Source: an uncultured virus (IMG/VR IMGVR_UViG_3300010157_000035)
Taxonomy: Duplodnaviria > Heunggongvirae > Uroviricota > Caudoviricetes
DNA: 64,000 bases
Direction: 5' to 3' (one strand)
Virus record (IMG/VR): IMGVR_UViG_3300010157_000035
Location: 1 to 64,000 of that record
In this document: piece by piece, positions 1 through 64,000 of the stretch
Numbering within the stretch: position 1 is the stretch's first letter
Layout: every line of letters starts with the position of its first letter
Notes under the pieces: generated by a model
Told to the model about the DNA's origin: nothing
The model's database searches: none
Seen by the model: the letters and a program-made list of their open reading frames with translations, nothing else
Position numbers and translations under genes: made by a program

Positions 1-23
1 AACACCACCCTCTTTAAACCATT

Positions 24-1112
24 TTACTTGTCGCTGGCCTGTAAAATATACTTGCCATAACGCTGATGGAACTCGTCAAAGTTCTTCAGCTTGGTTGGCT
101 GGAATGGCAGGTTGTATGTGGTAAGTGCAATTCTAGCACCCATAACAACCAACTCAGTTTCAAAGTTCTTCATCATGTAAGCAAAGAAGTTATCGGCCAT
201 TTCATGGAACTGTTTATCGGATGTCTTGCGCTCAATAGCACCTTTGAGCTCGTAGCACATGGAGATCACTAAACTATACATGGCTGACACTTCTTTGACA
301 TTGAGTTCTTTTTCTTTGCCAGCCAAGATATCTTCGGGCTTGGGCATACGTCCGGCAATCTTACGATGTGCCATAAACTTCACAGCAAGGCCCTCACCGA
401 TAGTACCAGCAACCAAGTTCATCAAGGTGTCGTCGTCGCTGTCTTCGTCTTCAAGCAATTCACTCACAAAGGTCCACGAGCGTGGGGTGGCAAATGCACG
501 GCTTGCACTCTTGGCGTCAAAGTCGTACAGGTCCTGTTTGGCAAAACTCAAGTAACCCACCACGTCCTTGTGGATATTGTTGTTCACTGCCCACTCTTGG
601 TAACTGGCAAAATCCACTTTCATCTCTTGGTGGATGAAACGATTTGCCAGCGGAGTTGGCATACGATAAGTAACACCTTTGTCGCTTTCACGATTGCCTG
701 CGGCAACCATTACAACATTTTTTGGCAGTGCATACTTGCCAATACGTCGATTCAGGATCAACTGATAAGCCGCGGCTTGAACACTGGGTGCGGCACTATT
801 AAGTTCGTCCAAGAACAGCACCACCAGCGGATACTGTTCAGCAAGTTCTTCATCGGGCAGTTCAATTGGAGGAGCCCAATCCATCTTGCCCATGTCTTTG
901 TTGTAAAAAGGAATACCACGAATGTCTGTAGGCTCCATCTGACCCAAACGCAGGTCAATCATATAGCCGCCAAGCTCGGCAGTGATGTCGGCTACCAATT
1001 CCGACTTGCCGATGCCAGGAGGACCCCAAAGGAATAAGGGTCGTTGTTTTTTAAATGCTTTGAGCAGACTCTTGCGAGCTTGCACTGAAGTGACGGTTCT
1101 TGTTTCTGACAT
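24..1112 (-). CDS. MoxR-like AAA+ ATPase
   Basis: Walker A GPPGIGKS, Walker B LFLDE, AAGN sensor and PLANRF arginine finger. Confidence 0.9.
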   Translation of the reverse strand: MSETRTVTSVQARKSLLKAFKKQRPLFLWGPPGIGKSELVADITAELGGYMIDLRLGQMEPTDIRGIPFYNKDMGKMDWAPPIELPDEELAEQYPLVVLFLDELNSAAPSVQAAAYQLILNRRIGKYALPKNVVMVAAGNRESDKGVTYRMPTPLANRFIHQEMKVDFASYQEWAVNNNIHKDVVGYLSFAKQDLYDFDAKSASRAFATPRSWTFVSELLEDEDSDDDTLMNLVAGTIGEGLAVKFMAHRKIAGRMPKPEDILAGKEKELNVKEVSAMYSLVISMCYELKGAIERKTSDKQFHEMADNFFAYMMKNFETELVVMGARIALTTYNLPFQPTKLKNFDEFHQRYGKYILQASDK

Positions 1113-1156
1113 GGCTGTGTCCTTAGGTTACGGTTAAAATTAATTGCTATATGGCT

Positions 1157-1185
1157 ATTGTATATTAAACAGACTTCTGCGTCAA
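1157..1185 (-). promoter_or_regulatory. sigma70-type promoter
   Basis: TTGACG-17 nt-TACAAT upstream of the ATPase. Confidence 0.65.
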
Positions 1186-1374
1186 TCTGTCAATGATTTG
1201 TTGTTGCAAAACAGCAACATCATCACGATCCACATAAAAATCAGTGCGTGGGTCGTAATACTCTCCAGCTTTGGGATCGTAATACAAGACGGCGCCACTA
1301 GGGTAGTGGAACGGACCTTCCAGGCCCTTGCGTGGACCATATTCTTGGTTGTGCTTGAAAACGGTATAGGCCAT
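1165..1374 (-). CDS. hypothetical protein
   Basis: ORF; start moved to ATG 1374 just after the stop of the upstream gene. Confidence 0.7.
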   Translation of the reverse strand: MAYTVFKHNQEYGPRKGLEGPFHYPSGAVLYYDPKAGEYYDPRTDFYVDRDDVAVLQQQIIDRLTQKSV

Positions 1375-1375
1375 G

Positions 1376-1642
1376 TTATACACCCATTTCGTAGAAACTG
1401 ACAGTAGGATCAAGTCTGAGCAATTCTTCGGCACAACGGGTCAAACGGCGCATCTTGTCACGCACCATTGCAGGAGGCAGTTCGCCATCACAGGTAAGAT
1501 TTTCAGGACTCATGTCGCTGTCGATACTGTTGGCAATGGTCTGGCGATCTTTGGCATTGAGTAGGCTCAATTCGCGTTTATTCCAAATCTTAGCCCAGGT
1601 ATTCTTTTGGGCCACATAGGCTTCTAGTGTGCTGATGTTCAC
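1376..1642 (-). CDS. hypothetical protein
   Basis: ORF with AAGGAG SD, downstream of promoter. Confidence 0.75.
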   Translation of the reverse strand: MNISTLEAYVAQKNTWAKIWNKRELSLLNAKDRQTIANSIDSDMSPENLTCDGELPPAMVRDKMRRLTRCAEELLRLDPTVSFYEMGV

Positions 1643-1671
1643 GTCTGCTCCTTTTTAGTTTCTATACAAGT

Positions 1672-1700
1672 ATTATAGCGAATCGGGCATTAATGGTCAA
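1672..1700 (-). promoter_or_regulatory. sigma70-type early promoter
   Basis: TTGACC-17 nt-TATAAT. Confidence 0.85.
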
Positions 1701-1930
1701 CCAAATGCTTTTACCAGCCCTGTAAACCCAATTGCAAGGGCTACAATATTGACCAACAACTGTGGTTTATTTGCAACACGGATGCTCCATGCCATGAACA
1801 GGATTGTGCCTAAAAAGAAGGCAAGTATATTGTAAGGATAAGCCGCAGGACCCACGGCATTGAGACCATGCCCTGCTATGATAAACACTGCTCCAGTCCA
1901 CTGTAAAATATCGTTTGTTTTTAAGTTCAT
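1697..1930 (-). CDS. small membrane protein
   Basis: three hydrophobic segments; ATG 6 nt after the -10 box (leaderless). Confidence 0.7.
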   Translation of the reverse strand: MNLKTNDILQWTGAVFIIAGHGLNAVGPAAYPYNILAFFLGTILFMAWSIRVANKPQLLVNIVALAIGFTGLVKAFG

Positions 1931-1936
1931 ACCCAT

Positions 1937-1965
1937 ATTATAGCTGAACGGGCATTAATGGTCAA
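1937..1965 (-). promoter_or_regulatory. sigma70-type early promoter, near-copy of 1672-1700
   Basis: TTGACC-17 nt-TATAAT; shares GGTTGACCATTAATGCCCG with the other copy. Confidence 0.85.
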
Positions 1966-1974
1966 CCGGAGTTC

Positions 1975-3126
1975 TTACGGTGCTGTTGCTTGCAGATCAA
2001 AAGGTTTTACAAAGTATTCTTTGCTCATGATCACATTTGGCTTTCCTATACTTTTTACCCGGGCTAATATTGTTTCAATTTGCTCAACACCGGTGAGCCA
2101 GCAATGATATACTTCTGGGTCAGACAGTTGTATATTGTTAATTAGATCTGTGGTTTCTTCGGCCCTAGAGCCAACAAATAAGTTTTTTGCAGTGAGCCCG
2201 CGTAGATATGGAAACAGTGGTAATTCTCTGTCCAATGCCAAATTCCATTGCATATATAGAAAATCATCTATTCCGTGTCCTTGTAATTGATGCACAAATT
2301 CATGAGACGTTTGTTTGAGAGTTTCTAGCCAACGTATCATCATCCAAGTTTGTTTTAGGTATAGGTCTGGTAGATACCAAAAATGTAAACTCCAGTCGTC
2401 AGCTTCTTGGAACACACATGAATCACTCCTCACAGAGTACCATTGGCCATCTCTGAGATTAACACGAGGTTTATCAATGCCATTTAATTGTATACTGCGA
2501 CCGGTCCGGTCCTGGGTCCTCCGCACATCATCGTTTTGTGTGCCTAAAATAGCACGACTATTTTGATTTATTTTTGACTGGCCACCATTGTTGTAGATCC
2601 AGTCCAGTTTGTTCTTGTTAAAGTGCTTGACCAACATGTTTTTATCACCCCATCGAATCTGGGTGATTTTTAAATCGGGCATCCAGTGTGTCTTTACAAA
2701 ATTTGCCGAGTCGATGGCCATTTGATTATCAAAGTTCAATTGACCTTTGTTCCACCAATCTCTTGAATAAATTATCAATTCATCAATCTTGACATTGTTT
2801 CTTAAAAAAGCCTTTAGTATAGTATAGCTGTCGTACCCACCACTCCAATGCAGAGCCACATGATCATATAGACCTCGTATGCTCATTACATGACGGTCCA
2901 CAAGATCATTCAGGCATGTTTCAGGCTCCACAGTCCAGTTGACTTGATCAAATCTATTTTCTAACCAGCTATAAGTTATCTTACCAGTATCATAGTTGGC
3001 CAGTTCTATTGCTTCGAGACGATTGGTTGCACGTTGACCATTTATAGTATATGCCACATCAGCAGTAGACGACTCACTGGCAATTATTTGCTCATAATAA
3101 TTTTTGTCGTTTTCTAAAATTATCAT
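1975..3126 (-). CDS. PP-loop (N-type ATP pyrophosphatase / asparagine synthase-like) protein
   Basis: ALHWSGGYDS PP-loop motif. Confidence 0.6.
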   Translation of the reverse strand: MIILENDKNYYEQIIASESSTADVAYTINGQRATNRLEAIELANYDTGKITYSWLENRFDQVNWTVEPETCLNDLVDRHVMSIRGLYDHVALHWSGGYDSYTILKAFLRNNVKIDELIIYSRDWWNKGQLNFDNQMAIDSANFVKTHWMPDLKITQIRWGDKNMLVKHFNKNKLDWIYNNGGQSKINQNSRAILGTQNDDVRRTQDRTGRSIQLNGIDKPRVNLRDGQWYSVRSDSCVFQEADDWSLHFWYLPDLYLKQTWMMIRWLETLKQTSHEFVHQLQGHGIDDFLYMQWNLALDRELPLFPYLRGLTAKNLFVGSRAEETTDLINNIQLSDPEVYHCWLTGVEQIETILARVKSIGKPNVIMSKEYFVKPFDLQATAP

Positions 3127-4038
3127 TTATTTTTTAACGTTGAATTTTTTAACACGTTCTCTCAACGAGGTAATTTGTTGCCACATTTGTTGCTTGTTGT
3201 TGGTTGAATCGGCTACTCCGGCAAAAGATTCTATAGTGGTTTTCATCTCAGCAGTATTTACAGCTCGCCATAGTTCTCGTTTAAGATAAGCACTTTTCAC
3301 TGGGTCCAGTGTGGGTTTAAGGGCTAGTCCAACAAAACTGTTGAATCCTGGGGCTCCTGTGTGCTTACTCACAGACAGCAATGGTATTCCATCCAGCACT
3401 AGATCGGTGTGGTAAGTGCTGCCTACAATGTGTATTTTTCCAGCCTTGACTAACGACATTACATTAGGACCATTGCTTATCAAGGCCAGGTCTATTTCTT
3501 TGCCCATAATTGCTCTTAGGATTTCGGGTGTACCTTTGTAGTTCACTATCTCTATCGGCTGACGTGTATGTTGGGCCATGGCCTGCGTATTTAAATCCCA
3601 GTATGGACTGTAGCCGCCGACTAGATCTGGCATGCGAGTTATCAAGTCTGCTGGACGTTTGATATTGGTATCGGGCCTAGTTACCCATACTCCTGTTCCA
3701 GTGAAGATGTTTAGCACTAGGTCAAAATCATCGTCGGTGTAAGTCAATTGTTCAGGTCGTATCACCGGGTCTGCAACCAGTGACGAGGTTGTAGTTAGAT
3801 ATATTTCTATATCTCTGCTGCTTTTCCAGCGTTCGGTTCCGATCAATCCACTGGCACCTGGTACGTTTTCTACCACAATGGTATCGCCAGTGTTGTTCTT
3901 GAATGTTTCGGCAATTTTTCTCAGCACGGTATCAGACAGTGAGCCAACTGGCCACGGCAGCATGGCACGATATTCTGCGGCCAAAGCATTGAGAGAAACA
4001 CAAAACAATACAGTTGCAAACAAAATTCTCAAGTTCAT
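3127..4038 (-). CDS. Bug/TctC tripartite tricarboxylate transporter substrate-binding protein
   Basis: signal peptide; PWPVGSLSD, IVVENVPGASGLIG and YKG motifs typical of the Bug family. Confidence 0.8.
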   Translation of the reverse strand: MNLRILFATVLFCVSLNALAAEYRAMLPWPVGSLSDTVLRKIAETFKNNTGDTIVVENVPGASGLIGTERWKSSRDIEIYLTTTSSLVADPVIRPEQLTYTDDDFDLVLNIFTGTGVWVTRPDTNIKRPADLITRMPDLVGGYSPYWDLNTQAMAQHTRQPIEIVNYKGTPEILRAIMGKEIDLALISNGPNVMSLVKAGKIHIVGSTYHTDLVLDGIPLLSVSKHTGAPGFNSFVGLALKPTLDPVKSAYLKRELWRAVNTAEMKTTIESFAGVADSTNNKQQMWQQITSLRERVKKFNVKK

Positions 4039-4057
4039 ACGTTTTCCTTTTTAAATG

Positions 4058-4699
4058 TTAATCCACTACTGGACGGTCAAACACATTGTATGGATCATAC
4101 GCAAGACTGACTTGCAAGGCAATACGATCCTTGGAGATATTTTTTTGTGCGTGTAAAATTCTACCATCGATCATGAGCCATTTGTGTAGTGGGGCACATA
4201 CTCGGTCGATCAAGGTCAACTTGGCCAATTGGGTTGGCCTACAGTTGTAAGGTCGGTATACATCCTCTCCTGTTTCTTGATAGAATTCAGTCCATTGATC
4301 ATCGTTGCCTTTTTCTATTAGATACAACAAGGCAAAATTTCTAGTGGTATCTGTGTGTGGCCCGCCCATGGTGGTTTCTGTGTCGTCGGCTCTGGGCATG
4401 AGACACACACTGACTCCAGACTCGACCACTACTGGCGCAATGTTGTCTCGCACCCAGGTGTTCCATTCATCGTCTAGAGGAAATCTCGGATTGCTTCTGG
4501 TAACAATTGGTTGATCATCTTGATCATACACTATTTTGGTACCAAACACAATGCCGGAACCGCCGGTATTGACCACAGGTGGTCTTTTGTCTGGATCGTA
4601 CCAATCCTGTTTGGCCTTGCGAGCTGCAGTCAGAGCCTGCTGTACCAAATGCTCGGGCACTGCCGGCAGTTGGTCCATGATTTGATAGCATTTAGTCAT
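4058..4699 (-). CDS. 2OG-Fe(II) oxygenase-like (HxD...H) protein, paralog
   Basis: PHTD...ILH...RIALQV; start refined to MTKCYQ. Confidence 0.55.
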   Translation of the reverse strand: MTKCYQIMDQLPAVPEHLVQQALTAARKAKQDWYDPDKRPPVVNTGGSGIVFGTKIVYDQDDQPIVTRSNPRFPLDDEWNTWVRDNIAPVVVESGVSVCLMPRADDTETTMGGPHTDTTRNFALLYLIEKGNDDQWTEFYQETGEDVYRPYNCRPTQLAKLTLIDRVCAPLHKWLMIDGRILHAQKNISKDRIALQVSLAYDPYNVFDRPVVD

Positions 4700-4709
4700 A
4701 TGTGTCCTT

Positions 4710-5372
4710 TTAGGGTTGATTGTTGTGTTCAAACAGGCCAAACACATCTTCATTGAAACTCACATGTATGGCAATGCGTTCGCCTTGATGGTTACCAGTT
4801 TGGTGTAGTATACCGGTTTCACAATATACCCATGAGTTCAATGGCATGTAGGCTTGGTCGATTTTCTCTACCAATGGCATGTAGGCCTGGTCAATTTTCT
4901 CTATGCCTTGCTGACCGGTCAATGTGATAGCAAGCGGTCTACGCAATGGTTGGCCTGACTGATGATACCATCGAGTCCATTGATCAGCATTGCCTTGCTT
5001 TATTGTGTAGAACAATGCGAATTTTCTATTTTTGTCACTGTGAATTGATGATAGGCCAGAATCTTTATATGCGTCGCTAGGAACTACCACACTAGATGCC
5101 ACTCCGGTGTCGGTGAATTTATCTGAAATATTTTCTCCAACCCATTGTTCCCATTCGTTGTCAAGTTGAAATCTTGGAATCCATCTCAATGTTTCGTAAT
5201 CCCCGTTGTTGTTGACTATCAATCTGGGATTGATACTGGGTTCCAAGGTAGAATTTAATACAGGGTGATCCACAAGATTTTCTTGCCAATTTTCAGCAAT
5301 TGATATGGACTGCTGAACAAAATGCTTAGGAACAGCTGGTAAATGATCCATGACATGATGGCATTTAATCAT
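4710..5372 (-). CDS. 2OG-Fe(II) oxygenase-like protein, paralog
   Basis: IHSD...ILH...RIAIHV. Confidence 0.55.
   Translation of the reverse strand: MIKCHHVMDHLPAVPKHFVQQSISIAENWQENLVDHPVLNSTLEPSINPRLIVNNNGDYETLRWIPRFQLDNEWEQWVGENISDKFTDTGVASSVVVPSDAYKDSGLSSIHSDKNRKFALFYTIKQGNADQWTRWYHQSGQPLRRPLAITLTGQQGIEKIDQAYMPLVEKIDQAYMPLNSWVYCETGILHQTGNHQGERIAIHVSFNEDVFGLFEHNNQP
4839..4904. repeat. 33-bp in-frame tandem duplication
   Basis: encodes EKIDQAYMPL twice; 3 nt differences between the units. Confidence 0.9.
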
Positions 5373-6040
5373 ACCACTTCCTTGTTTGTTTTGTCGGTAC
5401 GATCAAACAGGCCAAACACATCTTCATTGAAACTCACATGTATGGCAATGCGTTGGCCTTGATGGTTGGTGGCCTGATGAAGAATTCTTACATCGGCATA
5501 CACCCAGGTATACAATGGCATAACAATTTCATCAATCAACTGGAATTCCTCTCCGGTTGTGCTGACAATTTGATCTATTGTATTTTTTTGCAAGGCATAA
5601 ACTTGTTTTTTAGCTGGAATCAACGGTCCGTCTTTAAGACAATACCATCGTGTCCATTGATCGTCATTGTCTTTCTTGACCAGGTAGAACAAACAAAATT
5701 TTCTTTCTGTGTCATTGTGCAGCGATGTTGCTTGTGTGTCTTCTACTCCGTCCTGTGGCACCAACAAACTTTGTGCTACACCTGTGTTGATATAACAGTC
5801 AGAAATATTGTTGTTGACCCATTCTTCCCATTGCTTTCCGATAAAAATTCTAGGAATATTTCTGCCGCTGTATTTCTTACCATCGTTGTCGACAGCAGGA
5901 GGTTTGGACTGTATACTCCCAGCGCCGGTGATTAGATTATCGAGATTGTTTTGCCAAGCATTTGCAATGCTCAGTGCCTGTTGCACAAAATGGTCAGGCA
6001 CCGGCGGCAAATGATTCATTATTTGATGACACTTAATCAT
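5369..6040 (-). CDS. 2OG-Fe(II) oxygenase-like protein, paralog
   Basis: LHND...ILH...RIAIHV; start refined to MIKCHQ with GGAG SD. Confidence 0.55.
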   Translation of the reverse strand: MIKCHQIMNHLPPVPDHFVQQALSIANAWQNNLDNLITGAGSIQSKPPAVDNDGKKYSGRNIPRIFIGKQWEEWVNNNISDCYINTGVAQSLLVPQDGVEDTQATSLHNDTERKFCLFYLVKKDNDDQWTRWYCLKDGPLIPAKKQVYALQKNTIDQIVSTTGEEFQLIDEIVMPLYTWVYADVRILHQATNHQGQRIAIHVSFNEDVFGLFDRTDKTNKEVV

Positions 6041-6127
6041 ATTTCTCCACACCAAAAGTAGCAGTCAATACACCTGACTGTTTAATTACACAATTATAAT
6101 TGCTGGTAGAGAACTCTACTTACGGTA

Positions 6128-6232
6128 GGCGTTCTGTAGTATATTCTACAGTAAAGACATCACTATGTCAAGCGTCTTTTTTGGCGTTCTGTAGTATATT
6201 CTACAGTAAAGACATCACTATGTCAAGCGTCT
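6128..6232. repeat. perfect 50-bp direct repeat x2 (6128-6177, 6183-6232), each containing a minus-strand TTGACA-17-TAGAAT promoter and two hairpins
   Basis: direct sequence comparison; hairpins GACAT-AGTG-ATGTC and CTGTAG-AATATA-CTACAG. Confidence 0.9.
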
Positions 6233-6282
6233 GTTTCGTTGCGAAACCCGACGTCGGATGAACCCGGCGTTGCTAGATTTAT

Positions 6283-6903
6283 TTAGCTTGTCAGTTGAAA
6301 CTCAACTAATTCTGGATAATCTTTTATGAAACTGTCAAGATTGTAGTTGACTTCTGTTTCGGCGTCGCTGGTCAGTATTCTGATGGTTGTAAATATTCTA
6401 GTTGCGGTAAGGTTATCAACAGCATGACATTGGTCGGCCGCAAATGCATGCCAGCCTTGTGTAAATACTGTTTTGGTTCGAATGCCACCGGTCTGATCAA
6501 ATGGAATATTAGAGGCCTCTGAATCTTTTGCTTGTTTTGTAAAATTATAAAATATTGTTTCAACGCGATCCCCGCCCAGCTCAACAAAATAATTGATACC
6601 CAGTGCTCGCCCTCGATCAATGTGTGGTGGCAAACAGGACGGAATATTGTCATGGCTTTTCATAATACAAACAGTTGATGTAATTGTGTGCTTTGGAAAG
6701 AATTTTTGAAACTCCAAAATCATCTGTTCAGATATAATTTTGTCTTTGACTCCTAGCAAATGCAAAGGTGCAGTTATAGCACCATTGTGAAATTGTTCAA
6801 GCCATTGTTTTTTACTAGGATCAAATTGAACAGAATTGGCCCATGCTTTGATCTGTTCAATTACGGCATTTGATGGTGGCGGTAAGTTGAGTTTGACATG
6901 CAT
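6283..6903 (-). CDS. 2OG-Fe(II) oxygenase-like protein
   Basis: PPHID...CHAV...RI; distant relative of the three downstream paralogs. Confidence 0.5.
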   Translation of the reverse strand: MHVKLNLPPPSNAVIEQIKAWANSVQFDPSKKQWLEQFHNGAITAPLHLLGVKDKIISEQMILEFQKFFPKHTITSTVCIMKSHDNIPSCLPPHIDRGRALGINYFVELGGDRVETIFYNFTKQAKDSEASNIPFDQTGGIRTKTVFTQGWHAFAADQCHAVDNLTATRIFTTIRILTSDAETEVNYNLDSFIKDYPELVEFQLTS

Positions 6904-6912
6904 ACTAATAGC

Positions 6913-7113
6913 TCATCTGACAATTTTTACTGCTCTAGCATCTTGATCACGTATGGCCCATTCAGTTGAACCCACACGTATGTGAAGACAACAGGCCATG
7001 CGTCTTAACACAGTCACAGTCTGCGCAGCAACAATGCCCATTTGTTGCAACCGTTCATTGGCAACACTGGTAATCACTGCTACATCTCGTTCTTGTAAAT
7101 CGTTCAATGTCAT
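6913..7113 (-). CDS. feoA: FeoA-domain protein
   Basis: RLQQMGI...VTVLRR...IRV SH3-like FeoA pattern, 66 aa. Confidence 0.65.
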   Translation of the reverse strand: MTLNDLQERDVAVITSVANERLQQMGIVAAQTVTVLRRMACCLHIRVGSTEWAIRDQDARAVKIVR

Positions 7114-7121
7114 AATTTTTG

Positions 7122-7970
7122 TTACTTCTTATGTTTTAACATGAATCTTAAATTAGAATGGGGTGCCCGTCGGTATGATACACCTTGCCAACTTGTATCC
7201 CAATTTAATGTTAAGTAGTCAGGGAAATCTAAAAGGGTTACTTCATAGCCTGAATTATAAATTCTATCAATAAGTGTTGTTATCATTAAATCAAAGTTAG
7301 ACTTTAACTCAAGCGGCAAATCGTTAAATGTTTCAGTAATTATTGGACAAGCAAAGAAAAAACTATTGTTAACCAAACCCATCATTGAATGTATAAGATC
7401 TGTAAAACGGTGCCAACCAGAAAATACAGCATGAATACACATTCCGCAATCATATCGGCCTTGATGTTCTTTAAAAAACTTATCATCTACATCGCCAATG
7501 AGATCGGCTTGACTCCACGGATTAGTAGCTTGATCTACACCAAATATGTGTGGGAACCAATTTTTAAACCCATTTTCTCCGCAACCTAGATCGATTACCG
7601 ATGTCGGGTTTGATTTATATAATTGATCAATATACCAGTAGGTATCTCTTAAGGTAAATTTTATACCGCTTTGGTAAAAAAATCTAGGACTTATTGAAAA
7701 TGGGAAATAAGAATCGTATATGTAATCAAAATGTTGAGATAATCTATTGTCAAGATCAGGATACGTTTCAAAAGGAACACCTGGATAATATGGATTCAAC
7801 AATTTTAATTGGCTTCTATTAATCAAAAAATCAAATCCGTGAACATCTCTGCATTCATCAATGATGTGTTTTGGTAACTGTTCCAACTCAGCATAACTAA
7901 CACAATCGGGCCACGACTCGTCTTTAATAGCGTTGTAGGATGCTATTAAGTTTTTAACAACAGAGTTCAC
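7122..7970 (-). CDS. putative SAM-dependent methyltransferase
   Basis: VIDLGCG motif I. Confidence 0.55.
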   Translation of the reverse strand: MNSVVKNLIASYNAIKDESWPDCVSYAELEQLPKHIIDECRDVHGFDFLINRSQLKLLNPYYPGVPFETYPDLDNRLSQHFDYIYDSYFPFSISPRFFYQSGIKFTLRDTYWYIDQLYKSNPTSVIDLGCGENGFKNWFPHIFGVDQATNPWSQADLIGDVDDKFFKEHQGRYDCGMCIHAVFSGWHRFTDLIHSMMGLVNNSFFFACPIITETFNDLPLELKSNFDLMITTLIDRIYNSGYEVTLLDFPDYLTLNWDTSWQGVSYRRAPHSNLRFMLKHKK

Positions 7971-7999
7971 TGTTATAATTTCCTTTATAAAAATATTTT

Positions 8000-8073
8000 T
8001 GGTGCCCCTTGACAGAATCGAACTGCCAATTGATGATTACAAATCAACTGTTATACCATTTAACTAAAAGGGC
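8000..8073 (-). tRNA. tRNA-Thr(TGT)
   Basis: cloverleaf, anticodon loop TTTGTAA, GTTCGA T-loop, encoded CCA. Confidence 0.9.
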
Positions 8074-8117
8074 GTATTACTACTTATTTGTCACAAACCC
8101 TATCCATAAATATCATA

Positions 8118-8267
8118 ATGAAAATTTACTATGACAACACAGGATACCACACCAAATTTGAACAGCCTGAATATTACATCGATCATACTGGCTGGTATGC
8201 CACAATAATGATTTTACTTGGTATAGTTGCATTTGGTCTAGGTTTACTGATAGGGTTTATCTGGTAG
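8118..8267 (+). CDS. small membrane protein (49 aa)
   Basis: MKIYY...hydrophobic C-terminus; preceded by ATAAATA. Confidence 0.5.
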   Translation: MKIYYDNTGYHTKFEQPEYYIDHTGWYATIMILLGIVAFGLGLLIGFIW

Positions 8268-8339
8268 GACCTGCTGGATTCGAACCCACGACCCTGGAGG
8301 TAGAAGCTCCATGCTCTAATCCAACTGAGCTAAGGTCCT
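8262..8339 (-). tRNA. tRNA-Arg(TCT)
   Basis: stem TGGAG/CTCCA, loop CTTCTAC, encoded CCA; T-stem has a mismatch. Confidence 0.85.
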
Positions 8340-8342
8340 AAT

Positions 8343-8432
8343 TGGCGGAGAGTGTGGGATTCGAACCCACGATAGTGTTGCCACTATGACGGTTTAGTAG
8401 ACCGTTGGTTTCAGCCGCTCACCCAACTCTCC
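8343..8432 (-). tRNA. tRNA-Ser(ACT), class II
   Basis: long variable arm, G73, stem ACGGT/ACCGT, loop CTACTAA. Confidence 0.9.
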
Positions 8433-8493
8433 GTAATTTTACTGTCACACATAATTTGATAAATAAATTTATAAAACATAAACGGCGTATATA

Positions 8494-8925
8494 ATGTTAC
8501 ACACAATCACCACCATATCAGACGATCTTGCTAGCCTTATCAAGGACGATCCGGTGCGCCCAGAGATACCCTTGTCGGAACGTGTAAACTCAAACAGTCG
8601 AATTTACATGTTAAAGGATGGTGATCAAACATTAGCCGTTACCTGTGTTAAATTCTTAGAAACAATTCCTTCAGCAGTTGATGATTTGGTTGTGATAATT
8701 GGTGGTGCAACAACCGCGGTATTTTATACTATCTGGAGTTACACAGCCGGGGCCGGTCGAGACCTTATTGTAGCAGCTCAACGGTCAATTGAATCAGAGT
8801 TTCCAGAGATTCAAACCTACGTGACATTGAGTCCTAAGACCGAAATGGCTCGACGCTTTCATTTGAAAAACGGCGCTCGAGAATTGAGAGAAAACCGCGA
8901 CACCATCAACTACATCTACAAGTGA
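8494..8925 (+). CDS. GNAT-fold / malonyl-CoA decarboxylase C-terminal-like protein
   Basis: AVFYTIWSY..GAGR and YVTLSP motifs. Confidence 0.5.
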   Translation: MLHTITTISDDLASLIKDDPVRPEIPLSERVNSNSRIYMLKDGDQTLAVTCVKFLETIPSAVDDLVVIIGGATTAVFYTIWSYTAGAGRDLIVAAQRSIESEFPEIQTYVTLSPKTEMARRFHLKNGARELRENRDTINYIYK

Positions 8926-8927
8926 CA

Positions 8928-9149
8928 TTATTTCACTTTGGACATGTATCGAATCATATCAATTTTTCCTTCTTGCATTTCCAACAAGGCATCAACAGCA
9001 GTAACATACGCACCGGTTTCTCTGGCTCGGCGTTTGAGTTCACGCAGGCGTTGCGACACAGCAATGACCATGTCATAACGTGAGTCAGCTAAACCAACAC
9101 ATTTTTCAAGGTCAATTTGGGTGCCGCGACTGAGAGTAACTGGTTTCAT
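8928..9149 (-). CDS. rpoZ: RNA polymerase omega subunit-like protein
   Basis: SRYDMVIAVSQRLREL and ALLEMQEGKI resemble RpoZ conserved regions. Confidence 0.65.
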   Translation of the reverse strand: MKPVTLSRGTQIDLEKCVGLADSRYDMVIAVSQRLRELKRRARETGAYVTAVDALLEMQEGKIDMIRYMSKVK

Positions 9150-9172
9150 AATATCTCCTGTTGTAAAAGTGT

Positions 9173-9201
9173 ATTATATACGAAAAAACGTTGCTGGTCA
9201 A
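9173..9201 (-). promoter_or_regulatory. sigma70-type promoter
   Basis: TTGACC-17 nt-TATAAT. Confidence 0.8.
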
Positions 9202-9206
9202 GCCCC

Positions 9207-9214
9207 TATAAATA
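9207..9214 (+). promoter_or_regulatory. T4-type late promoter
   Basis: TATAAATA, ATG 4 nt downstream. Confidence 0.6.
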
Positions 9215-9218
9215 TTCA

Positions 9219-9917
9219 ATGACACCTCGACACTCTAATTCATCCTTGGCCAATCAAGAAATACTGTGGCACGGAACCGATTCGGAAGAGTTATACCAAA
9301 AAAATTTAGTTCGAAATCGAACACAATTGGATCAATACAATTGGATCAATCGACCAATCACATATAAATTTAACAGTCATGGATTTCGAGCAGATGAATT
9401 TGATTCAGCTGGCTCTGGTGTGATGTTCATTGGCTGTAGTCACACACTGGGTATGGGATTGCCTGTTGAGTCTACCTGGGCACATCGAGTCAGCACCGCG
9501 TTGAAACTCAAAAACTACAATCTTGGAGTAGGGGGTGCATCCAATGACACAGCTTTTCGTTTGGCACACCATTGGATAGAACAATTAAAACCGGACTTGG
9601 TAATTTTTTTATCTACAGAGAGAACCAGACTTGAACTACACATTGACGAAGACCAACTTTATGATCTCAGCTGTTGGCCAATTGGTTTTCCAATGGTAGA
9701 CTCTTTTGCAAGAAGTTGGCTCAGTAATGATACCAACAGCAGTATGAATTATTTAAAAAATACGCTGGCCATTAAACAACTGTGCAGTGATCGCGGCATC
9801 AAATACATTCAACAAGAAGCATCTGCTATCACAATGACAGATCGAGCCAGAGATTTACAACACTATGGTGAAATTACCAATCGTCACATTGCAGATATGT
9901 TTCTTTCAAAACTATAA
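9219..9917 (+). CDS. SGNH/GDSL-like protein
   Basis: IGCSHT, NLGVGGASN, DLQH; start refined. Confidence 0.6.
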   Translation: MTPRHSNSSLANQEILWHGTDSEELYQKNLVRNRTQLDQYNWINRPITYKFNSHGFRADEFDSAGSGVMFIGCSHTLGMGLPVESTWAHRVSTALKLKNYNLGVGGASNDTAFRLAHHWIEQLKPDLVIFLSTERTRLELHIDEDQLYDLSCWPIGFPMVDSFARSWLSNDTNSSMNYLKNTLAIKQLCSDRGIKYIQQEASAITMTDRARDLQHYGEITNRHIADMFLSKL

Positions 9918-9921
9918 TAAA

Positions 9922-10947
9922 ATGAAGTTTTTTTTAGACAATTTTTGTTTCTCGTTGGTTGAATCGACCTCAGACGTATATAAAAACTATCAACACATTG
10001 ACCAAATTTCCAATGCATGTGATTTGATTTCAATTACGTTTTACAACAGTAACTATTCAGCACATGCCAAGGTGATTGAGCAATTGTTAGATAAAACTCG
10101 ATTGCTGATAGTGATAGTTGATGAACCTACCGGAGATTTTTATCAGTTTGTTCAGGCACACAGTAGCTCTAAAATTATTATTTTTTCTCCTGTGATTGCA
10201 AATTTTTCTACTACCAATGTTGTTCCATTGATCAGTTGGTTTGGTCAATCCAACAATTACTACGCGACCGACGCTTGGGCAAAAAAGTTACAGTCACAAC
10301 TGCATATTGAATCAAATCGGCCGAAACGCTTTGATTGTTTACTGGGCACAAAAAAATCACACAGAGATCAAATTGAACAACTGTATAAATCCAGTGGCTG
10401 TCAAGATCATATTGTGTATAACTATTTCAAAGACCAAATTGGTCAAGGCATATGGTCACAGAATATCAATGGTGCTCAAGCAACTACACATCGAGTTCGC
10501 ATGGACACGCACGGAAATTTTGTTGCAATCAGCAACTTGTTACCGGTTGATATCTACAATCAAACTTTTTATAGTATAGTGGCTGAAACGGTATGCACTA
10601 ATTATTACAGTCAATTTACTGAAAAAACTGCCAAACCCATTGTAGCTGGTAGACCTTTTATAGTGTTCAGCGGCCAGTATTTTTTACGTAATTTGCGCAG
10701 CTTAGGCTTTCAAACTTTTAACTCAGTGATTGACGAAAATTATGATACTATTGATGATGAGACTGAACGTTTTGCCCAGGCATGGCAGCAAGTTGAACTC
10801 TTGTGTCGGTTGGATCCCGAGACAGTGATGCAAAAGTTGCAGTCGGTACTCACACACAATCAACAACATTTTTTATCAACTGACTGGATGCATCCTCTTA
10901 CTGAATACTTACGATCTGTCGAAACTGGAGCAACGGGCTGGATTTGA
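9922..10947 (+). CDS. glycosyltransferase-like protein (SIVAET/TEKT family)
   Basis: YSIVAET...FTEKTAKP...LRSLGF motif shared with 51128-53002 and 59945-60997. Confidence 0.5.
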   Translation: MKFFLDNFCFSLVESTSDVYKNYQHIDQISNACDLISITFYNSNYSAHAKVIEQLLDKTRLLIVIVDEPTGDFYQFVQAHSSSKIIIFSPVIANFSTTNVVPLISWFGQSNNYYATDAWAKKLQSQLHIESNRPKRFDCLLGTKKSHRDQIEQLYKSSGCQDHIVYNYFKDQIGQGIWSQNINGAQATTHRVRMDTHGNFVAISNLLPVDIYNQTFYSIVAETVCTNYYSQFTEKTAKPIVAGRPFIVFSGQYFLRNLRSLGFQTFNSVIDENYDTIDDETERFAQAWQQVELLCRLDPETVMQKLQSVLTHNQQHFLSTDWMHPLTEYLRSVETGATGWI

Positions 10948-11003
10948 ACCAGCGGTTTTACGGATTTGCAATCCGTTGCATTGGGCCACTCTGCCACCGT
11001 TGC
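10926..11003 (-). tRNA. tRNA-Cys(GCA)
   Basis: cloverleaf, loop TTGCAAA, U73, CCA. Confidence 0.9.
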
Positions 11004-11010
11004 ATAATAC

Positions 11011-11086
11011 TGGTAGGACCTGCCAGGTTCGAACTGACGACATTCTGCTTGTAAGGCAGACACTCTACCAACTGAGCTAAGGTCCT
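11011..11086 (-). tRNA. tRNA-Val(TAC)
   Basis: cloverleaf, loop CTTACAA, CCA. Confidence 0.9.
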
Positions 11087-11328
11087 ACGTTGATCTTTCG
11101 CTTGATCCACATGCCAAACAAGGTGCCACAGTAGGCACCGGCCAAGGCCGGAATCAAGGCCCAGTGATCAGCAGTATAATTGATCACTGCTACACTGGCA
11201 GTGAAAGTCACTGCCATACTCCACCAAGCGGCCATCAAGGGTCGGTTGTCCTGGATCGACTTGACAAAATACACATAAATCAAGTCAGTAGCAAATACTG
11301 CAAAGAATGTAACCGCATATTCTAACAT
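11077..11328 (-). CDS. small membrane protein
   Basis: three hydrophobic segments; AAGG SD. Confidence 0.7.
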   Translation of the reverse strand: MLEYAVTFFAVFATDLIYVYFVKSIQDNRPLMAAWWSMAVTFTASVAVINYTADHWALIPALAGAYCGTLFGMWIKRKINVGP

Positions 11329-11342
11329 AAATTACCTTGGGT

Positions 11343-11416
11343 TGGAGCGGAGTAGGAGAATCGAACTCCTGACTTGAACTTGGAAGGATCTCGTTTTACC
11401 ATTAAACTAACCCCGC
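11343..11416 (-). tRNA. tRNA-Gly(TCC)
   Basis: GCG acceptor start, U73, loop CTTCCAA; anticodon stem has mismatches. Confidence 0.85.
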
Positions 11417-11422
11417 ATATTG

Positions 11423-12088
11423 TCAAACCGATTGCTCGGCATATTTTTTCATCAATGCATAGACCGGTTTGGGGCCTTTTGAACTGTGAAAATGTAACAG
11501 TTTGTATTGATTGGCATACTCAGGATCATACCGAATTCCGTCAAATTGAGAATTTATAGGCACTTGTTTAAAAACAAAATCCGGTTGGCTGCATATCATT
11601 TTAGAATAAACCAATTGATCTCTATCCCATTCGGTATCATTGCCCCACTCTTTATATAATTCTAACCCGACAGCCCAAACAGCTGGATCCATAGTATGAG
11701 GAAAATAACGCAATCCGCAATTGTAAAATTGCTCTCTTATTTCGGTAAACATTGCGAAATTTTTATATTGATCAAAAAAATCAATCGATCCAAATGCCAT
11801 GATATCTAAGTCAACAAAAAGTATATTGCATGGTTGCTCGGACCATAATTGATAAGTTCTCATAAAAACATCCCTATGCATTTCTTGAGCATAGTCCACT
11901 TCGCCTTCAAACAATACCAATTCCCATTCGCCACCTATGTGTTTTTGCAATGTAGGAAGAGTTAAGTCGTGCATTTTTTTATATACACGATAATCTGTAG
12001 ATGTTATAGACGGTTGTCCACTGGGATAAATTTCTACTCCATTGTTGATTTTGTATAGAGATCTTACTATATAATTTTTAATTTTCAT
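11423..12088 (-). CDS. nucleotide-diphospho-sugar transferase-like protein
   Basis: NILFVDLD DxD motif, DQ and LLHFH motifs; paralog of 27486-28253. Confidence 0.55.
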   Translation of the reverse strand: MKIKNYIVRSLYKINNGVEIYPSGQPSITSTDYRVYKKMHDLTLPTLQKHIGGEWELVLFEGEVDYAQEMHRDVFMRTYQLWSEQPCNILFVDLDIMAFGSIDFFDQYKNFAMFTEIREQFYNCGLRYFPHTMDPAVWAVGLELYKEWGNDTEWDRDQLVYSKMICSQPDFVFKQVPINSQFDGIRYDPEYANQYKLLHFHSSKGPKPVYALMKKYAEQSV

Positions 12089-13055
12089 TTGATTGGCCTT
12101 GTGACAATTTATCAAGCACCGGGGCAACAGACATTATTGTGTCTGTAAACACCTGTGAGCTATTACTTATTCCAACAAATTGTATCTGTTTAGCAAGTGA
12201 GTTTTGTTTGTTACTAACAACATTGCCCAATGGATAATTTCCATGAAAGTTGTTGGGGTATTTGCCCAGCCAATTTATAAATTCTGAACTTTGATATATA
12301 GTTTCCTTGCCGTTGTTATTGTCGATTTGAATACCTCCTGAATACATAGTTGGTGGACGAATGTCTATTTGCCCAGGATCGTCATGATCGGCAAACCCTG
12401 TGATAAAATCTTTTCCTAATAGATCTTTTTTGATCCAAACATCATATCCAGATAACCGTAAATATTCAAACATGGCATCGTCGATGATGACATCAACATC
12501 ATCATGATACACAGTGACATCATCATATTTCGAGGCATTAAAAATAAGTTCAGTGGTATGCCATCCTGGCTTACGAAATTTATCTTTATGCGGTGTATGC
12601 ACATACAGTTCCAAACGATGTATATTTTGATTAATTAGGTCTACTGTATAATTGAATTGTTCAACTTCATAAGGCACCCAGTCAAATGTAGGTTCTTGGT
12701 CCCGCACCCAGCGATTTCGCGTATCAGCTGCAGCGACACAGTAACGATGAAGTCTGTTCAGTATTTTTTGTGTATCCAAATTTAAAAGTGCAAGTTCATT
12801 TTTGGATACTGTTTCAGGAAACGGACTTATATAAGTTAAACTGTTAGCCAGCTCTATTGATTTCATTAGATTTTCAATACAGTCAGTAGACTTGATACTG
12901 TCTGTAACAAATGGCCACGACACAGATCTACCAGTTAGATGATATTTGTTAACTATCTTTAAGAAATGTTCTAGCCATTGATTAACAAATAAATTGTCTA
13001 GTAATTCTATTGCAAATGGGCCTAACTCGGATTGGAAATTAAGTATTTTTGGCAT
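12078..13055 (-). CDS. hypothetical protein
   Basis: 325-aa ORF after TAAATA. Confidence 0.7.
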   Translation of the reverse strand: MPKILNFQSELGPFAIELLDNLFVNQWLEHFLKIVNKYHLTGRSVSWPFVTDSIKSTDCIENLMKSIELANSLTYISPFPETVSKNELALLNLDTQKILNRLHRYCVAAADTRNRWVRDQEPTFDWVPYEVEQFNYTVDLINQNIHRLELYVHTPHKDKFRKPGWHTTELIFNASKYDDVTVYHDDVDVIIDDAMFEYLRLSGYDVWIKKDLLGKDFITGFADHDDPGQIDIRPPTMYSGGIQIDNNNGKETIYQSSEFINWLGKYPNNFHGNYPLGNVVSNKQNSLAKQIQFVGISNSSQVFTDTIMSVAPVLDKLSQGQSNEN

Positions 13056-13086
13056 ATTATGTATTTACGTTAAAGTACCATTGTAT

Positions 13087-13170
13087 TGGTGCGACTGGCT
13101 GGACTCGAACCAGCATGTCTTTTGACGGCAGATTTTAAGTCTGCTGAGTATACCATTTCTCCACAATCGC
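13087..13170 (-). tRNA. tRNA-Leu(TAA)
   Basis: variable arm, loop CTTAAAA, CCA. Confidence 0.9.
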
Positions 13171-13177
13171 GACTGAC

Positions 13178-13253
13178 TGGTACTCGGTGGGGGAATCGAA
13201 CCCCTCCTTCCTGCCGTGAAAGGGCAGTGTCCTAGCCGATAGACGAACCGAGC
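13178..13253 (-). tRNA. tRNA-Glu(TTC)
   Basis: loop CTTTCAC, CCA. Confidence 0.9.
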
Positions 13254-13258
13254 ATGTT

Positions 13259-13344
13259 TGGTGGAGACGGCTGGAGTCGAACCAACAGTGCCTGAAGGCG
13301 GCGGATTTACAGTCCACTGGGGTTACCAATTTTCCTACATCTCC
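13259..13344 (-). tRNA. tRNA-Tyr(GTA)
   Basis: variable arm, loop CTGTAAA, CCA. Confidence 0.9.
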
Positions 13345-13348
13345 AAAA

Positions 13349-13750
13349 CATATAAGAACACACTCACGTTTCTGATGTCTCTGTTGGCTATGGGCCAACC
13401 GAATGTGTTCATATATGCTCTGCGTCCCCCGGCGGTAATTATAGTGTATCAGAAATTTCGTCAAGTTGCCCTAACTAGTCTGTTCGTCACTTACACCTTC
13501 CACCCGCTTCCCGACAGGGACCGTTCTCGCATTGCTAGCGCCGGTTAGGTTGGACCGCACATACATCCATGTTCTATCATGGCTTCTGTGTGAAACTTTT
13601 CGTTTCAGAACCACCCGTGGTTGTCATACCACTTCTCATCGTCTGGGTCAGACTAGCCAATGACAGTTGGCACGTTAGGTGGGCTGGCCCCATAACGGGA
13701 TACCACTTAACCTGAACTGTCTTATGCATTTATGTTCAGGCACCCTAACT
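13349..13750 (-). ncRNA. candidate large structured non-coding RNA within the tRNA array
   Basis: no credible ORF; ten or more short hairpins readable by eye; family not recognised. Confidence 0.55.
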
Positions 13751-13825
13751 TGGCGGCTTCAAGGAGAATCGAACTCCTATTAGTGGCGTGACAAGCCACC
13801 GTACTAACCATTATACTATGAAGCC
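13751..13825 (-). tRNA. tRNA-Asp(GTC)
   Basis: loop TTGTCAC, G73, CCA. Confidence 0.9.
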
Positions 13826-13832
13826 AAACTCT

Positions 13833-13909
13833 TGGTCGGAGTACGAGGGATCGAACCTCGGACCTCCTGGTCCCAAACCAGGCGCACTACCAGGCTGTGC
13901 TACACTCCG
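13833..13909 (-). tRNA. tRNA-Pro(TGG)
   Basis: CGG start, loop TTTGGGA, CCA. Confidence 0.9.
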
Positions 13910-13911
13910 AC

Positions 13912-14115
13912 TTATTTCTTATCCAACTTGGGTTCTTCGTAAACCACTTCTTTTTCTTCTTTTTGCACATAAGCTGGAAAAAAATTCCAACCAAAACTTT
14001 TCCAATATTTGTGAATGATATTATTAATAACAACTGCCGCTATTACAATAATAATAAATCCCAGTGCTGTTAAAATACTACCTGCTAAAAATACTGCCGC
14101 TTGATCAATGTCCAT
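13912..14115 (-). CDS. small membrane protein
   Basis: long hydrophobic N-terminal segment; AAGG SD. Confidence 0.65.
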   Translation of the reverse strand: MDIDQAAVFLAGSILTALGFIIIVIAAVVINNIIHKYWKSFGWNFFPAYVQKEEKEVVYEEPKLDKK

Positions 14116-14129
14116 GTTTACCTTTCGAT

Positions 14130-14203
14130 TGGTTGCGGATGATGGAATCGAACCACCAACTGGAGCTTATGAGACTCCCGAGATACCGTTTCTCTAATCC
14201 GCG
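14130..14203 (-). tRNA. tRNA-Met(CAT), initiator-like
   Basis: C1:A72 mismatch, loop CTCATAA. Confidence 0.85.
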
Positions 14204-14214
14204 ATTGAATTTGT

Positions 14215-14243
14215 ATTTTACACTAACTCCTATATCTTGTCAA
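14215..14243 (-). promoter_or_regulatory. sigma70-type promoter for tRNA array
   Basis: TTGACA-17 nt-TAAAAT. Confidence 0.75.
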
Positions 14244-14251
14244 ACTATTTT

Positions 14252-14325
14252 TGGCATACCCCCAGAGACTCGAACTCCGACGAACGGTTTTGGAGACCGC
14301 TATGCTGCCATTACATCAGGGATAC
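14252..14325 (-). tRNA. tRNA-Trp(CCA)
   Basis: loop CTCCAAA, G73, CCA. Confidence 0.9.
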
Positions 14326-14330
14326 AAAAA

Positions 14331-14936
14331 CTACATCGTAGGACCATTTCCGTTCCTAAAACCTACTGCACCACCTTCTGCTTCAATTCGCTTGATCACG
14401 TCTTCAAACAAGATGGGTGCAAAATCAGTTTGCTCTACACAGACACAATGATAACGAACGTCGTTCTCATCACTGTATAAAACTTCTCCGGTTCTAGCAT
14501 CAACACCACGAGCCCGCTTGACACGGTTGGCATGCAAGTGTCCGTGAATGTTAACACCAAAACGACCAAGACTTTCTGCGTGAACAGGAATATGACTCAA
14601 GATCATACCATTCATCACATGGTATGCACGAAGTTCACGAAAATGTTCACGATAGTCGGCATCTTTGAAGATGTCATGATTACCACGGATCAACACCTTA
14701 TCACCGTTCAATCTATGCATAATACCCAAGGCCTTACGATTGATCACAACGTCACCCAAATGGTAGACCTTGTCTGTGGGCTTAACACGTTCGTTCCAGG
14801 CCTTGACCATGGCTTCGTCCATTTCTTCAGGACTATCCCACGGCCTTAACTTTGTAACACCGTCATTACGGGTGAAGCGGCAGACGCCGGTATGTCCGAA
14901 ATGCGTGTCGCTTACTAAAAATACACTAGGCATCAT
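14331..14936 (-). CDS. calcineurin-like metallophosphoesterase
   Basis: SDTHFGH, LGD, GNHD, HGHLH motifs. Confidence 0.9.
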   Translation of the reverse strand: MMPSVFLVSDTHFGHTGVCRFTRNDGVTKLRPWDSPEEMDEAMVKAWNERVKPTDKVYHLGDVVINRKALGIMHRLNGDKVLIRGNHDIFKDADYREHFRELRAYHVMNGMILSHIPVHAESLGRFGVNIHGHLHANRVKRARGVDARTGEVLYSDENDVRYHCVCVEQTDFAPILFEDVIKRIEAEGGAVGFRNGNGPTM

Positions 14937-14963
14937 GCCCTCCTTTCTTCTAACTGTTACTCT

Positions 14964-14992
14964 ATTATAGCCGAATAGCTATTTTGGGTCAA
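14964..14992 (-). promoter_or_regulatory. sigma70-type promoter
   Basis: TTGACC-17 nt-TATAAT. Confidence 0.8.
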
Positions 14993-15023
14993 CCAAATTG
15001 TTTGTAATACTTTTGTATTACCA

Positions 15024-15329
15024 TCAAGCAGTTAGCCAATATTCGTTTTTTTCCAGCACCAAACTTTCTGCTCCGTCGTGTTCATCAATACGGAAACGAT
15101 CTCCGGTTGAGACCCAATTGACCTCTAAGTCTTCTAATCCTCCGCAATAAACATCTGGATGCTTTAATTCCATATAGGTAAGAACTTTATCAAACGCTTG
15201 TTGTTCGACCCATTCCGCAATACTGGGATCGTAAAGCAATTCCTCATTACCGTGCCAGCTGTACCAACCAGCCCCATAACCGGGTGATACCAACACAGCC
15301 ACCTTGCCATCACGAATTAGTTTGTTCAT
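15024..15329 (-). CDS. hypothetical phage protein
   Basis: VAVLVSPGYGAGW and FRIDEHDGAE motifs; 101 aa. Confidence 0.75.
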   Translation of the reverse strand: MNKLIRDGKVAVLVSPGYGAGWYSWHGNEELLYDPSIAEWVEQQAFDKVLTYMELKHPDVYCGGLEDLEVNWVSTGDRFRIDEHDGAESLVLEKNEYWLTA

Positions 15330-15468
15330 TGTTCTTTACTTTTTTTACTGCTTCCATTTGAGCTATCATTGCGTCAACTTGCACACGGGCACGTTCGAGC
15401 TTGCGTTCAATTAAGGCCACACGCTCTTCGGGTGCTAAAAAAATTTTATCTTGTATTTTATTTTCCAT
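15310..15468 (-). CDS. small coiled-coil protein (52 aa)
   Basis: MENKIQDK...; first ORF after the attenuator terminator, GGAAGA SD. Confidence 0.55.
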   Translation of the reverse strand: MENKIQDKIFLAPEERVALIERKLERARVQVDAMIAQMEAVKKVKNNEQTNS

Positions 15469-15482
15469 ATTTTTCTTCCAAT

Positions 15483-15513
15483 AAAAAACCCCGGAATGTT
15501 CAGTTTCGGGGTT
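15483..15513 (-). terminator. intrinsic terminator (attenuator)
   Basis: AACCCCGAAA-CTGAACA-TTCCGGGGTT followed by a T run. Confidence 0.85.
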
Positions 15514-15538
15514 GTTGAATAAAAGTTAAAACTTACTG

Positions 15539-15643
15539 CTATTCAAAACCCACTCTACGATCTTCACAGCCATAGACCCATAAATCGGCTTGTCCAATTA
15601 CTGGGTTATTTCCTAAAGAAGGATGTAATTTATTAGTTTTCAT
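15539..15643 (-). CDS. putative attenuator leader peptide MKTNKLHPSLGNNPVIGQADLWVYGCEDRRVGFE
   Basis: ATG at predicted +1; 3' end complementary to the terminator 5' arm region. Confidence 0.65.
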   Translation of the reverse strand: MKTNKLHPSLGNNPVIGQADLWVYGCEDRRVGFE

Positions 15644-15649
15644 AGTAGT

Positions 15650-15678
15650 ATTATACATGGTTATTTATGATTTGTCAA
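15650..15678 (-). promoter_or_regulatory. consensus sigma70 promoter
   Basis: TTGACA-17 nt-TATAAT. Confidence 0.9.
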
Positions 15679-16418
15679 CTGGCATATTGCCAATTGCGTA
15701 TCTTGTCGGCATAGATTTCTGCCAAATATTCCTGACCAGCCGGACTACCGTGGTATCCAGGGTCTGTGCTTTCAAACGGCCAATTGGTTATTGCATAATT
15801 AGGTGTTTCTTGGTAGTCAAGGGTCAAGTATCGATCGTCTACTACTTTAGGTATAGCTTGGCGTATATTTCCGGTATTCCAAAGTTCGCCGGCGATAATC
15901 AAAAATGGTATACCAGAATAGAACAACTGCATAATGCCATCGCGCATGATCCATTCATCTTGCTGTCGCTTCCAATTGACATCGTATATGTGGTTAATGT
16001 ATTGTCGAATCGCCTCCTGTGTATTTTTATCTAGTTCACCTGTGCGATATGGATTGTTATAATTCCCAACCAACGTAGTTATATTTTCACAAATCATGCG
16101 ATATGGATTTGTGCCATAGTTAACATTATCAATACCGGCTGTTTTATCGTAGCCACAGTCAGTGGCAGCAGGAATCTCTATACGATCACAAAATGTTGGT
16201 GCCACAATGACAAAATCAGGCTGTTGGCGTAGTGCTTCATCTATTTGTATACGGATACCACCGTTACTGCATCCTTGCCGTGCCAGTATCTCTACGTCCC
16301 AACCCAACCGCTTGGCTGTTTGATGGCCATAGCCTGTTCCTGGCCTGTCAATGCTATCAGCACTCAAACTACATCCGCATACTATTAATTTTGCCATTCT
16401 GCTAACTCCGTTGATCAT
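15675..16418 (-). CDS. SGNH/GDSL-like protein
   Basis: IVCGCS, ARQGCSN, DPGYH. Confidence 0.6.
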   Translation of the reverse strand: MINGVSRMAKLIVCGCSLSADSIDRPGTGYGHQTAKRLGWDVEILARQGCSNGGIRIQIDEALRQQPDFVIVAPTFCDRIEIPAATDCGYDKTAGIDNVNYGTNPYRMICENITTLVGNYNNPYRTGELDKNTQEAIRQYINHIYDVNWKRQQDEWIMRDGIMQLFYSGIPFLIIAGELWNTGNIRQAIPKVVDDRYLTLDYQETPNYAITNWPFESTDPGYHGSPAGQEYLAEIYADKIRNWQYAS

Positions 16419-16419
16419 T

Positions 16420-16444
16420 AAAAAAGGCTCCGAAGAGCCTTTTG
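16420..16444. terminator. bidirectional intrinsic terminator
   Basis: AAAAAAGGCTC-CGAA-GAGCCTTTTT. Confidence 0.85.
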
Positions 16445-16459
16445 TTAGATTTTTAAATT

Positions 16460-17008
16460 TTAGAAACCGCGTGTGTAATTAACGGTCCAGATCTTTTGAT
16501 CGTTATCGCCATTGACACGATCATATCTTACAGCAACAGTATCAACTTTAGTCACTGCATAAGCCAATGTATAGCGCATGGTGTGTGTTTGGTCGTTGTT
16601 GCCGCTGTCAACAGCAGTACGAGTGCGCCAACCCACTTTGGCTGTCACCGGACCAAATGGAACACTAACTCCAGGCTCGATTGAGTAGTATGTAAAGTTG
16701 GCAGTATTGCTATACTTTTGTCCCAATGCAACACGAGTGTAGCCGTTTACAATACCATACAACGGTGCAGTAACAGTGCCACCTGTTTCGATGCGTGTGC
16801 TCAAGGCATTGGTGTTGTCGGTTACAGCATTACTGATAAGCACGTCACCGGCAAAGTTTTGATTGATTTCTTTCTTAACACCTAACAGATATACCTGTTG
16901 TGCGTTTCCAGTAACGTTGTTGATGTGTTGACTTTCTAGGGTCACGCTGTCGCCAGCAACGGCCAAACCTGATACAGCCAAAGACAAGATTGCGAAGATT
17001 TTCTTCAT
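16460..17008 (-). CDS. outer-membrane beta-barrel protein
   Basis: signal peptide, alternating amphipathic strands, C-terminal YTRGF. Confidence 0.7.
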   Translation of the reverse strand: MKKIFAILSLAVSGLAVAGDSVTLESQHINNVTGNAQQVYLLGVKKEINQNFAGDVLISNAVTDNTNALSTRIETGGTVTAPLYGIVNGYTRVALGQKYSNTANFTYYSIEPGVSVPFGPVTAKVGWRTRTAVDSGNNDQTHTMRYTLAYAVTKVDTVAVRYDRVNGDNDQKIWTVNYTRGF

Positions 17009-17101
17009 TTAGTTTTTCCTTATAAGAATGTGGACGTGTGCCCAACATATTATTTAGTGGTTTTACTGATACACAGTAATTTTTATCCACTCAAACAGTC
17101 G

Positions 17102-17126
17102 AAAAGAGACCCGCCGAAGCGGGTTC
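17102..17126 (-). terminator. intrinsic terminator after tmRNA
   Basis: ACCCGC-TTCG-GCGGGT then CTCTTTT. Confidence 0.8.
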
Positions 17127-17450
17127 TGGTAGTTTCTGTTACGAGGCATTTCCTGCCCTATCGCGGCGATTAAACTGCGAAAGATTCGGCTTTCACTGTG
17201 CGAGCAGAGAACTTGACGTTCTTACCAGAAACAGTTACTTCGCCTGTAGATGCTTTTGCATTTACTTGATTTGCTTGATTTACGGTCATCGCCTACCGTG
17301 CTGTCCACTCTGTTACTCTTTGCCCTGTCGAAAACCAAGTCATCCCCACCTAAATATACCCCATACACTTAGGTGGAGATGCCGGGAGTCGAACCCGGGT
17401 CCAGAACACTTTTCTCTTTGCTTCTTCCCTTACGGGCTTTACAGCAATAC
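17127..17450 (-). ncRNA. ssrA: circularly permuted (two-piece) tmRNA
   Basis: T-arm/acceptor 3' half CCGGGTTCGACTCCCGGCATCTCCACC (ends 17372) precedes 5' half GGGGATG (17347); G3:U70 Ala determinant; tag frame 17259-17170 AKASTGEVTVSGKNVKFSARTVKAESFAV*. Confidence 0.85.
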
Positions 17451-17456
17451 TTTTAT

Positions 17457-17780
17457 TTACCCATTTAATCTTGGCGCTAGGTCCTTATAACTTGCTACAC
17501 CCGACGCCACAGCACCAACTACAACTTGTTTGAATACATTTTCTCTGCCACGAGTTCTATAATAAGATGCCTTTTGTTTACTAGTTAAGAAAGCAACTCT
17601 CATTTCAAGTGCTCCAATGTCTGTGTTAGAATTTCCATATTTGGTTTCCGCTAAAAACGAAAGAGTTCTTTTATAAGTTTGTCCTTTCCAATTTTTCACG
17701 GGCCCTAATATCAGTTTCAAAGACTCAAACAGCTCTTTGTCTTCGCCATTGTTCCAAGTATATAGGTGTTTTCTTGCCAT
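17457..17780 (-). CDS. hypothetical protein
   Basis: ORF with AAGGA SD. Confidence 0.65.
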   Translation of the reverse strand: MARKHLYTWNNGEDKELFESLKLILGPVKNWKGQTYKRTLSFLAETKYGNSNTDIGALEMRVAFLTSKQKASYYRTRGRENVFKQVVVGAVASGVASYKDLAPRLNG

Positions 17781-17855
17781 AATAATTTCCTTTGGTTAAT
17801 ACCCTAGCAGTAAGGGCGGATTAAAAATATATCGAAATAATATCAATATGCTAAC

Positions 17856-17884
17856 AGTATAGCATAGTTGTCGAATCTTGTCAA
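17856..17884 (-). promoter_or_regulatory. sigma70-type promoter
   Basis: TTGACA-17 nt-TATACT. Confidence 0.8.
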
Positions 17885-17915
17885 CCATTTACTGTGGTTT
17901 CGACTAAATAATATT

Positions 17916-18392
17916 ATGCTACACAAACACCACATTGTCCCAAAATATTTAGGAGGCACAGATGATCCAAGTAATCTTGTTGATCTCACTGTAGACCAAC
18001 ATGCTGAAGCACATCGTTTGTTATACGAACAACACGGTAACTGGCAAGATTATGTTGCCTGGCAAGGATTAAGCAAACTTGATGCTAACTTTGATGCTGC
18101 CAAACAGTCAATGATCGAAGGTGGTAGAAAAGGTGCCGCAAGGTCTAACCTTCGTTGGAAGGATCCGATACAACGAGAATTAGCCAGTAAGAAGATGAAA
18201 GTAGTATGTGCCAATAGAGGCAAAACTTGGCAGGGCAAACTATACGAAATAACTCACCCAGATGGGACTGTGGAAACAGTTGAAGGATTACGCCAGTGGT
18301 GTGTAGACCGAGGCTATAATCCTAACAACTTTGGAAATGCTTGTTTGAGAGGTAGTGTAACCAATGGTGGATTTATGGTCCGCAGGGTCTAA
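17916..18392 (+). CDS. HNH homing endonuclease
   Basis: HHIVPK..GG.D...NL......H...H motif; opposite strand to its neighbours. Confidence 0.8.
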   Translation: MLHKHHIVPKYLGGTDDPSNLVDLTVDQHAEAHRLLYEQHGNWQDYVAWQGLSKLDANFDAAKQSMIEGGRKGAARSNLRWKDPIQRELASKKMKVVCANRGKTWQGKLYEITHPDGTVETVEGLRQWCVDRGYNPNNFGNACLRGSVTNGGFMVRRV

Positions 18393-18439
18393 CACCCCCG
18401 TCCAGAATGCCTTCACTCGGAAGGGATTACAACAATTCT

Positions 18440-18706
18440 TTACAGACTATTAACTACGGCCGATTCCGGCGGCGGAGTGAACGTATTGCAAAATGCTACA
18501 AATTCGTTCGCTGCATCCGACGACACCCATGCAAATGTGCTGACGCCATTGACTGTGGCTGGAAAAGACCCAAAATTTCCAGCCGCAAACATTGCACCTT
18601 TTTTGGACTGGACTAATGCTGATTCAGTATCAGTCAATGATCTGCCCCATGTAATTACGCTTTCTGCCGTAGCAGGAAAGAGAAAAGTAGTATCGACTTT
18701 TGACAT
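18440..18706 (-). CDS. hypothetical protein (paralog of 18739-19023)
   Basis: shared W..xDA.E......F.PPP motif. Confidence 0.65.
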   Translation of the reverse strand: MSKVDTTFLFPATAESVITWGRSLTDTESALVQSKKGAMFAAGNFGSFPATVNGVSTFAWVSSDAANEFVAFCNTFTPPPESAVVNSL

Positions 18707-18738
18707 ATAAAACTCCTTTGATTATTTTAACTTGTAAC

Positions 18739-19023
18739 TCATTTGTAACTCATGTCTTCTAAACTTACACTTGTTGGCGGCGGATTAAATCCATTCACAA
18801 TTGATATGTATTCTTCCGCATCAGACAAATGAGACCACATGGTCGTTGGGGTGTAGTGACTGGCATCAACTTGACGATCAGTGACCATACAGGTTGATCC
18901 ATCCCAAAGGGTATTTTTCAATTTGATTTTTATCAAAACTTCTTCTTCTTCAGTTAACTCTCGATCAAAAACCACTTTGGTTCGAGCAAACGCAAGAAAT
19001 GTTGCTGATGCTACACATGCCAT
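18739..19023 (-). CDS. hypothetical protein
   Basis: ORF with AAGGAG SD. Confidence 0.65.
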   Translation of the reverse strand: MACVASATFLAFARTKVVFDRELTEEEEVLIKIKLKNTLWDGSTCMVTDRQVDASHYTPTTMWSHLSDAEEYISIVNGFNPPPTSVSLEDMSYK

Positions 19024-19061
19024 AACAAAACTCCTTTTTTGTGTCTATTATTTATCATTTA

Positions 19062-19265
19062 TTAAGCAGGCATAATATTTGATGCCTGCTTGCCTTTTGG
19101 GCCCTGAACCAAGTCAAATTTTACCACTTGGTTTTCTTTTAATGTTTTGAATCCATTAATATTGATTGCTGAAAAATGTGCAAATACATCCTCACCCCCG
19201 TCATCTGGTGTAATGAATCCGAAACCTTTTGCGTCATTAAACCATTTTACTTTACCTACTACCAT
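19062..19265 (-). CDS. cspA: cold-shock protein
   Basis: [12 protein letters not shown] (RNP1) and VFAHF (RNP2). Confidence 0.95.
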
Positions 19266-19302
19266 AATATACTGCTTCCTTTTAAATTAAACATGAGTGC
19301 TA

Positions 19303-19331
19303 ATTGTAACCTTTTACAACCTTGCTGTCAA
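19303..19331 (-). promoter_or_regulatory. sigma70-type promoter
   Basis: TTGACA-17 nt-TACAAT. Confidence 0.75.
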
Positions 19332-19371
19332 CCTCGAGATTGCCTCGTACGATCATGTTATTTAGCATGTT

Positions 19372-19446
19372 TGGTGGGCCAGCTTGGAATTGAACCAAGA
19401 CTCGACCGATTATGAGTCGGTTGCTTTACCATTAAGCTACTGGCCC
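19372..19446 (-). tRNA. tRNA(CAT), probably Ile2 (lysidine-type)
   Basis: loop CTCATAA, GGGCC acceptor and ACCGA/TCGGT stem resemble bacterial tRNA-Ile2. Confidence 0.8.
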
Positions 19447-19454
19447 TGTAATAC

Positions 19455-19483
19455 AGTATAACACTAGGGCTCGTAGTTGTCAA
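19455..19483 (-). promoter_or_regulatory. sigma70-type promoter
   Basis: TTGACA-17 nt-TATACT. Confidence 0.8.
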
Positions 19484-19835
19484 GAAATTGTTGTAAATTT
19501 CCGTATAGATTTACCATAACTGCTTCTCGGCCACCAAAAAATACGATCCGTTTAGGTATGCCTTTGACTGCATGAATATAATAAGGCATTTGCATTTTAC
19601 GATCTAATTTTAGTATAAGGTGTTTGTCAAACGTGTATGGATCATCAATGCTGTATGCGTGGTGTTCTAGATCAAGCATGTCGGCCAATGCCGAATAACC
19701 TACACTGGTCAATCTCATGCCACCATTACGGCGTAAATTAAACCACCAAGCACTCATGGCAAATTTTAAACCAATACGGTCTTCCTCAGGCAGCAGTGCA
19801 ATTAGTTCTTCTGTGAGTTTACGTTTGTCGCGCAC
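19464..19835 (-). CDS. hypothetical protein
   Basis: ORF in a co-directional run. Confidence 0.7.
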   Translation of the reverse strand: MRDKRKLTEELIALLPEEDRIGLKFAMSAWWFNLRRNGGMRLTSVGYSALADMLDLEHHAYSIDDPYTFDKHLILKLDRKMQMPYYIHAVKGIPKRIVFFGGREAVMVNLYGNLQQFLDNYEP

Positions 19836-19836
19836 A

Positions 19837-20124
19837 TCAAGGATAAATTTGATTGCCTGCGGTCAACAACACCACTGTGAACTTTTCGGTTTTAAATTGT
19901 GTGTTTAATTTTTTTGCCAGGTTCTTGGCATGGCCCGGATTTGAGAATGAAACCTTTTTGTATTTTGGACCTGGATATTGAACCAATAGGTTTGATGTTT
20001 TGAGATTAATCGGCTTGGCATCATAGAACACTGCCCATACGCCCTCCGAGGACAAAACCTGTTCACTCTTGTAAGTGAGCTTGTTAGTGTGCTCGATCAA
20101 TACATTGGGTTTTGGACGACTCAT
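19837..20124 (-). CDS. hypothetical protein
   Basis: AGGAG SD; basic 95-aa ORF. Confidence 0.75.
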   Translation of the reverse strand: MSRPKPNVLIEHTNKLTYKSEQVLSSEGVWAVFYDAKPINLKTSNLLVQYPGPKYKKVSFSNPGHAKNLAKKLNTQFKTEKFTVVLLTAGNQIYP

Positions 20125-20169
20125 ATCATTAAACTCCTATATTTTATTTATCTAGAAATATAGGTAGTT

Positions 20170-20385
20170 TTAGAATGTTCCACCATCCATTTTTACCGTG
20201 ATTGTTTCTGTGTCTTTTTGTAGGGTTGCTACTGCATGTTCACGTAAAGCCTGAAGTTCTAACAATAGTCTAGTGATATCGGCATGTAGATCTTGTGCAT
20301 CTTTCAAGCTCATGATAAAGTCTCGAGCGCCTCGAGCCTGTTGGCCTTGCACACGTTCAATAAACTTACTGAGATGAATTGTCAT
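20170..20385 (-). CDS. hypothetical protein
   Basis: start refined to MTIHLSK. Confidence 0.65.
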   Translation of the reverse strand: MTIHLSKFIERVQGQQARGARDFIMSLKDAQDLHADITRLLLELQALREHAVATLQKDTETITVKMDGGTF

Positions 20386-20824
20386 GAGCTTGTTGTTCTG
20401 AGTAGTAGGGACCTTGGTATGGATAGCGTTGCAACACAATCAACTTGGGTGCCAGCACTGTGCGCCAATTGCGACCTTTACGAACATTGTACCATCCGGC
20501 ACTAAACCAACTTTTGCTCTTGTTTGTCTTGGTATAAACCGGCAACTGTTGACTGACATCCCACATGGGGTTGCACACACGGCCCGACACTGGATATCCA
20601 TGCACATGATCCACGGTGGTCTTGGGACGGGTAATCTTTATTGCCGGTTCGAATTTGATATTGGCATTGCGAGCCGCCAATTTTATAGTTTTGTATTGAG
20701 CGATTTGATTGTTGATCTTTACTTGGAAACCGCCAGCACAGGCTTCAATGTTGCCGACCTTTTGATTGTTCTCTTGCAAGATCCAGAACTGCTTGTCTAC
20801 TACAGGTTTAGCTATTAATGTCAT
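20366..20824 (-). CDS. hypothetical protein
   Basis: AGGAG SD, overlaps neighbours. Confidence 0.7.
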   Translation of the reverse strand: MTLIAKPVVDKQFWILQENNQKVGNIEACAGGFQVKINNQIAQYKTIKLAARNANIKFEPAIKITRPKTTVDHVHGYPVSGRVCNPMWDVSQQLPVYTKTNKSKSWFSAGWYNVRKGRNWRTVLAPKLIVLQRYPYQGPYYSEQQAHDNSSQ

Positions 20825-21818
20825 TTAACACTCCTTTGTATGTTTCGTTCATCCAACGGCCGAAACTGTCGGCACTTTCACTGCACTTGTTTAATTCATA
20901 CTTGCCACAGAACTGCATGAAACGCACACCCACCTGGCCGATGTCTTTGTGACTGATCTGTTCACATATGGCTGCATCCACGGTGGCTTTGATCTCTTCG
21001 GGCTGTGCTGTCAAGTCGATCAGTTCTCGGTTGCGTTCGTAATCATCCAACACTCTGTGTTCTACACCATCTGGATCGATCCAGCGTTGCAGCATCATGT
21101 TGTTCCAATTATATCCGCGAGTTTTACGATCTTCAAATGCCTCTTGGAGACCAACTTTATTTTTTGTTCCTTTAGTTCGAACACCCGGATAAGCTGAAAA
21201 CACATTGTCTGAGCTGTCGCCTCGCATACACTTTTCAAACAGTAACCACTCCGGATTGGGTATTGTTTTCGCTTCTTTAGTTTTTTTATCAATGACCGCT
21301 TTACCTTTAGCATCAAAGATTCCTTCCGTGGTAATTAGTTCGTCGGTGATACCGTTGTATTGCGTGACATTGGGTGCTACTAATTGAACAAAATCTGTAT
21401 CGCTACTGATAACAATATGTTCGTCTTGGGGGTGTAGTGCAATCCAGCGAGCAATAATATCGTCGCCTTCTGCTGTAGGACATCTAATCACTGAGCAATT
21501 GGTCCTCTCAGCCAGGTATTTAGTCAAACTATCATAAGTTTCCCAAAACATCTTGTCTTCGTCTGCTTGGGCTTCGGTTAAGGCAGCACGGGCCACTGCA
21601 CGGTTATTTTTGTAGGGTTTGTAGTAGTCCTTACGCCAGCTGCGCCCTTCTAGGGCAAAAACCACGTGATCTGCTTCAAAGCGCCGGGCTACTTTGTTGG
21701 CACTCATCAGGGTCACATGGAGGGCAAATCCAATTTTCTCCCACGTGTCACTGGCACGAAAAGCACCGTGCCTGGCACGAAAGAACATATTAGCTGTATC
21801 AATAAGAACATATTTCAT
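20808..21818 (-). CDS. 5'-3' exonuclease / T4 RNase H-like flap nuclease
   Basis: LIDTAN, EGDDII, SSDTDF, GDSSDNV motifs. Confidence 0.9.
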   Translation of the reverse strand: MKYVLIDTANMFFRARHGAFRASDTWEKIGFALHVTLMSANKVARRFEADHVVFALEGRSWRKDYYKPYKNNRAVARAALTEAQADEDKMFWETYDSLTKYLAERTNCSVIRCPTAEGDDIIARWIALHPQDEHIVISSDTDFVQLVAPNVTQYNGITDELITTEGIFDAKGKAVIDKKTKEAKTIPNPEWLLFEKCMRGDSSDNVFSAYPGVRTKGTKNKVGLQEAFEDRKTRGYNWNNMMLQRWIDPDGVEHRVLDDYERNRELIDLTAQPEEIKATVDAAICEQISHKDIGQVGVRFMQFCGKYELNKCSESADSFGRWMNETYKGVLNDINS

Positions 21819-21824
21819 ACTGCT

Positions 21825-21853
21825 AGTATAGCAGATATTGACTAAGTTGTCAA
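21825..21853 (-). promoter_or_regulatory. sigma70-type promoter, leaderless start
   Basis: TTGACA-17 nt-TATACT, ATG 6 nt later. Confidence 0.8.
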
Positions 21854-22608
21854 ACAATTACGGTTTGTAAATATGGCATCAATACCGATCTGGTCCACCG
21901 TAACTGCCCGTATTCATTAGGATGAAAATTGTCGTCGGACAATAGATTGTATCTGACCGAAAAATGATAAGGATCCATGATATCAGTGATCATTGAATTG
22001 TATTTTTGCTGTGCTGATTCTGGCAAATATTTTCTAATTTCAAAAGAATTTGTACCGCCCACTGGATTTTTTGTGTCTATAAAGTTTAAAAATAAAAACC
22101 TATAATTCAATGATTTTAGATACTGGTAGGTTTTAACCATGTTAAGATAACTCTCTACAGCTCTAGATTCATTGTTTTTTGCCAAAGCAAACGTCTTTAA
22201 TTCTTCTTGAACACTGTGATTGTCAGCTGCCTTGTTGATAGCCGACATCACGCTTTGAGTATAATAAAATTGATATGAATGTTCGTTGATATAGTCCTTG
22301 GGCACTATATAATCATCTCTGTCGTGTCCAGACCACATTACTATTACCAGACTTGTGGCCGGATCTGGTTGATCTATTTCTAACCCCCAAATCAATGAAT
22401 TTGAAATATGACTGTTGCCAGCGCCCGGCAAAGAGCTGTCCAAAACTTGTTCAAATCCACCAAGGTCTCTTAGATAATACGGCCAAGTGTCTGCGACATT
22501 TTCAAGTTGATTGTAAGTGTAACTGCAACCACTTACAATCAATTTTTTAATTCCAAAATTATAAACTGTGCTGACTTGTTTTGGAATATTTCTTGTTTTG
22601 AATATCAT
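21850..22608 (-). CDS. SGNH/GDSL-like protein
   Basis: VSGCSYT, GAGN, WSGHDR, DNFHP. Confidence 0.6.
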   Translation of the reverse strand: MIFKTRNIPKQVSTVYNFGIKKLIVSGCSYTYNQLENVADTWPYYLRDLGGFEQVLDSSLPGAGNSHISNSLIWGLEIDQPDPATSLVIVMWSGHDRDDYIVPKDYINEHSYQFYYTQSVMSAINKAADNHSVQEELKTFALAKNNESRAVESYLNMVKTYQYLKSLNYRFLFLNFIDTKNPVGGTNSFEIRKYLPESAQQKYNSMITDIMDPYHFSVRYNLLSDDNFHPNEYGQLRWTRSVLMPYLQTVIV

Positions 22609-23309
22609 ACAAACTGATTGGACATTATGTATTTGAGCAGGTGTTTGAACCACCATGCATGTCCATCCCGTCCATAATGATATGAATCGGGCATGACTGT
22701 TTCGATTGCTGCAGCCTGTAATTGAGCATGATATGTGCTGGCTGGATCATAAGGTCCAATATAATTAACGCCCCAATCCTTTTGATCTTGGATGGATGAA
22801 AAATCACTATTACCGTTGAAGAAAATATGAGGAATATCTTGAGACACAAGTTCTTGATGAAACATCCAAATTTCATCGTGTGCGGTTTGTGTTTTTTGTC
22901 GCCAATCGAGCCCGACAACATAGTTGCGATACCGTTCAGCAGCTTCGGACGGAACTTGATCAATACCACTGCCGTTAACTTGATAATAAATGCCATCATA
23001 CAACCATTCTTCTCGTTCCCAGGTTGACCATTGAATAACAACTAACATATTTTGTAGGTTATTTTTTTGTTCTGCAAGCCAAGCACGGGTAGTTCTTAGT
23101 ATTCTAGCATTGCTACTGGCACTTTCTGCTTCGCATTGAAATCCAGCATTAAGCGCAAGACTTAATAGTTTACCCCAAGTGACTTGAAGATTTTCTGGAT
23201 GCGGTAGACGCCCTAGGTAATATAATTTGGGATCGTCTTCAGCAAATGCATGAGCATTTACCGCTTCGGCGCCAGCAGTATGACTGTCACCGTTGACATA
23301 CAAAATCAT
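22605..23309 (-). CDS. SGNH/GDSL-like protein
   Basis: VNGDSHT, SASSN, WSTWER, SYH. Confidence 0.65.
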   Translation of the reverse strand: MILYVNGDSHTAGAEAVNAHAFAEDDPKLYYLGRLPHPENLQVTWGKLLSLALNAGFQCEAESASSNARILRTTRAWLAEQKNNLQNMLVVIQWSTWEREEWLYDGIYYQVNGSGIDQVPSEAAERYRNYVVGLDWRQKTQTAHDEIWMFHQELVSQDIPHIFFNGNSDFSSIQDQKDWGVNYIGPYDPASTYHAQLQAAAIETVMPDSYHYGRDGHAWWFKHLLKYIMSNQFV

Positions 23310-23956
23310 AGAACGAATTTTCGAGCATGGAGACTTAATTCAGTGCCCCAGGCTGCTTGAGCAGCAGAACCATAGTGAAATGGGTCACCGGCATTGGCTA
23401 AGATATTGTTTGATTCGAACCATTTGGCCATGCACCCGTTGGCATCGTAAGGTTTATAAAAACTCCCGTGCCAATCTTGATGATTAGCGATGGTGTCGAA
23501 GTTGTTATAGGTAGTCCAAAACAGGTGTGGTACGCCACGCTCACGCAATTTTAAATGCATGGCATGAATTCTGTCATGCCACAACTGTGTCATTTTACGA
23601 TAGTAGTCGCCGGTTAATGTTGTTTTCCATTGGTTGAATCGAGCCTTCATTGGTTCTGGCATACCAAAGTCTGGGCCACCACAAACGCTAATATTGTTAT
23701 ACAACCAAGGCCATTCTTCTCGTTCAAAACTGGTCCAGCCGATGAACAACATTGTGTTGGGTTCCCATCTTTCGTCAGCCAAGAAATAATCTATATGGTT
23801 TTCAATCCAATAGTTGCTGGCACCATTTTTAGCCCAGCAACTGAATGATTCAGCAAACTGCCGACTAAACACCACAATCATATTATCAAGGTCCACTGGT
23901 TGCTCTGACTCGGTGCAGGCCGGATATAAATTACTGTCGCCAATAGCTAGGATCAT
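23306..23956 (-). CDS. SGNH/GDSL-like protein
   Basis: IGDSN, NGASN, WTSFER, DPFH. Confidence 0.6.
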   Translation of the reverse strand: MILAIGDSNLYPACTESEQPVDLDNMIVVFSRQFAESFSCWAKNGASNYWIENHIDYFLADERWEPNTMLFIGWTSFEREEWPWLYNNISVCGGPDFGMPEPMKARFNQWKTTLTGDYYRKMTQLWHDRIHAMHLKLRERGVPHLFWTTYNNFDTIANHQDWHGSFYKPYDANGCMAKWFESNNILANAGDPFHYGSAAQAAWGTELSLHARKFVL

Positions 23957-24345
23957 GACACTTCTGACCTTCCGTCACCAATGTTACGTGATTTAACTAC
24001 GCGATCACGTTCCGGGTCCATGGCTTTGTATTGCTCATATGTCTCCAACACAATATTGCGACATACCGCAGTGAACCAACGGTCCACAATGTCCGAATCG
24101 GTATCTTTGGGATTCATTCGATAACCGGCACGAACAAGATTGGCCACAAACTTGTCATTCCAATCAAGTTCAAAAGCACCATTTTGCATATTCTCAGGAT
24201 CAACTTCCATGCTGAGGATAGTTACATAAGGCTCGCCTTTTTCTGTGGCCAACTCTTTAGCAGTTTTTTCTGCCTTCTTGGGCTTAGCCTCAGGTTTGGG
24301 CGCAACCGCATCTGGCTTCTTTTTAAAGCGATCAAATAGTCCCAT
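23953..24345 (-). CDS. hypothetical protein
   Basis: AAGGA SD; 130 aa. Confidence 0.75.
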   Translation of the reverse strand: MGLFDRFKKKPDAVAPKPEAKPKKAEKTAKELATEKGEPYVTILSMEVDPENMQNGAFELDWNDKFVANLVRAGYRMNPKDTDSDIVDRWFTAVCRNIVLETYEQYKAMDPERDRVVKSRNIGDGRSEVS

Positions 24346-24353
24346 TGGGTTCC

Positions 24354-25595
24354 TTATTGAGTTCTGGTATTGCCGTAGTGTAACACAGCAATGCCAGGCA
24401 TGTCAAATGGCAATTTGCGCCACGGATCGACTATGACACTGCCCGGTTGAATTTCACAATAGGGTTGTGTATCAGGGGTATTACCGGTATATTCGTATGT
24501 GATCTTACGATTGTGTGCCCATAAAAATACTGCTGGACCGTCAATGGTATCCAAGCAATGGGTGCGATCGTCGGCTAATGGATCAACGTAAACTACCGGT
24601 AATCCGGCTTCACGAATATAGAAACCTACCAGTGTTGAGTAACTGCCGATACAGTATTCAACATCGGGCTTGTAGGCCTTGCCATGAATTACAATTGGCA
24701 AACTGAGTCGTTGCGCTTGATCAACCAGGAACAAGGCCAAGTTTTTTGCCTGTATCTCTCTGGCATGCATCACTGTATCAAACAAGTCATACCCAATGTT
24801 GTATTCTTCCGCTAACCAACGTAAGGCAATGTTATCACGTGGATGGCAAGCACCAGCATCGCCCATACCTGCTGTCATGTATTTAGGACCCATTATTCGC
24901 ATAGTTGATCGTGCTAGAGCATTTGTAACCACGTCAACATTGATGTGACCAATCTTCATAGCAAAGTCTTGAATCATATTTACAAGCCCAACCTTGGCCG
25001 AGATAAATGTATTGTAGAAAATTTTAATAGCTTCGCATTCATCCCATGTGCCAATTTCATAACGTGGATTATTTTGCATGATTGTTTCATACAAGTCTCG
25101 CAGTTCACCAGCAACTCCGGTCAGATTGCCATCTTCGGTACCTAACATAATCATTTCAGGATTGACCATGTCCCACTTGACTGACCCCATGGCAATCAAA
25201 TAAGGATTGTAAACAAACTGATGTTTTTTATCTAATAACGGAACAAATTTGTTGCGAGTGGTTCCGGGTAATACTGTAGAAATTAACACTACTTTTTTAG
25301 GGCTAGTAGCGTATTGGTTTACCTTGGTAATAGCATCAATAACTGCATCGTGCCCAAAGTCTTTAGGAGTCATATGACTTGACGGAACTGACCCGTCATA
25401 GCCCTCAGCATGTGGAGTAGGAACAGCGATAAAGATCCATTCGCTTTCGTTGACTACTTCACTGATGTCACATACTTTTACTGTATTGCTAACACGTGGA
25501 TGAATGTCGTAACCACGAACTTCGTGTTTTTCAGCAAATACTTCAGCACAGTCTAATCCTAATTTCCCAATTCCTACAAATCCAATTTTTTTCAT
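24354..25595 (-). CDS. ugd: UDP-glucose/GDP-mannose 6-dehydrogenase family
   Basis: GIGKLG Rossmann motif, AVPTP, STVLPGT, GACHPRD, AYKPD. Confidence 0.85.
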   Translation of the reverse strand: MKKIGFVGIGKLGLDCAEVFAEKHEVRGYDIHPRVSNTVKVCDISEVVNESEWIFIAVPTPHAEGYDGSVPSSHMTPKDFGHDAVIDAITKVNQYATSPKKVVLISTVLPGTTRNKFVPLLDKKHQFVYNPYLIAMGSVKWDMVNPEMIMLGTEDGNLTGVAGELRDLYETIMQNNPRYEIGTWDECEAIKIFYNTFISAKVGLVNMIQDFAMKIGHINVDVVTNALARSTMRIMGPKYMTAGMGDAGACHPRDNIALRWLAEEYNIGYDLFDTVMHAREIQAKNLALFLVDQAQRLSLPIVIHGKAYKPDVEYCIGSYSTLVGFYIREAGLPVVYVDPLADDRTHCLDTIDGPAVFLWAHNRKITYEYTGNTPDTQPYCEIQPGSVIVDPWRKLPFDMPGIAVLHYGNTRTQ

Positions 25596-25648
25596 GTAAG
25601 TCCTTAAAGATAAATGATATAATAATTTATCCGTGTTTTGAACAGTGA

Positions 25649-26404
25649 TTAAGATTTCTTGAACACAGGAATAGGATTCATTTTGTGTAAACTACGAGCT
25701 TGTATAGCACGGAATTTTTCTAGATTAGCCACAAGTTCTGGCTCTGTGGATTGAATTTCTCCAAGATCCATACGCATAGCAACCTCAAGATCAGCATAGC
25801 TCATGCCCAGTTGATCTTCGTCAGTGCGTCCATCATCCCATAAGCCATCTGTGGGCGCCGCGTTGATAATATCATCTAGCACTCCTAGCTCACGTCCCAT
25901 TTGCCATACTTCTGTTTTGTAACAGTCAGCAATAGGACTAATATCCACGCCACCGTCACCATACTTGGTATAAAATCCTACACCAAAATCTTCAACTTTG
26001 TTGCCGGTGCCTACCACAAGTCCACTTACGCTTTGAGCAATTTGATACAAGGTAACCATACGTAGTCGACTGCGGCTGTTGGCCAATCCTAACAAGTTTG
26101 GATAAGTGGCTAACCGACTTTCAAACTCATCAAAGGTACTAGTTAAATCAATAATGTCGTGGCGCACATTATCAAAGTTCTGTGTCAACCAAACACCTTG
26201 TTGCAGACTGAGATCGTGTAAGTCGGGACGTTGACGTATAGGCATAGTTACTGCCACTGTGTGTAATCCAGTTCTAGCGCAGAGTGCGCTGACTACAGCA
26301 CTATCAATACCACCACTGATACCTACAACTAAGGATTTCATGCCGGCCTGTTCAGCATAGTCTCGAATCCAATCAGTAATACGATCTTGTAATGTTATAG
26401 GCAT
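25649..26404 (-). CDS. nadE: NH3-dependent NAD+ synthetase
   Basis: GISGGIDS, GFYTKYGDG, PTDGL, DEDQLG. Confidence 0.9.
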   Translation of the reverse strand: MPITLQDRITDWIRDYAEQAGMKSLVVGISGGIDSAVVSALCARTGLHTVAVTMPIRQRPDLHDLSLQQGVWLTQNFDNVRHDIIDLTSTFDEFESRLATYPNLLGLANSRSRLRMVTLYQIAQSVSGLVVGTGNKVEDFGVGFYTKYGDGGVDISPIADCYKTEVWQMGRELGVLDDIINAAPTDGLWDDGRTDEDQLGMSYADLEVAMRMDLGEIQSTEPELVANLEKFRAIQARSLHKMNPIPVFKKS

Positions 26405-27261
26405 CAGGTCCCCCATTCATTCTTAAAGAGTGGAACTTGTAGCCTGTCACTGTAACGAAGTCCGTGTTTCATTGCCAATAATGCTACATTACGATTGTTC
26501 ATAGCGTATACCGTTTCAACACCACCCACTGGCATTAGATAAACGTGTCCGGTAAAACCCGCCTTACGATATGCGGCGATAGCACACTCAGCATCTGCAA
26601 AGTCTTGTTCAGTGGCAATAACAAATTTTAAATATGCTGTGCCATATTCTTCATAGTCACAAACTACCTTGGGCAAGATGGCTTCTTCCCACTTTTCTCC
26701 ACTGCATGGCAGTTTGGCACTGACACTAAATGTAATCTCTCGCCAAAAGTCTCGGTCATGATGGTGTGCCCAGGTATGCAAATACGAAGCAAACTCTTTG
26801 GATATCTCTTGAGTGCCATTGGTTTCAAACGTAATTTCTTTAAGCCCTTGCATCTTGGGATGATCTAACAAATCTGGGTAAGCACGTTGCCAACCTAACA
26901 ACGGCTCACCACCTGTAATGACCAGGTGTTCATCACGCCATTCACCGTGTGGAAGTATTTCCATAATACGTTCTACAATGGCATCAGTTGTAAGCATTGG
27001 ACTTAGGTCTTTAAAACTAGGGTGCCAACTGGCATAACTGTCGCAACCCGTGCTTACTAATGGTAGTTCTTCATATCGATTATATAGATGTGCTACTTCA
27101 GCAAGCTCTTCGGCTTCTGCGCTCAACTCACCACGTGGCATGCCAAAGCCAGCGCATTTGAAGTTGCATCCAAACACACGCAAGAATACCGACGGCACAC
27201 CCATATAGCGTCCTTCGCCTTGCACTGAATAGAATAATTCTGCTATTTTTAATTTACTCAT
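26404..27261 (-). CDS. queE: 7-carboxy-7-deazaguanine synthase (radical SAM)
   Basis: ELFYSVQGEG, VFLR, CNFKC...CD, ITGGEP, ETNG. Confidence 0.85.
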   Translation of the reverse strand: MSKLKIAELFYSVQGEGRYMGVPSVFLRVFGCNFKCAGFGMPRGELSAEAEELAEVAHLYNRYEELPLVSTGCDSYASWHPSFKDLSPMLTTDAIVERIMEILPHGEWRDEHLVITGGEPLLGWQRAYPDLLDHPKMQGLKEITFETNGTQEISKEFASYLHTWAHHHDRDFWREITFSVSAKLPCSGEKWEEAILPKVVCDYEEYGTAYLKFVIATEQDFADAECAIAAYRKAGFTGHVYLMPVGGVETVYAMNNRNVALLAMKHGLRYSDRLQVPLFKNEWGT

Positions 27262-27454
27262 TGTTAACCTTTAATGGAATGCCTCTGAACATGTATTGCA
27301 CACTATTGTCTCTTAGGAATGATTTATCAAAACTACTAAAGTGTTGATTAAATTCTTCAGGGGTTAGTTCAAAATGATCAATAGGCTCTTTGCTGTCAGC
27401 AATGGCTTTTTTCATTTCTTCTAACAAATCAGGTTTTCTATAATGTATTTTCAT
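27254..27454 (-). CDS. hypothetical protein
   Basis: leaderless ATG 6 nt after TAAAAT. Confidence 0.6.
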   Translation of the reverse strand: MKIHYRKPDLLEEMKKAIADSKEPIDHFELTPEEFNQHFSSFDKSFLRDNSVQYMFRGIPLKVNNE

Positions 27455-27460
27455 GTTGCT

Positions 27461-27489
27461 ATTTTAACATTTATAATCACAAGTGTCAA
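27461..27489 (-). promoter_or_regulatory. sigma70-type promoter
   Basis: TTGACA-17 nt-TAAAAT. Confidence 0.75.
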
Positions 27490-28253
27490 GGCAAATGAGA
27501 GATATCTAAGGTTTTTGTTGGTCTAGGCCTTACCGGAACGTCGGGTATACCTAACTGATCATTAATGGCTTTCATTAAATGTAACTTTGAAGGAGCATGT
27601 CTACTACCGTGCCAGTGAACAATTTTGGCATCGTTTAGGGTACAACCGTTCCATGTGTCGGTAAATTGTTGAGCTTCTTCGTTACCAAGCAACCAAGGCC
27701 CTTGATAGGCCATTGTGGGATCAATCACTTGCTCTGTAGTTAGTCCTTGTCCCCAGACCATGTGGTTATACAATTTCTGATCACCATTCCATTCAGTGCA
27801 GTTGCTTAATTTACCAAGAGCCGCTTCGAACATGGCACGATCCATTTCGGCTGGGTAATAACGTATATCGGCGTTTAGAAAATGCGGCAGTTCGTCTAAG
27901 GTTTTAGGATCGGTGTAGTTGAACATTAGAAAGTGTTGGTATCGACCAAACACTTCGACTGGCTTTAATACCTGCACATCACTGCCACAGTAGTAAATGT
28001 TACAAGGTTCTGTGCTCCAAATATCCCATATGGCACGAAACTGTTGACGAAACACATGATTGACATCTGTGGCTGTTGATTCTAGTCGGATCAATTCCCA
28101 ATCGCCTTGTAGGTTATGAAAGAAGCTGGCTTCACTTAGCACGGCCATTTTTTCATAGTATGAATACAAGTCACCTTCGTCGGCTCGATCACGTCCAGGC
28201 CACCATTTGGTGCTGCCAATGCGATGTAGACCTTTGATTAGATAATTTTTCAC
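27486..28253 (-). CDS. nucleotide-diphospho-sugar transferase-like protein
   Basis: paralog of 11423-12088 (PCNI, RYYP, DQ, HWH). Confidence 0.5.
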   Translation of the reverse strand: MKNYLIKGLHRIGSTKWWPGRDRADEGDLYSYYEKMAVLSEASFFHNLQGDWELIRLESTATDVNHVFRQQFRAIWDIWSTEPCNIYYCGSDVQVLKPVEVFGRYQHFLMFNYTDPKTLDELPHFLNADIRYYPAEMDRAMFEAALGKLSNCTEWNGDQKLYNHMVWGQGLTTEQVIDPTMAYQGPWLLGNEEAQQFTDTWNGCTLNDAKIVHWHGSRHAPSKLHLMKAINDQLGIPDVPVRPRPTKTLDISHLP

Positions 28254-29482
28254 TGTGTAACTTCCACTTCTGGAAAATATCTAAGGAAGCGGTCATTGGA
28301 ATTGGTTCTAGCAGTTTGAATCTTTGATTTAATTTCCTTAAAGAAATTCCAGGCCAATGGTACAAACAGGATTCGGCAATTGGCATCAAGTTCGGCAAGT
28401 CGATCTACTCCGACAATGGCACAACCGGTACCGGGGGTAAACTTGCCTTGCTTGAGTGGATTGTCATCAATGATAAAATCTAACCGGATATCACCAAAGT
28501 TTAATAGTGTATTGCCTTTGGCCGCAGCTCCATATCCAACTAGGGTATATCCATCACGACGATATTCGCCGATGGTCTCAATCAACTGGTTCATGTTGCT
28601 CTTGACAGTAGATTCCCAACGAGTATATGTATCCTTGTTCAACAAGCCATATGCAGCTTCAAGATCAATAGCATTCTTTACACGATTTTTATTGACAGAG
28701 GCTTTGCTTAAAATAAAAATATAACTGTTGCCGTGTATAGGAGTTTTAATTGTGTCAACCAAATGTAAACCAGCACGTTCGGCCAGGCGGCTCATTGAGT
28801 TAACATTAAAAAAGTTAACGTGCTCGTGATAGATGGTATCAAACTCATTGTTCAACACCATGTCGGCCTGACTGGTCTGTATAAACAACACAGTATTGTC
28901 GGTCATTAGTTCAGCACATGATGTTATAAATTCGTAAGGATCTGGATTATGGGCACAGACATTTTGTGCTATGATAATGTCGTAGTTGACTTGTTTTAAT
29001 TTTTCAACAGCGGCTGGCCCAAAGAAATCACAAATCACTGAATGGCTAGCACTGCTACGGAGAAAAAGATTTTCAGCAGGATCGATTCCGTATGTGTTGA
29101 TTGGTTGTAACTGTTGACTTCTTGCTGTTTTAAAATAATTAAGTTGAGTTCCGTCGTTGCATCCAATGTCTAATACATTGCTAACTCCGATGCACGACTC
29201 TAAACAAAAATCAGCAAACCATTTACAATAGTCCTGTATGGTTTGATTGGTGCCAGTGGCATACAGATAATTCTTGTAAATGATCGCAGGATCTACTGTG
29301 TGGCTTAGTTGTAGGTGAAAACAATCATGGCAAAGACTTACAGCCAATGGATAACGGTCTTCTGTTGCATTGGCTGAATCTCTGTAACTGTTAGCCAGGG
29401 GCTGTTGTCCAAGATCTAATGCAGTATGAATATCCGCTGACCCACAGGCCAAACAATGTGTATTTTCTACGACGTGATTCAT
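28250..29482 (-). CDS. NDP-sugar C-methyltransferase
   Basis: N-terminal CxxC...CxxC Zn domain, LDIGCNDG, YHEH, GYGAAAKGNT. Confidence 0.85.
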   Translation of the reverse strand: MNHVVENTHCLACGSADIHTALDLGQQPLANSYRDSANATEDRYPLAVSLCHDCFHLQLSHTVDPAIIYKNYLYATGTNQTIQDYCKWFADFCLESCIGVSNVLDIGCNDGTQLNYFKTARSQQLQPINTYGIDPAENLFLRSSASHSVICDFFGPAAVEKLKQVNYDIIIAQNVCAHNPDPYEFITSCAELMTDNTVLFIQTSQADMVLNNEFDTIYHEHVNFFNVNSMSRLAERAGLHLVDTIKTPIHGNSYIFILSKASVNKNRVKNAIDLEAAYGLLNKDTYTRWESTVKSNMNQLIETIGEYRRDGYTLVGYGAAAKGNTLLNFGDIRLDFIIDDNPLKQGKFTPGTGCAIVGVDRLAELDANCRILFVPLAWNFFKEIKSKIQTARTNSNDRFLRYFPEVEVTQ

Positions 29483-30519
29483 AATTTTAACCAGCGATCA
29501 TTCTTTAAGGTCCAGGTAACCATTTGCTCAATTCTAGTATCAAAACTATACTTGGGCTCCCAACCCAGCTGTTTCATATATTCACCACTGAGAGCATAAC
29601 GGAAGTCATGCCCAGGACGTTGTGTATCAACTCCGACCATGGTGTATTTTAATTCCTTGCCGAGTATGTCAGCAATTTTTTGTGCCACATCAAAGTTTGA
29701 GACTTCTTGTTGACCTACAATGTTGAACTTGGGACAGGTAGCACCTCCAAAGTCGTCGGCTAGTGGAAAGCCTTGGTGCGGCAACGCCATAATAAACATA
29801 GTGGCATCGGCAACATCTGCGGCATGGACCCAGTGACGTAGTCCACTCCGGGTGCCGGTTTCTTCATCGCAGTGGATAGAAACTGGCTCACCTGCTAGAA
29901 TCTTGCGCATGGCAATGCCGATGAACTTTTCTGGCAGTTGACGTTCGCCAAACACATTCATTGTATGTGTGCAGTAGATGGGCATGCCAAACGTGTTTTC
30001 GTATGCTACACATAACTCTTCTGCGCCAGCTTTAGTGGCACTATATGGACTGCGACTGTTGTAACGATCCCACTCCTTATATTCTACACCGTCGGGTGCT
30101 GACCCAAACACTTCGTCGGTGCCAAAGTTAATAAATTTTTCCAAGTCGGGCAAATAACGTCGAGCATAATCCAGCAAGTTACAAGTACCAACCACATTGT
30201 CTTGCACAAACAACATGGGATTTTCAATTGAACGAGTAACATGGCTACCTGCAGCCATATGGATAATAAGATCTACCGGTCCGATTTGTGCAGCCAATTG
30301 CGGATTAATCTCTGCACGTAGGTCATGATAAATTACTCGTAACCGACTCATTGCATCGGTTCCAAACTCTTGACTTAGTTCATGTAAACGATTTAAATTT
30401 CCTGAAAAGTCTAAACGATCCATGCTGATGATGTTATATTCGTCGTGTTTGAGCAATCGACGAATCATATGATGACCAATAAATCCAGCGCCTCCGGTTA
30501 CCAGTATAGTTTTTTTCAT
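29479..30519 (-). CDS. rmlB: dTDP-glucose 4,6-dehydratase-like
   Basis: TGGAGFIG, SHV.RSI, TDEV, YSATK, RPGHD.RY. Confidence 0.85.
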   Translation of the reverse strand: MKKTILVTGGAGFIGHHMIRRLLKHDEYNIISMDRLDFSGNLNRLHELSQEFGTDAMSRLRVIYHDLRAEINPQLAAQIGPVDLIIHMAAGSHVTRSIENPMLFVQDNVVGTCNLLDYARRYLPDLEKFINFGTDEVFGSAPDGVEYKEWDRYNSRSPYSATKAGAEELCVAYENTFGMPIYCTHTMNVFGERQLPEKFIGIAMRKILAGEPVSIHCDEETGTRSGLRHWVHAADVADATMFIMALPHQGFPLADDFGGATCPKFNIVGQQEVSNFDVAQKIADILGKELKYTMVGVDTQRPGHDFRYALSGEYMKQLGWEPKYSFDTRIEQMVTWTLKNDRWLKL

Positions 30520-30527
30520 AATGTTGA

Positions 30528-31349
30528 TTAGTTGGCCTTTAGTATAAATTGACGCATTTGATCGTTGATATCGTTTTCTCTTAGCTTTTCCCAGGGATCT
30601 TGTTTGCCTGTTTTGATACGATCCCACCAAGTTGAAGTTGATCCTTGACTTTTTAAATATGTGTCAATGATTTCACACTCTTGCATACGCAATTGAGTCA
30701 TTTTGGGATTGTGAAAATCTCTAGGATTACTGGGATTTCCTTCTAGCAGTTCTCTTTCTTTGTAGGTAGCATCCAAGTTGTTGCCGGTGAGGTCAGCACG
30801 GTCGTGTAGAACATTCACTTCAATACGTTCCCAGATATCTACTAGATAAGCAATTTGGCTTAACCAAGCATCAGTCATACTGTGCAAGCTCAAATGTCCA
30901 ACAAGATCCAGCCAAGCTCTAGGCACAATAGGAAATATACTGTAAGGATGGTCTTGGTGAGTATGCACAGCCAACAACTTGAAATCTCCAGTGCGTTTGA
31001 CAATTTCTAAATCCCAATCTTGACTTTCCATCAGTGCATCGTCATTCCAGAAAAATATCCAGTCTGCGTCTGAATTTTTACTTAGGGTATTGATGTATTC
31101 GTTAAGACGACTGTATCCAAGTGGTTCAAAAGTCATAGCAGTGTATGCGACCTCCATCTTGTCCAGTTGCGGTTGCAATGATTCTTCGAAATGGGCCAAG
31201 CCCACTGTGTCGTCTGTGTCTAGACCCAACAACACTTGTATGCTAGACAGATCTGCGGCTTTTTCAAGCAAGCCAACGAGACTGCGTGTTAATGCCGCAG
31301 TGCGACCCCGGGTGGGCAATATGATTGCTATTTTGTATTCATGTGGCAT
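30528..31349 (-). CDS. GT-A fold glycosyltransferase (GT2-like)
   Basis: IILPTRGR, DTDD, NDD motifs. Confidence 0.7.
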   Translation of the reverse strand: MPHEYKIAIILPTRGRTAALTRSLVGLLEKAADLSSIQVLLGLDTDDTVGLAHFEESLQPQLDKMEVAYTAMTFEPLGYSRLNEYINTLSKNSDADWIFFWNDDALMESQDWDLEIVKRTGDFKLLAVHTHQDHPYSIFPIVPRAWLDLVGHLSLHSMTDAWLSQIAYLVDIWERIEVNVLHDRADLTGNNLDATYKERELLEGNPSNPRDFHNPKMTQLRMQECEIIDTYLKSQGSTSTWWDRIKTGKQDPWEKLRENDINDQMRQFILKAN

Positions 31350-31357
31350 AGTGCGAA

Positions 31358-31365
31358 TATTTATA
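31358..31365 (-). promoter_or_regulatory. T4-type late promoter
   Basis: TATAAATA 8 nt before ATG. Confidence 0.6.
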
Positions 31366-31398
31366 TGCGCCGTTTATTCAGTGATAATTTGTTGTTCA

Positions 31399-31584
31399 TC
31401 ACCAATGACGTACGACGCCTGCGATTATAAAAAAGTTTGTGACGACGTATATCAATACAATTACCGTTCTGATGCGGGCAACACGATCTGCTTCTGCATC
31501 AGTGTTGCCGGCTTTTTCGCCTAGTGCTTTGGCCCAAAGTCTCCAGATCCTTTTCATGTGCCACAATCTATACGCCATGGACAC
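31399..31584 (-). CDS. small membrane protein
   Basis: WAKALGEKAG motif plus one TM helix. Confidence 0.65.
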   Translation of the reverse strand: MSMAYRLWHMKRIWRLWAKALGEKAGNTDAEADRVARIRTVIVLIYVVTNFFIIAGVVRHW

Positions 31585-31747
31585 TGTGATAATGTGTTGG
31601 TGCTACAGTCGTCTTGACCAAAGCACCACGGTGATTCTGAGCCACGTTTTAATCGAATTACAGTGTGAAGTTGCATACGCTCTTCACTATTACCTAACCC
31701 CTCGTTAGAGAACCGGGCTTCTTCGTTTAATAGATTTTGTAATTCAC

Positions 31748-32497
31748 TCATCGAATAGTGATTCCACGTTGTATAAGATTTTCATGTTCTTGAACAATGT
31801 TGGACTTGTTACTCGGATCTAATTCTACGCCTAATCTCGGTGCAATAACAGTTTCAACGTAATCCCAGTGGGCCAATGGTGTTGGGTGCGAGTCGTTTTT
31901 GTTGTATCTATGACTGGTATGTATATTATGATTTTGTTGTCTAAATGTTTCAAGTGAAATGTCTAATAGACAATTGTTATCAATTTGAAATCCTTTATAT
32001 ATTTCCTCCAGCCTTGGATCATTTTTTATATCTGTTTCGGCATGAAATAAAGGAAATGCTGCAAAATGATAAGCAGAATATCCGACAGATTTACTGTGTA
32101 AATCAATCAACTGTATATAATCCATTGTGGTTTGAAAACGTTCCACTGGATGATAATAGTTAACAAAAAACTCTTTGCTTTTTAAAACAGCACTGCCTTG
32201 ATGTCGCCAATGGTTTGTTGGATCCTTGTTGGGCATAAGGTATGGCTCCTCGCTATAAAAACTCCAGCGATCAAAACTGGTCCACAGGACAATAACTACA
32301 TCCTGTGGACGTGCATGTTTTACAATAGATCTTGCAACAGTGGCATTGTCACATCCGCCTATGCCAACTCGAGAATAAGAATTAAATTCTCGTCCTAAAA
32401 TATCAGCCCAGGTGCTCCAGCAGTATGAGGTATAACTACAACCAGAAGCTAACAAGCGACTGTTTTTTATGCTCACGCAAACAGATCCTCGTCCCAT
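31748..32497 (-). CDS. SGNH/GDSL-like protein
   Basis: ASGCSYT, GGCDN, WTSFDR, DSHP. Confidence 0.6.
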   Translation of the reverse strand: MGRGSVCVSIKNSRLLASGCSYTSYCWSTWADILGREFNSYSRVGIGGCDNATVARSIVKHARPQDVVIVLWTSFDRWSFYSEEPYLMPNKDPTNHWRHQGSAVLKSKEFFVNYYHPVERFQTTMDYIQLIDLHSKSVGYSAYHFAAFPLFHAETDIKNDPRLEEIYKGFQIDNNCLLDISLETFRQQNHNIHTSHRYNKNDSHPTPLAHWDYVETVIAPRLGVELDPSNKSNIVQEHENLIQRGITIR

Positions 32498-32979
32498 TCA
32501 CGATGACCTTCGCGGAATGCCATGTTACTTTGTGTTTCGCGCACTTCTACACGATAGCACCATAAACGAGCAGCCTCACCAGGTCCCCACATCTCTGGAA
32601 TGTAAACACCGTTGACGTATTTGTAAAGCATATCACTGAGTCCTTCACACCCTAATCGAGGTAGCACTACAATCTTGGCCATATTCTTTTCTTGTAGTAA
32701 CTTAAATGTCTCCATCTCGGGATCATCTTGTGCCACAATAAGCGTGTGGTCAAACTGATCTTCTAGGGTTTTCTTTAGTTCTTTAAGTCCACCATAGTCG
32801 GCGGCCCAGTTACGCACATCCAGTTCGTTAGTTCCAAAATAGAACTTCATACTAAACGAATAACCGTGTATCAAGTTACAATGACTGTCTGCCCTCCATT
32901 GTCTATATGCACATGGAAATGCGTCGTGGTACTCTTTGGTACTAGTGTATTTGTAAACTACGGGATTTAATGTTGTCAT
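32473..32979 (-). CDS. queD: 6-carboxy-5,6,7,8-tetrahydropterin synthase
   Basis: CNLIHGY, DYGGLK, FDH, EVRET T-fold motifs. Confidence 0.85.
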   Translation of the reverse strand: MTTLNPVVYKYTSTKEYHDAFPCAYRQWRADSHCNLIHGYSFSMKFYFGTNELDVRNWAADYGGLKELKKTLEDQFDHTLIVAQDDPEMETFKLLQEKNMAKIVVLPRLGCEGLSDMLYKYVNGVYIPEMWGPGEAARLWCYRVEVRETQSNMAFREGHREWDEDLFA

Positions 32980-33000
32980 GCTGTTTTTCTCCTATGTTAA

Positions 33001-33052
33001 AGTATAGCATAGGCGGCGGAGTTTGTAAAGCGGGACGATGCCGATAGGCCGC
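33001..33052 (-). promoter_or_regulatory. promoter (TTTACA-17-TATACT) overlapping a candidate pseudoknot RNA element upstream of queD
   Basis: stem GCGG/CCGC, loop CGGC complementary to downstream GCCG. Confidence 0.5.
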
Positions 33053-33057
33053 TGAGA

Positions 33058-33288
33058 TTACTTTTTCTTATCTGGTGCTTTTTTTCTAGCCGATTTAGTG
33101 TCAGTGACATCAGCTGATTTAATCAATTGTTCCACTGTGTCAAGGGCCTCGGTGGTGGCAAACATTTGCCAAAGTCGATTGCCGGTGGCGTCAATGGGCG
33201 AAAACTTGAATTCGATCACTGAATCATCTTTAAGACGCAGTTGAATAATTCGTTCTTGTGGTAGGTTTACTGTGCGGAGGCCTGTCAT
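33058..33288 (-). CDS. hypothetical protein
   Basis: 76-aa ORF. Confidence 0.55.
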   Translation of the reverse strand: MTGLRTVNLPQERIIQLRLKDDSVIEFKFSPIDATGNRLWQMFATTEALDTVEQLIKSADVTDTKSARKKAPDKKK

Positions 33289-33312
33289 GTTGTGTCTTTC
33301 ATTGTGTTGAAT

Positions 33313-33471
33313 CTATTTATTATCTTTATTTGTGTTGTTAGTGTTTGCAGGTTGTGTCTCAACCTTATCAAACGCCGGATTGATATATGGTTCTACCACA
33401 GTCTTCTGTGCAACTCCCCAGCCAACAGCTGAAAAGAAACCAACCACTATCCATGTTGCAACTATTACCAT
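33313..33471 (-). CDS. small membrane protein (52 aa)
   Basis: MVIVATWIVVGFFSAVGWG... after AAGG. Confidence 0.5.
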   Translation of the reverse strand: MVIVATWIVVGFFSAVGWGVAQKTVVEPYINPAFDKVETQPANTNNTNKDNK

Positions 33472-33489
33472 TTTACCGTTACCTTTTAG

Positions 33490-36126
33490 TTAAAATGTAT
33501 ATCTGTATTCGGCCATTGCACGATACTGACCGTTTTGTGTGGCCATACCTGACAATCTATAGGCATTGTGTCGATCAATAACACCGGTATATAATGCACG
33601 AACATACGGAGTGGTTTGACTCACAACACCCATCTTAGTGTTAGTATACACTGGATTGCCTGCGTTGTCAACACCAGTTGGCATAGTGGCAGTTACATTG
33701 CCACTCAATACAACCGGTTTCACACCTGCATACACACCAAGATCACCAAAGCCCAATTCGTTATACCGATAACCGGTTTCGACCCATCCAGCAAAGATTG
33801 GACTTACATCAGTTATGATGCCAGATTTAAAATTGGTAGTGGTCATCATCACGGCGCCTTGAACACTGAATCGATCTTTCTTATATGTCATCACTTGCTC
33901 TAAGGTGCTACTACTGTTAACTGATCCAAAGGATCCAGTAAAGTTCAACCACGGATTGGTGTTGAGACTGGTAAACTGTAGACCGGTAGAAAAGTTACCA
34001 CGTCGGTATATTTCTGGTAGACCAAAGCTCCATTGGTTAGTGGGTCTAGGTTGTCCGGGATACATGCCGACTGATTGTTCTCCAAACTCTTTTGGCAGTA
34101 ATGGGGCACCAATCATGTTGGTTTGATTACGGTTCTCTGCGCCAAGGCGCACAGCCATGCCTTGCGTATTATACACAGTATGTGTATTGCTATTCAGCAT
34201 GTATTCAGTATGACTGGTAAGATCATATTGATCAATATGTTCGGTGTTGAATGTGTAACCGTTGGGTCCAACCGAGTTTGTGGTGGCAAAATTCAAACTG
34301 TAATTGCGCCCCAAAGAATCAAATGCCTGCATCTGATTGAAGCCCGACATGTTGACACCAGCAACACCACCGGTTATACTGTTCAATGCCACAGCACCGG
34401 ATCGGGTGGCAATGCTCAATGCTCCGGCTGGACTTAGTAATTTGTCAGGATTCAATACCAATCCAGAACCAGCGTCGGTCAGGTATGTGCTGGATGTTTG
34501 TGCCAACACTTGATTGACCTGTGCCGAACTCATCCATGGCCATGTTGCTTTGACAGTATTGAATGCTGTTTGTGCTGTGATCGGACTGACTTGCGATCCT
34601 ATGAGACTGAGATAGGTAGACATCCGCATAGGACTTGTGGCATCGTTGTGCCATTGTAGTGTGCTGACCAGATACAAGTTGTTGCTTCGATCTTTGACCA
34701 CAGCTACTTGATTGCCGCTGTTGGCAGTGTTGGCAACCAGGTTGGCTTGGCTGGCAAAGTCAGTGATGATATTTTGGAATGCCGCCACATAAGGACCTGT
34801 GGCACTTTGTTTGATCAAGATTTGTGTGCTGCTGTTGGCAGTACCAGACCAGTCGGTGCCACTCAGGATCATACTTTTAAAGCCGTTGCCCAGATCCACA
34901 AATTGTGGACGATAGGTACCATAGGTATTGGTATTATAACCGGTTACCATGGTCGCTGTTACATCGGTGAAATTGCCTGCGCCGTCGTTTTGTAAAAATT
35001 GTATGGCTGATTGTTTTACTCCGCCACTGGTGCCGGGTGAACTGAACAGAATTAAACTTTGATTGCCACTGGCATTGAAATCATAGTTTATGATCAAGTA
35101 ATTGTGACTGCTGTTGCCCAGTATTGGCGCAGGCAAGTCTCGGGCCCAATTGATGCTGAGTTTGTTGGTAGCAGGATCTATAGCCCAGGTATACATTTTG
35201 GTAGTGCTACTGCCGCATCCACTCCATGCCGTAGCACCAACACAGGCCCTACTGTCAGTGGCCACCAGTTGTGTTGAGCCATTGTTTATGAAGTCAGCGG
35301 CCGCAATGCTACTTGCACCCCAGAACAGATCATTGTTGCCACGAGCTTGATATACCGTAAATCCGTTCACACGATTGTTCATCAAGAATGTGGTGTTGGG
35401 ACCATAGTCTGTGATAATAGCATCGGTCCAACCCGACCGGGTTAGGTCAGCAATCGTACTTCCATGCCCCCAAACCTGAGCACCCAATTCGATGGTATCA
35501 CGAGTAAACTGACTGCCGGTATTTCGAAACAACCAAGCCTGACTAGATCCAGCGGAACCATACCAGTTCATATCAGTGGCTGGAACAATCAACATGTCGG
35601 TCTTGCCGGTCTTAAAAAAGTCGGCAAAATGCACACCTGTGGATTCGGCTCCTAGGATTGAGTTTGTTCCGTTGGGAAACCATTTGGCTGTTTCATTGAC
35701 AAAACTGCCATCTTTCCAATTGAACAGTTGTATACTACTGTTGACCCACTCGCCACTGGTAGCCGGTTGACTCATGCGTCCGGTTACAATCATACTGTCA
35801 GCACCGTCACCGGTCAGATTGTTTACCACATGCTGTTGACTCACTGCGGTTTTGGTCGAGTCCGCGGTGTAAGGATTGAATGTGCCGGCCAGTGTAGGTG
35901 TGCTGAACGGAACAGTATCGCGGCTGCCGGATGCAAATCCATATCTAGACAAGGTGCCAGAACTGTAATAAGGTTCATCGCGTTTGAGGATCGGATTGGA
36001 GCCATTGGTGGGCCAAGTCGTTGTGCCACCACCGCCACCACCACCACCGCCACAGGCTGTGAGTAAACAAACGGTCGCTACAGCCAAGGCCATAACAGTT
36101 GGTTTGATTACACATGATTTTTTCAT
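33490..36126 (-). CDS. lipoprotein with FG-GAP/VCBS-like repeats and C-terminal beta-barrel (autotransporter-like)
   Basis: lipobox LTAC + poly-Gly; ADF..xG..D repeats; terminal YRYTF. Confidence 0.7.
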   Translation of the reverse strand: MKKSCVIKPTVMALAVATVCLLTACGGGGGGGGGTTTWPTNGSNPILKRDEPYYSSGTLSRYGFASGSRDTVPFSTPTLAGTFNPYTADSTKTAVSQQHVVNNLTGDGADSMIVTGRMSQPATSGEWVNSSIQLFNWKDGSFVNETAKWFPNGTNSILGAESTGVHFADFFKTGKTDMLIVPATDMNWYGSAGSSQAWLFRNTGSQFTRDTIELGAQVWGHGSTIADLTRSGWTDAIITDYGPNTTFLMNNRVNGFTVYQARGNNDLFWGASSIAAADFINNGSTQLVATDSRACVGATAWSGCGSSTTKMYTWAIDPATNKLSINWARDLPAPILGNSSHNYLIINYDFNASGNQSLILFSSPGTSGGVKQSAIQFLQNDGAGNFTDVTATMVTGYNTNTYGTYRPQFVDLGNGFKSMILSGTDWSGTANSSTQILIKQSATGPYVAAFQNIITDFASQANLVANTANSGNQVAVVKDRSNNLYLVSTLQWHNDATSPMRMSTYLSLIGSQVSPITAQTAFNTVKATWPWMSSAQVNQVLAQTSSTYLTDAGSGLVLNPDKLLSPAGALSIATRSGAVALNSITGGVAGVNMSGFNQMQAFDSLGRNYSLNFATTNSVGPNGYTFNTEHIDQYDLTSHTEYMLNSNTHTVYNTQGMAVRLGAENRNQTNMIGAPLLPKEFGEQSVGMYPGQPRPTNQWSFGLPEIYRRGNFSTGLQFTSLNTNPWLNFTGSFGSVNSSSTLEQVMTYKKDRFSVQGAVMMTTTNFKSGIITDVSPIFAGWVETGYRYNELGFGDLGVYAGVKPVVLSGNVTATMPTGVDNAGNPVYTNTKMGVVSQTTPYVRALYTGVIDRHNAYRLSGMATQNGQYRAMAEYRYTF

Positions 36127-36159
36127 ATAGTCACTCTAAGAATAATTGTTCATGCAACT

Positions 36160-36188
36160 ATTATAGCAGGTGACTATTTCTGGGTCAA
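36160..36188 (-). promoter_or_regulatory. sigma70-type promoter
   Basis: TTGACC-17 nt-TATAAT. Confidence 0.8.
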
Positions 36189-36511
36189 TCGCGCTTTAGA
36201 TACTGTAGTTTATCAGCAACACCGGACCATTTTTCATGATCGGGCATGGATTCTTTGGATTTGGTAATGGGTTTCCAACTTCGAGCCAGTTCACGATTAA
36301 GGTCAATAAACTGTTGCTGATCCTTTGGCACATCCGATTCGGCATATATAGCATCTTCGGGGCATTCTGGAACGCACACTGCACAGTCAATACAGCCGTC
36401 TGGATCAATGGCTAAAAAGTTTGGGCCTTCTACAAAACAATCAACTGGGCAAACGTCTACACAATCGGTGTGCTTGCAAAGAACACATCCGTCGGTTACA
36501 ACATAGGTCAT
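36185..36511 (-). CDS. fdxA: 7Fe ferredoxin (FdxA-type)
   Basis: CVLCKHTDCVDVCPVDCF and CIDCAVCVPECP. Confidence 0.9.
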   Translation of the reverse strand: MTYVVTDGCVLCKHTDCVDVCPVDCFVEGPNFLAIDPDGCIDCAVCVPECPEDAIYAESDVPKDQQQFIDLNRELARSWKPITKSKESMPDHEKWSGVADKLQYLKRD

Positions 36512-36732
36512 GCTTGTTGACCTTCTAACCATTCATCAACACGCTGTTCGGCCTCTGCCTGCGTGATAGCTGGCACTGAGATTTCGGCCAATTCTCCCAT
36601 ATTGTGTCGAATAGAATACGGCGCTGGTTTGCCAGAAAAAATAATTTCATCCATTCGACGAAATACAGCAAATTCTTGTAGATGTTTGGCTCGTTCAATT
36701 GCCACTGCTGTCAAATCATTTATATCTTTCAT
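36508..36732 (-). CDS. hypothetical protein
   Basis: AAGGA SD, ATGA overlap. Confidence 0.65.
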   Translation of the reverse strand: MKDINDLTAVAIERAKHLQEFAVFRRMDEIIFSGKPAPYSIRHNMGELAEISVPAITQAEAEQRVDEWLEGQQA

Positions 36733-36746
36733 TGTATTTTCCTTGG

Positions 36747-37490
36747 TTATCGTGGAGCAAAGTCCTGTTGCAGTTTAATGTTGTCAAAGAATTCTTTCTT
36801 TGTACCTGGATCTGTATTAAATGATCCTTGTAATACAGTTGTCTGCGTTAGACTTGAATGTGCCATAATGCCACGGTTTTCACAGCAACCATGTGTGGCT
36901 TGAATGTAAACACCGACGTTTTCTGAGTCTGTAGCTCGCATAATTTCACGGGCTATGTCGTTACACAGTTCTTCTTGTAGGGTTCCACGACGACTGCACC
37001 ACTGGGCAATACGTGTATATTTTGACAGTCCAATGAGTTTGTTGGCTGCAATGATTCCGATGTAGGCAACACCAGCCACAGGCTGATGATGATGGCTACA
37101 CATACTACGAAGCTCACTCCTAACCACCAACATACCTTCATAACGATCCGGGCTATCGTTTGGAAAAGCTGTTGCATCGGGTGCTGGTTCATATCTTCCT
37201 GCCATTATCTCATTAAAATACATCTTGGCCAGTCTACGTGCTGTGCCTTGGCTATTAGGATCCGTTTCTCGATCAATTAACAATCGGTCTAGCACTAGTT
37301 CAAATGCTTCTGCGGCTTCATCAATTAAGATTTCCTTATCACCTTCAAATAGGTAGTCACTGATGTTGTCACCGGCCCAAAAACGTTTCTTATCGCGCTT
37401 CATTGCAAAACGAATTGCGTCTCCAAGATAACCTTCTTCGTATTCCTTGGTATCCATCACATCCAGTGCTGTTTCATTTTTTTCTGTCAA
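36747..37490 (-). CDS. folE: GTP cyclohydrolase I
   Basis: SMCSHH, IGLSK, LQE, HGCCENRG. Confidence 0.95.
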   Translation of the reverse strand: MTEKNETALDVMDTKEYEEGYLGDAIRFAMKRDKKRFWAGDNISDYLFEGDKEILIDEAAEAFELVLDRLLIDRETDPNSQGTARRLAKMYFNEIMAGRYEPAPDATAFPNDSPDRYEGMLVVRSELRSMCSHHHQPVAGVAYIGIIAANKLIGLSKYTRIAQWCSRRGTLQEELCNDIAREIMRATDSENVGVYIQATHGCCENRGIMAHSSLTQTTVLQGSFNTDPGTKKEFFDNIKLQQDFAPR

Positions 37491-37498
37491 TTTTTACT

Positions 37499-37564
37499 CT
37501 CCGAGTTAGGGTCGAGGATGACCAGTCATGTTGATATTGTAACAGGTATTTAGATTTAAATCAA
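37499..37564 (-). promoter_or_regulatory. promoter (TTGATT-17-TACAAT) and compact 5' UTR hairpin/pseudoknot over the folE SD
   Basis: GGTC-ATCCTC-GACC-CTAACTC-GGAG. Confidence 0.5.
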
Positions 37565-38139
37565 TGGTTAAATGTAATTTTTCTGCAATCAGGATAGATT
37601 CCAGGTTGTGCTTTTGGTTCGATAACGGGCAACAATTCCAATCCCTTTGCACACAATTCCAAGGTAGGGCAGTAATGCCAACCTAGTATTAGTTCGGTTT
37701 CTTTTTGCCAAGGTAAATGCAGGTCACGGCCATCTGAACGTTGACGACTCATTATGCGATATGCTTCAGGATCATCAAGCAGTATAGCACCCATCTTTCC
37801 TAATTGTAATGGTTTGGTCCATCCAAAACTGAGACACTGCATTGAGCCAGGTCGATACATGTTTCTTTCCAGTCGACGGGCACTGTCCCATATACGAGTG
37901 TTTATAAAATGATATTCGCCGGTCCAGGCCTCGTCAGTCATGGTGTAATCTATGCCCAGATGAGTCAATGCCATTGGTACGCTGAGATAGGTGTAGGCAG
38001 AAAATTGACATTCTTTAACACCCTCATACCGCATACACAGTTCGATGGCATGGGTGCAACCATCAGTTACAACCACATAAGGAGCACCGGTGTATTCGGC
38101 CAATGCCGATTCAAAGTCAAACAAGGTCTTAAAGCTCAT
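37561..38139 (-). CDS. short DegT/DnrJ/EryC1/StrS-like PLP protein
   Basis: FESALAEY, CTHA, SFGWTKPL..GKMGAI; much shorter than the usual family length. Confidence 0.65.
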   Translation of the reverse strand: MSFKTLFDFESALAEYTGAPYVVVTDGCTHAIELCMRYEGVKECQFSAYTYLSVPMALTHLGIDYTMTDEAWTGEYHFINTRIWDSARRLERNMYRPGSMQCLSFGWTKPLQLGKMGAILLDDPEAYRIMSRQRSDGRDLHLPWQKETELILGWHYCPTLELCAKGLELLPVIEPKAQPGIYPDCRKITFNH

Positions 38140-39083
38140 TGATCGTACCAGGTCCATACGTGTTGTATGATATCAGTTAATCCAAATCGTGGTTGCCAGC
38201 CACTTGCGGTCATAAATTTGTTGGCATCTGCTATCAGTTGAGCTGGGTCGCCTGCACGTTTTGGTCCGTGTAGATAAGCAATGTCTCGTTTCAGCACAGT
38301 AGATGCTGCTTGTAATATTTGTAAATTGCTATGGCCTTGGTTGGTGCCTAAATTGTATATGTCTGATTTGACAGCAGGGTCAATGGCCGCAATATGTGCC
38401 TCGGCTAAATCTTCTACATGGATGTAATCACGAACGCAGGTGCCATCTTCGGTAGGGTAATCAGTGCCATACATGGTAAAGTCGCGGCCGTCACGCACAC
38501 TTTCTAGTATGCGAGCCACAATGTGTGTAGCACCAGGTGCTTGTCCATGACGACCTTGACTGTCGGCGCCACACGCATTAAAGTAACGAAATGACACAAA
38601 GTCCAATCCATAAGCCTGATGATAACTCTTCAACATCCAATCGGTCATCAACTTGCTTTCGCCATACGGGCTAATAGGTTCAGTAGGATCGACCTCCTGT
38701 ATCGGAGTCATGATAGGATTGCCATACGTTGCGGCACTTGAACTAAAAATAAATCTGGCACTGATCTTGTATTGTATCAACCGATCCAATAGCCGTTTAG
38801 TTTTGACAAAATTGTTGTCGTAGTATTCGGCAGGATCCTTTACACTGGGACCTACTAAACTTGTGCCTGCACAATGAATGATAGCATCTGGATTAAACAA
38901 CACAATCGAATCCAGCGCAACATCGCCGCTGAAATCTCCGGTGAGCCATTTGGCACCTGAGTCAAGTAACCGCTCACTGGGCACGACACGATCAATTGCG
39001 TAGACACTGTGCCCAGCATCTAGCAATTTAAGAACAGTTTCACCACCAATGAATCCAGCACCGCCAGTTACAATTACTCTCAT
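38136..39083 (-). CDS. galE: UDP-glucose 4-epimerase
   Basis: TGGAGFIG, FSSSAATYG, YGESK, FRYFN, DGTCVRDYIHV. Confidence 0.9.
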   Translation of the reverse strand: MRVIVTGGAGFIGGETVLKLLDAGHSVYAIDRVVPSERLLDSGAKWLTGDFSGDVALDSIVLFNPDAIIHCAGTSLVGPSVKDPAEYYDNNFVKTKRLLDRLIQYKISARFIFSSSAATYGNPIMTPIQEVDPTEPISPYGESKLMTDWMLKSYHQAYGLDFVSFRYFNACGADSQGRHGQAPGATHIVARILESVRDGRDFTMYGTDYPTEDGTCVRDYIHVEDLAEAHIAAIDPAVKSDIYNLGTNQGHSNLQILQAASTVLKRDIAYLHGPKRAGDPAQLIADANKFMTASGWQPRFGLTDIIQHVWTWYDQ

Positions 39084-39826
39084 ATATAATTTTTTCTCAG
39101 CAAAAACGGTATAATAATTTCATTGACAAATTTTTCGTTGTGCTCAGTGGTAGGATGATCATCGACTCCCCACTTGCACGGAAAAAATGGTAATCCTGTG
39201 TCTACAGCCCACTCATATTGTCCGTTAATTGGCAAAAACTGATCATGATCAATTTGATTGTATAGATGTGCTGTATCAGCATGTCTTAAGATTTTATTTT
39301 GAAACAACTTATTTTGATTATAAAACACAGTTCCCATATACGTAGTCATAAAGTATCGAATCTTATGTAATTTCAAAAACCATTGCACTCTAAGTATGTG
39401 CTCATAAGTGTAAATGAGTGAACCTATATCGTCATGGAATGTGCTGTAATAGGACTTGGCATAATGATTTTTCCAATGAGCATTTAGTATAATCCATTTT
39501 TTATTTGTAGTGGGTGATAAACTTGTGTGGAGATAATCAGGATGATCATCAATATTTTTATCATTGTTATTTAGATAAAAATCGTGTCTATCTGGACCAC
39601 TCCACATGATACCAACTAAAATATCCGAAGCGTTGTTGGTTTTCAAAGTCTCAGTAACTTGATGTATGATCTTTCTACTGATCATTCCATTTCCTTGAGA
39701 CTGAAGGGCTGTGTTTATAAATGGCACATCCAAATGATCAGCTAGTTGAACTGGCCATTTTCTTGGAGAATTTTCATCAGGCATTGTAAAACTGCAACCA
39801 CCAGTGACCAATAGCTTGGTGGTCAT
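39080..39826 (-). CDS. SGNH/GDSL-like protein
   Basis: TGGCSFT, SQGN, WSGPDR, DDHP. Confidence 0.6.
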   Translation of the reverse strand: MTTKLLVTGGCSFTMPDENSPRKWPVQLADHLDVPFINTALQSQGNGMISRKIIHQVTETLKTNNASDILVGIMWSGPDRHDFYLNNNDKNIDDHPDYLHTSLSPTTNKKWIILNAHWKNHYAKSYYSTFHDDIGSLIYTYEHILRVQWFLKLHKIRYFMTTYMGTVFYNQNKLFQNKILRHADTAHLYNQIDHDQFLPINGQYEWAVDTGLPFFPCKWGVDDHPTTEHNEKFVNEIIIPFLLRKNYI

Positions 39827-41061
39827 CCTTCAATTTTCCTTACCGGATACTTGGATTGACTCACATGGTCTCGATATCTGTTGCCAGAACGATTCCACTT
39901 GGTAGCCTTGCATTCTGCAGAGCCTTCCACAATAGTACCAGCAGTTTCAATAATGTCACAGATACGATCAATGCTTCCATCGTTCCAATCAGAGATCAAG
40001 CCCATGTTGTGATGTGGCGTTTGCAACAAGTTTTCTAACTTGTGATACGCATCATCTATTGACCAAGGAACGTAGAGCCTGTTAGGATCATCTGCAAAAG
40101 TTTCAGGGAAACTGCGATAAGCAGGATATAGAACGTTGGCTCCGAGGGTATCTGCTTCAGACACAGTGTTCGAGACCCAATCTTGTAGAGCACAATTGAA
40201 CAGCACACGAGTATCGTTAAGGAGAGCATAGTAGTCGTTCTTGGTTAAGTTTTCATAGATTGTCAGTTTGCCTTCACTAGCTAACTGACGAGCACGAGCC
40301 ACATACTCAGGATTATTACTGCGTAATGGGCCACCCGAGAACACAGCAAATTCAATATCCTTTTGACGGCCTTGAATGTAATACATTTCAATCAAGTCCA
40401 TAAAGAAGCCTGGTTGTTTCTCTTGGTCAAAGCGGGCAGCAAAGCCCACACGCATCTGACGCTTGTTAAATGGCTTGATATTTTGAACGCCACCAATACG
40501 TTCTAACACTTCTGCCTTGCCAAATGCTAGGCCACTAATATTATATATAGGAGCACTCCATCCAGCAATCCGCATATGAGCAACCATTTCTTCGTTTGTG
40601 GCGAGAACTCCTGTAACAAACTCATTAACCATTTGTTCGTAGAGTCCCATCCATCGTGCCATACCCCATACATGTACGAAATCATCAGGATCAATGGATT
40701 GAGCAAGACAGCGAACAAACACACGAGGCCGAGCATTTTGAGGGATCTGGTCCATAATATAAGGTAGACTCTCGATACCGGGTTGAAACATGTCTTCAAA
40801 GTAGATAACATCTTCATGTGTGACTTCTCCATTACGCATCATTTGAACTAGATTCATCATTTGGCTCATGCCAAAATAACTGCGGCCATGTGCATCTAGC
40901 ACCTGTCCTACACTGATACTTTGTGTGTTATCAATGGTAGTGCCAGGAACATAGACTACATCTAGTCCACGTTGATCAAACACACGTCGATTCCACTCAG
41001 TCAATTGTAATGTGTAACGGGCTTCGTAACTTTCCAGGCCCATGTAAAATAATTTACGCAT
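39823..41061 (-). CDS. GT-B fold glycosyltransferase
   Basis: ARFDQEKQP and C-terminal EA...GA..L.P..RSFPE pattern. Confidence 0.65.
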   Translation of the reverse strand: MRKLFYMGLESYEARYTLQLTEWNRRVFDQRGLDVVYVPGTTIDNTQSISVGQVLDAHGRSYFGMSQMMNLVQMMRNGEVTHEDVIYFEDMFQPGIESLPYIMDQIPQNARPRVFVRCLAQSIDPDDFVHVWGMARWMGLYEQMVNEFVTGVLATNEEMVAHMRIAGWSAPIYNISGLAFGKAEVLERIGGVQNIKPFNKRQMRVGFAARFDQEKQPGFFMDLIEMYYIQGRQKDIEFAVFSGGPLRSNNPEYVARARQLASEGKLTIYENLTKNDYYALLNDTRVLFNCALQDWVSNTVSEADTLGANVLYPAYRSFPETFADDPNRLYVPWSIDDAYHKLENLLQTPHHNMGLISDWNDGSIDRICDIIETAGTIVEGSAECKATKWNRSGNRYRDHVSQSKYPVRKIEG

Positions 41062-41770
41062 TGTAATACCTTTCTTCCAATAGTTCTAAAATTTTATCGG
41101 CTATCTTGCGATGTCCTTGATCGTTGGGGTGATGGGTTTCGTCATAGTCAACACTGTCATCTAGTAATTTACTCAAAGCCGTTTCGGTATATGGCCAATC
41201 TTTACTTAATTCTCTAAGTTTTTCAAACGCACGAATATATTCTTGAGAATAATATGTTTTTTTTGGATACTTCTTGTTTACATAATTATAAATATTTTCA
41301 GTAGATTGAAGCAACCCCAATTCTTCCAGTTCTCTGTCCCAACATTGAACAAAAATATATGGACAGTTGAATTGTTTACAAAGTAGATCCATGGTCCATA
41401 TGTCTCGATAATATCTATATACACTATCTACTTCATTGTAACAATGCTTAATTAATATATTTTTAAGTTGCTCATTGGCCTCGCTACCGCGATCATTGCG
41501 AGCAACACTAGGACTAATACTCCATGCACCAAAATTTTCAGCAGGCACATGAAATCGATTATGAGCCGTTAATGCTATTATAATTAAGTCTGGTTTTAAT
41601 CCAAAAATAAGTTGATTTCTTAAACAATCGACTATTCTAGAATTACTACCACATCCCATAGCTTCATTGTAACAAGATTTGTTTATTTTTTTAGCTACTA
41701 CATTGGACCAAAGAGTTTCCAGTTGTAAATTTTTATTCCAAGTCCAACTGTCGCCGTTGACATACAGCAT
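41054..41770 (-). CDS. SGNH/GDSL-like protein
   Basis: VNGDSWT, GCGSN, ETHHP. Confidence 0.6.
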   Translation of the reverse strand: MLYVNGDSWTWNKNLQLETLWSNVVAKKINKSCYNEAMGCGSNSRIVDCLRNQLIFGLKPDLIIIALTAHNRFHVPAENFGAWSISPSVARNDRGSEANEQLKNILIKHCYNEVDSVYRYYRDIWTMDLLCKQFNCPYIFVQCWDRELEELGLLQSTENIYNYVNKKYPKKTYYSQEYIRAFEKLRELSKDWPYTETALSKLLDDSVDYDETHHPNDQGHRKIADKILELLEERYYNA

Positions 41771-41994
41771 TATCGACGAATACCTGCAAATCTACGAGCA
41801 TCTTCGTCCCACATGTTCTTGGCATGTTTGCCCTGTGCAAACTTGTTATACTGTTGCCAAGCATAACTGCGAAAGTTGTATAAATCTTCTTCTCGATACC
41901 GGTAGCCGTAGTCCTTACAGAATTCCAAGTAGTTTGACAAATCTTCAAAGGCTTGAAGGGCTCGGGGGTTTGTACGATATTGGGATTTACCCAT
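41770..41994 (-). CDS. hypothetical protein
   Basis: AAGGA SD; 74 aa. Confidence 0.7.
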   Translation of the reverse strand: MGKSQYRTNPRALQAFEDLSNYLEFCKDYGYRYREEDLYNFRSYAWQQYNKFAQGKHAKNMWDEDARRFAGIRR

Positions 41995-42005
41995 GATAGT
42001 TCCTT

Positions 42006-42449
42006 TTAAATTACGATTGATTGAGCAGGACGGGTGAGATTATAAGCGATCGAACATCCGTTTTCACCGTCCTCGGACACTTCAATTGTAACACAACGAC
42101 TGGGATAACGTGCAGCAATTTGGACATATAGGTCGTCTGCAATCATTTCACAGCTCTTGTAGTTGAGTTGCAACACACCGTCTTTGTATAAGTTTTCCAA
42201 CCAACGTTTGAATTGAATAAATTCAATGTCTCGATCATTATGGAACACATCAATTGACACTTTAAAATGGAATATGTGACGATGCGGACTAGCCAAAAAG
42301 CTAACATCGTATTCATCTCCGGTGGCCAGTTGTGGATCAGTTGCTGCCGCCGGATAGCAGTGAATGCCTTCTTTTCGGAATGTAACCCAAATTTGACGAC
42401 CTGCGGCATCTTTGATGCGTTCAACAGTTTCTCTTTGTTCTTGTATCAT
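42006..42449 (-). CDS. dpdL: QueD-like T-fold protein, DpdL-type (putative CDG decarboxylase)
   Basis: LASPHRHIF matches LxxxHRHxF; SCEMIA; VSEDGENG. Confidence 0.65.
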   Translation of the reverse strand: MIQEQRETVERIKDAAGRQIWVTFRKEGIHCYPAAATDPQLATGDEYDVSFLASPHRHIFHFKVSIDVFHNDRDIEFIQFKRWLENLYKDGVLQLNYKSCEMIADDLYVQIAARYPSRCVTIEVSEDGENGCSIAYNLTRPAQSIVI

Positions 42450-42778
42450 TTTTGCAATAACTCCATAGTTACAATTTTACCAATTGATTCTGACAAGTCT
42501 TGGTCAGAAGTGACGATATGTAATTTGACACGACTTTCGTCTTTCCGTTGATCATACCAACGAGTTTCAATGATCGTGCCACCATTGACAGCCTGCACAC
42601 TGAACCTGATAGGATCCGGTAAGTCGATTTTGTTGGTCTCATCATCACAGATGGCAAGAGAACTAGGCACGGCACCACGTCCTCTTCGACGAACCTTGGG
42701 TTCTTCCTCATATCCTCTAACGTCGCGATTGAAATCCCAACCCCATTTCATCAAGTTTGACCATAACCATCTAATCAT
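42446..42778 (-). CDS. hypothetical protein
   Basis: translationally coupled ORF. Confidence 0.7.
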   Translation of the reverse strand: MIRWLWSNLMKWGWDFNRDVRGYEEEPKVRRRGRGAVPSSLAICDDETNKIDLPDPIRFSVQAVNGGTIIETRWYDQRKDESRVKLHIVTSDQDLSESIGKIVTMELLQK

Positions 42779-43314
42779 TTTATTACCTCATCTTGTGTGT
42801 ATTTAGACCAGTCTGTAAACACTGATCGTTTTTGCAAGTCGTGTAGGCTGTGACACCATACTCCGGGATTGGTTGCTCGAAAGTCCTTGTCGTCCAGTTT
42901 AAGTGTAGCATTATAACCCAATTGATTGATGTAGGGCAACTTTACTGAAATCATTGGAATAAAGTTATGGTTCTCGGTCAATCCACTTTCCAACAGGCCT
43001 TCTACACAAGTGCTATCAATGTCCAAGGTACATAGAATGTTACGTTCCAATACCGAATGAATCATAGTTTCCCACGGAGCCCAGCCTGCACCATCGTTTA
43101 CCGCAAGACAAGGGAAACTCATGTTTGCTCCAAAATACACATGTTCAATATGTTGACTGGTATCTAGTAGTGCGCGAGAATCCCGTACTATTTCAATAAT
43201 TTTATGATAGTCTTGAATACCAACTACAAATAGAGTTTTCTTACCGTAGGCAGGAGTATGTTCAACTTCGGTGCCAACAAAAAATTTAACATTATCATGC
43301 TCGGGTCTATTCAT
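42775..43314 (-). CDS. hypothetical protein in the dpd cluster
   Basis: 179-aa coupled ORF. Confidence 0.75.
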   Translation of the reverse strand: MNRPEHDNVKFFVGTEVEHTPAYGKKTLFVVGIQDYHKIIEIVRDSRALLDTSQHIEHVYFGANMSFPCLAVNDGAGWAPWETMIHSVLERNILCTLDIDSTCVEGLLESGLTENHNFIPMISVKLPYINQLGYNATLKLDDKDFRATNPGVWCHSLHDLQKRSVFTDWSKYTQDEVIK

Positions 43315-44368
43315 TATATAATTCCGGAAAAATTGAACGGTGATTTTGATTTGTTAGTTGATCAAATTCTTCATACCGAGGAAGATGTGTAGTTTTTCTT
43401 TGACTTTGAGCCAAGTGTATTTGATCTAGTAATCTTTTTTGCAGCGGCATTGGTAGTTGCTTACTGTATTCAATGTTGTTGTGATTTACAGATTGTAACA
43501 CATTTTGCCCTACAAAGTCAAATCCATGCCCTCCAGATTGGCTAACAATAAAAATATTGTCCGGACCTGTGTATTCAAGCGCAACATCAATGGCTTCACC
43601 GATGCCAACAGCACTCAATGGAAAATAAACCATATTTGTTTGGATGTCTGAAAAATCTCTGGACAGTTGTTCTAAATTAGATTTAAACTCGGTCCAAACA
43701 GCCCCATTGCGAATATATTCGAATCGACAACCAGTGCTCTCAAAACTAACTATAAACGTTACGTTAGCAAAGTTTTTTAACAGTTGGTAAATTTTATTAT
43801 TGCGAATTGATGTTAAATTGGTTGTCACTTCAATTTTGATAAATGGATTGATCTTTGACAAACGTTCAAGTAAATCAAAATTTTCTTTAATCAAAAACGG
43901 TTCACCGCCAGCCAATTGCAGAAATTTCAAATTGATTAGATCTACGTCACTGACAGTTGGAAATATTCGAAACTTTCGAGTCACTCCTTTGAGTTCGGCC
44001 CATTTACTACTCCAACTGGGACCACAATACACACAATTGAGATTACAGGTATTGCTCCAACGCAGATCTAAATGCTCCAGTTGAAAAGAATCAGCACCGT
44101 TGAGGTTATGAAAAAAATTGTCGTATTGATATATGCTTCTACGACTATTGACATCGCCGCTGGCTTCTCGATCCCAACAGGTTTGACAACTTGGATGTTG
44201 TTTATCGTCAATTACAGATTTTCTTATATCTGTAAACACAGGATTATTTTTGACATCCTTAAACTGTTCAATCGGCACGGTTGCTGTGTTAATGCAACAT
44301 ACTTTACCACGGCCGTCGGGATCTAAACTTAATCCTGCCCATGGTGCTGCGCAGAAGTTTTCCCTCAT
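43307..44368 (-). CDS. radical SAM protein with N-terminal SPASM/twitch-like domain
   Basis: FCAAPW..CC, CNLNCVYC, AGGEPF. Confidence 0.85.
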   Translation of the reverse strand: MRENFCAAPWAGLSLDPDGRGKVCCINTATVPIEQFKDVKNNPVFTDIRKSVIDDKQHPSCQTCWDREASGDVNSRRSIYQYDNFFHNLNGADSFQLEHLDLRWSNTCNLNCVYCGPSWSSKWAELKGVTRKFRIFPTVSDVDLINLKFLQLAGGEPFLIKENFDLLERLSKINPFIKIEVTTNLTSIRNNKIYQLLKNFANVTFIVSFESTGCRFEYIRNGAVWTEFKSNLEQLSRDFSDIQTNMVYFPLSAVGIGEAIDVALEYTGPDNIFIVSQSGGHGFDFVGQNVLQSVNHNNIEYSKQLPMPLQKRLLDQIHLAQSQRKTTHLPRYEEFDQLTNQNHRSIFPELYNE

Positions 44369-46047
44369 GATGCTTCGAGTTGATCTAATTTAGATTGATC
44401 AAACTCGATATCTTCATCTTCAACTTCTTCAAACAATGCATTAAACTGACTGTGTGCATTTTTGGCTTTTTTGCCTTTGAATCCTCTAGTGCCTACAATG
44501 TCCATCCAATAACGATCATAGTGTTCGATAATAGCTTCGGCTTCGGCGCGATCTGCGGTGGCAAAAATAGCATCTACTATGTCTTTGAAACGAGCATGGT
44601 CTCCGTTTTGATTCCACATCATAGCCGGCCATGATCCGTTGTCATATTCACGGTTGGCACGTTGAACTGCTTCGAGATGCATCCAAACATTATGGCCCAT
44701 CAGTAGTGCATAACTGAAACTATCCCAACTAGTCTTGCCTTCTTTGCCAATCTTGTTTAGGTCACCTGGCTTGTAATAACAAATGTCCTTCATTTGCAGT
44801 TGTAGGCTGATCGGACTTTCATCAAAATGATCAATCAGTCTATCGGCTACCACTGCCTGACCAAATGGACGAGTATCTGTGCTGTATTTCTTGTCGTCTA
44901 CAATAGGACTCATTCTATAGCACCATTTGTCGTTGTGCGGAAGATCGATATGATGATATACCTGACCATTTGCCGTAGCCAGGAACGGTGACGCACAGTC
45001 GAAACTGATGGTAAATGCTGGATTCACATACTTACGCACAGCTCTTTGGATGTCTGTTAGTAATACTGCCCACTCTAATTTACTTGTTCCTAAGAAGTGC
45101 ATCCAATCGTGAATGCCTTCTTGAAGTAATCCATCGTGACGCAATGCCACAAGTCTACGCAATACCAAGTGAACGTCACACATGTTCTGCCCACCCATGC
45201 TCCAACCATCAAAGTGTGTGTCAGGATACATGTTGGGATCACAATAGTGCTTCATTGTGTCATACCAACGATCTGCATCGGCATGGTTGGCACCTTGTAA
45301 CACGTTAAGCACTTTCATGCCACCATTCCGAGCACCTTTGCGATGACGCATGTAGTAGTCGTTGTTATACTTGGTGGCCGCTACAGCCTCTTCTAAGGTG
45401 GTAATACCACAGGCATCGCTGGCTTTCTTGTCATGAATAACCCAGGTAGGAATATCTAGTGTCATTCCGTAGTTGGCAATTCCGTCTAACCATTTGAGCA
45501 CAGCTTCACGTTTCTTCTGTGCGGCATCCAGCAAGTTCTGATAATTTTTTGCATGATCGATCTTGACATACTTGATATTACCATTTTTGTCATGCTTGGC
45601 TGTGCCGTCGGGTTTGAGATCTGGCACGTGTTCAATACCCTTGGCCCGAAATTCGGCCATCTTGGTCACAACCTCTGAGCTAGTTGGATCACGCCACTCG
45701 CCTTCCCACAGGCCCTTAGCAATCTGGAATCCACCTGAGTCACCTAGCATTAATGTGCCTGGTTCACGGTTACGCACCATGTCTTCGGACCAGTCTTGCT
45801 TAGTAAGATCCAAGTTGGCGTGACCACCTGAATACAAACTCCATCGGTATGGAAACAGACCTTTAGAACTATTAAGCCAATTCATCTGTTCCATGTCTTT
45901 CATACCAGCTGGCATACGTGCTGGGTCTACATAAGGACCGTTTACAGGATCGCGTTGTTTGCCTATGTAAGTGGCATAGAAGCCTGATATAGCCGGCAAA
46001 AACACAGCGTAATCGTTTTGTTTAGCAGTTAAATTATCTTGGGCCAT
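44365..46047 (-). CDS. dpdA: tRNA-guanine transglycosylase-like protein (DpdA-like DNA transglycosylase)
   Basis: GDSGGFQ, MTLD, VLQG, HFLG, SFDC motifs of the TGT fold; context with folE/queD/queE. Confidence 0.7.
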   Translation of the reverse strand: MAQDNLTAKQNDYAVFLPAISGFYATYIGKQRDPVNGPYVDPARMPAGMKDMEQMNWLNSSKGLFPYRWSLYSGGHANLDLTKQDWSEDMVRNREPGTLMLGDSGGFQIAKGLWEGEWRDPTSSEVVTKMAEFRAKGIEHVPDLKPDGTAKHDKNGNIKYVKIDHAKNYQNLLDAAQKKREAVLKWLDGIANYGMTLDIPTWVIHDKKASDACGITTLEEAVAATKYNNDYYMRHRKGARNGGMKVLNVLQGANHADADRWYDTMKHYCDPNMYPDTHFDGWSMGGQNMCDVHLVLRRLVALRHDGLLQEGIHDWMHFLGTSKLEWAVLLTDIQRAVRKYVNPAFTISFDCASPFLATANGQVYHHIDLPHNDKWCYRMSPIVDDKKYSTDTRPFGQAVVADRLIDHFDESPISLQLQMKDICYYKPGDLNKIGKEGKTSWDSFSYALLMGHNVWMHLEAVQRANREYDNGSWPAMMWNQNGDHARFKDIVDAIFATADRAEAEAIIEHYDRYWMDIVGTRGFKGKKAKNAHSQFNALFEEVEDEDIEFDQSKLDQLEAS

Positions 46048-46741
46048 TTAAATTATCGATTAGTTCATGGTACCAGCGATCTACTAACGCAAGCATTTCG
46101 GCTTTTTTTGATCGCACGATTTCATCGCTTGGTGTAGTTGTCTTCCATTGATTGTATAGAATTACTACTGCAGCTAATTCTTCTACAGATAGATCGTGGT
46201 TGATGATATTGCAAATTTTTGTAAACTCTGTAACAAATGTTTCTTGACTGCTGACTATATTTTTAAGATTTATTTTAAAAATACCAGGATCCTCTAACAT
46301 TCGTTTATATTCGTTAAACCAATTTATAGCCTGAAAAGACTCTTTTATTTCGGCACTTACAATCATCCAATTCCACATGTTAGTAGAGTCAATACAGAAA
46401 ACAAATAACTTATCATTTTTATCAATGTATCTAGCAATTTTATTACTAGGATGTTCGACTATAACTCCAACCTCGCTATCTTTAACAGTATGGTTGAACT
46501 CATTACAACACGCTACAAAATGATGTTCCCATCTCGACCAGTTCAGTCGATATTTTCTATCTTGATTTGGATAATTAAGAACATCCGTGTATTTCAATTG
46601 ATCGAGTTTTTCATCAATACCAGTGGGCATCAGAGAGTCTCTAGGTTGCCAAACATGAAATCCTGTTAACAAATTTAAACATCTGCTGATAAAATTTCCG
46701 GCTGATCCTGGTAAAAAATTTAAAACTACAAATCGCTTCAT
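46034..46741 (-). CDS. P-loop/sulfotransferase-like hypothetical protein
   Basis: FLPGSAGNFI motif shared with the N-terminus of 51128-53002. Confidence 0.45.
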   Translation of the reverse strand: MKRFVVLNFLPGSAGNFISRCLNLLTGFHVWQPRDSLMPTGIDEKLDQLKYTDVLNYPNQDRKYRLNWSRWEHHFVACCNEFNHTVKDSEVGVIVEHPSNKIARYIDKNDKLFVFCIDSTNMWNWMIVSAEIKESFQAINWFNEYKRMLEDPGIFKINLKNIVSSQETFVTEFTKICNIINHDLSVEELAAVVILYNQWKTTTPSDEIVRSKKAEMLALVDRWYHELIDNLNGPR

Positions 46742-47463
46742 TATTTGCTTTGTGCTGGAATAATGTAAGTGTAAGTGGCCAATCCTGAGTCAACTGTGAT
46801 TTGTGCCGCACCATCATCACTGATACGCATAACTTTGTCACCAGTTAGGTCCAGAATACTGATAACTGTTTTGATGGGCCATGACCATGTGCGTTTGAGT
46901 GTGCCGCTGACACCAGGTTGGAATACAAAGTTGCCAGCGTGTGTGCTATGGTCGCCAAAGAAAAACTTTAGATCACCATTTTCTGTTTTGGCCTGGAAGT
47001 TAACTTCCTCAGCATTGGCCTGTGCCTGCATCTTAAGGCGTTGAATAGCGGACACTGTGGGTTCAAATTCGATGTGCCAGTTGACACCTTTGAATTTAAC
47101 AGTCTTGGCCTTTTCAGTTACAATCTCCGATGCCATAAAGCGATAGGTGTTCTTAAAATCTTTAGTGGCATTTTGAAAACTAATGCCATCGGGCTCGCCT
47201 GTGGCTTTCTTTGTAACACTGAGTTCAGCACCTTCTTTATATTCTGTAAGGTTCAAAAGAATATTAAGTTTTGCCAAGTTTGGCATACCAAACAGGCCAA
47301 TGAATTCTGGGACTGGGTTGGCATACTCGCCCTCTACCACTACACTACGATCCTCGGCAACACCAAATATGTCAGTTGTCTTATCATCGCCTGTGATCTT
47401 AACCAGGTCGATACAACCCAATTTCAATGTGTGTTCTACTAAGTCTAGTAAATGATCTTTCAT
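46741..47463 (-). CDS. probable DNA polymerase sliding clamp (gp45-like)
   Basis: 240 aa, beta-rich, C-terminal YTYIIP, near polB. Confidence 0.55.
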   Translation of the reverse strand: MKDHLLDLVEHTLKLGCIDLVKITGDDKTTDIFGVAEDRSVVVEGEYANPVPEFIGLFGMPNLAKLNILLNLTEYKEGAELSVTKKATGEPDGISFQNATKDFKNTYRFMASEIVTEKAKTVKFKGVNWHIEFEPTVSAIQRLKMQAQANAEEVNFQAKTENGDLKFFFGDHSTHAGNFVFQPGVSGTLKRTWSWPIKTVISILDLTGDKVMRISDDGAAQITVDSGLATYTYIIPAQSK

Positions 47464-47494
47464 ATATTTCTCCTTGTGTTTGATTATACTGGGT

Positions 47495-48472
47495 TTATTT
47501 AGATTTTGCAACGGGTTTAGGTAATATTTTTGCCAGGCTTTGACCACCACGCAATGAAGTAAACTCACCTGATTTTTGAAATTCTATCCACACACTAGGG
47601 CTACCAGTCTGGTGACAAAATATTTCTTCAAATCCTAAATAGTCAGCCCAGCCTCTAACCAACGAGCCTGGTGTGTAACCAGTAATACCTTGTTCAACTG
47701 CTTGCATGGCCTGGTGCCGATCACAATCATTAAAGGTCATGGCCAAAACACCGCCGGGCAACAACTTCTGATAAATTTCTTCAAGATATATTTTTACCAA
47801 CTCAAACGGACGATAATCTAAATAGTTGTAGACCAAACAAAAACCAATTTGTTGATCAGGCAATCGATTTAAAATTGGATGATTAAATGATTCTTTAATC
47901 ACATAAGGTCGCAGTCTATTTTTATATACTGGGTTAAATTGTTCCAATGTGGGCTCAAGCAAGTAATGACTTTCATCCACGAGATACAATGGATCGCTGG
48001 CTGTCATTTCGTGTATAAACGGTTCCAACATTGGATGTATAACCATTGACGGATGCTTCCAGTCGCATCGACTAGCAACTCGACTTTTTAATACTGATTC
48101 TGTATCTGCATCTCTTCTAATTGGTTTATTACGATGTAATCCTAGGTAGTCTTCGGTTTGTGCGTAGTCGGTTTCTAAATATCTTTCATATTCGGTATAA
48201 TTTCGATGTAACCACGCTTGCCCTTGTTCAGCAATTAACCGCGATACTTCAGATTTTAAGTCTATTAATTCTTCTTCAACACTGACAAATACTGATTGTA
48301 ATGCATGATTTTTTTCTTTAAGTCTTTGTTGAAATCCTGAATCAACTCCGGCCTGAGGCACATCAACCCGGTCAATAATCAACTCGAATCTATTACTAGA
48401 TTCATATTGAAGATCTTGCATGGTCAACTCTTCCAAATGATTATGTAAGCGTATTAATTCAGTTAGGTTCAT
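47495..48472 (-). CDS. methyltransferase-like protein
   Basis: IYQKLLPGGVL motif. Confidence 0.5.
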   Translation of the reverse strand: MNLTELIRLHNHLEELTMQDLQYESSNRFELIIDRVDVPQAGVDSGFQQRLKEKNHALQSVFVSVEEELIDLKSEVSRLIAEQGQAWLHRNYTEYERYLETDYAQTEDYLGLHRNKPIRRDADTESVLKSRVASRCDWKHPSMVIHPMLEPFIHEMTASDPLYLVDESHYLLEPTLEQFNPVYKNRLRPYVIKESFNHPILNRLPDQQIGFCLVYNYLDYRPFELVKIYLEEIYQKLLPGGVLAMTFNDCDRHQAMQAVEQGITGYTPGSLVRGWADYLGFEEIFCHQTGSPSVWIEFQKSGEFTSLRGGQSLAKILPKPVAKSK

Positions 48473-48473
48473 G

Positions 48474-51131
48474 TTACCACTCAAACAATGTTTGGAAAGT
48501 GTTTTCTGTATTAGTGGCACTAGCCAAGTCCCATTCTAATACACCTAACAAGTTGTCTAATTTTTGGTCCACCACTGTGGCTTCCATCTCGCTGTCGGCA
48601 AACGGAAGTTCTTTAAACCATTGTGGTAAATGTGTTTCGTCTGTAGGATAACCGATACTGGTCCATCCAAGTGGATTTTGTTTCAATTTACACACAATTG
48701 TTTTCATACCATCTACAATCTGCATTGAATACTTGTCGCCATTCATACGACGCAAATTGTTCCAGTTGAGTGCGGCTCGCACATGCCCTGGCATGTTGGC
48801 TTTGCCCAGTCGTTCTTCTTCTTTGCCATATTTGGTCAAGTTGTTTACACGTTTTGGGCTACCTTTCTCCCAACCTGGACGCTCTTTAAACACATATTTG
48901 AATTCACGAATCTTTTCAATAATGTCCTCGCGACTTGTACCAATCAGCACCTCATTGAGAATTTGACTTAAGAATTCTTGAATAACCTTAGGAGTATCAC
49001 TGCGTTTGAGATCAAGACCCATGGCTTTTACTTTGCCGGGGCTACCATGTGTATCTACACGTTTATTCTCTTTGTCGTAATACATGACAGCATAACGCTT
49101 CTTGGTAATGAACAAGCCCTTGCTTGCAACAATTTCTCGACCGCCCTTGATTACTGATCCCATTTCTCTGGGCACATGGAATGCCCGTTCCATAAAGCCC
49201 GGAAAGCTATCATTAACTTGGTCAGCAATACTGTTATACAGTTGCACAGCAATTTCTCGATTCCAAGTCATATTACCTGCTTCTATTTCTTTTTGCAATA
49301 CAGGATAGGCTGTAAAATAACACGAGTCTGTGTCACCATAAATGATTGCTTCACCTACGTGATCATATTTGCCAGTGATACACTCATTTACATGAGCATC
49401 CATGTGCCGGGCGATTGCACGACCAGTGAGAGTTGTGGATTGACCAATACGCTTGTCAAAGAACCTGCAACCAGGATTAAGAATAGCGCCATACAAACTG
49501 TTCAAGTTAATCTTCTTGACCAACTGACGTTTGTCCCAGTATTCTTCATCTTCTGCATTTTTACACTCTTTCAATTTGGCCTGCATCTCTTTACGTTCAG
49601 CATACCAACGTTTTAGTAACCCAGGAATAACTGCTTCCTTTTCGAAAGTAAAGATTGTGCCATTGGCAGTGATCATCCAAGGGCGATTGCTGTCAAAAAT
49701 TATCTTCCATACGTCAGCGGCACTATGAACTGACTCTTCACCATCTTTCCAGTCAATGGTAATTTCTGTTCCTGGCTCTGTAGCCATTACTGCTTCATAT
49801 TCCAAACTGCCAAACAAACCTTCCCATGCCGCGGCAAAACTACTGCCTCCTCTCATCTTATCACTGATATAACGATCCGTCATTACAGGTCTAAGTTGTC
49901 CTACAATAGTTTCTGGACCCATGTTAAGGGCTCTAATAGCACTGGGATATAGTGAGTTGATATCTATTGACCCTACATACTCATGGATACCTTTCTTAGG
50001 AAATGCAACATAAGCGCCAGCGGCTTGTGTGTCCTCATCGCTATACCGTTCCTTGCGATTGGGTACGACCATGCCACGCTCGTGGGCTTCGTTGATAATT
50101 GCCTGTTCAGTCACAGCCACGGCACCCATTGTGGTTTGCAGTAGCACAGTATTTTCGTGTGCTAGTGTGTTGGCTAGGTCTAAGAATTTTAATTTTTTAT
50201 CCAACTTAGCCAGAATCATCGTGTCCTGTCTGTTGTATTCAATAAACTTTTTAAAGTTTTGATTATACAATTGATCCAATGTGCCTTCGAATACTGTTTT
50301 GGTTTCTTGTAGTTCATACTCAGCAATGGCGTCAAGTGAATAACTGTGACGTTCTTCATAAGTGTATTTTCGATACAGTTGCATATAGTCCATATGCACA
50401 CGACCAATCAAATCGTAGGTCTCATTCTCGGCCCCAAAGCGTTCGAATATACGCTTCTTAGGATATTGATTCCATAAACAGAATCTACGTGTATCGTCTT
50501 TGCTGAGAATCCTAGTAACACGATTCACAGTATAAGGAATATCATAGCCCTCACTATTCCAACCGGATATTGCATCAGCATCTTCGATTAGGTCCAAGAA
50601 AGTTTTTAACATTTCTTCTTCCTTATCAAACACAACGCAATTTTCAAACTCCTGGGCAATCTCGTCAGCAGTCTCACGGCTCATGTGTTTGGGCGGAACT
50701 ACCAGAGTGACCATTTGCTCTAGCCATTGCAGATATACTGAAATAGCAGTGATAGCATTGAATGGGTCTGTTGTTGGTGAGAAACCACGTTCAGGGTCAA
50801 AGTCAACTTCAATGTCAAAGAACGCTACGTTTAATCGAGGACCGTCTTGTCCTTTATAGTTTTCTTCTAGGCAACGGAAAATTGGATTGATATCAGACTC
50901 GTATAATTTTTTGCCGGATTGAATACGAATTTCTTTGCGAAACTCTTTGTTGTTTCTAGTGCTGAATCTGCTGACTGGTGTACCAAAGATACTTTGAAAT
51001 TTACCACGAGGATCCTCGTAATAAAAAACATAGTTGGCTGGATATTCTTGATAGCGTCTTTGGCCATCTCGGCGTTCAACTACATGAATACGATCGTGTT
51101 CACGATCAAATAGTGCATCTATGTAACTCAT
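48474..51131 (-). CDS. family B DNA polymerase
   Basis: FDIEV exonuclease, DINSLYPS, KINLNSLYG, YGDTDS, KKRY. Confidence 0.97.
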   Translation of the reverse strand: MSYIDALFDREHDRIHVVERRDGQRRYQEYPANYVFYYEDPRGKFQSIFGTPVSRFSTRNNKEFRKEIRIQSGKKLYESDINPIFRCLEENYKGQDGPRLNVAFFDIEVDFDPERGFSPTTDPFNAITAISVYLQWLEQMVTLVVPPKHMSRETADEIAQEFENCVVFDKEEEMLKTFLDLIEDADAISGWNSEGYDIPYTVNRVTRILSKDDTRRFCLWNQYPKKRIFERFGAENETYDLIGRVHMDYMQLYRKYTYEERHSYSLDAIAEYELQETKTVFEGTLDQLYNQNFKKFIEYNRQDTMILAKLDKKLKFLDLANTLAHENTVLLQTTMGAVAVTEQAIINEAHERGMVVPNRKERYSDEDTQAAGAYVAFPKKGIHEYVGSIDINSLYPSAIRALNMGPETIVGQLRPVMTDRYISDKMRGGSSFAAAWEGLFGSLEYEAVMATEPGTEITIDWKDGEESVHSAADVWKIIFDSNRPWMITANGTIFTFEKEAVIPGLLKRWYAERKEMQAKLKECKNAEDEEYWDKRQLVKKINLNSLYGAILNPGCRFFDKRIGQSTTLTGRAIARHMDAHVNECITGKYDHVGEAIIYGDTDSCYFTAYPVLQKEIEAGNMTWNREIAVQLYNSIADQVNDSFPGFMERAFHVPREMGSVIKGGREIVASKGLFITKKRYAVMYYDKENKRVDTHGSPGKVKAMGLDLKRSDTPKVIQEFLSQILNEVLIGTSREDIIEKIREFKYVFKERPGWEKGSPKRVNNLTKYGKEEERLGKANMPGHVRAALNWNNLRRMNGDKYSMQIVDGMKTIVCKLKQNPLGWTSIGYPTDETHLPQWFKELPFADSEMEATVVDQKLDNLLGVLEWDLASATNTENTFQTLFEW

Positions 51132-53002
51132 TGTAGCTCATTATATAGTATATTTGTTGCTTTGTCTATGGAAGATTGAATTTTAATGTTCCAACTTTTA
51201 TCCCAATTACGCATTATTTGTTGATTATGGTCTGCTATATCTATCCAACTTTGAGGTATAGTGTAGTCTGTGTTTCTTAAACTTCTTTCTAACTGTTCTA
51301 AAATTAATGTTTGTCTTGTAATCCAATGTTCTTTGGTGTCATAACTATGGTCTAGTCCATCATTGATTATTCGAAAACCAAGACTTGTCAAGTATTGTAT
51401 TGTGCCCTTAGGGGCAAACAATAAAAATGGCCTTGGTAGTTGTAATGCCCTAAAAGTTTTTTCACTCAGTGCAATGACTCGATTATCATCGAAGTATGTT
51501 TCTATTACCAAAGAGACCATGCTTTTGGCAATAATATTTTCAATATTGCTGGTTTGCTCAAAATTACAATAAGGAACCAACGGCCTAATTTTTTCATATT
51601 GCCGCTGAAATATTGTATTATGTTCGTAATGCAACCGATCAAATATGGCCAATTTGTCGGCATAGGCGTGACTTGGTGTGAGTCGATAATCAATATTAAA
51701 ACTTACAAATCCCTTATCTAGCCCAATATCAGACAATTTGTAAAACCAACTTTGTCGATTTGCACAAATACGATTGATAAAACAGTTATATGCCCGTTCT
51801 GGACTTGGTAAATTTTCTAAATTAAACGGCATATAATGTATGCCGTAAAACTCAGGAGAAATATTTAATATTGTTTGATTGGCACTTGTGGGCACTGTAA
51901 TTTTGTTATCAGTCACCAACACTGTTTTGTTGGTATTTGATAAAAATTTATCCAGAACAACCGAATCAACTTGATCACCAAGAAAACCTATATAGTTTGT
52001 ATGTTTTACAGCTTTACGCACATGAGATTTAGATGCTTGCATCCTGTCTTTATAATCATAACTTGTTCCAGACATAATAGTGTTGTTCAACGCCGGGCGA
52101 TGTATACTTTGATAGTGTTTTAATATTTTTGAAATCAAAAACACTGGTGCTGGTGTTATTCCAAGTTGATTACAAAGATCTTGAAATTGTTCTATAAATT
52201 TGATTTCGTTGTCGTATAATGAAAGATCAAAAAAGAAATTGTCAACGTTAACATTTGATGGATGATTCTCGATCAACTGTTTACTGGTAAACAGTTTCCC
52301 AACTTCATCATTTATGATATATTTTTTTACAAAACTGTACCATGATCCTTGAAATGTTTTTTCATTATTGAATTTGACAGCTAATTTTGCTCGTTTGGGT
52401 GAGCAATAATCTTCATGTTCTTGTTTGATTACGTAAGAACGTTCGTCGAGTTTAGTAAATAATTTTTGAAGTCTTGCAACCCGAAACCATTTTTTGCTCT
52501 TGTTATTGTCTATTAGAATATTGACAATATTAGCTTGACCCCAGATCCACTGTGGCACCTGTGACTTATTTAAAATAAGAACTATTTGACCGTTGGTATT
52601 GAAATCATGTTGATATTTTGAATCATTTATCAATAATGTTTGTGCCTGTTCAAAAGTGATGTCATCACCACGAGGGAAACGATTACTTACAAAATCAGTT
52701 TGGTAAGGGACTTCCGGTTCAATTTTTTGCCAATCTTCAAAGTTTGTTGTAAATTTTGAACTTACGTAACTAAAAATTTTTTCATAATCTTTTTCTTGCT
52801 TGGCTAGAGTAAGATCCTCGTCCCAGGCATGAACCGAGTCACTGCATTGAAATAATGTTGAAAGAAATTTTCCTCCGCTACCGGGTGCAAATCTAACAAT
52901 CAAAAACTTCTTTTTTTGGTCTTGCAATATATATTCTCCGTTTATGGCCGGGTAGCCATGATTCATGTTCGTAACGTGAACGACTCGATTGTTTGAAAAC
53001 AA
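51128..53002 (-). CDS. two-domain protein: P-loop/sulfotransferase-like plus glycosyltransferase-like
   Basis: FAPGSGGKFL; SLVIET...LSEKT. Confidence 0.5.
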   Translation of the reverse strand: MFSNNRVVHVTNMNHGYPAINGEYILQDQKKKFLIVRFAPGSGGKFLSTLFQCSDSVHAWDEDLTLAKQEKDYEKIFSYVSSKFTTNFEDWQKIEPEVPYQTDFVSNRFPRGDDITFEQAQTLLINDSKYQHDFNTNGQIVLILNKSQVPQWIWGQANIVNILIDNNKSKKWFRVARLQKLFTKLDERSYVIKQEHEDYCSPKRAKLAVKFNNEKTFQGSWYSFVKKYIINDEVGKLFTSKQLIENHPSNVNVDNFFFDLSLYDNEIKFIEQFQDLCNQLGITPAPVFLISKILKHYQSIHRPALNNTIMSGTSYDYKDRMQASKSHVRKAVKHTNYIGFLGDQVDSVVLDKFLSNTNKTVLVTDNKITVPTSANQTILNISPEFYGIHYMPFNLENLPSPERAYNCFINRICANRQSWFYKLSDIGLDKGFVSFNIDYRLTPSHAYADKLAIFDRLHYEHNTIFQRQYEKIRPLVPYCNFEQTSNIENIIAKSMVSLVIETYFDDNRVIALSEKTFRALQLPRPFLLFAPKGTIQYLTSLGFRIINDGLDHSYDTKEHWITRQTLILEQLERSLRNTDYTIPQSWIDIADHNQQIMRNWDKSWNIKIQSSIDKATNILYNELQ

Positions 53003-53005
53003 TAT

Positions 53006-53269
53006 TTATAAGGTCTTGCCTACCGAAGTCAGAATTGTTTCTAACAATTCGTGATCCTGTTGTTCACGACCAAATTCGCTCTTGTGTGCCAAGCGGATGG
53101 CTTTTTTAAGCACGTTGGGTTTGATATCCATTTCTTCGGCAATGGCCTTGACTGTGTCATTGAGACCACCAGTTAGTGTTTCGATTTCCATCATGACCTG
53201 CATACCTTCATTGATCACTTGGGTAAGTTTGGCCTGTTCTGCACCGCTAAAAATTCTACTATTGGACAT
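53006..53269 (-). CDS. T4 DsbA-like dsDNA-binding protein
   Basis: helical 87 aa with IAEEMDIKPNVLKKAIRLAHK. Confidence 0.5.
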   Translation of the reverse strand: MSNSRIFSGAEQAKLTQVINEGMQVMMEIETLTGGLNDTVKAIAEEMDIKPNVLKKAIRLAHKSEFGREQQDHELLETILTSVGKTL

Positions 53270-53294
53270 TGGTTTCTCCTGTGTAAGTTTCACT

Positions 53295-53322
53295 ATTATA
53301 CACGATTATTTCATAAAGTCAA
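53295..53322 (-). promoter_or_regulatory. sigma70-type promoter
   Basis: TTGACT-16 nt-TATAAT. Confidence 0.65.
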
Positions 53323-53470
53323 TTGATCAACTCGAAGATTCGAGCAATTGACTCGTTATTTTTTTGTTGGCATTGATTACTTATTGCTAATAAATGGTCA
53401 CTTTTAGTTTCACGGTAGCGAATTGTTCGACTAGGCCAGCACCTGGCCCACCTCGCAACAAGTTACAGTA

Positions 53471-54529
53471 TTAGTTTGATTTGTTACGTTGTTCTAAATA
53501 CTTACTAATTCCGGCCGCCACTGATATTCGTCCTGGGTATTGAGCTCGTACTCGAATAATACTGTCAATTACGGAGTTAAATGTATCTTTGGATCTATCT
53601 AAGACATTATTGTTGTGCCACCAGGCAATATTCCAATGTCCCCAGTCTGTGAGCTTTTGATAAGTTATGTTGGCTTTGTATTGATTGGCAAAGTCAGCGA
53701 ATGATTCAATTTCGTGATAGTTATTTTTTTGTATACAAAATTGAAAGTCTACAGATTTTTTTAAATTATTCCTTACAAAATCTAATCCCAGCAACAGTTC
53801 ATCCCAATTGCCGCCTCTAACTTGAGCATAGGTTTCGGCAGTGCTAGCATCGATACTGACGGTAAAAATGTCAATTAAATGGTCAATGTTGCTGAGCAGT
53901 GTTTGATTGCGACTAATCAAGGTTCCATTGGTAGTAATAGTCAATTTGATATTGTTGTGGGGATAGTCTTGCAAAGACTTTAAAAAAGCCAATCCGCTGT
54001 GGCTTGCAAAAATTTCTCCGCTATTCATTGGAATAAGGCGTATAAACTTAGTAGGATTGCTGAGAGCCCATTGTTTTATATGCTCGTATAGTTCAATTTG
54101 TTTGTCAATGCGATCCGAGTGCTTTTCGATAATAACGTCTTCTCTGCAACTGGGACATTTTAGATTACAACTACGATCCATATCTATCTTGATCGTTTTT
54201 GGAAAATCTTGAACCAGTGGCACTATTGCCGGACGGTTGGGCAAAGTGGCCAAGTGAGAACAGGCCCAACTACAGTAGGTAAATTCTTCGTCGACCACTG
54301 ACTGTCTTACACGATCAGCAGCTTCATTTGTCCAAATGTCTTGTAAACTATTTTTGTAAATGTTGCCAATCGTGTAGGGCATAAATGCTTGGCAGTCACA
54401 CAATTGCACATCACCGTCTTGGTCGATTTGTAAAGTATCAAACGGTAAGCGACAAAATTTACCCTGATATTTGGGTTTTTTGATCGGACTGTATTTGTAA
54501 AATTTTAATTGATCAACATGCATATACAA
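53471..54529 (-). CDS. radical SAM protein with SPASM-like domain
   Basis: FCRLPF...CDC..IGNI; CNLKCPSC; TTNG. Confidence 0.85.
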   Translation of the reverse strand: MYMHVDQLKFYKYSPIKKPKYQGKFCRLPFDTLQIDQDGDVQLCDCQAFMPYTIGNIYKNSLQDIWTNEAADRVRQSVVDEEFTYCSWACSHLATLPNRPAIVPLVQDFPKTIKIDMDRSCNLKCPSCREDVIIEKHSDRIDKQIELYEHIKQWALSNPTKFIRLIPMNSGEIFASHSGLAFLKSLQDYPHNNIKLTITTNGTLISRNQTLLSNIDHLIDIFTVSIDASTAETYAQVRGGNWDELLLGLDFVRNNLKKSVDFQFCIQKNNYHEIESFADFANQYKANITYQKLTDWGHWNIAWWHNNNVLDRSKDTFNSVIDSIIRVRAQYPGRISVAAGISKYLEQRNKSN

Positions 54530-54570
54530 TTACTTATTGTGTCCTATACTACTAGAAATATTTGCTTATA

Positions 54571-55164
54571 CTATTTGATACCAATTTTCATATAATCTTC
54601 ATACGGACCATCTGAGTCTATCAGATCAAGTGTTGCCTGATATATAGTTTTAGAAATAGGCAATGCTGTATCAAATTGTTTAAAATCTTTGTATTGATTA
54701 ACCGCCCCGGGGTTATTGTTGCGAGCTTGAAGAACAACCATGGTTCCCTTAGGGATATTATCTAACCATGCTAGTCCTTCAATGTCATGGCAACTTAAAT
54801 TGATCACTAGACCATTGGGACCAAGTTGTTGATAATCTAATTTGTTGGCATCTTTGAGCATGGCTTGAGTTTTGCTATCTAAGCCCAGTTGCTTCAGTCG
54901 TTGTTGCCCAACTTTGAGTGAGGTAGGATTAGTATCAACGTTGACAATTTGATCAAACGCGATATACTTGTCAAGCATGAACAACAATAAGGCCACATTG
55001 CCGTACCAAGATCCCAAAATATAAATGGTATCAAAGCGGTTTTTAATTTGAGATAGTGTGGCAACTGCCCAAAATCTTTCAAGATTAAGACTACTGCTTT
55101 TGCTACCGGTCAAAGTATCCGGAGATAATTCAACAAGGGGCGTAAGGATTTCTTGGGCGATCAT
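54571..55164 (-). CDS. methyltransferase-like protein
   Basis: ILGSWYG, NVD, VINLSC. Confidence 0.55.
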   Translation of the reverse strand: MIAQEILTPLVELSPDTLTGSKSSSLNLERFWAVATLSQIKNRFDTIYILGSWYGNVALLLFMLDKYIAFDQIVNVDTNPTSLKVGQQRLKQLGLDSKTQAMLKDANKLDYQQLGPNGLVINLSCHDIEGLAWLDNIPKGTMVVLQARNNNPGAVNQYKDFKQFDTALPISKTIYQATLDLIDSDGPYEDYMKIGIK

Positions 55165-55203
55165 AGCCGTCGTCTTCGGGATATACAGGATATGGATAGT
55201 CCA

Positions 55204-55839
55204 TTACTTGCCATCCACGTGTAGTTGTGAGCCTTTGTTGAAGCTGGGGCTCCATGGACTGTTGGCCACACGTCCACCTTTGCTTTGACTCCAGGCATAG
55301 CCGGCTCTATGACCTGAACAGTCTTTGGTACATTGCGATCCTAAGAACGTGAGTTCGTTTAATTCATCTTTTAAAAACGTATCAGCAAATGCCTTGCATA
55401 GTTGTTGTATTTTGGGATTACGTGTGATTTCTATGTGATATTTTTTACGTATCCGTTCCTGGCTAGGGTCTTGATAGCCAGCATAGACTTTGTGGACACC
55501 AACTTCGTCAACAAGATCACTACAGTTAATGCCTGCACGTTCAGCCATGTCTTGAGTGCATGGGCTACAGGTTGTAATGATAATGCTGCCCGCAGGAATA
55601 GAACCAAAACGAGCATGATAGCTGTCAATAGCAGCACGTTCACCGTGAACTCGTCGTCCGTCTCTGGCAGGATAGTTGACACCCATTACACAACGGTTGT
55701 CGGGATCTAATACTGCGGCTGCAACCATGCCATATTGATCTGGAGCCTGTTGTTGACCCGCAACAACCATGTCACATAGACGCACTAGAATACGATCTAA
55801 TTTGTCATGGTTACTGATTTGAAAATCAGCAAGTATCAT
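55204..55839 (-). CDS. cytidine/deoxycytidylate deaminase-like protein with extra C-terminal module
   Basis: HGE...SPC...C zinc motif; C-terminal CTKDCSGH module after LNE. Confidence 0.7.
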   Translation of the reverse strand: MILADFQISNHDKLDRILVRLCDMVVAGQQQAPDQYGMVAAAVLDPDNRCVMGVNYPARDGRRVHGERAAIDSYHARFGSIPAGSIIITTCSPCTQDMAERAGINCSDLVDEVGVHKVYAGYQDPSQERIRKKYHIEITRNPKIQQLCKAFADTFLKDELNELTFLGSQCTKDCSGHRAGYAWSQSKGGRVANSPWSPSFNKGSQLHVDGK

Positions 55840-58271
55840 TAGGCACCTAGTATTTGTCTTACTTGATTGACATAAGCACTGACATCGCTGGTGCCAATTT
55901 CATCAACATCGCCTACTCCGTAAGCAACTTCTTCAGCGGCCTGCATGACTTTGTCTGGTCCAAACCGCATCAACAGGTCTGTGTGCGCTACCATGATGCG
56001 ATTGAGAATAGCCCGTTCAACTGCATCACTGGCAGTGCTGGAGCCTTCCGCCATGCCCGGTGTATGTGTGGGTTGTGTCAATTGAGAGAACTCACGCCTG
56101 GCATGTTGTAGGGCATCAACTGCATGAGTTGATGACATTGCCTTTTTTCTTTTGTCAGTCTTTTTCCATGTGACCACGGCTTGACCATTGTCAATACTTT
56201 GTATTTGACCTATCTGCCATGGATTGTCTGGATGTCGTACCCAGTCGCCGCGATAGACGCCTTCCGCCACACCTTGCTGACCATGTTTCTTGAGATCGTT
56301 GGCAAATTGTTTTTTGGTTGCTTTTACGATTCCTGCAAAACGTTTGTCACCACGCTCGTAGTCACCACGCTTGTCAGCAGCACCAGCATCAAGTGCCGAG
56401 GCTGTTTTATATTGTGCCAACTTATCTGTTGACAATTCGTTCAGACTTTCACTCAAGTCTTCATCTGAGAATGCCATAAAGTCATATGGTCCCCACTTTT
56501 GGCCTGTGCGACTGTCTATGGTGTCATCGTGATCACCGTATTCATAATAGTCATCACTGTAGATTTCCACACCGTCAAAGTTGGCATTGTAATCAATATG
56601 CAGTTTACGAGTCTTGCCATCAGGACAAACAACGCCACGATTCAACAAGCGTTCCACGTCCTCTTGACTCTTGATACCTTTTTGCAGGCTACCTGTGTCA
56701 AAGGTGCCATTATACCAGGCCGAAGCCAGGGCCTGGAAATAGTTGCCTGAATCTCCACCTTGCCCAGATGCAAATTCATTTACTGTGGATTCTTCTACAT
56801 CACCCACTGCCTTGGCACGATTGTATTCATCGTAACCGTGATACACTTTGGCTTTTGCTCCAGGAACTCGTGATTGCGGGTTCTGTCTATTAGATACTAT
56901 TTTTGCAATCATTGGGTCAACCGGTTCAGATTTTTTCGTTGGTTCAGATTTTTTATTTGCTATAAAACCCAATAGCCCTTCGTCGGTACCGGTTCTGGTC
57001 AGCACTCCTTTATCGATCATGCGCTTGGCCATGGGCCCTAGGTCTTTTTTGGCAATCGCGGCCTGGGCTCGTCGTACCGGATCGATGTAACTTACGTTGT
57101 CACCCCTGATGCTGGGTGCCGGGCCTTGATCAATGCCTTGAACTTGTCGTGTTTGACCTAAACTTTGAGCCATGCGACCTATTGCATTTGATTTTGATTG
57201 CTGCACGGGTTCGGTTGGCTCAGCAGCCGCTTGTGACTGTGGTTGGCTTGGTGCATCAGCAGGAGCATTTGGGAGAATATCAACCACTCGAGATTGCGGC
57301 GAAACTGATTGTGCTCGACCACTCATCTGTCCAATGGCCTGTGCTAATCGTGCATTGGTTTTCTCTACATGCTTTAACTGTTGATCAAGACGATCATTTT
57401 CATTGTCTAGACTGCCAATTTCGGTACCTTGTTTTCGATCCAGGGCCACCAGTTGTTGTAGCAAGCGGTCTTGTTCGTTGTTGGCACCTTTGATGGCGGC
57501 CAATTGCTGTTGACTGCGCTCATTAGAATCTATTTCACTTTTGGCCACAACTTCTACGTCGCTTCGTGCTGCAGGATATTGGGCACGAAGTTTTTGTAGT
57601 TCTCTAGCAACCTTGACATCGCCAGCAGGTACATCTGTATTACGATCTAATCTTTTTTTTTCTTGCAGTGGCAGTTCGCCTTGTCGAGGTATGCCAGGAA
57701 GTTCGGGTTGAACTGCATCGTGCCATCCTAGTCGTTTCAATATGGTCAACACTTCATCTGCGCTGGGCAACACACGATAGATAAAATGGTTTTTAATTGC
57801 GTCAGTTTTTAATCCATCATAGTAATCGCTGATTAAGTCAACACCTTTTCTGTCCAACACAATGTTGTCGTTGGGATCAGCAAACTCCAGGGTAACTGTA
57901 GGAAGATTGCCCATATTGGCCTTCACAATGCGTTGAAAGTTGCCAACACCAAATGCTCTGGGTGATTGTTTGTAACCGCCGAATGGATCTGTTTCTTCTG
58001 CTACACCTTTGTTTTTTTCTGCCCAGGCCTTTTTCAAGCGTTCTTGTTCGGCACGTAGTCTACGTTGGTCTGGATCCATAAAGTCAGGATCATCTGGATG
58101 ACGTCTCGGTGTAGTGCCGCCGGATGGTTTTGGTCGACGTGATGCGTCTCCAGGACGGTTGTAGTCAATACCGGGCAAATCGTATGGGCCACCTTCGCTG
58201 ACCACTTTGTCTACTGCACCTTCTTTGAGTGCTCGTTCGTACTGTGTGTTGAATAGATCCAATGCAAACAT
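55839..58271 (-). CDS. large modular protein with repeated xxE linkers (putative head-packaged polyprotein)
   Basis: GVAEE, GVAEG, GMAEG, LNELS, VNEFA linkers; coiled-coil segment. Confidence 0.7.
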   Translation of the reverse strand: MFALDLFNTQYERALKEGAVDKVVSEGGPYDLPGIDYNRPGDASRRPKPSGGTTPRRHPDDPDFMDPDQRRLRAEQERLKKAWAEKNKGVAEETDPFGGYKQSPRAFGVGNFQRIVKANMGNLPTVTLEFADPNDNIVLDRKGVDLISDYYDGLKTDAIKNHFIYRVLPSADEVLTILKRLGWHDAVQPELPGIPRQGELPLQEKKRLDRNTDVPAGDVKVARELQKLRAQYPAARSDVEVVAKSEIDSNERSQQQLAAIKGANNEQDRLLQQLVALDRKQGTEIGSLDNENDRLDQQLKHVEKTNARLAQAIGQMSGRAQSVSPQSRVVDILPNAPADAPSQPQSQAAAEPTEPVQQSKSNAIGRMAQSLGQTRQVQGIDQGPAPSIRGDNVSYIDPVRRAQAAIAKKDLGPMAKRMIDKGVLTRTGTDEGLLGFIANKKSEPTKKSEPVDPMIAKIVSNRQNPQSRVPGAKAKVYHGYDEYNRAKAVGDVEESTVNEFASGQGGDSGNYFQALASAWYNGTFDTGSLQKGIKSQEDVERLLNRGVVCPDGKTRKLHIDYNANFDGVEIYSDDYYEYGDHDDTIDSRTGQKWGPYDFMAFSDEDLSESLNELSTDKLAQYKTASALDAGAADKRGDYERGDKRFAGIVKATKKQFANDLKKHGQQGVAEGVYRGDWVRHPDNPWQIGQIQSIDNGQAVVTWKKTDKRKKAMSSTHAVDALQHARREFSQLTQPTHTPGMAEGSSTASDAVERAILNRIMVAHTDLLMRFGPDKVMQAAEEVAYGVGDVDEIGTSDVSAYVNQVRQILGA

Positions 58272-58281
58272 TTCGTTTTCC

Positions 58282-58971
58282 TTATGCTTCGTCGATGTAA
58301 TCTGCTGAGTCGTTTACTTTGCGACGACGTGCTGCAAACATCTCCAAGGCCATTTCGGCCTCATCTAAATTTCTAAAACGTGTGGGCAATCGACGATTGC
58401 CATGACGAATTTCAAACCCGGACTTCTCATTGCCATGCACTTCCCATAGGCCGCATTCGTTGGTAACAGTTTTAACTGGTGCTGATTCTTTCATACTTAC
58501 ACCTGGTTCACCTGCAGGTTGTTGGGCAGGAATCTCACCACTCAATGCTGCACCTATTTCACTGTCAGCTTCTTTGATTTTTTGTTGTTTGGCCACCAGC
58601 GCACGATCTGTTGTGCTTTTTTCTTTTATGTCTGAGTCTTCGTGTTTTTTATCTTTGAGATCTGAGTCTTGACGGATTTCGTCTGACACCGTTTTCAAGT
58701 AATCAGCAAACGAAGATTTGACTCGGTCCAGCACATCCTCGCTGGTAACAGCTTCTTCCAATGGCTCGTCTGGCTCTTCGCCTTCTTCGCAGCCAACTAG
58801 TTTGCCAGCCAAGGGATTCTTAGGATCTGTTTTGGCTGTCAACACTGCCACAGTTTTTGGTTTGAATGTAGCTGAAAGTTGATTGACACTTCGTTGATTC
58901 GTGTTTAGTCCTTCTTCAATTACTCGAAGACGTTCAACAATAGTATAGATATCGTTATGGTCTTGTGTCAC
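58282..58971 (-). CDS. acidic hypothetical protein
   Basis: IEEG, LEEA, IKEA, MKES motifs. Confidence 0.7.
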   Translation of the reverse strand: MTQDHNDIYTIVERLRVIEEGLNTNQRSVNQLSATFKPKTVAVLTAKTDPKNPLAGKLVGCEEGEEPDEPLEEAVTSEDVLDRVKSSFADYLKTVSDEIRQDSDLKDKKHEDSDIKEKSTTDRALVAKQQKIKEADSEIGAALSGEIPAQQPAGEPGVSMKESAPVKTVTNECGLWEVHGNEKSGFEIRHGNRRLPTRFRNLDEAEMALEMFAARRRKVNDSADYIDEA

Positions 58972-58974
58972 GGA

Positions 58975-59415
58975 TCATGCCCTTACTGCCTTTAAATAAC
59001 TCTTGAGCTGCCACATATACTTGCCATGTGCAGCCATTCTGTCTGCGGCAAAGTTAGCAACATCGTCACGACCCTCTTGAGTCGACACGTCAAACGCTTG
59101 TTTGCTCAAGTCTATCATGGTCTGTGTATCTGCGAGTAATTCTTCTAACATCAATCGGGCACGAGGAACTTTGATTTGGTCCTGTATTTGACTTAATTCT
59201 TGGAAGCGACTCAGGCTTCCGGGTGCATATTCTTCTGTGGTACGGATAAATTCAGCAATAGGATCTACTGCTCCAAATGCATCTTCATATATGTTGCTGA
59301 AAAATTCGTGCAATTCACCAAAATCTGGACCCTCCACGTTCCAATGAAACATGTGAGCCTTTAAGTAATAGGCAAATGTTGAGGCCAAGTAAGTTTTTAG
59401 TAAATCAGCTAGCAT
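58975..59415 (-). CDS. dps: Dps / ferritin-like DNA-protecting protein
   Basis: HMFHWNVEG..F..LHEFF, D.IAE, HGKYMWQL. Confidence 0.9.
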   Translation of the reverse strand: MLADLLKTYLASTFAYYLKAHMFHWNVEGPDFGELHEFFSNIYEDAFGAVDPIAEFIRTTEEYAPGSLSRFQELSQIQDQIKVPRARLMLEELLADTQTMIDLSKQAFDVSTQEGRDDVANFAADRMAAHGKYMWQLKSYLKAVRA

Positions 59416-59621
59416 TATTTCTTCCGTTTATACTTTTTATACTCTGCAGGCGTGTTAGGCGTTGCGTCGTCAGTAGTGTATTTAGCACCCGTAAAGAAAT
59501 GGCCACCATTTCTACTAATCATCCCGCCTAGCGGCATGGCTACAGGGGCTATACTACCGCTGACTGTGCTGCCCACAGTAGCACCATCTTCTCGTAAGTT
59601 GACAAATTCATGCAGTCTCAT
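59415..59621 (-). CDS. small protein with capsid-targeting-like N-terminus
   Basis: MRLHEFVNLRE. Confidence 0.65.
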   Translation of the reverse strand: MRLHEFVNLREDGATVGSTVSGSIAPVAMPLGGMISRNGGHFFTGAKYTTDDATPNTPAEYKKYKRKK

Positions 59622-59901
59622 TGCGAATCCTTAGCACATTATTTTTTACATTTGCAGGGCCAAAATCTACCCGCATGTCTGTTACAGCGAGTGTGGCCAA
59701 GTGTGGCGGAACCAATTCATGACGTATGACATACTCACCCGGCTCTGCTTCAATTTGTAACATTTCTTCAAGATAGCAGTCAGTCCAACGCCAGGTTCTT
59801 TCCGCAAATAATTCGTCGTTGACATAGGTGCGATACGTGGGCTCAAAACTTTCCCACTCGCAGTCGATATTATACAACACCCGTATGAATTGCTTGGTCA
59901 T
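59608..59901 (-). CDS. hypothetical protein
   Basis: ATG 4 nt after CTAAATA. Confidence 0.7.
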   Translation of the reverse strand: MTKQFIRVLYNIDCEWESFEPTYRTYVNDELFAERTWRWTDCYLEEMLQIEAEPGEYVIRHELVPPHLATLAVTDMRVDFGPANVKNNVLRIRNETA

Positions 59902-59944
59902 GCTGTATTTAGTGGGAATCGTTATATGTTTTTGTATCGCATTA

Positions 59945-60997
59945 CTACGGTAAGAGTTGTGCAAGATCTACGCGATCATAATCTCTAATTTGAAAATATC
60001 TTTGATTTGCCAACAACAACGCTAGATTATCTTTCCAATGCTGTCGCCACGTGTCTAAATCCATTGCTAATAGTCTATCTATTTCGGCGCTGTATAGTTG
60101 CCATCTTCGTTCTACATCGGGTTCACGATCATACGAGTAGTCTATAAATGCAGGTAATCGGATACCAACGTCTCGCAGTCGTTGTATAAAGTTACACGAG
60201 CTAAATGGTAAAATGAAATGTCCTTTGATCAGGGGATCCCAGGTTTTTTCAGTGATCATAATGGTATTGCCGTATTCAATGGTTTCTCCGTAGATACTTA
60301 CGAATGTATTTTTATAGTATTCAACATGCGGAGGAGAATAACCACGATCGTCCCATTGTGGTTGTGTTGCATTTTCTAACTGGTCGATGTTGGTAAAAGC
60401 ACCTGGAAATTCAGCTTGGCTGTATAAAAACAAACTGGGATCGTCGTCTCGATTGCCGACATAACCTAGCTCGCTGTAATTGCTTATTTTCGACACGAGT
60501 TGACTGCGATATTTTCTTGTACCATTGTATGTTTTTCCAGGCGAAACAAAAATTTTCTTTTTTGCATCAGCTGTGCTTAGTCGTGGTGCCTTGTAGGCGA
60601 TCGCGTCATAGTAATACCATAATTGTGTATCTGGTGAGAATGGATACTGACTGTAATAGGCCTTGGTTCTATTGAACAAAAAGTCATTGAAAATTACATG
60701 ATCATTGTCAATGGTAGGATCCCAACCATTGGTTATTGTCCAGCAGTCTCGACGATTGCATTGTTCTCTAACAAAATCTTCAAAGCCATGAAATATTCTA
60801 AAGTTAAGTTTTTGTCGGTAATTGAATTGAACTGAACTGTTGTAGCTATTTAGAACGAAAAAATCAACAGTTCCTGTATAATCTCTATCTACAAACTCAT
60901 AATCATCACCATTGATATCCCACCACATCTTGATGTCGGTAAGAATGCCACGATCGGGCTTGTGAAAAAGGGTATACTTTGGACGAGCGCCGGTCAT
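59945..60997 (-). CDS. glycosyltransferase-like protein (SIxxET/TEKT family)
   Basis: VSIYGET...ITEKTWDP. Confidence 0.5.
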   Translation of the reverse strand: MTGARPKYTLFHKPDRGILTDIKMWWDINGDDYEFVDRDYTGTVDFFVLNSYNSSVQFNYRQKLNFRIFHGFEDFVREQCNRRDCWTITNGWDPTIDNDHVIFNDFLFNRTKAYYSQYPFSPDTQLWYYYDAIAYKAPRLSTADAKKKIFVSPGKTYNGTRKYRSQLVSKISNYSELGYVGNRDDDPSLFLYSQAEFPGAFTNIDQLENATQPQWDDRGYSPPHVEYYKNTFVSIYGETIEYGNTIMITEKTWDPLIKGHFILPFSSCNFIQRLRDVGIRLPAFIDYSYDREPDVERRWQLYSAEIDRLLAMDLDTWRQHWKDNLALLLANQRYFQIRDYDRVDLAQLLP

Positions 60998-62283
60998 CTT
61001 ATTCGGTATAGTAGATAAACTGTAGTGTTGGCCATGTCACTGCGATCCAATCTATAACCCCAAGACTGAGCATAGCGTTGCACCAAGCGATCATAGAGAT
61101 TGCTTCGGCTCATGGCTTTTTGTCCAGGCTCAACATCTTTGTCGGCCGTGAAACGAATGGTTTCAGGCTGTTCCATTTCTATGAATTGACCAATAGCAGT
61201 CAACACTGTGGCAAACACACGCTGAGCATCACCGGCTCCGGAAATGTCCAAACGATTCCCACGCCAGAATTCAACCATCCAATCTTCATTGTCAGCATAG
61301 TTAGAATCAGTGTAGAAATTGATTGTTAGATTGGTGCCATCTGGCAGTCGCGCCAGGGCATCATATCTACGATCAAGATCGGGATCAAGGTCGTCATTGT
61401 TGTCCCACCTGAAAGCATAAGGTTGGTCAAATGCTTCTGTGACACCTTGTTTCTTCACTGGCCGCCAATGGAACACAGTCATTCCCATGCTGGGATATTC
61501 TTCATGCTGCCATTTTGGTCCCAAGATGTTCTGCACCACAGGAACAAAATATCGGCGATACAGGTTGGCACGGTTGTCACCTTTGGCAGTGAATGATATG
61601 CCAGGTGGCCGGGATTTTGCTATGTATTCGGGCAGTTGTTGCTTAATAATATTGAGAACTGTGCTCAATATGCGAACTGTGCTCTTACTGGCCGAGGTAG
61701 GTTTTTCAGGTGTATCATAGTCGCCATTTACGGCAAATGTAATATGCAAGGTATCATTGAACTCACTGCGGTCAAAGAATACATCCACCCATTGATTGTC
61801 TACTGTGGCGTGAAACAAACTGCGGGATCTTTTTCTATTGGGTTTATAGTCAGCTGGTGCATTGCCTAATTCTGTAAGTTGCTCAATAGGAACCCAGGCC
61901 ATGATATCGGTCTTGTTCAACAGCTCGGCAGCAGCCCAGGCTCTGTGATTGCCATCGATGATCCAACCATCTGAATCTACCACAATGGGTCTGCGATCTA
62001 CAAAGTTTGCGCTGTATTCGCCAGCATGTTCAGGGTCTATCACCTGCACTCGATTGTAAGGATCCGCTTCAGGTTCCTGTTCTTCATCATCATACTCTTG
62101 ATCGGGCAAGTGTAAACTGGACAGTGAAACACGTTGTAGTTCATACTGCGGATAACGCAGGATCAATTTTTTTAAGAACCCGCCGCCCTTTTGATCGTCT
62201 GGGTGTATACCATCTACATAATTCCAAACCTGTTGAGCCGAAGCAGTTTTAACAGATTCAACAACAAACTCATGGGCTTTCAT
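60994..62283 (-). CDS. modular protein: ParB/Srx-like domain plus two related modules
   Basis: MKAHEFVVE N-terminus; IIDGNHR; two FTA...R.NLY modules separated by LTE and VTE. Confidence 0.7.
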   Translation of the reverse strand: MKAHEFVVESVKTASAQQVWNYVDGIHPDDQKGGGFLKKLILRYPQYELQRVSLSSLHLPDQEYDDEEQEPEADPYNRVQVIDPEHAGEYSANFVDRRPIVVDSDGWIIDGNHRAWAAAELLNKTDIMAWVPIEQLTELGNAPADYKPNRKRSRSLFHATVDNQWVDVFFDRSEFNDTLHITFAVNGDYDTPEKPTSASKSTVRILSTVLNIIKQQLPEYIAKSRPPGISFTAKGDNRANLYRRYFVPVVQNILGPKWQHEEYPSMGMTVFHWRPVKKQGVTEAFDQPYAFRWDNNDDLDPDLDRRYDALARLPDGTNLTINFYTDSNYADNEDWMVEFWRGNRLDISGAGDAQRVFATVLTAIGQFIEMEQPETIRFTADKDVEPGQKAMSRSNLYDRLVQRYAQSWGYRLDRSDMANTTVYLLYRIR

Positions 62284-63206
62284 CGTTGTGCTACTTGATA
62301 AGATTTAAATTGGTCTTTGCGTGACTGTAGGCCTTTTGCGGCAGGATTGATAGTTTTAGTTACAGCCGCGGTGTTGCCGAAATCTTTTATTTTTGTAGCA
62401 ACACGATTTTGCCAATACCATACTGCCACTTTGGCAGCAACGTCGGGTCTAGCAGCCAAATCTGGTTGTTGTGCTAATGGCAATCCTAATGCAGCACCAG
62501 CTCTAGTATAATTGTCACGCCCGGTCAATTGTATAAACCCACGTCCTTTGAAACGTTCACCATCACCTTTGACCTTGTTGCCTAGGATCCGTGCCTTGCG
62601 TGGGTTCTGTTCGTACTTTTTAGTAAAGTAAGTTGGACTACCACGTTCTTCCATACTGGCAAAGTTTGCACTTTCATGGGCACATTGTGCCAAAAACTGT
62701 GCCAATTCGGTACCTTTGATTCCGCTGGCCACGGCAACTGCTTTTAATTGATCTACTAGTGAAGATTGTTGTGCAGGTGCCGCTTGTTGTGTTAAGGCAG
62801 CTGGTCGTACCGGTGCAGCTGCTGTTGATTGAGCAGTTGTTGCGGCTGGTGCTTGTGCAACAGGTGCAGTCATTTTTGCATTTGCTGCGCCACCACCTAG
62901 GGCCATTGCTCCAGCCAGTGCAGCACCACCTAGGGCACTTTTCCATCCTTCTTCTAGTTCTTCTAACTCCTCAGCAGGCCAACTGATAAAACTATTGCCG
63001 TTGATGTCGCCGGCTCGCACAACAAACGCACCACCGTTGTCGTATCCTTCGTCTTGGCCAATTTCCCAACCCATTGACGCCAGTGTGCGTTCGGCACGTG
63101 GATCTTCGTCACCTTGCCACCATTGTGCGGCCAGCTGACGTAGGATTTCTTCTTCGTCGGGCTGTCTATCGTCACCACCTGCGGGTGCAAATTCGCGTAG
63201 TCTCAT
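62280..63206 (-). CDS. GH19 lysozyme/chitinase-domain protein
   Basis: FLAQCAHES, FKGRGFIQLTGRDNY, AVWYW, KTIN; MRLREF N-terminus. Confidence 0.85.
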   Translation of the reverse strand: MRLREFAPAGGDDRQPDEEEILRQLAAQWWQGDEDPRAERTLASMGWEIGQDEGYDNGGAFVVRAGDINGNSFISWPAEELEELEEGWKSALGGAALAGAMALGGGAANAKMTAPVAQAPAATTAQSTAAAPVRPAALTQQAAPAQQSSLVDQLKAVAVASGIKGTELAQFLAQCAHESANFASMEERGSPTYFTKKYEQNPRKARILGNKVKGDGERFKGRGFIQLTGRDNYTRAGAALGLPLAQQPDLAARPDVAAKVAVWYWQNRVATKIKDFGNTAAVTKTINPAAKGLQSRKDQFKSYQVAQR

Positions 63207-63989
63207 TTAGCAATTCCATCTACGACGTGCTTTACATATGGCCTTGTCTGGAGTTTTAGCACAGCTGATGTTGTGCATTTTCATTTGACCACGACTGCGA
63301 CTACAATAACTCTTGCGGCGCTTTGATGCTTTACTACCCTTCTTCAACTTTGAAGGCTTGGTAGTCACAGCAGTTTGTAGTTTTGATCCTGGGTGTTCTC
63401 TGCGATATGTTTTAACAGCCTTACGACTCATGCCATCTGTTTTGTCGCGATTGTTGGCTTTTTGCCATGCTTCGGTTTCTGATAGATTTTCTTTGGCAGG
63501 TTCCTGTGTCACAGCAAACACATACAACTCATCATCTGACAAACTTTCTAAATCTTCCCAGATTGCTTCTGCATCTACACCATTGCGATCAGCAAGATCA
63601 GTTATAATGCTTTCTATTAGATCAAACTCTTCAGACAATTCTTGTTGACCCCCGATAGCTTGTAGCATAGCACGAGCAACCACACGATCTTTTTCTTTTT
63701 CATCTTCGGGCAATTGAGCATACTGTTGAGTCATTAGTTTCTGACGCTGTGCTATCTTGGCTTGTAGTTTTTCTGGAGCCATTGTTTTGGAATCATCAAA
63801 CATCTGTGGATTTTTAACAAACGCCTGTGCTGTTACATTCCAACCTTTGTGGATGGCATCGCTAATTGCCTCAATATCTGTAACACCACGATCAATCATT
63901 TGTTTGGCAAAGGACGCAGATTTTAAGTTGGCCTGCCAACCAAATGTATTGCCTGGACTACTACGACCATAACCATATGCTGCATCCAA
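63207..63989 (-). CDS. partial modular protein (RyR-like motif and basic C-terminal module); 5' end probably outside window
   Basis: HKGW...YAQLPEDEKEKDR; LSEE and LSETE linkers. Confidence 0.65.
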   Translation of the reverse strand: MDAAYGYGRSSPGNTFGWQANLKSASFAKQMIDRGVTDIEAISDAIHKGWNVTAQAFVKNPQMFDDSKTMAPEKLQAKIAQRQKLMTQQYAQLPEDEKEKDRVVARAMLQAIGGQQELSEEFDLIESIITDLADRNGVDAEAIWEDLESLSDDELYVFAVTQEPAKENLSETEAWQKANNRDKTDGMSRKAVKTYRREHPGSKLQTAVTTKPSKLKKGSKASKRRKSYCSRSRGQMKMHNISCAKTPDKAICKARRRWNC

Positions 63990-64000
63990 TGCTGCATCAC

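Follow-up and report, generated by a model that had tools for sequence, protein, structure and literature searches.

The window analysed here, the first 64 kb (64,000 nucleotides) of a 130,621-base viral contig that is 38% complete, encodes, on the minus strand throughout, 14 tRNAs and a permuted tmRNA of the beta type. This tmRNA is encoded in two pieces and is of the betaproteobacterial type (17079-17469), which suggests a betaproteobacterial host. A sigma-70-like promoter is located upstream of a run consisting of tRNA-Met, an ORF, tRNA-Pro, tRNA-Asp, the RNA described below, tRNA-Tyr, tRNA-Glu and tRNA-Leu, and no terminator-like site was found on the minus strand from this promoter to the core of that RNA. 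A tRNA-Ser with the unusual anticodon ACT (8343-8432) is encoded as well, and near the tRNA cluster lie an RNA polymerase omega-like subunit (8928-9149), a cold-shock protein (19062-19265) and a FeoA domain (6913-7113), again on the minus strand.

The 402 nt between tRNA-Asp and tRNA-Tyr (13349-13750) had been described in a first-pass annotation as a hairpin-dense, non-coding segment. All 12 listed pairs of stem arms were found on the minus strand in the order given, and the interval indeed fills the gap between the two tRNA genes. The absence of a credible ORF holds too: six short ORFs overlap the interval, and 91 homologues keep no frame, with lengths in all three phases (19, 24 and 48) and any frame open in at most 18 of the 91. 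The reading of the interval as one RNA of around 400 nt is not supported, as it consists of three modules with a conserved unit of about 200 nt (Table 1). Likewise, the stem at 13349-13417, taken to be a closing stem, closes only its own cargo of 35 nt and recurs elsewhere without the core. Two of the hairpins described (TGAAAC/GTTTCA and CCATG/CATGG) sit inside a lineage-specific insertion, and the three pseudoknots, which are the main features of the RNA, had been missed. What stands is the proposal that the phage tRNA operon contains a structured, non-coding RNA whose class is uncatalogued; its release by tRNA processing is probable.

Table 1 Features of the RNA interval and its surroundings (window positions)
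Feature	Position	Strand	Description	Basis
Sigma-70-like promoter	14215..14243	-	11/12 consensus matches	consensus match only
tRNA-Asp(GTC)	13751..13825	-	5' neighbour of the RNA interval	
5' module	13681..13750	-	two-hairpin three-way junction; invariant loop with palindrome AUGCAU	
Conserved core RNA	13416..13681	-	single copy in the genome	model R1, 204 positions
P1 hairpin	13656..13671	-	loop 13661-13666 kisses P3 loop (pseudoknot 1)	covariation
P2 hairpin	13641..13653	-	loop pairs with first half of linker (pseudoknot 2)	
P3 hairpin	13617..13632	-	loop 13622-13627; preceded by invariant GAAG	
GGGUGGU linker	13610..13616	-	read by P2 and P4 loops	
Lineage-specific insertion	13559..13609	-	two hairpins; absent in 43/49 aligned members	
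P4 hairpin	13541..13558	-	loop pairs with second half of linker (pseudoknot 3)	
P5 hairpin	13528..13540	-	bulged U, GCAA (GNRA) tetraloop	covariation
Long 3' arm	13420..13527	-		covariation, conservation
Conserved 3' end AGCA	13416..13419	-	followed by short U/A-rich spacer or next tRNA	
Wrapper cassette	13347..13417	-	conserved stem of about 17 bp with small cargo	recurrence, folding z
tRNA-Tyr(GTA)	13259..13344	-	3' neighbour of the RNA interval	

Rfam searches of the whole window at the gathering thresholds retrieved nothing but tRNAs. At E ≤10, the interval gave no family match, only one chance snoRNA match of 18 bits. Twenty homologous loci yielded no family for the core RNA either, and eight loci with divergent members only a 22.7-bit permuted-tmRNA match spanning a tRNA arm. 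No description of the family was found in the open literature, with subscription journals outside the scope. Fremin (2023; PMC10690425) lists IMG/VR candidates of up to 151 nt, so that fragments of the core RNA may stand there unnamed; four files of that work contain no match to it.

The folding energy of the 402 nt is better than in shuffled sequences on the minus strand (z −2.44, none of 100 shuffles as good) and less so on the plus strand (z −1.53, 5 of 100 as good). Most of this signal comes from the 3' stem (z −5.44 for 13347-13420), with the 5' module at −1.39 and the core alone at −0.92 (34 of 200 shuffles as good) in a program that cannot score pseudoknots. The real support for the predicted structure is comparative and not based on folding energy.

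A 17-base word from the window matched at least 120 loci in IMG/VR, and BLAST limited the homology to the middle of the 402-nt interval. From these, 76 distinct full-length copies were obtained, while 17 loci were left out as incomplete or missed by the start rule. Model R1 was trained on 48 copies with less than 93% identity and the window copy, 49 sequences in all; it matches the window over positions 1-204 with 191.8 bits, a score for a sequence that is itself part of the training alignment. R1 also matches 91 of the 92 loci from the viral scans and all 100 loci taken from 119 metagenome hits. A second viral search pattern mostly gave chance hits, with an R1 match in 4 of the 98 loci tested (of 119). 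The family, a unit of about 200 nt, thus counts over 100 loci in viral and over 100 in metagenome sequences. Most members measure 195-210 nt; the 266 nt of the window copy result from two peripheral insertions, one behind the linker and one in the distal arm. A single copy per genome is present in 40 of 41 carriers. A 525-kb record (G017), possibly a chimeric assembly, contains two copies (119583-119797 and 424190-424392) in separate tRNA arrays. In locus L069, an intact copy is preceded, 600 nt upstream, by a decayed copy of the RNA 5' end (285-432); by eye, the two are separated by a nuclease-like ORF, as if an insertion had duplicated the 5' end. Among 50,697 records of cultured phages, neither the window nor a short homologue had a match. 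GTDB genomes were searched with one exact pattern, a weak search of which the sole match (L124) is a chance hit that crosses a protein-gene end and covers model positions 126-188 only.

In the 49 aligned sequences, 96.1% of the cells of 51 named pairs are paired, compared to 83.6% after shuffling and 37-47% when the alignment is slid. Double changes occur in 32 of the 51 pairs against 18.8 in shuffled alignments (0 of 500 shuffles as high), supporting the fold. In addition, G-U wobbles alternate with A-U or G-C on the minus strand only. The covariation shows that the RNA folds into a compact 5' domain, in which three pseudoknots lock four hairpins together, then a GNRA hairpin and finally a long arm whose bulges and loops are invariant. 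This arm comprises a covarying basal helix, a purine bulge, a GCGG/CCGC helix, a conserved internal loop and a variable distal hairpin. Of 203 columns, 61 are at least 97% conserved (46 sequences), with 36 of them outside nested helices and 17 fixed by the search word.

In the pseudoknots, loop 1 kisses loop 3 and the seven-base linker pairs with loops 2 and 4. Since these pairs lie outside R1, they were counted on the metagenome alignment, which has phages in common with the first alignment and is therefore only partly independent. Their 10 pairs are 97.5% paired, and 7 of them show double changes against 2.9 after shuffling (0 of 500). In pseudoknot 1, GUC/GAC is swapped for AUC/GAU and all three pairs have double changes in this alignment; pseudoknot 2 is 100% paired, with double changes in 3 of 4 pairs. 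Pseudoknot 3 is 99% paired and is the weakest by count, with double changes from few lineages (one sequence per alignment). By eye, the linker and both loops have changed jointly in five loci, with three different solutions; compensated linker swaps are found in L022, L185, L139, L339 and L366. Judged from these comparative data, the core is a real, uncatalogued and strongly covarying phage RNA, a new family among the orphan RNAs of phage tRNA clusters. For the gene and its fold alone, our confidence is high.

The 5' module structure was retrieved in 20 of 91 pattern hits, in all 20 directly 5' of the core. It stems from few lineages (8 distinct sequences among the 20) and occurs in 5 of the 142 core contexts only. 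The module could belong to the RNA as an optional 5' domain, for a total of about 335 nt, or could be a separate RNA of tRNA size linked to the core. No fewer than three further types of structured module recur next to the core 5' end: the first in L029, L106, L342 and L373, with a weak tRNA score (36 bits) and a 7-bp closing stem, the second in L040, L049, L346 and L359 and the third in L008, L026 and L044. On the 3' side, the wrapper is a cassette separate from the core. Of 21 array regions, 13 contain it and 6 have it immediately downstream of the core; its cargo (35-230 nt) is unrelated between loci. Its stem overlaps the last bases of the core and is perhaps an RNase III-type processing stalk. 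Besides the window, wrapper stems occur in L001, L009, L018, L021, L022, L024, L026, L029, L032, L035, L043, L053, L121 and L139; the large cargoes of L029 and L043, for which no Rfam model comes near its cut-off, might represent additional RNA families.

The locus includes a tRNA for 61 of 73 distinct copies, in no case on the opposite strand. For 37 of the 73, the distance from the 3' end of a tRNA to the start of P1 is 5-8 nt, with exactly 6 nt in 30, and nine tRNA species precede P1 in these 37 copies. At the other end, a tRNA starts 2-9 nt behind the terminal AGCA in 24 of the 73. In a wider set of 142 contexts, 59 abut a tRNA and 83 are without an adjacent upstream tRNA; other upstream contexts are tRNA-like modules, A-rich spacers or, in three cases, a strong promoter. 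In L398, a promoter with 12/12 consensus matches ends 10 nt before P1, which would give a similar 5' end in the absence of a tRNA. In two carriers, the nearest 8 kb or so around the RNA contain no tRNA at all, and this suggests action in trans.

Complete carrier genomes are about 160 kb or about 345 kb in size. Complete carriers encode a Gp23-type capsid protein (4 of 4), a gene that is missing from the fragment to which the window belongs. Twenty records picked by capsid similarity all lack the RNA, with only 8 of them holding tRNAs, and the 4 of these with full arrays (24-34 tRNAs) remain negative with search filters off. The RNA is an accessory gene. There is no constant protein neighbour in 21 regions, the best cluster occurring in 9 of them at varying distance, and a 70-residue piece of the commonest neighbour protein has no Pfam match. 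Nor was a linked mobility gene found among the carrier regions examined. A bacterial Y RNA was considered and rejected, as a Ro60 (TROVE) gene is present in none of 18 carriers, 11 of which are at least 90% complete, by a search with positive controls in 2 of 14. Taken together, the lack of a fixed phage protein neighbour and of Ro60 suggests that the partner belongs to the host.

In 4 of 4 metatranscriptome studies, the core and the tRNAs are spanned by contigs that come from relatives, and one contig joins tRNA-Tyr directly to a core. These contigs fit expression of the core, bearing in mind that they are assembled, carry no strand, ends or level, may include DNA carry-over and do not allow genes to be ranked by depth. 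The absence of contig cover over the 5' module and the ORFs is uninformative, because the contigs come from relatives only. Adapter ends at about 13655-13660 in two studies give a weak hint of a nearby 5' end.

The best explanation, to which we would give roughly an even chance, is that the core is an accessory, stable and self-contained RNA occupying a tRNA slot of the operon, freed by tRNA processing, that acts in trans, without catalysis, as a scaffold or decoy for a host factor as its putative partner. The core would likely be co-transcribed with the tRNAs and freed when host enzymes mature its neighbours, namely by RNase P at the 5' end of the next tRNA, by 3'-end trimming behind the CCA of the previous one and possibly by an RNase III-type cut in the wrapper stem. 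Once folded, the RNA might be a rigid scaffold that withstands nucleases and captures a single conserved host factor by means of its invariant unpaired bases. As the target, an RNA-directed component of translation or of tRNA-targeting defence seems most likely; it would be titrated or blocked so that phage translation continues. According to PMC10264068 and PMC11555353, phage tRNAs counter tRNA-targeting defences. The core would be useful in some hosts and dispensable in others. A scaffold or decoy is favoured because of the accessory nature of the gene, its movement between distant phage groups, the lack of a partner gene in the phages and the many unpaired bases that are kept fixed. This scaffold step, which could equally well turn out right or wrong, is based on the anatomy and context of the RNA, and unpaired purines that never vary would be just as expected in a catalytic core or where two RNAs interact.

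Another possibility, which we consider unlikely, is a GOLLD/ROOL-like RNA with loop-loop pairs between molecules, forming an RNA-only dimer or cage in which the palindromic loop of the 5' module adds a dimer contact. According to 10.1101/2024.12.08.627333, PMC5737381 and PMC12990946, GOLLD and ROOL are ornate pseudoknotted phage RNAs near tRNA clusters, with unknown function. Like GOLLD (RF02032) and ROOL (RF03087), the core has kissing loops, a conserved centre with variable 5' add-ons and peripheral insertions and the same genomic setting, as described in PMC5737381 and 10.1101/2024.12.08.627333. Moreover, covariation cannot separate intra- from intermolecular kissing, and all 7 aligned 5' modules keep AUGCAU unchanged. 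However, the core is about 200 nt long, about a quarter of the GOLLD length (400-830 nt for GOLLD and ROOL), its short linker pairs resemble a local knot, and R1 gave at best 2.5 bits on two true GOLLDs with filters off, without any nhmmer match. A short GOLLD variant was rejected as well: there is no RF02032 match in the genome and none reciprocal to the true GOLLDs. The GOLLD 3'-domain model (416 positions, cut-off 150 bits) found nothing in the genome at E ≤10; on the positive control, the true GOLLDs that 2 of 40 related phages carry, it reached 204 bits. For ROOL, the model (574 positions) had no match in the interval or in the genome, the latter search being without a positive control. 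In L121 and L122 (G008 and G016), a full GOLLD lies about 2 kb from the core RNA, in L121 followed by a wrapper stem. As GOLLD co-occurs in 2 of 40 carriers, the core is no plain GOLLD substitute. Unlike GOLLD and ROOL, it was not seen in GTDB genomes by the one exact pattern.

A trans-acting RNA that binds tRNAs or acts on them as a catalyst, either a minimal or permuted RNase P analogue or a double T-loop elbow binder, is a doubtful alternative. By eye, the motifs AGAAC, GA-GAAGU, GGGUG-RA-GG and the terminal GAGCA resemble the RNase P consensus, in an order obtainable by circular permutation. Class A RNase P RNA (RF00010) shares with the core some short purine-rich motifs and, elsewhere, a location in phage tRNA arrays. 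The core differs from it by the lack of the P4 pseudoknot and by its helix order, and the linear RF00010 model does not match it. A P4-like pairing needs a C that only 22 of 83 sequences possess and that is itself engaged in P1. A permuted RNase P has no support: nine circularised RNase P sequences were scanned with the family HMM, and none gave a match. A capsid relative without the core RNA (G059, a complete 168-kb phage) carries a true class A RNase P RNA of 191 bits (L640:5242-5571) inside its tRNA array, which also holds a tmRNA, and five more viral records (G068-G072) have RNase P RNA. RNase P RNA is found in 0 of 42 carriers and the core in 0 of 6 RNase P-bearing records, a mutual exclusion that is not significant, because RNase P RNA is rare in such phages (1 of 20 capsid relatives).

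Double T-loop elbow binders, such as the T-box, RNase P and the L1 stalk, pair AGNNA with UGNNA (PMC3664808). UGNNA is present in the core, where it is fixed by the search word; its UGGAA loop has one UGAAA variant (L126), which would suit tRNA binding. Two UGGAG variants and the lack of a conserved AGNNA partner argue against it. A T-box-type NCCA-pairing bulge was also rejected, as the GGUGG linker changes in step with internal loops and gives way to other sequences in the five loci named above, so that it is no general CCA reader. To the same low degree, one might think of a new catalytic or tRNA-binding class, a triple-pseudoknot machine of about 200 nt with which jumbo phages would replace or oppose host tRNA processing and whose swappable 5' domains would tune assembly, for example a compact RNase P analogue with its own fold.

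Minimal HDV-like ribozymes are about 50-60 nt in size, and the core is much longer than the theta ribozymes, which belong to this type. A theta-like cis ribozyme is very improbable. Like theta ribozymes, the core starts directly behind a phage tRNA 3' end, at the fixed distance of 6 nt behind the CCA in 30 of 73 copies; cleavage by theta ribozymes takes place no more than 5 nt from the tRNA 3' end, as stated in PMC10879173. However, P1 is a simple hairpin and not an HDV nested double pseudoknot, the interval has no HDV-like Rfam match at E ≤10, and covariation supports another topology. Moreover, there is one copy per array of about 25 tRNAs, and the 83 of 142 contexts without an adjacent upstream tRNA and the two carriers with none within 8 kb do not fit a cis-acting cleavage at tRNA ends.

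There is very little to be said for the whole 402 nt as one functional RNA: the three modules abut without spacers, the wrapper overlaps the core end and the 5' module is always linked to the core, but the wrapper lies behind the core in only 6 of 21 regions and turns up elsewhere with other cargo, and most members are 195-210 nt between two tRNAs. Least credible of all is a selfish or decayed element such as an intron or transposon remnant without phage function, for which the patchy distribution and the decayed fragment beside a nuclease-like ORF in L069 would speak, but which is at odds with the single copy, the strong compensation, the lack of a linked mobility gene and the absence of any match to Rfam intron models in the interval (E ≤10).

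The core can finally be set beside other known phage RNAs. In its way of working it may resemble GOLLD/ROOL or rnaC/rnaD of T4, but it belongs to none of these families. manA (RF01745), a multi-hairpin RNA of aquatic phages with about 190 positions, is near the core in size; its model has no match in the interval at E ≤10 or in the genome at E ≤1, the latter without a positive control. Further sources for the comparison with known RNAs were PMC10085705 and PMC4810234. According to PMC5737381, bacterial and phage RNAs this big and knotted are rare, and those studied are ribozymes or unusual assemblies. The T4 species 1 and 2 RNAs, rnaC (139 nt) and rnaD (119 nt), have roles that are left unexplained in PMC3014915 and PMC9697503. 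Like the core, they are stable RNAs in tRNA slots of the tRNA cluster of a Gp23-type phage. Compared with them, the core scores under 4 bits without any nhmmer match, is longer, contains three pseudoknots and ends in AGCA, whereas, by eye, rnaD ends in CCA and rnaC has a tRNA-like T arm. The core family has clear ends and many compensated natural variants, and is small enough for transcription, probing and cryo-EM. It thereby makes an old question testable, namely the role of the non-tRNA RNAs in phage tRNA clusters such as rnaC and rnaD of T4.

What the first reader, a model, noticed from the sequence alone, without database searches (positions are those of the whole stretch)
15483..15678. 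Candidate general translation-stress attenuator: leaderless 34-codon leader peptide containing all 20 amino acids
Seen: a consensus TTGACA-17-TATAAT promoter with ATG at the predicted +1 (15643), encoding MKTNKLHPSLGNNPVIGQADLWVYGCEDRRVGFE*, in which every one of the 20 amino acids occurs. Its last codons (GGGTTTTGAATA) can pair with TATTCAACAACCC, which overlaps the 5' arm of an intrinsic terminator (AACCCCGAAA...TTCCGGGGTTTTTT). Known: this is classical attenuator logic, where a ribosome reaching the stop allows termination and upstream stalling allows antitermination. Inference: rather than sensing one amino acid, the leader samples tRNAs for all amino acids, so loss of one (e.g. to a host anticodon nuclease) would induce the two downstream ORFs and read-through into the metallophosphoesterase and tRNA array. 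Caveat: those distal genes also have their own promoters (14964, 14215).
Basis: partly seen in the sequence, partly recalled or inferred. Interest (0 to 1): 0.85.

Follow-up and report, generated by a model that had tools for sequence, protein, structure and literature searches.

The report
Ribosome-sensing switch before phage tRNA genes
A tiny gene translated from the very first bases of a phage transcript ends inside an RNA hairpin that competes with a transcription stop signal, and related lake phages keep this unit just ahead of their tRNA genes, so it probably ties tRNA output to how well ribosomes are working; its use of all 20 amino acids is a coincidence of this one variant.

Summary
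These are a 12/12 sigma-70 promoter, an ATG at the predicted +1, a 34-codon ORF with all 20 amino acids, and pairing between the ORF's end and the 5' arm of a terminator.

I found 52 instances (38 unique) in lake-phage contigs.
- The ORF is open in 38 of 38 (31-35 codons). In the 37 aligned, the other two frames are closed.
- In 37 of 37, a hairpin holding the last codons and the stop codon sequesters 4-8 nt of the terminator's 5' arm. The two states are nearly iso-energetic.
- A 52-59 aa helical-protein gene follows, usually then a metallophosphoesterase, then a same-strand tRNA array (10 of 10 loci with at least 1400 nt held). In two relatives no other promoter serves the first tRNAs.

All-20 coverage occurs in 1 of 37 variants (range 14-20) and fits chance.

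Best reading: a ribosome-dependent attenuator at the head of a phage tRNA operon (about 0.58).

Weak points: the antiterminator shows conservation but no compensatory covariation, RNAalifold misses it, and neither transcription start nor translation was measured.

The parts
15650..15678 (-). Sigma-70 consensus promoter: TTGACA (15678-15673), 17-nt spacer containing the conserved ATAAATAA, TATAAT (15655-15650). The TGA stop of the upstream 247-aa gene lies inside the -35 box.
   Evidence: 12/12 match. The promoter is present in 11 of 11 real loci found with the peptide alone, without asking for a promoter.
15539..15643 (-). Leaderless leader ORF: ATG at the predicted +1, 34 codons, TAG stop at 15541-15539.
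   Evidence: The ORF is open in 38 of 38 unique relatives at 31-35 codons. In the 37 aligned, the two other frames are open in 0 of 37 and pN/pS is 0.58 outside the last 5 codons.
15578..15594 (-). Small internal hairpin AAUUGG-ACAAG-CCGAUU within codons 15-21 (a possible RNA polymerase pause hairpin; inference only).
   Evidence: Predicted. RNAalifold on 32 sequences keeps a short version of it. It is deleted in variant L069, so it is not essential.
15539..15551 (-). 5' arm of the antiterminator: GGGTTTTGAATAG, the last four codons plus the stop codon.
   Evidence: The equivalent arm includes the stop codon in the eight variants whose structures were printed, one per sequence type. pS falls to 0.19 and pN/pS rises to 1.39 in the last 5 codons, which indicates an RNA-level constraint.
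15509..15522 (-). 3' arm of the antiterminator: TTATTCAA-C-AACCC. Its last 5 bases are also the first 5 bases of the terminator stem.
   Evidence: 5 of 7 terminator-arm bases are paired to positions -6 to -10 relative to the stop; 91.1% of cells are paired, against 28-56% when the partner is slid.
15483..15513 (-). Intrinsic terminator: stem AACCCCG / CGGGGTT, 13-nt loop, T6 run.
   Evidence: -9.9 kcal/mol here; -8.5 to -15.1 across 37 of 37; 96.4% paired, 13 cells with changes on both sides, 0 of 500 shuffles reach this.
15310..15468 (-). First regulated gene: a 52-aa protein of unknown function that starts 14 nt after the T-run. A model of the 57-aa counterpart in relatives is a two-helix hairpin.
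   Evidence: a 52-59 aa gene sits at this place in 36 of 38 unique loci, and the other two hold under 170 nt downstream. One search gives the model of the 57-aa family. No Pfam or PHROG family matches.
15024..15329 (-). Second downstream gene, 101 aa, function unknown.
14331..14936 (-). Metallophosphoesterase, 201 aa. In this window it has its own promoter at 14992-14964.
   Evidence: Pfam PF00149 (E = 1.7e-5) and phrog_547 (E = 5.6e-49). A homologue lies downstream of the switch in 24 of 38 unique loci.
14252..14325 (-). tRNA-Trp (CCA), starting 5 nt after the phosphoesterase stop. It is the first gene of the tRNA array, which continues to about 8000.
   Evidence: tRNA-Trp is among the first three tRNAs in 21 of 26 loci that have any tRNA.

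Best explanation
This is a ribosome-dependent (leader-peptide type) transcription attenuator at the head of a phage operon. The operon encodes a small helical protein, usually a metallophosphoesterase, and the first tRNA genes of the phage's tRNA array.

Proposed mechanism:
1. A consensus sigma-70 promoter starts the RNA at, or one base before, an AUG, so a 70S ribosome must load on a leaderless 31-35 codon ORF.
2. The last four codons and the stop codon form the 5' arm of a hairpin. Its 3' arm contains the first 4-8 bases of the stem of an intrinsic terminator about 25-33 nt downstream.
3. If no ribosome has reached the end of the ORF when RNA polymerase transcribes the terminator (no initiation, slow decoding, or a stall before about codon 26), this antiterminator hairpin forms first. 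The terminator cannot form, and polymerase reads on into the operon.
4. If a ribosome has followed closely and sits at or near the stop codon, it holds the 5' arm open. The terminator forms, and a roughly 160-nt transcript is released.
5. The net effect is that poor translation raises output of the phage tRNAs and their companion genes, and good translation lowers it.

Shown here: the anatomy, its conservation, the coding signature of the ORF, the near-equal energies of the two folds, and the synteny with tRNA arrays.

Inferred: the transcription start, translation itself, the ribosome geometry, the direction of regulation and the physiological signal.
For: 1. Family. The peptide alignment alone found 11 real loci, all carrying the promoter, ORF and terminator. 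A promoter-plus-ATG pattern found 15 viral and 36 metagenome loci. With the window that is 52 instances, 38 of them unique.

2. Coding. The ORF is open in 38 of 38 unique variants. In the 37 aligned, the other two frames are open in 0 of 37, with means of 4.4 and 3.4 stops. ORF lengths are 31-35 codons, so length differences are in whole codons. pN/pS is 0.58 outside the last five codons. Conserved residues use synonymous codons (alignment).

3. Leaderless starts are usual in this phage. Twelve strong promoter-like sites on the gene strand have an ATG or GTG 5-9 nt after the -10 that opens an ORF of at least 30 aa, including ORFs of 885, 336, 200 and 151 aa. The background at random positions is 8.5%.

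4. Terminator. A hairpin followed by a T-run is present in 37 of 37. Covariation supports it: 13 cells changed on both sides, 0 of 500 shuffles.

5. Antiterminator.
- In 37 of 37, folding the RNA made before the terminator's 3' arm pairs the end of the ORF (positions -4 to -18 from the stop) with 4-8 bases of the terminator's 5' arm.
- 91-93% of cells are paired, against 28-56% when the partner is slid.
- Divergent types keep the design with different sequences: GGGTG:CACCC with a UAA stop inside a different inner helix (type D), GGGTTCTC:GAGAACCC (L108), and a different terminator, AAGCCTCTAA, in type C.
- Cognate arms are more stable than swapped arms (-15.6 against -11.4 kcal/mol).
- The real ORF end beats shuffled ORF ends in 7 of 8 types (p <= 0.02).

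6. Switch-like energetics. The terminator state minus the antiterminator state averages -1.2 kcal/mol (range -7.3 to +4.7). With a ribosome modelled at the stop, only the terminator forms in the eight printed variants.

7. RNA-level constraint on the last five codons: pS 0.19 and pN/pS 1.39.

8. Output.
- A 52-59 aa gene follows in 36 of 38.
- A phosphoesterase follows in 24 of 38.
- A same-strand tRNA lies within 1400 nt in 10 of 10 loci holding at least 1400 nt, and 129 of 129 tRNAs are on the leader's strand.
- In L074/L125 tRNA-Trp starts 12 nt after the small gene.
- No other promoter-like site on that strand precedes the first 3-4 tRNAs in L125 and L130.
Against: - No compensatory (two-sided) change supports the antiterminator in the structure-aware alignment. 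There are 0 such cells, and shuffles do as well (230 of 500 for percent paired). The sequence alignment gives only 3 such cells. The helix is therefore supported by conservation, by one-sided G-U-compatible changes and by a few divergent lineages, not by statistics of covariation.
- RNAalifold on the family returns only the terminator.
- The covariance model did not recover the two type-D sequences. The type-E hairpin is no better than shuffles (p = 0.23).
- The terminator state is the more stable one in 25 of 37, so strand displacement could let the terminator form regardless.
- The terminator is modest: a 7-10 bp stem with a 4-13 nt loop. The window's copy was missed by the consensus scan.
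- There are no runs of any codon. The peptide is conserved more than a passive leader would need to be.
- The transcription start and translation are predictions. The one RNA library that held the stretch gave only contigs and showed nothing about transcript ends.
- In this window the phosphoesterase and the later tRNAs have promoters of their own.
Confidence: 0.58

Rival explanations
1. This is an ordinary small-protein gene with its own strong promoter and a leaky terminator. The 31-35 aa peptide is the functional product, acting in trans. The hairpin over the stop codon is a stabilising 3' structure, or incidental, and downstream genes are expressed by constitutive partial read-through.
For: The peptide shows amino-acid-level conservation: W in 37 of 37, C and H in 36 of 37, and pN/pS 0.58. 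In the terminator state the inner hairpin and the terminator coexist as two 3' hairpins. The antiterminator extension has no covariation support. The terminator is modest, so leakiness is plausible. A trans-acting leader peptide has precedent in peTrpL (abstract start of PMC7298713, seen in the listing).
Against: This reading does not explain why the outer 4-8 bp that overlap the terminator arm are kept in sequence types with different arms and even a different terminator. It does not explain why synonymous change is suppressed precisely in the last five codons. It does not explain why the two folds stay within about 1 kcal/mol on average. The two readings are not exclusive.
Confidence: 0.2
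2. The attenuator is factor-dependent. A protein decides between the two RNA folds or modifies RNA polymerase at the strong promoter. Candidates are the 52-59 aa helical protein encoded just downstream (autoregulation), another phage protein, or a host factor. Translation of the ORF is not the signal.
For: The small helical-protein gene is linked to the switch in 36 of 38 unique loci. The layout of strong promoter, short terminated transcript and downstream operon resembles lambdoid PR'-6S RNA-tR' read by Q (recalled, not tested). Small phage proteins can act as antiterminators, for example gp39 of phage P23-45 (abstract start of PMC3351154, seen in the listing).
Against: The ORF's frame, length class and peptide are conserved, which a pure protein-RNA switch would not require. 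Two protein families with no proven relationship occupy the downstream slot (BLASTP E = 7.7, hhalign probability 17.8%). Antiterminator type does not track protein family: L071 has a type-B hairpin with the 52-aa family. No family or fold match was found for the small proteins.
Confidence: 0.12
3. One reading: the leader is built to contain every amino acid, so that loss of any one tRNA induces the operon.
For: The window's peptide does contain all 20. Family members are slightly more diverse than random 34-mers (mean 17 against 15.9 kinds).
Against: Only 1 of 37 unique variants has 20, and the range is 14-20. P = 0.002 per ORF with 232 comparable ORFs in the genome gives about 0.5 expected. 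Residues after about codon 26 could not signal by stalling, because a ribosome there would mask the antiterminator arm (geometry; inference).
Confidence: 0.04
4. The transcript is a non-coding small RNA of about 160 nt made from a strong promoter, and the ORF is fortuitous.
For: A promoter and a terminator bracket a short, well-folded transcript (z = -4.0).
Against: The ORF is open in 38 of 38 unique variants, and in the 37 aligned the other frames are closed in 37 of 37. ORF lengths differ by whole codons (31-35), and third-position variation exceeds that at first and second positions (0.386 against 0.268 and 0.315). No Rfam family matches.
Confidence: 0.04

Closest known systems
Leader-peptide transcription attenuators of proteobacterial amino-acid operons (trpL, hisL, leuL, pheL; textbook knowledge, recalled)
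   Same: A short translated ORF is followed by mutually exclusive antiterminator and terminator hairpins. A ribosome reaching the stop codon masks the antiterminator's 5' arm, so the terminator forms. Stalling upstream gives read-through.
   Different: The element is phage-encoded. The start is leaderless rather than Shine-Dalgarno-led. There is no run of regulatory codons and no conserved 1:2 'protector' hairpin, so untranslated RNA should read through rather than super-attenuate. The peptide sequence is conserved. The output is tRNA genes, a phosphoesterase and a small protein, not biosynthetic enzymes.
Leaderless short-ORF attenuators of Actinobacteria: the polycysteine leaderless sORFs of mycobacteria (10.1101/834739, abstract read), and leader peptides of Corynebacterium glutamicum trp, leuA, ilvB and aroF (PMC3890552, passages read; the three-hairpin ilvBNC model of PMC11857589, search listing only)
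   Same: A leaderless 5'-AUG sensory ORF is the first cistron of an operon, and ribosome progress on it sets downstream expression.
   Different: By its abstract, the mycobacterial system uses a Cys-codon tract and acts on translation through ribosome-binding-site sequestration. Here there is no codon tract, the downstream element is an intrinsic terminator, the host type is proteobacterial, and the element is viral.
Attenuators that respond to general translation inhibition, for example Sinorhizobium trpL/peTrpL under tetracycline and uORF-controlled ARE-ABCF resistance genes (PMC7298713, PMC10201436, PMC12218461; search listings and abstract starts only)
   Same: Slowed or stalled ribosomes on a small upstream ORF switch an RNA structure. 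A leader peptide can also have a function of its own.
   Different: Those are cellular genes responding to antibiotics. None of the listed papers concerns a phage or tRNA genes.
pyrBI-type coupling attenuation in E. coli (recalled)
   Same: The read-out is how closely the leading ribosome follows RNA polymerase, rather than a specific amino acid.
   Different: In pyrBI a close ribosome prevents the terminator from forming. Here a close ribosome should allow it to form.
Lambdoid PR'-6S RNA-tR' late control by Q (recalled)
   Same: A very strong constitutive phage promoter produces a short terminated transcript, with the operon beyond the terminator.
   Different: That control needs a Q protein and a promoter-proximal pause site, and has no translated leader. 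I did not look for a Q homologue or a pause element.

Membership tests
Leader-peptide (ribosome-dependent) transcription attenuators | A short ORF upstream of the regulated genes that is translated | tested here: met
   Comparative signature only. The ORF is open in 38 of 38 unique variants. In the 37 aligned, the other frames are open in 0 of 37, ORF lengths differ by whole codons, and pN/pS is 0.58. Translation itself was not measured.
Leader-peptide (ribosome-dependent) transcription attenuators | An intrinsic terminator between the leader ORF and the regulated genes | tested here: met
   A hairpin plus T-run is present in 37 of 37. Covariation supports it: 13 double-change cells, 0 of 500 shuffles.
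Leader-peptide (ribosome-dependent) transcription attenuators | An alternative hairpin that shares bases with the terminator stem (mutually exclusive folds) | tested here: met
   Present in 37 of 37 per-sequence folds, with 4-8 shared bases. The two states differ by -1.2 kcal/mol on average.
Leader-peptide (ribosome-dependent) transcription attenuators | The alternative hairpin is supported by compensatory evolution | tested here: inconclusive
   0 two-sided changes in the model-fitted alignment and 3 cells in the sequence alignment. RNAalifold does not predict it. Types D and L108 keep the pairing with other sequences.
Leader-peptide (ribosome-dependent) transcription attenuators | Ribosome position selects the fold: the antiterminator's 5' arm lies in or next to the end of the ORF | tested here: met
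   The 5' arm consists of the last codons plus the stop codon in the eight variants printed, one per sequence type, and with a ribosome modelled at the stop only the terminator forms. In all 37 the terminator-arm bases pair to positions -4 to -18 from the stop. The functional dependence cannot be tested with these tools.
Leader-peptide (ribosome-dependent) transcription attenuators | Runs or enrichment of codons for the sensed amino acid(s) | tested here: not met
   There are no runs. W is invariant but single in 31 of 37 leaders. Codons read by tRNA-Trp, -Gly and -Cys make up 10.9% against 5.3% background, P about 0.09.
Leader-peptide (ribosome-dependent) transcription attenuators | An upstream 1:2 hairpin (pause or anti-antiterminator) | tested here: inconclusive
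   The internal AUUGG/CCAAU hairpin occurs in most variants but is deleted in L069. It does not pair with the antiterminator arm.
Actinobacterial leaderless sORF attenuators (mycobacterial Cys ribulon) | A leaderless start of the sensory ORF | tested here: met
   The ATG lies 6-7 nt after the -10 box in all 52 instances. That is by construction for the pattern searches, but it holds independently in 11 of 11 peptide-found loci. It is predicted, not mapped.
Actinobacterial leaderless sORF attenuators (mycobacterial Cys ribulon) | A polycysteine tract, with control by sequestering the downstream ribosome-binding site | tested here: not met
   Leaders have 1-3 Cys and no tract. The downstream element is a terminator with a T-run, and the ribosome-binding site lies after it.
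Lambdoid Q-dependent late antitermination | A Q gene, a qut site and a sigma-dependent promoter-proximal pause | not tested
   No search for Q homologues or pause elements was made. PHROG annotation of 53 ORFs in the window returned no antiterminator.

The most novel reading that the evidence does not exclude
The leader is a tRNA-supply sensor matched to its own operon. Its invariant Trp codon (37 of 37) and near-invariant Cys codon (36 of 37) lie at codons 22 and 26. By footprint geometry these are the last positions where a stalled ribosome would still leave the antiterminator arm free. The tRNA array that follows typically opens with tRNA-Trp, -Gly and -Cys (Trp is among the first three in 21 of 26 loci). 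If host Trp or Cys tRNAs are scarce, degraded during infection or cut by a host anticodon nuclease, ribosomes stall there, the terminator is bypassed, and the phage makes replacement tRNAs and the linked phosphoesterase. That would be a homeostatic, and possibly counter-defence, feedback on tRNA genes themselves. I found no account of such a control in print, in the searches.
Probability: 0.2. Interest if true: 0.88.

Novelty: new variant of a known kind. Interest (0 to 1): 0.72.

Why it matters
How phages control expression of their tRNA arrays is largely unknown. A conserved switch that couples tRNA transcription, together with a phosphoesterase, to the progress of a ribosome on a test ORF would give these arrays a feedback logic: make tRNAs when decoding falters. 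That would link them directly to host tRNA decay and to tRNA-cleaving defences.

It would also extend leader-peptide attenuation to viruses, to tRNA genes and to leaderless mRNAs in phages of proteobacteria-type hosts.

The element is small (about 200 bp) and uses a consensus sigma-70 promoter, so it should be directly testable in E. coli or in a cell-free system. It could also serve as a portable sensor of translation status.

Tried and rejected
- Searches of 50,697 phage records with the 1.5-kb region (blastn) and with the 247-aa protein (tblastn) found nothing. The 101-aa protein has only distant hits of 31-44% identity.
- Rfam at E <= 1 found nothing at the element.
- Of 48 loci with relatives of the upstream 247-aa gene, 44 lack the element and only L002, L003, L032 and L043 carry it. 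The element is therefore not tied to that gene.
- nhmmer with the family profile found no second copy in the 130.6-kb genome.
- RNAalifold gave only the terminator, plus a short internal hairpin on 32 sequences.
- Covariance model R1 was seeded with 25 of the 37 sequences. It recovered 35 of 37, missing L068 and L088, and the refitted alignment showed no two-sided changes.
- An RNA look-up found one metatranscriptome run (X20) holding 14% of the sampled words, and only as contigs. Five pieces were laid, none spanning the element, so they are uninformative on transcript ends or expression.
- A joint in DNA run X3 that skips 15514-15640 has only 28 letters on its shorter side and was laid at 85% likeness. 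I treated it as coming from another organism.
- The small downstream proteins have no Pfam or PHROG family. The only Pfam hits were weak, to sCache_like in 4 of 22 members and RNase_Zc3h12a in 1 of 22, which I did not take as meaningful.
- The two small-protein families are not demonstrably related.
- The AlphaFold model of the 57-aa family is a two-helix hairpin (pLDDT 73) with no Foldseek match in the PDB. The protein Atlas gave no hit of 0.9 or more.
- Enrichment of leader codons read by the downstream tRNAs is weak: P = 0.09 for Trp/Gly/Cys and 0.15 for the wider set.
- The closest solved relative of the phosphoesterase is an uncharacterised Aquifex protein, 1xm7 (E = 3e-5), which does not help with function.
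Full report
**What is in the window.**

The window is the first 64 kb of a 130.6-kb linear virus record with a CheckV completeness estimate of 38%. Genes near the finding lie on the minus strand. Reading that strand gives the following order.
- A 247-aa gene ends with a TGA that lies inside TTGACA (15678-15673).
- A 17-nt spacer is followed by TATAAT (15655-15650), then ACTACT, then ATG at 15643.
- The promoter is the only 12/12 match between 8 and 24 kb.
- The ORF has 34 codons and stops at TAG 15541-15539. Its peptide contains all 20 amino acids.
- GGGTTTTGAATAG (15551-15539) pairs with TTATTCAA-C-AACCC (15522-15509). This pairing is part of the minimum-energy fold of the predicted transcript (-45.8 kcal/mol, z = -4.0).
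- A hairpin AACCCCG...CGGGGTT with a T6 run ends at 15483 (-9.9 kcal/mol). The simple terminator scan did not list it, because its loop is longer than that scan allows.
- Then come a 52-aa gene, a 101-aa gene, a promoter (14992-14964), a 201-aa metallophosphoesterase and, 5 nt later, tRNA-Trp. A second promoter (14243-14215) and more tRNAs follow.

**Is 20 of 20 meaningful?**

With this genome's amino-acid composition, M plus 33 random residues contain all 20 kinds with P = 0.0021. Real 34-residue windows do so with P = 0.0006. The genome has 232 ATG-ORFs of 30-40 codons, so about 0.5 such ORFs are expected by chance, and one is seen. Among 37 unique relatives the count runs from 14 to 20 with a mean of 17, and only the window's variant reaches 20.

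**Relatives.**

Public phage records hold nothing similar. Three searches of IMG/VR and JGI metagenomes did find relatives.
- Relatives of the upstream 247-aa gene gave 48 loci, but only 4 carry the element.
- Relatives of the 52-aa gene gave 5 loci, one of them with a different upstream gene.
- A search with the peptide alignment alone gave 11 real loci and one spurious GC-rich hit. All 11 have the same promoter, leaderless ATG, ORF and terminator.

A promoter-plus-ATG pattern then found 15 viral and 36 metagenome loci. With the window that is 52 instances, 38 of them unique. One of these (L104) is cut 43 nt after the stop, so I left it out of alignment A3, which holds 37 sequences. The pattern searches require the promoter and the ATG, so for those loci the leaderless layout is true by construction. 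The 11 peptide-found loci are the independent check.

**The ORF is coding.**

- It is open in all 38 unique variants, at 31-35 codons.
- In the 37 aligned, the other two frames are open in 0 of 37, with 4.4 and 3.4 stops on average.
- ORF lengths differ by whole codons (31-35).
- Third codon positions vary most (0.386 against 0.268 and 0.315).
- pN/pS is 0.58 outside the last five codons.
- Conserved residues are written with synonymous codons: Leu21 as TTA, CTA or CTG; Gly17 as GGA, GGC, GGG or GGT; Cys26 as TGT or TGC (alignment).
- W22 is invariant, and C26 and H7 are kept in 36 of 37.

The peptide is therefore selected as a peptide, more strongly than a passive leader would need.

In the last five codons the pattern reverses: pS is 0.19 and pN/pS is 1.39. 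Here the bases are conserved while the amino acids vary, which is what an RNA constraint predicts.

Leaderless starts also seem normal for this phage. Twelve strong promoter-like sites on the gene strand have an ATG or GTG 5-9 nt after the -10 that opens an ORF of at least 30 aa. These include the 885-aa ORF that overlaps the DNA polymerase gene, and ORFs of 336, 200 and 151 aa. The background at random positions is 8.5%.

**The two RNA folds.**

Every one of the 37 sequences has a terminator hairpin with a T-run (-8.5 to -15.1 kcal/mol). Covariation supports it: 96.4% of cells are paired, 13 cells are changed on both sides, and 0 of 500 shuffles reach this.

I folded only the RNA that exists before the terminator's 3' arm is made. 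In 37 of 37 this gives a hairpin whose 5' arm is the end of the ORF with its stop codon. Its 3' arm takes in 4-8 bases of the terminator's 5' arm.

Several sequence types keep this design with different letters.
- Type D uses GGGTG:CACCC, a different inner helix and a UAA stop.
- L108 has a continuous GGGTTCTC:GAGAACCC helix.
- Type C has a different terminator (AAGCCTCTAA...TTAGGGGCTT) that still overlaps the hairpin.
- Type E has a UGA stop.

Further tests:
- Swapping ORF ends between eight type representatives weakens the fold (cognate -15.6 against non-cognate -11.4 kcal/mol).
- Shuffling the ORF end does worse than the real one in 7 of 8 types (p <= 0.02; type E p = 0.23).
- The antiterminator and terminator states differ by only -1.2 kcal/mol on average (range -7.3 to +4.7; the terminator is more stable in 25 of 37).
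- With a ribosome modelled at the stop codon, only the terminator forms in the eight printed variants.

**Weak points of the structure case.**

- On fixed columns the antiterminator is 91.1% paired, against 28-56% for slid partners, but it has only 3 two-sided changes.
- I built a covariance model from 25 of the 37 sequences and refitted 35 of them; the two type-D sequences were not recovered. In that alignment the helix is 92.6% paired with no two-sided change, and shuffles do as well.
- RNAalifold predicts only the terminator.

The antiterminator therefore rests on conserved complementarity, on one-sided G-U-compatible changes, on a few divergent lineages and on energetics. It does not rest on covariation statistics.

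**What the switch controls.**

- A 52-59 aa gene follows the T-run in 36 of 38 unique loci. The other two hold less than 170 nt downstream.
- These small genes fall into two families, 52 aa and 57 aa. I could not show that the two are related (BLASTP E = 7.7; hhalign probability 17.8%). They have no known family or fold match. A model of the 57-aa family is a two-helix hairpin.
- A homologue of the metallophosphoesterase follows within 1.1 kb in 24 of 38.
- tRNA arrays follow on the same strand. This holds in 10 of 10 unique loci holding at least 1400 nt downstream and in 25 of 34 holding at least 900 nt. All 129 tRNAs found lie on the leader's strand.
- In several relatives the array begins directly after the small gene. 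In L074/L125, tRNA-Trp starts 12 nt after it, followed by Gly, Cys and Leu.
- In L125 and L130 the consensus scan finds no other promoter-like site on that strand between the switch and these first tRNAs. By that scan they can only be transcribed through the terminator.
- In the window itself, extra promoters serve the phosphoesterase with tRNA-Trp and the later tRNAs.

**Mechanism proposed.**

The anatomy fits classical attenuation, minus the protector hairpin.
- RNA that is not being translated to its end folds the antiterminator first and is read through.
- A ribosome that follows the polymerase closely and occupies the stop codon keeps the 5' arm open while the terminator is made, so transcription stops.
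- Because the mRNA is leaderless and has no codon runs, the signal is most simply the overall timeliness of initiation and decoding.
- Given the operon's content, the sense of the circuit is that more phage tRNAs, and the phosphoesterase, are made when translation is failing.

All of this is inference from sequence. I put it at about 0.58.

The main rivals are:
- a small-protein gene with a leaky terminator (0.2; not exclusive with the attenuator reading, see peTrpL in the listing);
- a factor-dependent switch, perhaps using the small downstream protein (0.12);
- the designed pan-amino-acid sensor (0.04);
- a non-coding RNA (0.04).

**A bolder reading.**

The arrays usually open with tRNA-Trp, -Gly and -Cys. 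Trp is among the first three tRNAs in 21 of 26 loci that have any. The leader's invariant Trp codon and near-invariant Cys codon sit at codons 22 and 26. By footprint geometry these are about the last places where a stalled ribosome would leave the antiterminator arm free.

Codons read by these three tRNAs are twice as frequent in leaders as in the phage's long ORFs (10.9% against 5.3%). For a single leader that gives P of about 0.09, and the wider tRNA set gives 0.15. A leader matched to its own tRNAs is therefore possible (about 0.2) but not shown.

**Comparison with what is known.**

- Leader-peptide attenuators of amino-acid operons share the logic, but not the leaderless start, the lack of codon runs, the viral setting or the tRNA output.
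- Leaderless sensory ORFs are known in Actinobacteria. The mycobacterial polycysteine ORFs act on translation (abstract of 10.1101/834739). Corynebacterium has leader peptides for trp, leuA, ilvB and aroF (passages of PMC3890552).
- Six full-text searches listed no paper that describes a phage-encoded leader-peptide attenuator, or attenuation of tRNA genes. I judged this from titles and abstract starts only, and papers outside the held library were not searched.
- Earlier notes of this scan, which I saw only after my own analysis, describe the same layout in other genomes. One covers what looks like this same family; others cover unrelated soil and T4-like phages. They are unchecked leads, but they agree with the reading here and suggest that the design recurs.

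**Verdict.**

The attenuator interpretation is supported by comparative evidence and strengthened by the tRNA synteny. The 'all 20 amino acids' rationale is rejected. I rate the element a new variant of a known kind of regulator. It is conserved across dozens of uncultured lake phages, it is untested experimentally, and it should be easy to test.

Noticed in passing
window 17079-17469 (-): A phage-encoded permuted (two-piece) tmRNA lies 1.4 kb upstream of the switch. ARAGORN gives the tag peptide AKASTGEVTVSGKNVKFSARTVKAESFAV. Rfam matches are RF04321 (98.5 bits) and RF01850 beta_tmRNA (89.1 bits). A near-identical one sits upstream of the element in L073. Two-piece tmRNAs are known in aquatic phages (PMC9004378, passages read). 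Together with the tRNAs and the switch, this makes the region a translation-support island.
   Followed up: partly
G000 whole record; for example window 21853, 27489, 51168 and 1965 (-): Many strong sigma-70-like promoters have an ATG 5-8 nt after the -10 box that opens long ORFs (885, 336, 200 and 151 aa). Leaderless mRNAs therefore look like a general expression strategy of this phage.
   Followed up: partly
G000 C1 113322, 111787, 111447 and window 1700 (-): Four promoters (TTGACC-17-TATAAT) are each followed by the same 5' leader, acttgtatagaaactaaaaaggag, before the start codon. This is a repeated promoter-plus-UTR cassette.
   Followed up: no
window 6226 and 6171 (-): Two identical promoter-like units (TTGACA tagtgatgtctttactg TAGAAT atactacagaacgcc) lie 55 nt apart, a tandem duplication.
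   Followed up: no
window 17868-18392 (+): An HNH or homing endonuclease gene (phrog_655, E = 1.3e-17) lies on the opposite strand within the otherwise minus-strand tRNA/tmRNA region.
   Followed up: no
window 26404-27258, 32473-32976 and 36747-37487 (-): QueE-like, QueD-like and GTP cyclohydrolase genes (a 7-deazaguanine pathway) occur alongside several radical-SAM and sugar-nucleotide enzymes.
   Followed up: no
window 15514-15640, DNA run X3: One high-depth contig (depth 100) joins 15513 to 15641, skipping the whole leader ORF. Its shorter side has only 28 letters and it was laid at 85% likeness. It may be a relative with the promoter joined directly to a similar terminator, or a different organism.
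   Followed up: no
window 8343-8432 (-) and relatives L120, L122-L125, L130, L132: A tRNA-Ser with the unusual anticodon ACT (A at the wobble position) recurs in the arrays of several related phages. L122 has a tRNA-Phe with anticodon AAA, and L123 and L130 have a tRNA-Leu with AAG.
   Followed up: no
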